From Ginkgo biloba (lineage: Eukaryota > Plantae > Ginkgophyta): DNA of 19,393 nucleotides. Positions 1 to 19,393 of this stretch are shown one piece after another. The stretch's first letter is position 1, and the number at the start of each line of letters is the position of its first letter. The DNA lies in the NCBI GenBank assembly GCA_024626585.2, contig JANKJI020000002.1, positions 166,514,320 through 166,533,712 on the forward strand, given 5' to 3'. Below the pieces are notes generated by a model. It ran no database searches. It had not been told where the DNA came from and saw nothing but the letters and a program-made list of their open reading frames with translations. The translations under genes and the position numbers were made by a program.

Positions 1-46
1 ACAAGATGATATCTTATGGAAATTATTTTCCATGGGTATGTACTAG

Positions 47-196
47 TATATATGTATTTACATGCATACATACATATACATATACATATACATACATGCA
101 TATATATATATATACACATATATATATTTATATATATATGCATACACAAATACATATATGTATACATACATAAATACATATATATATAGACATACA

Positions 197-232
<36 letters not shown>

Positions 233-240
233 TATATATT
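47..240. repeat. Compound (TA)n/(TACA)n microsatellite
   Basis: Direct reading of tatatata/catacata runs. It explains the spurious Y/I/H/T-rich ORF 62..298. Confidence 0.95.
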
Positions 241-559
241 AATTATAGAACCTTGCTATCAATCTCTAATAAAAAACACAAATTTTGGGATTAAATAAGT
301 CATATTTGAAAATATGAAAGAAAGCAATCATAATAGATTACTTGCCACCTTGAGGGTGGAACCTCTTAAGTATAAAATTATGATAACAAAAATAAGCACG
401 CCTCTTATGATATTATAAGAAGATTATATATAATAATGATACCTTGCATGTATGACACATGTCCTCCATGTTTGAGGTTTATAAATATAGAAGACAGAGG
501 TAGGTGAGGATGAGAAAGAAGAATGAGATGCAAATAGGCTAAGGGTTGAGTTTCATAGG

Positions 560-2650
560 ATGCCCCTCATCTTTAAAAAATTATTGCCTAAAATCTCTAT
601 AAAATTTAGATATTGATGAAAGATATCTTCTCCTTCCCATATAGAATCTTCAAGTGGTATCTTCTTCCATTTGATGAGGTATTTTATGATAGCCCTATGA
701 CAAAGGTGTTTGCTATACTTTTCTAGTACTACCTCAGGTTCTAGCTAGAGTTTCCCTTCTTCATCTAACTCTGATAACTCTATTTGCATGATTACCTTCT
801 AAACCACTACCTTTTTTAGAATGGACACATGGAAGGTGTTGTGTATCTTTGAATAACTAGGTAGTTCCAAGGCATATGCCATTTCTCCCGCCCTTAGGAG
901 GATTTTGTAAGGCTAATAAAACATAGGAGCTAACTTATGTTTAGCCCACTTTGTTTGTTGATTCTTATTCATAGGGTTATAAAATTAAGTACACCCAATC
1001 ACATACTACAAATTAACTCTCACTTCTCTTATGATCAACTTATTTCTTCATTCTATTTTGAGCCATATGGAGGTTATCTTTTAGTATCTAGAGTACTTCT
1101 TGCATTCTCTGGACTTTATCTATAATTGTTTATACTTTTGTTTTATCTTATATATAGTTGTGGATTTTGAGGGGAGGGTATCCATAGAGTTACTTTAAGG
1201 GTGTTAGTTTAGTGGTTGTATGATAAGTGGTGTTGTACCACCACTTTTTCGGTATAGCCACTGAATCCATTTCCCTTATTTATTGGAAACATAAATCCTT
1301 AAGTAACCTTTCAAGCACTTATAACTCCACTCCCCCCTCTCTGAACTAAATGGATATTTCCTCTAAATTTATGATAAATTTCCCTAATGTCCTTAGCTAT
1401 TATGCTCTTATTATTACATTGACACCTCCCATGGGTATCACATACATTATGGTTATTGACATTATAATTTAGCATGGTTATTTTAATACTATCATATTTT
1501 CATCCATAGCTAATCATGTCACCATTAGAAATTGTGACCTAAAAATTATTCACTAGGTATGGGAAGCAATTCAATTATTATGCCAATTTCCTATTGCTGA
1601 AGTTGTGCATACTTCCTAAGTCAATCAAGATAATCACCCTTTTCTTATTGATATAACCTTCCACCTTGAGTGTCTAGGATGCGATAATGCCTACTAGGGC
1701 ATGCAATGATAGGGTGGGAAATTCTTCTTACTCATCACCATTCTCATTGGGAGGTAATTCCATTGTGTCCTCCTCTTCTTCCACACAATCCTCAATAGTG
1801 AAAAACTTTTTATTCGCACATTTGTGCCTCTAGACCATTTGTTGTTATATTTATAATATAGTCCATTGGCTCTTCTTTCATCCAACTCTTGGGTTATTAT
1901 TCTTTGAGGTGGTTGGAAGTCATTCCCTCTGGTTCCTTATTTAGAGTTTATGGGTTTCTTACTTTCCGTGAAGTTAGAGGGTCCACTATATATTCTTGAG
2001 ACTCAATTCTTTACTTCAATGTTGTTTCCATATGAATGGTTATGGATATGGATGAGGGTTTTAGGATCCTCAACTCATTTTTAATATATTTTCTTAGGCC
2101 CCCATTATATGGCTCTAATAGCTTATCCTCGCTATATCCTTTAACTCTAGTAGTAATTTTTTGGTGTTGAACCATATACTCTATGATAGAGCTTATCTAT
2201 CAAATTTTGGTCAGCTTGCTAAATTAGTATACTTTTGACATGTTATCATACTAGTTGATGAGGTCTTTGATAAAATTTTCCCACCTATACAATATTCCTA
2301 CCTACTTCTTTTCCATCCATTAGGACCATTATAAGGGATTATTCTCCATGCGAAGTGATGCCAAGGAAATATTCATATTTATGGCTACTTAGTGCTAGGT
2401 CTACATATATCTTATGCCAACTTTATGGACTTTCACCTTGGGGAAAAAACTCCCACATGTCCCTCTAGGCTCATGTACCTCTCTTGGGTTACTATTTGCC
2501 CATTTTCCTACTATTAACCCCTCTATTTTACTTAGTGTTTCTTCCATTATAACCATCTTAGCATCCATCTCCTCATGTATGGTGATTGTGGTATCATTTA
2601 CATCTTAGGACCAGTTTGGGTTTACTACTTTGTGAGCCATTCTGTGTGAC
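560..2650 (-). mobile_element. Decayed chromovirus-type Ty3/gypsy internal region (gag-protease-[RT/RNase H missing]-integrase C-half-chromodomain)
   Basis: Manual minus-strand translation gives: Gag zinc-knuckle remnant GLYYKYNNKWSRG (ORF 1694..1885); protease VIILIDLGSMHNF (~1605-1640) and MYVIPMGGVNVII (~1410-1448); integrase KCLKGYL (~1300-1320), WWYNTTYH (~1220-1243), TPLK*LYGY, KLAPMFY*PYKI (~901-936) and IHNTFHVSILKK (~812-846); chromodomain YLIKWKKIPLEDSIWE (634-681); and a purine tract aaagatgagggg (~563-575). Many stop codons. Confidence 0.92.
620..760 (-). pseudogene. Integrase C-terminal chromodomain remnant
   Basis: YLIKWKKIPLEDSIWE at 634-681 matches the chromovirus YLVKWxxxPxEDATWE consensus and lies downstream of the GPY/F module. 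Confidence 0.88.
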
Positions 2651-2685
2651 CTTTCAGATCTTAGGATGTGTTGAATGAATGGATC

Positions 2686-3076
2686 TATTATGAAAATGAA
2701 AATATAACAAGATGGTGCTAATTGATTAGATAATTTAAAAAAAAAATAACTCTATACAATGGCGACAATTGATGAAGTTTGAGGATGCTAAGCTTGATGG
2801 AACTTCAATTATAACTACCATTATCCTTAGAGGTGATTCTATTTCTATATATTGATGAAACACTACATAATACTTGCATAAAAAATATGGGTTGACTCGA
2901 TCAATCTAAGAGAGGACTAATCTACTATTGTATAACTATTCTCCTTTCTATTGTATAAATTCTTTCTCTCTAACTAATAGAATGGACAACATTATTTATA
3001 CACTAAAAGGATACTAAATTCTTACTAGGAACTCTAATCCATGAAAAATTTGGGTGGATGGTACCCCACGTTAACA
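2686..3076 (-). mobile_element. Possible LTR-derived segment (minus strand)
   Basis: The minus strand begins tgttaac at 3076 and ends ...cataata at 2686 (decayed ...aca), with a TATA-like tataaata at ~2993-3000. No PBS, TSD or second copy was seen. Confidence 0.3.
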
Positions 3077-3079
3077 TAG

Positions 3080-6000
3080 AGTTCCTGGGTTATCTCTGTA
3101 TAATTTTTTTCTTGTAATTATCATTTATTTTATGTTCAAGTAATTATTAGATTTTATATCTTTTTTAGAAATTTCTTATTTATTTAGATAGTTGTAATTC
3201 TATTTATGTTTGAATTCCTATAAGGATGAATCCTCTATGCACTTGAGGTGATTGGGTTTGGATTTTATTTCTTATTATTTCTCTAAGTTTGTGAACTTCT
3301 AGATTAATAATTTATGAGCCATGAATATAACTGATCATTTTGGCACCATTGCCAAGGAATGAAAAAATATCGATTATTGTGACCAAGTTCCTTTTAATAA
3401 AAGAACTATTCCATATTTTAGTATTAGTAGTTCTCTTCTTGAAAAATATTAGGTTTATGAGCCAACCATAGATTCTACATCTCTAACAAAAAGATAAGCT
3501 AAGTTGTTTTCTTGCAAGGACTCGCAATTTTAATTCGCATAACTCATGCAAGGTAATTATAATTTAATTTATTTTAGAGAAGGAAGTTTTCTTGTACAGT
3601 AGGTGTAATTAAATTTTAAAAACTTAATTTTATTAATAGGTTGATACAAATATATCTAATTTTCATTTGTATAGTAGGTGCAATTGATCAAAATAGATAA
3701 AGAGAATACTATGAAATTTTCACTTGCATAATAGGTATAGGTGACCTTGAAGACTCACCTATAATAAATTTGTAAGTGATAATACCTTGATTAATTAATA
3801 GATATATCAAACATAGGATAGGACCTATTTTGCATGATCATGGGTGTATAATTGAATGCCCAAATAGTCAAGAAGGCTCATGGTGTGAGAGGAATGTTCA
3901 TTATTGACATAGATATTTAATTAATTCATACAATGGTAGAAAATAACTTTACTCTATGGAAAATAATAGCGAAGAAGATGTAGAGAATAATGGACCCTAT
4001 ACAATCGTATTCTTGATCAAAATTATAGAGGATGATCAAAACAATTCTTATAAATAACATACCTCCAACAACACTTCCATAATTCTATAGTAAAAATCCA
4101 TGAGGATCCTAACTTATTCTTATTCAATTTTGATATGTTATGCCAAAGCTATGAATATCTTAAGGACACCCATAAATTAAATTTATTTCCACCTACATTA
4201 AAATGGGCTTTCTTAAGGTGGTTTATGAGTTTATAAGTTTGTTCTATTGGTACTTGAGATGAAATGAATATAATATTTTTGAAGAAGTACCAAGGGTAAT
4301 ACCAAGATAAGAAATTTAAAGAAGAACTAATAAAGTTGAGACAAGAGTAGGATGAGTCTCTTGAAGATTACATTGAGAGATTAGATTACCTTACTAAGAT
4401 ATAGGAGATGCCTAGGATATGGACATGGTGAATCCACCTGGAAGATGGTGATTCTTGCTAGATTACAATATGAGACCAAAATATGGCTAGAGTTATAGGC
4501 AAGGGTGGTTTTTTTTTCAATGCCTTTGAAGAAACTAAAGGAGGTATGCATTCAATATTCAATGGAATCAAAGAAATGGGAAAGGTGGCCTTTAATTGTT
4601 TCCTTGGTGACATAAAATTGAATGCGAGCAATAGAATCATCTGAGCTACTTAATAAGTATAAATTTATCAACCTATTAGGGGATTTAAAATAGGAAATTT
4701 TATCCCCAGTTGTTGAGAAAATCACCAATTTAGAGTTCAAATTATTTTGTAAAGAGGTCAAATATAGTTCAATCTTTGTGGTCTTTTGTCTAAGGTGCAG
4801 GAAGAAACACCTTAAGAACTAATGTGATTTTAAAATTTCCATAATTAAATAAGATGAAGATAAAGAATTTTTTCATAGGCTATGAGAAATAACTAATGAA
4901 GACAAGAATGCCTTTATATAATTGTGCTTAGTACAAATTCAAATATATGGAAGGGGATATAATTAATAGTTTAACGGGATATAAGGGATATATGATCCAT
5001 ACCAATTGACATATATTTATCCATCTAGTATATATTGATATACTAGACCTACAATTGATCATTTTTAATGTGATAGGAGTTATAAGCTAGGAACTATGTA
5101 ATATCCTCCTCCATACCCACCATGAAATTATCCCTCTTGTCTAGTTTCATACCCTCCTATGGTTCATCCCTATTATGGTGCTCCCATGGGGTATCGTAAT
5201 TACTATCATCCTCCCTCTCCATATGTGTTGAATCAATTTTATTAGTATAGACATATTCAACCACTATAAAATCCACCACCATAGCCTAATCCCCAATTTA
5301 TATTACCTACCCAAGTTTATCTTAACCTAGAAACTAATAAGAAATAATATCATGCCTATTCCATTGATTTAAATGGACAACCTTAATGGTATATACAGTG
5401 ATATAGTGAATAATAACCTTTCTCTAAGACATGATAATGTGAAAATATTTCTCTAAGATCAAGTAGAGTGGTGATAGGACTAGTACATCATGGAGATAAA
5501 AAAATAAGAAAAAGTAATTATATAGGAGATATAATAACCAATATTTATCCCTCTATTTGAAGATAAAAATTTTATTCCCTATGCTCACACATTGGAAATA
5601 TAAGAATCTAAAAAGGAGGAGGAAAAGTTTAACTTTGGTAATGACTTAAATAATGTATTTGCCAAGATTTTATTAGATAAGGTAGTCAAGGATACATTGA
5701 TTATGATAAGTAGGTGATGAACATATACTCTAAAACAAATAGGAAGAGGGACCTAGTGATGATAATTATAGTCAATTCCAATTCAAATGTATTTCTTGGG
5801 AAGGAGTAAGTGTTAAAGTATGGATACCTGTACACCCTTCTAGTTGGCATTTACATTGGGTAAACTTAAATTCTCAAATTTTTGGTGGAACTAATCATGG
5901 ATATTAATGTAATAACATAGAATACCATGAATATCATGTATTTATATGGATTAAGGCCCACTCATACTATTATCCATATGGAAGAACATTCTATGACTAA

Positions 6001-6897
6001 ACTAGATGAAATTATGGATAATGTGATGCTCTCCATTACTAATTAGGAGTATCTAAAAGACTTCATAATATTGTAGCCTAAGAAAGATCTTGAAGTATAT
6101 ATAATTATTCTTGGGATACTATGGTTAGTTATTATGGATGCAGTCATTACTTTTAGATTTGGTAAAATGGATATTACTCATGGAACTAAATAGAAATATC
6201 TTACACTATTTAAACCTACTAAATCTCTTATGTTATCAAACGCAAAAGAAAAATTAATCGAATAAGAATATGATGAGGTGAAAGACATAAATAGGTACAA
6301 ATTTCTCACCTCTAATTATAATGAGGATGAAGAAGAGTAGCTTTATTAGGATATGGCCTTAGAGGTGTTAGAGTAATTAGGGGAGAATGATAAGGATTCA
6401 TGGATCTGTAGATAATTATGGTTAGTAGATGATAGGGATAAAGATATTAATTACCTATTCAAAGGGAGTAAATTTTAGAAAGATCTAGATAGGGAAGATA
6501 AATTGAAATAGGTGGAGGACATTGAAATTGAGGAATGAAGATCATTATTCATTGGCAACTCTTATACAAATAAATTGAAAGGAAAAAATATAGAATTTTT
6601 ATGAAGAAAACAATATATATTCACATTGACACATAGATACTTGAAAAGTATAGTACCCAATGTATTCCAACACTATATTATCACCAACGATGATGCTGAA
6701 TGAGTGAGAAAACCATAACGTTGATTAAATCTTAACATGATGTATATTGTCAAGGAGGATTTGGAGAAAATCCTTATATTCAACATGATCTCTCTAATTT
6801 TAGATAGGTAGTAGGTATCACCATTAGTGGTAGTACCAAATAAGGGAGGTAAATGGTAGGTGTGTGTTTATTATAGATAATGAAACATTGCACTATC
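3080..6897 (+). mobile_element. Decayed non-chromovirus Ty3/gypsy (Athila/Tat-like): LTR end, PBS, gag, protease, N-terminal RT
   Basis: LTR end ...gatca (3337) and PBS tggcaccattgccaagga (3341-3358). Gag DPNLFLFNFDMLCQSYEY...KLNLFPPTLK...LRWFMSL (~4105-4233), ESLEDYIER, and Cys/His knuckle FCLRCRKKHLKN*C (~4784-4826). Pro-rich linker (~5100-5320). Protease IILGILWL (~6103-6126). RT SPLVVVPNKGGKW*VCVYYR (~6818-6877). The left boundary is uncertain. Confidence 0.88.
3341..3358 (+). promoter_or_regulatory. Primer-binding site, Athila-type (decayed tggcgccgttgccgggga)
   Basis: Differs from the consensus only by G>A changes and sits 3 nt after a CA LTR end. Confidence 0.75.
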
Positions 6898-7771
6898 CAC
6901 ATGGCTAAAAGAATGGCATCCTATAAATTAATATCAATCAATCCCAACCCCCACTCTACTTATCCAATGTGTAGTAATTTTAGGTTACCATAGAGAATAT
7001 TCTATCTCCACTAAATTTGGACTATAGATAATCTTTCAAAAACTTTTCCAATGTGGAAAACTGAGTTCTAGTAGGAAACTAGAAAGACGCATAGTACACA
7101 TGACTAGATTAAATAATTCTACCCATAATAGTTAATTTCTCAACTAGGGGAAGGTCCTTATAAAACTAACTTTGCACCTTTTTTTGTAGCTTCTAGAGAC
7201 ACCAATCCCACATCTCTTAGATAGAGATATTAAATCCAAAGGGAATACCCAAATACCTTACTATTTTACAATCCCTAACCCTTCTCCAAGGATAGTTCAA
7301 CTAAGCAAGATAATATTCCACACTAATGAGAAAAAAATTAGACTTTTGATCACTCACAAAAAATCCTACCATTGTATAAAATATGTCTAAGAATTCAAAT
7401 TCCCCCATAATAGACCCTAAAGATAAATGGATAGAAAGAAGAGAGATATTTTCAAAATGGTTATTCAAGATCTCTCCTCCCCCTATAATGGAAATCACTT
7501 TGATATGACCCTAAGAACTTGAAGCTTCCAAAAAATAACCCAACACATTGGAAAAAATCATATACAAATAATGTGTTAATATACAACCCTATCTAATTAA
7601 ATTATGAAGAATAATTCTATCATATAATACTTTATTCACTATGACAAAGGAAAAGCATTTGAAAAAAAATCTGAACCATAGAAATAAATTTGAACCCAAA
7701 CCCTAACCAAGAAAGAATCTTAGTTATGAAATACTAATACACTCTATCATAAGCCTTATCAAAATTAATAT
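6898..7771 (-). mobile_element. Decayed L1-clade LINE ORF2 reverse-transcriptase fragment
   Basis: Minus translation gives, in canonical L1 order: INFDKAYDRV (~7740-7769; consensus DFEKAYDRV), IR*GCIL (RQGCPL), NNHFENISLL (decayed FADD), YLGIPFG (~7236-7256), S*FYKDLPLVEKL...HVYYAS, and GLGLIDI...LLAMW (~6898-6955). Confidence 0.9.
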
Positions 7772-7871
7772 NNNNNNNNNNNNNNNNNNNNNNNNNNNNN
7801 NNNNNNNNNNNNNNNNNNNNNNNNNNNNNNNNNNNNNNNNNNNNNNNNNNNNNNNNNNNNNNNNNNNNNNN
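7772..7871. other. Assembly gap (exactly 100 N)
   Basis: Run of 100 N, a placeholder of unknown true size. Confidence 0.99.
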
Positions 7872-9276
7872 GACATACATGGTCATGGATAAATTATATT
7901 ATCCCATACTTAATTTAATGTTATGACATTTCCCTCCATAATATATGTGCCCCCCCATTGGAAATCATTGCATGGAAAGTTTTTACTAGGAAAAAAAAAA
8001 AAATTAATTATTCAGCCAATATCTTATCAATTAAGCTATGTGTTTTTCTAAATTCAATCAACACCATGAACTTTTATTTTTGTATATATCCCTCTATTTT
8101 AAGAGTCTCAGGTGTGGTAATCCCATCCATTGCATGCATAGAAATTATGGTCAGTTATTCTTCTTGTTCCATTGGATAATTCCCTTAGGATTCATTATCA
8201 TTGGTTGCTTCCCCTTCTTCTTCATAGTTATCCTCTATAATAAATAGTTCCTTTTTAGAGAATGTATGACCCTTAGACCATTTATTATTACACTTGAAGA
8301 AAATTCCTTTAGCCTTTTTCTCTTCTAATTCTTGAGTTATGATTCTCCATGATTAGAGGGGTAGTGAGTCCCATGAATTTCCTCCTTCCATTATGATTGT
8401 AGTTATTATGGTACTTCTAGTGGATCTAATTCTTACCTCAATTTTCTTGGCCATTATGATAACAATGGATATATATTTAGGGTTTAAGAGCTAAAGCTCA
8501 TGTCAAATTTCTTCCTTTAATCCTATAATGTACAAATATAGAAATTTATCCTCACTTATCTCATCTACTCTAGTGTCCATATTCTGGTGTTGCAATTTTT
8601 ACTCTATTACAAATTCTATTTTCCTTGCCTTTAGTAGCTAATTAAAATTTTCTACTTCCCAAATATGATCATATTAGGTTGTGACCTCCTATAAAAAATT
8701 ATCCCATTTATATATCAATCCTACCCACCTTTTATTCATACACTCATACAATTAAAATGGTTTAGTTTTCATATCTAAGGAATCTAATGCAATCATGGTT
8801 TTTACCGGTACCTAATGGATATTAAACTACTAGTCCATTTGTATGATCTAGGTCCTTATGTCAATTCCATCAAATTTTTGTATTTCTAACTTGGAAGGCA
8901 GTTTCTTTTAATCCCCTTCAATTCTTAAGTCTCCTCATGACTATTTTCCTCCTTAGTTTATTCTATTTTTTGTATTATTATACTCTCCATCCTCCTTATG
9001 TACTTATTTAAGGATTATTCTACCCTTACCAATATTATATCCATCCCATCTCTTATTGTATTGACAAAATCATTTGGCTCCTTAGACTAGTGTGGATTGA
9101 TATTTAGTGCCAACTCGTTAATGAAATTGGATCTCAAATATATTTTAAAAGAATTTGGAAGTGTAAAGAAGAATATGACACACATTTAGTGCTATCAAGA
9201 GTGATATAGGATGTACAGGAAGAATTCTATAGTGTTGAGACTAGATCATCTCACTTGCCATAAATGGCTTCGCAAT
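7872..9276 (-). mobile_element. Decayed Ty3/gypsy gag-protease plus 5' leader, copy A (direct repeat of 17698-19103)
   Basis: Knuckle AKGIFFKCNNKWSKGH (~8265-8312) and protease MVLIEFRKTH (~8038-8067). Colinear with 17698-19103 at an offset of ~9826, roughly 90% identical by eye. Confidence 0.9.
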
Positions 9277-9634
9277 GCTACATCTATAATAGGGATTTTA
9301 AATTTAACAGATGACTTATAGATAATATGTTCATTATTTATCCTATTCTTGATCTGATTCTAATGTACTATAATAATGTAATAATATTTCCTGTTAATAT
9401 AGTAATTTGGAAGTGTAAATAATAATATGACACACATTTAGTGCTATCAAGAGTGAGATAGGATGAATAGGAAGAATTCTATAGTGCTGAGACTAGATTG
9501 TCTCACTTGCCATAAATGGCTTGGCAATGCTATGTCTATAATAGGGATTTTAAATTTACCAAATGACTTATAGATAATATGTTAATTATTTATCCTATTC
9601 TTGATCTGATTCTAATGCACTATAATAATGTAAT
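9152..9634. repeat. Two-copy tandem duplication, period 252 bp
   Basis: aatttggaagtgtaaa...acacacatttagtgctatcaagagtga...tataataatgtaat occurs at 9152-9382 and 9404-9634. Confidence 0.93.
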
Positions 9635-9639
9635 CCTCT

Positions 9640-10323
9640 TGCATCCTCTTATTATGGAAGCCTTCAAATAGACCTAGTCACCTAGTTCAAATTCCTATTC
9701 ACTTCTTTTCTTGTCTACTTATTACTTCATCCTATTTTTTGACATATGTAATTTTATATGAGTAACCCCATCAACTCTAAGGTCATTTAGATGTTATTAT
9801 ATATTTCTTATAACCTCAAATTTTCTAATTTCTTAGAACCTCAAATTGTCTGGAACTAAACCACTAATGCTCGATGGCTTATACTCATATAATGCCTAAA
9901 AGGGATACATCTTTATAACTATATGATAGGTAGTAATATACAATAATTATGCTAAAGAAATCAACCTATACCACTATTATTATTTGTTTATAACATAGTT
10001 TTGATTGTATCCTTCTAAAAATTTGTTGACTACTTCAGTCTGCCCATAAGTTTATGGGTGATAAGCCATGCTCATAGCTAGTTTTGCACCCAATATCTCA
10101 AAAAAATATATCCAAAAATTACTTATAAACTTGGGGTCTTGTTCACTTATTATCATCTTTAGAATACCATGTATCTTATGTATTTATTTAATGAATACCT
10201 ATATAGTTTGACTCGCCTTATAGTTTGACTGGACTCCATATAAGGCTGCATATTTGATCAACCTATCGACTAAGACTAGTGTGGAATCATTACCTTCATA
10301 TTTAGGGAGGCTAGTAATAAATT
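9640..10323 (-). pseudogene. Ty3/gypsy integrase core fragment
   Basis: FITSLPKYEGNDSTLVLVDRLIKYA (~10245-10320), KIHGILKMIISEQDPKFISNFW, MSMAYHP*TYGQTEVVN (~10025-10075), LLYITTYH and EFELGD*VYLK (~9663-9695). Truncated at ~9640 before the GPY/F motif. Confidence 0.92.
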
Positions 10324-10423
10324 NNNNNNNNNNNNNNNNNNNNNNNNNNNNNNNNNNNNNNNNNNNNNNNNNNNNNNNNNNNNNNNNNNNNNNNNNNNNN
10401 NNNNNNNNNNNNNNNNNNNNNNN
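10324..10423. other. Assembly gap (exactly 100 N)
   Basis: Run of 100 N. Confidence 0.99.
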
Positions 10424-12218
10424 CTTCTTGGTTTATTTAATTTAACACCCATTATACGACTATGCAATTGAAATTGAACGTATGAATAATTGTAGCTACT
10501 GACATGATCGTTCGAATGGGTATGCAATTATTTGTGGAGCACACTAATGATACATAGTGATTTCAAACATTTTGCACTTTGCAATTGATCATGACTTCTA
10601 TCAGTTTCTAATTTGATGCATTTTTCTAGTGGAATGACCTGTTCAAACCCATTTCTTGTTATTACAGAATGAAATGATGAAAGATTCCCAACACTCAGGC
10701 CTATGTTATGAATATTTTGAAGGGTATACATATTTGAGTTATGTGCATTATCCAATACGACATGTTTGTTGCCAACTAAATTTTTTCTTATTTTTATCTT
10801 TCTAATTCCATCTTCTTTTTTAATAGTGAGTCACTTGCTATAAACAACTGGTGTATTTTTTTATGACTTATCCATTTTTGAGTTGGCCCATGTCAACCAA
10901 TCTTCGTTGTGAGTCACCCTTTCTCTCGTAAAATTATCTTTGGCCTTCAAATATGCATTCCATCTATTTTAGTTTGGTTTATCTATCAATAGACCATAAG
11001 AATCATTTAGATAATGATGTGGCATATTGGGTAAATATATCATGAAAGCATTTAGAGTCTTGGTAATGGAAAATTCCATGTGGCTATTCATAGTGTTAGT
11101 AGATTTGTCCATGTATTTCTTCCTATGTTTTTCTTATTTCATATGTCTAATAAGTGATAATTCAATATAAGGGATATAAGAAATCTCCCATGGTGAGTAG
11201 GTTCAGGTGTATTTTTAAGTATGATTTCAAGTATATCTCTATTGTATTCCATATAAATTATGGGTCCATTTAAAATATCTTAGTCATGTAGCATCCTTTC
11301 ACATCGTTCAACAAATAGAAATTCTATTTTGAGAGAGAGGTCTCTATGGATACAAATGGTAGGTTTTATGTATCTCTCCCTAACCACATAGAATGCCAAC
11401 AAATATTATATCATAGTAGATGGGAAGCATGTGCCCACCCTATTATTTATTCGTATGGGTTGATGGTTCCCTACTTTGATTTTAGTGGTTTCATTATTGT
11501 TCTTAGAATCATTGTTCATATTCTAGTTTTCTATTTTATCATATTTTTTATCATTATTGAGTAGCATAGTTTTAACATAATTTATTGATGGTGTATATTG
11601 TGTCTTAAGTAGAATCGTATAATATGGCCTATCTAAAAGGTGATCTAATGCCTCTCCATGTGTTAAAGTCATATATGTTTTCGCATTAGTCTTGACACCC
11701 ATATTTATTATGTTTAAGGGACCCTAGTTTAATTGACATATCAACTCTTATTTTTTGCAACTTGTGCTTGCGTTAACTATGTTTTCCTCTTATTTTTTCC
11801 TATCTTCAAATAACCAGTGATTATCTTCTGTTTCTTCCATTTGTGATTTTTTTTTATGAAGATCCTCTTTTCCTTCCTCATTTTTATATTCTCCTTCAAG
11901 TCAATAGTCATCAATTATTCTAAACTTATTATCATTTCCAATCTCATAGAAACAACCATAACATATATTGTAGTCCTCTTTCATTATAGACTTGTAATGA
12001 GGACCAATGATAGGGTTCATTCTACAACCATCACACTGTATATATTTATGAGTTTGATAAACTCTTTTTAACTCATTTTCATTGTCAATCTTATTAAAAC
12101 AACCATAACATAGGTCATAGCCCTCTGTCACTATATACTTGTATCAAGGGCCAATGATAGGGTTCATCCCATAATTATCCTATTGTATATATTCATGAAC
12201 TTACTCATAGGGATTCAT
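10424..12218 (-). pseudogene. Decayed ~600-codon ORF inside an LTR element: N-terminal tandem ZZ zinc fingers followed by an unrecognised region
   Basis: ATG at 12218. The frame can be followed by hand to the gap with ~15 stops and one frameshift near 11100-11200. It joins track ORFs 11901..12131, 10528..10755 and 10276..10527. About 45 stops would be expected by chance at this AT content (rough hand estimate). Confidence 0.7.
11905..12200 (-). other. Two tandem ZZ-type zinc-finger domains of the plant NBR1 type
   Basis: Copy 1: HEYIQ*DNYGMNPIIGP*YKYIVTEGYDLCYGCFNKIDNENELKRV. Copy 2: HKYIQCDGCRMNPIIGPHYKSIMKEDYNICYGCFYEIGNDNKFRIID. Both match the recalled NBR1 ZZ pattern H..I.CDGCG..PI.GPRFKS..KEDYDLC..C...MGNE..Y...D. 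A DNA-level repeat (ccaatgatagggttcat) is at ~12004 and ~12151, period 147 nt. Confidence 0.88.
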
Positions 12219-12251
12219 CCTACTGAAACTCTATTTGGGATCACAATCTAT

Positions 12252-12262
12252 CTCTGATACCA
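12252..12262 (-). promoter_or_regulatory. tRNA-iMet primer-binding site
   Basis: The minus strand reads tggtatcagag, 2 nt from the LTR end. Confidence 0.9.
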
Positions 12263-12264
12263 CT

Positions 12265-12649
12265 TATTGTGACCCAAATGGGGTATAGCTAGATAATATG
12301 AATAATTTAAAAAATTTATAGTAAAATTAATTTTAATTAGATAATATCAAACATTACATATTAAATGGGTGTGGGGAACCTGCAACCAAAATATCACTGA
12401 GCTGGGAGCACCTGCTACCCAGATGTAGAAAAGACCGTCTCAAAGAGAGAAGTAGAAATATTCAATATTTAATATGAGATGATTCTTACAAATGGTTGAG
12501 TTTCCTACATATAGATTACCAAAGCTTAATGGGTACCTTTGAGGAGGTTCCTCTTCATCTAGTGACCTTTCACTAATTATCTATTAAATAATAATGAATA
12601 GTAATATAAGTCATCATAGTACTAACTAATACTAGTTAGGGTCATAACA
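12265..12649 (-). mobile_element. 5' LTR (385 bp) of the ZZ-bearing element
   Basis: Terminal inverted repeats tattgtgaccc (12265-12275, decayed tgttgtgaccc) and gggtcataaca (12639-12649). Abuts the PBS. TATA-like ctatatgta on the minus strand at ~12506-12514. Confidence 0.85.
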
Positions 12650-12888
12650 ATATCTTTGAAGATGAAATCATTTCAGAAAAATATTTAATCAAGATAATAG
12701 AATGGAAATCAAAGGGAAGAGGACAAATGGAAAAATAATAATAATTCATGGAATCGAAGAATGAATTATGAGATAAAGTCTTATCAAAATTGACAATATG
12801 AAAATAAATGGAATCAAAGAAGAAGTTATTGTGAATCGACACTAATAAGGATCATGTGTGGATGGATGGATGATCAAGCATGGAGGAA

Positions 12889-12988
12889 NNNNNNNNNNNN
12901 NNNNNNNNNNNNNNNNNNNNNNNNNNNNNNNNNNNNNNNNNNNNNNNNNNNNNNNNNNNNNNNNNNNNNNNNNNNNNNNNNNNNNNNN
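12889..12988. other. Assembly gap (exactly 100 N)
   Basis: Run of 100 N. Confidence 0.99.
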
Positions 12989-13014
12989 AATAGGTTCCTT
13001 TAGTGGTAGAATAG

Positions 13015-14111
13015 ACATCCCATGGATTTCCTAGCAACTTAAGTAAAGGAACACCTTAATATTTTCTTAGCAAGATCCTTGCATCTTGCATGAAAAGGTG
13101 CTCCCTTACTCACTAAGGGAGGAAAAAGGTTCTTGGAACATAAAATAAGAAAGGCAATCCTTAGGCACTCTTTCATCCTAGATGAAAAGGCACTTCCTTA
13201 CTCACTAAGTGAGAAAAAAGGATCCAAGAACATAAAGGAAGGAAGGAAAGCCTCAAGTAATCGCTTGTCCTAGATGAAAAGGTGATCCCTTACTCACTAA
13301 GGGAGAAAAAATGATCTAGGAACATAAAGGAAGGAAGGAAGTCCTTAGATACTCTCCCATCCTAGATGAAAAGGCACTCCCCTACTCACTAAGGGATAAA
13401 AAAGGATCTAAGAACATAAAAGAACGAAGGAAAGAATTAGGCACTCACTCATCCTAGATGAAAAGGTGCTCCCTTAGTCACTAAGGGAGGAAAAAGGGTA
13501 TAGAAATACAAATGAAGGAAGGTGGACCCCAGGAACTCACTCATCTTGGATGAAGAGGCACTAACTTACTCACTACATGAGGAAAAAGGCACCCAAGAAG
13601 TAAAAAATTTAGGAATGTAATAAATTCCATGAACCTAAAAATATAATTTACAGTGGTGTAATAAGGAAGAAGTAATAATGATACTTTTACTAAGTGAGGA
13701 AGTCTCCCAAGAGGGAACACATTAAGTAATGGGATAAACTTTACAAACTTGAAAAGATATTACAATATGATATAATAAAGAAAGTCCATATCTTGGATGG
13801 AAAATCATATCCTTGATTAATAAGGGAATTAAAACATACATGAAGATTAAATTAGAGAAGAAAGAACCCAACTGCATATGTATCCTAGATGGAAAATCAT
13901 GTCCTTGATTGATAAAGGAAACAAAGTTTTTAGGAAGTTTAAATAAGAGAAGGCGAGACCCAACTATGTTCATGCCCTAGGTAATAAATCACATCCTTAT
14001 TCAATAAGGGAGGCAAAGGACTTAGGAAGTAAATATGGGTCTGAGGAGAAATACAACCTAGCTATGATAGTGTTCTTGGCTAACCTAGGAAAGAAAAAAA
14101 ATACCCAAGAA
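13015..14111. repeat. ~1.1 kb higher-order repeat, copy 1 (six ~92-bp monomers plus three diverged ones)
   Basis: Monomer catcctagatgaaaagg...tcccttactcactaaggga... at ~13082, 13175, 13267, 13358, 13450 and 13543. Diverged monomers at ~13790, 13882 and 13972. Confidence 0.93.
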
Positions 14112-14211
14112 NNNNNNNNNNNNNNNNNNNNNNNNNNNNNNNNNNNNNNNNNNNNNNNNNNNNNNNNNNNNNNNNNNNNNNNNNNNNNNNNNNNNNNNNN
14201 NNNNNNNNNNN
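14112..14211. other. Assembly gap (exactly 100 N)
   Basis: Run of 100 N between the two 1.1 kb copies. Confidence 0.99.
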
Positions 14212-15305
14212 ACATCCCATGGATTTCCTAGCAACTTAAGTAAAGGAACACCTTAATATTTTCTTAACAACATCCTTGCATCCTACATGAAAATTTTCTC
14301 CCTTACTCACTAAGGGAGGAAAAAGGATCTAGGAACATAAATTAAGGAAGGCAAGCTTTAGGTACTCTCTCATCCTAGATGAAAAGGCACTCCCTTACTC
14401 ATTAAATGAGAAAAAAGGATCCAAGAACATAAAGGAAGGAAGGAAAGCCTCAGTTAATCACTCATCCTAGATGAAAAGGAAATCCCTTACTCACTAAGGG
14501 AGGAAAAATGATCTAGGAACAGAAAGGAAGGAAGGAAGTGCCTAGATACTCTCTCATCCTAGATGAAAGGGAACTCCCTTACTCACTAAGGGAGGAAAAA
14601 GGATCGAAGAAAATGAAGGAAGGAAGGAAAGCATTAGGAACTCACTCATCCTAGATGAAAAGGTTCTCCCTTACTCACTAAGGGAGGAAAAGGGATATAT
14701 AAATATAAATGAATGAAGGTGGAACCCAGGCCCTCACTCATCTTGGATGAAAAGGAACTAACTTACTCACTATATGAAAAAAAAGGCACCTAGTAAGTAA
14801 AAAAATTAGGAATGTAATAAAGTCTATGAACCTAAAAATATAATTTATGGTGGTGTAATAAGGAAGAAGTAATAATGATACTTTTACTGAGTGAGGAAGT
14901 TGCCCAAGAGGGAACACATTAAGTAATGGGATAAACTTTACAAACTTGAAAATATATTACAATATGATATAATTATGAAAGTCCATATCTTGGATGGAAA
15001 ATCATATCCTTGATCAATAATGGAATCAAAGCATACAAGAATATTAAATTAGAGAAAGGACACAACTTCATATGTATCCTAGATGGAAAATCTTGTCCTT
15101 GATTAATAAAGGAAGTAAATTTCTTAGGAAGTTTAAATTAGAGAAGGCAAGACCCAACTATGCTCATGCACATGGTAATAAAGAACATCCTTATTCAATA
15201 AGGGAAGCAAAGGACTTAGGAAGTAAATATGGGTCCGAGGAGAAATACAACCTAGCTATGATAGTGTTATTGGCTAACCTAGGAAAGAAAAAAAATACCT
15301 AGGAA
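14212..15305. repeat. ~1.1 kb higher-order repeat, copy 2
   Basis: Starts acatcccatggatttcctagcaacttaag, as at 13015, and is colinear to ...aacctaggaaagaaaaaaaatacc. Monomers at ~14279, 14371, 14464, 14556, 14647 and 14739. About 90% identical to copy 1 by eye. Confidence 0.93.
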
Positions 15306-15990
15306 GAAAAGGCAGGGCCCAAGAGGAATACATCATAGTTGTAATAGTATTCCCAGTTAACTTAAGAAGGAATAAGGGCTTAGGAAGGAAAGGTGGTCCC
15401 TAGGAGGAATATGTCTTGGCCATGATAGATTCCTGGAGTGATAAGGGATAAAAAGGAAATCCAATAAGATCAAAAGGCACCTTGATCCTGGCATTTTTTA
15501 GGCATGATAAGGATGAACACTATTTTATTTTTTTTATGCGAGTTGGATGGTTGCAAAAAATGATTCAAATTCCTTTCATAGTGGAGCAGTTAAAAGAGGC
15601 ATTCATTCACATAAATAAGGTTGTAAGAGTTTATTATAGTAGTAAGAGTGTATGAGAGAGTTTGTTGAGGAGAAAAGAGCTTCACATTAATGTTGGCCTA
15701 TAAATTATGTGCAAATCCCTATGAGTTACATCTTGAGACAGATGCATAGGCATATGAATCTATGATCTCTTATTGAGTGAAATTTTTAATGATACTTTGG
15801 TTTTTTATTCCCTATGAGTTTTCCTCTAGTTAAAAATATTTTTATCTCTATCTAAATAGTTATATGTGGGTTCCAATTTATTTCTTCTTGAGTTATTTAG
15901 AATGCATAATTTAGACATAGAAATTAAATTAAGAAATAAGAATTTGTAGTTATTTACATTAGGATATTTTGACTCACCCATTAAGATACA
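15306..15990 (+). mobile_element. Possible 3' part (TATA/R/U5) of a large LTR whose U3 carries the tandem arrays
   Basis: TATA-like cataaataagg (~15610), GA-rich tract, ggttttttattccc...gttttcctc...aaaaat motif (~15800-15837) and ctcaccc...aca end (~15973-15990). This is a gestalt match only; no PBS or second copy was seen. Confidence 0.3.
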
Positions 15991-16291
15991 AATTATTTGT
16001 GCAAATATATCAATGACATGCGAGATATAAAGCCAAAAGATAAAATCTAATACTAGGTGTAGAATAAAAGTTAAGATGATGTAATCATGTAGAATAAACT
16101 TAATATATAAATTAAAATACATATTCCTTAAGGTAAATATATTAAGGATAATATGTCAAAATATAAAAAGAGGATATTACATGAAAAATATATGAGAAAT
16201 GCCATGAAAAATAGATGGCCATGAAAAATTGTTGACATGGTGCTTCACGAGGCATATCCATTTAATTCAAATGATAATTCTTCTCATCAAT

Positions 16292-16324
16292 AACAAACAC
16301 ACAAACACACACACACACACACAT
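16292..16324. repeat. (CA)n microsatellite abutting a gap
   Basis: acaaacacacaaacacacacacacacacat. Confidence 0.9.
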
Positions 16325-16424
16325 NNNNNNNNNNNNNNNNNNNNNNNNNNNNNNNNNNNNNNNNNNNNNNNNNNNNNNNNNNNNNNNNNNNNNNNNNNNN
16401 NNNNNNNNNNNNNNNNNNNNNNNN
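16325..16424. other. Assembly gap (exactly 100 N)
   Basis: Run of 100 N. Confidence 0.99.
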
Positions 16425-19103
16425 TATCATATTCCACTATGAATATTTTGGTAAAGTTTAGAGTTTCCAAGACTTGGGTAGGGATCATAGCCAATTTTTA
16501 TTTTTCAAATGCTTAGATTGCCTCTTCATTCCAACTAAATGTATCCTTCTTTAATAGCTCAATTAAGGGGGAAGTATTATAACTATAACCTTTTAAATTA
16601 TTTCCTATAGTATCTAGTTAGTCCCAAGAATCCTCTTATGCCCTTAATATTTTTGGGGGTAGGCCAAGCTAGAATGGCCTAAATATTTTGTAGGTCCAAC
16701 TTCACCCATTCTCCGCATATAATATTCCCCAGGTATTCTCCTTACTTCTTACCAAAGTCACACTTATACCTATTCACATAAATCCAATTATCTTCCATAA
16801 TCTAGAGAACCTTTTTTACATGGGTAATGTGGTCCTCCCAATTTTAATTATAAATTAGTATATTATCAAAAAATACAAGTATAAAATTCCTCAAATCTGG
16901 TTTGCAAATATTTTCTACAAGGCATTGGAAGGTGGATGGGGAATTAGTTAAGCCAAATGGACATAACTAAGAACTCATAGTAACCTTCATGTCTTTATAT
17001 TTAATTTTCTCAATATCTTCCACCCTTATTTGAATTCAATGATACCTTGATCATAGTTCTATCCAAATGAAGCAAATTACTCAATTTATTTCATTTAATA
17101 ACTTATCTATCACGAAAATGGAGAATTTATCCTTGAATTTTATCTTGTTAAATTCTTAATAATAAGAACACATTGAAAAGGACCTATTTTTTTTCCTTAC
17201 TAGAATTACTAGGGAAAAGAAGGACCTCTTTCTTTGTTTAATAGAATCTACTTCCAATAGATCTTGTACCAACATTTCTATCTTACTCTTCTATTATAGG
17301 GACATAATTAAGGCCTATAATTTGGAATATTACTTCCAAACATTAATTGAATATCATGGTCATTCTCCCTTTTAAGGGGAAGTGCTTTGGGTAAATTCTT
17401 AAATACCCTATTGTGTTGAATAAGGAATTCCTATAACTTTGGTGCAACAACCACTTATTCTTCATATCCTTCAATGGCATAACATCTCACAAAGAGGCCA
17501 CTGGCACATTTATTTATCATTTTTTCTATTTTGTAGGAGCTAATCACTTGAGTAGGAGGTGACATAAACCCCTATAACTAATACTTCCTTTCATCTATTT
17601 TAAACCTAATAAAGAGATCCTTTAGGTTCATTCAAAATGTCCCTAGCATTTTAAGCCATTATACACTAAGTACCACATCAACCCTTCCAATAGGAATGAC
17701 ATACATGGTCATGGATAAATTATATTATCTAATATGTAATTTAATGTTATGATATTTCCATCCATAAGATATGTACCCCCAATTGGCGATCATTGCATGG
17801 AAAGTTCTTACCAGGAAATGAAAATAATTTAATTATTCAACCAATCTCTTATCAATTAATCTACGTGTTCTTCTAAAGTCAATCAACACCATGATATTTT
17901 ATTTTTGTATATATCCCTCTATTTTAAGAGTCTATGGTGTGGTAATCCCATCCATTTCATGCATAGAAATTATGGCCAGTTATTCTTCTTCTTCCATTGG
18001 ATGATTCCCGTAGGATTCATTATCATTAGTTGCTTCCCCTTCTTCTTCCTAGTTATCCTCTATAATAAATAGTTCTTTTTTAGACAATGTATGACCCTTA
18101 TAACATTTATTATTACACTTAAAGCAAAGTCCTTTAGCATTTTTCTCTTCTAATTCTTGAGTTATGATTCTTCATGCTTAGATGGCTAGTGAGTCCCATG
18201 AATTTCCTCCTTCCATTATGATTGTAGTTACTATGGTACTTATAGTGGATCTATTTTTTACCTCAATTTTCTTGGCCATTATGATAACAATGGATATATC
18301 TTTAGGGTTTAAGAGTTAAAGATCATGTCAAATTTCTTCCTTTAATCCTATAATGTACAAATATAGAAATTTATCCTCACTTAGCTCATCTACTCTAGTG
18401 TCCATCTTCTGGTGTTGCAATTTATAGTCTATTACAAAGTCTATTTTCCTCACCTTTAGTAGCTAACTAAAATTTTCTACTTCCCAAATATTATCATATT
18501 AGGTTGTGGCCTCCTATAAAAACTTATCCCATTTATATATCAATTTCCTACCCACCTTTTATTCATCCACTCATACAATTGAAATGGTTTAGTTTTCATA
18601 TGTAAGGAATCTAATCCAATCATTTTTTTTACCAGTACCTAATGGATACTAAACTACTAGTCCATTTGGATGATCTAGGTCCTTATGTTGATTCCATCAA
18701 ACTTCTATATTTCTAACTTGGAAGGTATTTTCTTTTAACCCCCTTCAATTATTAATTCTCCTCATGACTACTTTCCTCCTTAGTTTATTCTATTTTTTTT
18801 ATTATTATACTCTCCATCCTCCTCATGTACTCCTTTAAGGATTATTCTACCCTTCCCAATCTTATATCCATCTCATATCTTATTGTATTGACAAAATCAT
18901 TTAGCTCCTTAGACTAGTTTGGATTGATATTTAGTGCCAACCCATTAATGAAATTAGATCTCAAATCTATTTTTAAAGAATTTGGAAATGTAAAGAACAA
19001 TATCACACACATTTAGTGCTATGAAGAGTGAGATGGGATGCACAGGAAGAATTCTATAGTGTTGATACTATATCATCTCACTTGCCACAAATGGCTTGGC
19101 AAT
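16425..19103 (-). mobile_element. Decayed Ty3/gypsy gag-protease-RT, copy B
   Basis: Knuckle AKGLCFKCNNKCYKGH (~18090-18138), protease MVLIDFRRTR (~17862-17891) and MYVIPIGRVDVVLSV*WL. RT motifs GYYEFLVM (~16962-16985), [17 protein letters not shown] (~16850-16886; decayed FFDD), and GFLGLTRYY.KL (~16598-16633). Confidence 0.93.
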
Positions 19104-19393
19104 TATTGGACAGGTATCCGACATGGTCGGTCAAGGCTTTGCCGACACCAATGAAGGTTCACTGATGATCTTGGATCCACCGACGAGGGATAGGCACCGA
19201 CAGAAGCCAGGATCACTGACGGCATCGATTTGGTAAAGGATAACTTCTCGCCGACAGATGAGTGACTATTATAACTTCCGCAGCAGTTACATAACTATCT
19301 GCCTATTGTATATATTTGTAGGAAATTGTACATAGAGGGAGACTTATCTAGCGAATGTAAGTAGTAATGATGCTATGTAATGATCTCAAGTGT
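19104..19393 (+). mobile_element. 5' end of a younger, CpG-rich putative LTR inserted in the leader of copy B
   Basis: Homology to copy A stops abruptly after gcaat (19103). The new sequence begins tattggaca (decayed tgttgg). It has 12 CpGs in 290 bp against near absence elsewhere, and a TATA-like tatatat at 19309-19315. Confidence 0.65.

Follow-up and report, generated by a model that had tools for sequence, protein, structure and literature searches.

Capture of host gene fragments by plant LTR retrotransposons, including capture from spliced mRNAs, is well documented, and co-packaging of an mRNA followed by template switching is the route proposed for maize Bs1 and for the "retroduplicated" genes of plant LTR elements (PMC13317346; PMC5664825). 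In these systems the body of an LTR-type element contains a host coding fragment that lacks its intron, and the captures are usually pseudogenes (PMC13317346; PMC5664825). A link between retroelements and the NBR1 family of autophagy receptors has been described in yeast, where the NBR1 homologue Atg19 transports Ty1 particles; receptors of this family deliver retroelement particles to the vacuole (PMC9582228). Plant NBR1/Joka2 has the architecture PB1-ZZ-FW-UBA. Here, we describe a locus of Ginkgo biloba in which two NBR1-type ZZ units stand in tandem shortly behind a tRNA-iMet primer binding site (PBS) and run in phase into a long stop-depleted reading frame. The window analyzed is a stretch of 19,393 nucleotides, and the locus occupies a 2.5-kb contig within it (10424-12888) that is flanked by N gaps on both sides. 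With moderate confidence, we read the locus as a passive, one-off capture, by an LTR retrotransposon, of part of a spliced host NBR1 mRNA.

The two ZZ units lie on the minus strand, as do the other features of the element, and form an in-frame tandem of 147 nt (49 codons) per unit:

12051 to 12197, minus strand: ZZ copy 1, broken by in-frame stops at 12182-12180 and 12146-12144
11904 to 12050, minus strand: ZZ copy 2, an open unit of 49 codons followed by a TGA at 11903-11901

A repeat search aligned the copies with 77% identity over 142 nt, and 37 differences over the full 147 nt correspond to 75% nucleotide identity. When open pieces were searched separately, an 80-aa piece matched Pfam ZZ (PF00569) in two stretches with E=6.8e-13 and 48.6 bits, and copy 2 alone gave E=1.1e-9 and 38.4 bits, the gathering cut-off being 21.4. 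The window units are ZZ domains, and the two 49-codon repeats proposed in an initial annotation of this DNA, made from the sequence alone, are thus confirmed. Copy 2 reads ...GPHYKSIMKEDYNIC..., exactly as given there, and in the alignment with plant NBR1 ZZ domains it keeps all four zinc cysteines (C6, C9, C30 and C33). Copy 1 has lost the first CxxC pair, one cysteine having changed to a stop and the other to tyrosine, and keeps the CYGC pair. The DYD motif, with its two acidic residues, has lost one of them in each copy; in p62 these residues matter for ligand binding. An AF2 model of ZZ copy 2, built on a 14-row alignment and leaning on its NBR1 rows, reached a pLDDT of 84. The named top matches of the model in the PDB were the ZZ domains of p62, HERC2 and p300, with TM-scores of up to 0.79 (HERC2 ZZ). 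A candidate third, partial ZZ unit upstream ("MNPYE" compared with "MNPII") was rejected because it does not keep to the 147-nt period.

The ZZ units are of the plant-NBR1 type, as had been proposed from the sequence. The best match of copy 2 is the Ginkgo protein Gb_08610 (64% identity), followed in the per-domain comparison by a Logan transcript with PB1-ZZ-FW-UBA architecture (60%) and Dioscorea NBR1 (55%); copy 1 matched plant NBR1 proteins with 43-57% identity in tblastn. These best per-domain matches either carry PB1/ZZ/N_BRCA1_IG/UBA_NBR1_C or bear the NBR1 name. The Ginkgo protein scored 74 bits (blastp), whereas the best non-NBR1 ZZ in the PDB scored 25.7 bits (phmmer). The plant-NBR1 signature GPxYKS..KEDY is present and replaces the second cysteine pair. 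Copy 2 has kept all 13 residues that are invariant across the aligned plant NBR1 ZZ domains, one of them a serine where canonical ZZ domains (HERC2, KCMF1) have cysteine. The window copies have the ZZ type CDGC...GPxYKS..KEDYxxC..CF..GN in common with plant NBR1/Joka2, but they are doubled and broken and come without PB1, FW, UBA or intron; they are a fragment rather than a receptor. Searching the whole window by tblastn with 12 plant NBR1 and PB1-ZZ proteins returned no NBR1 part beyond the two ZZ units, with PB1, FW (N_BRCA1_IG) and UBA all absent.

The tandem could also have been inherited as such. The initial annotation had stated that plant NBR1 has a single ZZ, which is correct for the three NBR1 proteins scanned, but plant proteins with two tandem NBR1-like ZZ domains behind a PB1 do exist in Wolffia australiana (XP_078439554.1) and Riccia fluitans (KAL2632659.1). 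The locus would then be what is left of a processed pseudogene derived from a host PB1-ZZ-ZZ gene, with both ZZ units taken over from the parent mRNA and the retroelement features unrelated to them. A single alignment of the Wolffia protein spans the two window units, in agreement with such an origin. However, the window holds no PB1 by tblastn, and the units are both closest to the Ginkgo NBR1-type ZZ (26/47 and 30/47 residues), which is matched by one copy or the other at 37/47, and less similar to the PB1-ZZ-ZZ proteins. The spacing differs as well: the window has a period of exactly 147 nt with a 2-residue linker, whereas the ZZ domains start 55 residues apart in Wolffia and 93 in Riccia. 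The Riccia units are only about 43% identical to each other in protein and therefore stem from an old duplication, compared with 75% nucleotide identity for the window units. We consider descent from a PB1-ZZ-ZZ gene very unlikely.

The intron is informative about how the fragment arose. In 6/6 host ZZ domains examined, from one liverwort (Riccia, two domains), one fern (Adiantum), one magnoliid (Aristolochia) and two monocots (Dioscorea and Urochloa), an intron lies between GPRYKSxx and K-DYDLC. Both window copies are contiguous at this conserved position, in line with the intron-free repeats noted at first, and the fragment therefore came from a spliced mRNA. The ZZ intron, being conserved, offers a convenient sign of RNA-mediated origin.

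Besides the ZZ units, the contig and its edges show these features:

12889 to 12988: second N gap, bounding the contig on this side
12264 to 12649, minus strand: putative 5' LTR (TGTTATGACCC...GGGTCACAATAA), with a putative 5' boundary and length
12252 to 12262, minus strand: PBS TGGTATCAGAG, complementary to the 3' end of tRNA-iMet, an exact 11-mer
12235 to 12278, minus strand: hairpin whose loop contains the PBS, formed by arms at 12278-12266 (LTR end) and 12247-12235 (leader)
12201 to 12218, minus strand: ATG, then MNPYE and a stop, in the ZZ frame by translation
11863 to 11879, minus strand: run of 17 purines in a purine-rich stretch, just past ZZ copy 2, as read from the sequence
10324 to 10423, no strand: scaffold gap, a run of 100 N that removes the 3' part of the element

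The 11-mer of the PBS, TGGTATCAGAG, occurs once in the window, where 0.01 occurrences are expected by chance, and it agrees at 11/12 bases with the tRNA-Met PBS given for copia elements of Jatropha (PMC3852365). It anchors the 3' end of the putative LTR. The LTR itself, annotated at first as 385 bp long with inverted termini, was not confirmed: no second copy of 12265-12649 was found across the whole window, in a contig that is cut by the N gap at 10423, and the inverted repeat of its termini (12264-12278 and 12636-12650, 12/15 complementary) is at chance level, with 1.7 such matches expected in the window. No other copy of any part of the contig was found within the window either. The inverted repeat that surrounds the PBS is 13 nt long and 85% complementary, and the RNA of 12290-12225 folds with -16.4 kcal/mol (z=-2.2), a value equaled by 5/200 shuffles. 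The ATG at 12218 does lie 33 nt past the PBS as first described, but it opens only the short reading MNPYE before a stop. The 17-purine run resembles a polypurine tract, of which about 0.1 would be expected in the region as estimated from base composition; no LTR homology was found in the window downstream of the run (11879-11863). Scanning the window for Rfam families and tRNA genes gave no match.

A primer site for tRNA-Met is not exclusive to LTR retrotransposons. Badnaviruses and rice tungro bacilliform virus use a tRNA-Met primer site as well, and papers on these viruses contain the motif TGGTATCAGAGC; the leader could be that of an endogenous pararetrovirus (Caulimoviridae). This is highly improbable, as Pfam detected no movement protein, coat protein or RT-RNase H in any of the open pieces, and the terminus of the inverted repeat abuts the PBS as it does in LTR elements. 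Ty1/copia elements with a tRNA-iMet PBS resemble the locus in having the PBS near the LTR end, an A-rich sense strand (41.5% A in the window element) and a long ORF soon after the PBS. The window element differs from them in having no recognizable GAG, PROT, INT or RT domain and one LTR at most.

The ZZ frame runs without phase change into a stop-depleted ORF of about 450 codons, which continues after a frame shift:

11142 to 11900, minus strand: stop-depleted frame in the phase of the ZZ units, 6 stops in 253 codons, the other two having 22 and 33
10531 to 11133, minus strand: stop-depleted continuation past a shift of frame near 11140; over 11140-10531 it has 4 stops in 203 codons, compared with 19 and 19

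The best 200-codon stretch has 3 stops, the lowest density in the whole window, and is reached by 0.5% of shuffles; the frame-shifted continuation includes an open piece of 100 codons (10830-10531). By chance, both ZZ units and the ORF would share one frame in about 1 of 9 cases. The initial annotation had taken this region for a long decayed ORF. Its stop depletion in two linked frames agrees with that view, but no gag or pol domain was recognized: among 20 open pieces (25-100 aa) from both strands of the contig, Pfam found ZZ only, and no gag, protease, integrase or RT. It follows that the ORF could be something else. The downstream frame has no true Pfam or PDB match. A match of designer PPR10 in the PDB (E=1.2e-8) was an artefact, in which a single 19-residue match of 3.4 bits had been counted against 8 identical repeats. 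The ORF may retain, in copia order, candidate relics of Gag, protease and pre-integrase motifs, namely Gag "LLxSLP", a zinc knuckle, protease "LDSGA" near 10770 and "WHxRLGH" near 10540. A copia polyprotein for comparison was sought in two 24-kb plant loci, which held none. The homologous-protein search with the 100-aa downstream piece, over a length range that excluded full-length NBR1 and polyproteins, came back blank.

Together with the PBS, the leader hairpin and the A-rich sense strand, these features make the locus probably the 5' portion of an LTR retrotransposon that is old and dead and to which the decayed ORF of at least 450 codons would belong. A piece of NBR1 mRNA, essentially the ZZ domain alone, would sit at its coding start. 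We infer that the host mRNA was packaged together with the element RNA and copied in by template switching of the reverse transcriptase, and that the captured piece later underwent tandem duplication, the unit being 147 bp. After the death of the element, the ZZ units and the ORF would have accumulated neutral changes at comparable levels, about 0.13-0.15 substitutions per site. In this reconstruction the LTR would be a true LTR, the ORF would be gag-pol, and the fragment would have been inside the element when it was mobile. Unlike Bs1 and the retroduplicated genes, the window capture spans about 150 nt and one domain, directly behind the PBS, phased with the ORF and tandem-duplicated; its presence in a mobile unit is deduced from a locus with neither both LTRs nor further copies. 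If passive capture is all that took place, the locus is one more example of host gene fragments in plant LTR retrotransposons.

Several observations count against capture: a single copy was seen, with no second LTR, target-site duplication (TSD) or convincing polypurine tract, and the inverted termini are at chance level. Since the draft contig is only 2.5 kb long between gaps and one copy is at hand, a later deletion could have brought an LTR-PBS stub up against a retro-copied fragment to which it is unrelated. A retro-copied NBR1 fragment and the 5' stub of an LTR element would then have come together by nested insertion and deletion, and the ZZ would never have traveled in the element. Such juxtaposition would be in keeping with a window that is a mosaic of decayed elements, including a chromodomain relic (556-744), repeats of 91-92% identity that lie 9.8 kb apart and a 92-bp satellite, and with a contig that ends in the N gap at 10423 with neither 3' LTR nor TSD seen. 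The distance from the leader hairpin to the ZZ homology, only about 35 nt, also speaks for it. On the other hand, ZZ and ORF share one phase and a similar degree of decay, as fits one unit. Processed pseudogenes of the LINE type usually retain the 3' end of the mRNA, whereas the window holds only an internal 150-nt piece of NBR1. Juxtaposition is possible, though in our judgment rather unlikely.

The mosaic of the window also includes three pieces that read like relics of gypsy gag, with no Pfam match. For one of them, an 80-aa piece at 1697-1936, the homologous-protein search, whose length range excluded polyproteins, was blank.

Searches for relatives of the ZZ element covered several collections and turned up no second copy of the junction. 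The homologous-protein search with the 80-aa ZZ piece was blank over a length range that excluded full-length NBR1 and polyproteins, and the exact products of the 76-aa and 39-aa ORFs are not on record. The ZZ peptide against metagenome and viral contigs, and the PBS-to-ZZ DNA pattern against metagenome contigs, returned nothing from collections unlikely to hold plant DNA. NBR1-like ZZ and retroelement domains occurred together in 0/147 proteins scanned among the 150 best matches from 1.84 billion library representatives. BFVD gave no ZZ match in retro- or pararetroviruses, the named ZZ matches there being giant-virus proteins, and a literature search found no paper tying ZZ to LTR elements.

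The initial annotation had gone further and proposed that a retrotransposon family recruited the ZZ for a function. In such a lineage the Gag would carry an N-terminal ZZ-ZZ, either as a decoy against NBR1-mediated autophagy of the particles or to read protein N-termini or the histone H3 tail, the window element being a dead member. Both ZZ units and the downstream ORF share one frame, so that a coding role in the past keeps some plausibility, and copy 2 is still open with the four cysteines of the retained zinc site. In favor of the idea, NBR1-family receptors do carry retroelement particles to the vacuole (PMC9582228). If many copies with an intact ZZ-Gag frame existed, no earlier retroelement would be known to have acquired a domain of the autophagy receptors by which viral and retroelement particles are cleared, and mimicry might then serve as counter-defence; none of the present findings points to it. 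The loss of one DYD aspartate in each copy and the outcome of the library, BFVD and literature searches speak against recruitment. We regard functional recruitment as quite improbable, and it is more doubtful still that an old, probably gymnosperm, LTR lineage had a Gag whose NBR1-derived ZZ shielded its particles from autophagy or tethered them to an N-terminus or histone tail. Nothing shows any use of the captured ZZ by the element, and nothing indicates that ZZ-ZZ was a working protein.

The pattern of change between the ZZ copies is neutral. Copies 1 and 2 differ at 14, 11 and 12 sites in first, second and third codon positions, and only 4 of the 31 changed codons are synonymous. Changes polarized with outgroups number 6/7/6 and 5/2/3 by codon position; for these position-by-position counts only, the two exon parts of each host ZZ were joined. 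The even distribution over codon positions therefore indicates neutral decay with no coding constraint, and this absence of bias, together with the age of the duplication, tells against a recruited function as first proposed. This copy is dead, as also stated at the outset; copy 1 has two stops, and stops and a frame shift interrupt the ORF. Decay estimated from the ORF stops amounts to about 0.13 substitutions per site, compared with 0.15 for each ZZ copy; the ZZ duplication and the death of the ORF seem to be of about the same age, the duplication being no older.

Capture from a spliced NBR1 mRNA is a well-supported origin for the two ZZ units. On the minus strand, the ATG at 12218 begins a short reading, MNPYE, that ends in a stop; two 49-codon units follow in the same frame, and a repeat search of the window recovered them as a pair with 147-nt spacing and 77% identity:

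12197-12051, minus strand: ZZ copy 1, with stops at 12182-12180 and 12146-12144 and the first CxxC pair gone
12050-11904, minus strand: ZZ copy 2, open and terminated by TGA

With broken frames searched as separate open pieces, the open 80-residue piece 12143-11904 matched Pfam ZZ in two stretches (E=6.8e-13), and copy 2 alone gave 1.1e-9. The AlphaFold2 model of copy 2 (13 NBR1-type rows in the alignment) had a pLDDT of 84, and its best PDB matches were the ZZ domains of p62, HERC2, p300, BIG and PRT1. The in-frame ZZ repeats described in the initial annotation are thus confirmed.

The strongest positive support for capture is the absence of an intron. At the genomic loci of NBR1 and PB1-ZZ genes, an intron interrupts the host ZZ domain at a single site between GPRYKSxx and K-DYDLC. 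It is present in Dioscorea, Urochloa, Riccia (in both ZZ domains), Adiantum and Aristolochia, and the lineages that conserve it bracket all vascular plants. As the initial annotation had noted, both copies in the window are uninterrupted, here across that very site (GPHYKSIMKEDYNIC). Because the host intron is conserved and is missing from both copies, the fragment is concluded to derive from spliced mRNA.

The plant-NBR1 type assigned to the peptide also held. HMMER run against 1.84 billion representatives returned 669 matches, which were then ranked per domain. The top match was Ginkgo Gb_08610 (protein P0041; 64% identity); other top matches were a Logan transcript with PB1-ZZ-FW-UBA (60%) and a second Ginkgo PB1-ZZ model, and NBR1 of Urochloa, Dioscorea, Asparagus, Aristolochia and Adiantum was also among the best. 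Copy 2 keeps all 13 alignment-invariant residues (H1, C6, C9, P13, I14, G16, P17, K20, S21, C30, C33, G38, N39), including the invariant Ser where the ZZ domains of HERC2 and KCMF1 have Cys. The Ginkgo protein scored 74 bits (blastp), compared with at most about 25 bits for non-NBR1 PDB ZZ domains (phmmer). Of 47 positions, 37 show the residue of the Ginkgo protein in copy 1, copy 2 or both, which fits two copies of a gymnosperm-like NBR1 ZZ decaying independently. By nucleotides, the NBR1 transcript L001 (Logan SRR16347603) was nearest to copy 2, with 74% identity over 141 nt, higher than that of angiosperm NBR1 genes; the species it comes from may be a near relative of the window's source. 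When 12 NBR1 and PB1-ZZ proteins were compared to the window by tblastn, NBR1 homology was found only at the ZZ units.

The P0041 model joins PB1-ZZ to MIF4G and MA3 (eIF4G-like) and has neither FW nor UBA; annotation has probably fused two adjacent genes. Short proteins from Wolffia australiana (P0005) and Riccia fluitans (P0012, locus L003) carry PB1 and two NBR1-type ZZ domains without FW or UBA, and may represent a minor NBR1-family branch that is so far undescribed.

The ZZ fragment is likely located inside an LTR-type element. The tRNA-Met PBS proposed for it, TGGTATCAGAG at 12262-12252 (minus strand), is an exact 11-mer, unique in the window and with 0.01 expected by chance. It lies in the loop of a hairpin at 12235-12278 (minus strand), whose arms, the 13 nt before the PBS and the following leader, pair over about 13-14 bp (z=-2.2). 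The 15 nt 3' of the PBS presumably also pair in part with the T-arm of plant tRNA-iMet. The motif is that printed as the tRNA-Met PBS of copia elements (PMC3852365). The proposed 385-bp LTR with inverted termini is not confirmed, and its 5' boundary and length are putative: the termini of 12649-12264 match at 12/15, but their quality is at chance level, with 1.7 such matches expected in the window, and a second copy is absent within the window. ZZ units, PBS and downstream ORF all lie within the single contig 10424-12888, and the putative element runs into the gap at 10423, where its 3' portion is missing.

The long decayed ORF is supported by stop counts. At 11900-11142 (minus strand), 253 codons of the ZZ frame contain 6 stops, versus 22 and 33 for its two alternatives. 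The frame shifts near 11140, and from there to 10531 the new one contains 4 stops over 203 codons, versus 19 and 19. These densities are the lowest in the window on both strands, and the best value was reached by 0.5% of contig shuffles (the sense strand of the contig is 41.5% A). Such depletion indicates that some 450 codons, in phase after the ZZ units, were once coding. Protein, PDB and Pfam searches with its open pieces gave no homologue. We take a colinear resemblance to copia Gag, zinc-knuckle, protease and pre-integrase motifs as a lead only. A match of 11526-11723 (minus strand) to a designer PPR (PDB 6een_C, phmmer E=1.2e-8) was rejected as a scoring artefact, since no single stretch was significant and one 19-residue match was scored anew against each of 8 identical repeats, a caution for repeat proteins generally.

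A functional role of the ZZ pair for the element, proposed as a decoy against autophagy or as a reader of N-termini or the H3 tail, is unsupported. The copies differ at 37 of 147 sites (codon positions 14/11/12); 31 codons are altered, just 4 of them synonymously. With three NBR1 outgroups to polarise the changes, 19 are derived in copy 1 (6/7/6) and 10 in copy 2 (5/2/3). Real NBR1 genes differ chiefly at third positions, e.g. 9/9/30, host exon parts being joined solely for these position-wise counts. Nothing points to a phase of constrained ZZ-ZZ evolution. Decay estimated from the ORF stops (about 0.13 substitutions per site, with a wide interval) is close to that of the ZZ (about 0.15 per copy), suggesting that the duplication and the death of this copy are of similar age. 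According to a review, yeast Atg19, an NBR1 homologue, takes Ty1 particles to the vacuole (PMC9582228), so that a decoy against autophagy of particles would be conceivable by analogy.

Plant LTR retrotransposons capture host gene fragments and spliced mRNAs, as in Bs1 and by template switching, and thousands of genes lie inside them (PMC13317346; PMC5664825). The present finding is a fresh instance of this known type of event. The literature search returned no paper tying ZZ or NBR1 domains to LTR elements. Among the 147 library matches scanned, out of the 150 best, partner domains were PB1, N_BRCA1_IG, UBA and a few unrelated ones, with no retroelement domain beside ZZ. In BFVD, the named ZZ matches were giant-virus proteins, and the matches included no protein of a retro- or pararetrovirus. 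No second copy was found in the protein, metagenome, viral and exact-product collections searched, none of which consists of plant genomes. The significance would be much greater only if a family with an intact ZZ-gag frame were present in the source genome.

The window has about 30% G+C and, with 100-N gaps about every 2.4 kb, is a draft scaffold; its remainder is a transposon graveyard:

556-744, minus strand: chromodomain-like relic (Pfam Chromo E=8.6e-4, under the gathering score)
385-984, minus strand: stop-depleted frame around this relic
4339-4938, minus strand: stop-depleted frame, 4 stops per 200 codons
5716-6315, minus strand: stop-depleted frame, 5 stops per 200 codons

The relic suggests a decayed chromovirus integrase tail. 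The frames at 4339-4938 and 5716-6315 are probably other decayed transposon ORFs; the open piece 4555-4818 had no Pfam match. Two 1.4-kb segments, 7872-9276 (beginning exactly at a contig edge) and 17698-19103, share 92% identity at a distance of 9826 bp. Each bears what reads like a minus-strand gypsy-gag piece (one at 8188-8352), as does 1697-1936, and Pfam gave no match for the three pieces. The segments resemble two members of a single gypsy-like family, not the LTR pair of one element. Within 13015-15305, a 92-bp satellite forms two arrays of about 5.4 copies each (78-80% matches), in a 1.1-kb block duplicated at 91% identity (13015-14111 and 14212-15305); an N gap lies between the blocks, so assembly could account for some of the duplication. 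Scans for tRNA genes and Rfam families found none in the window. Positions 1-250 are a long microsatellite of the (CATA)n/(TA)n type, with many overlapping direct and inverted repeats.
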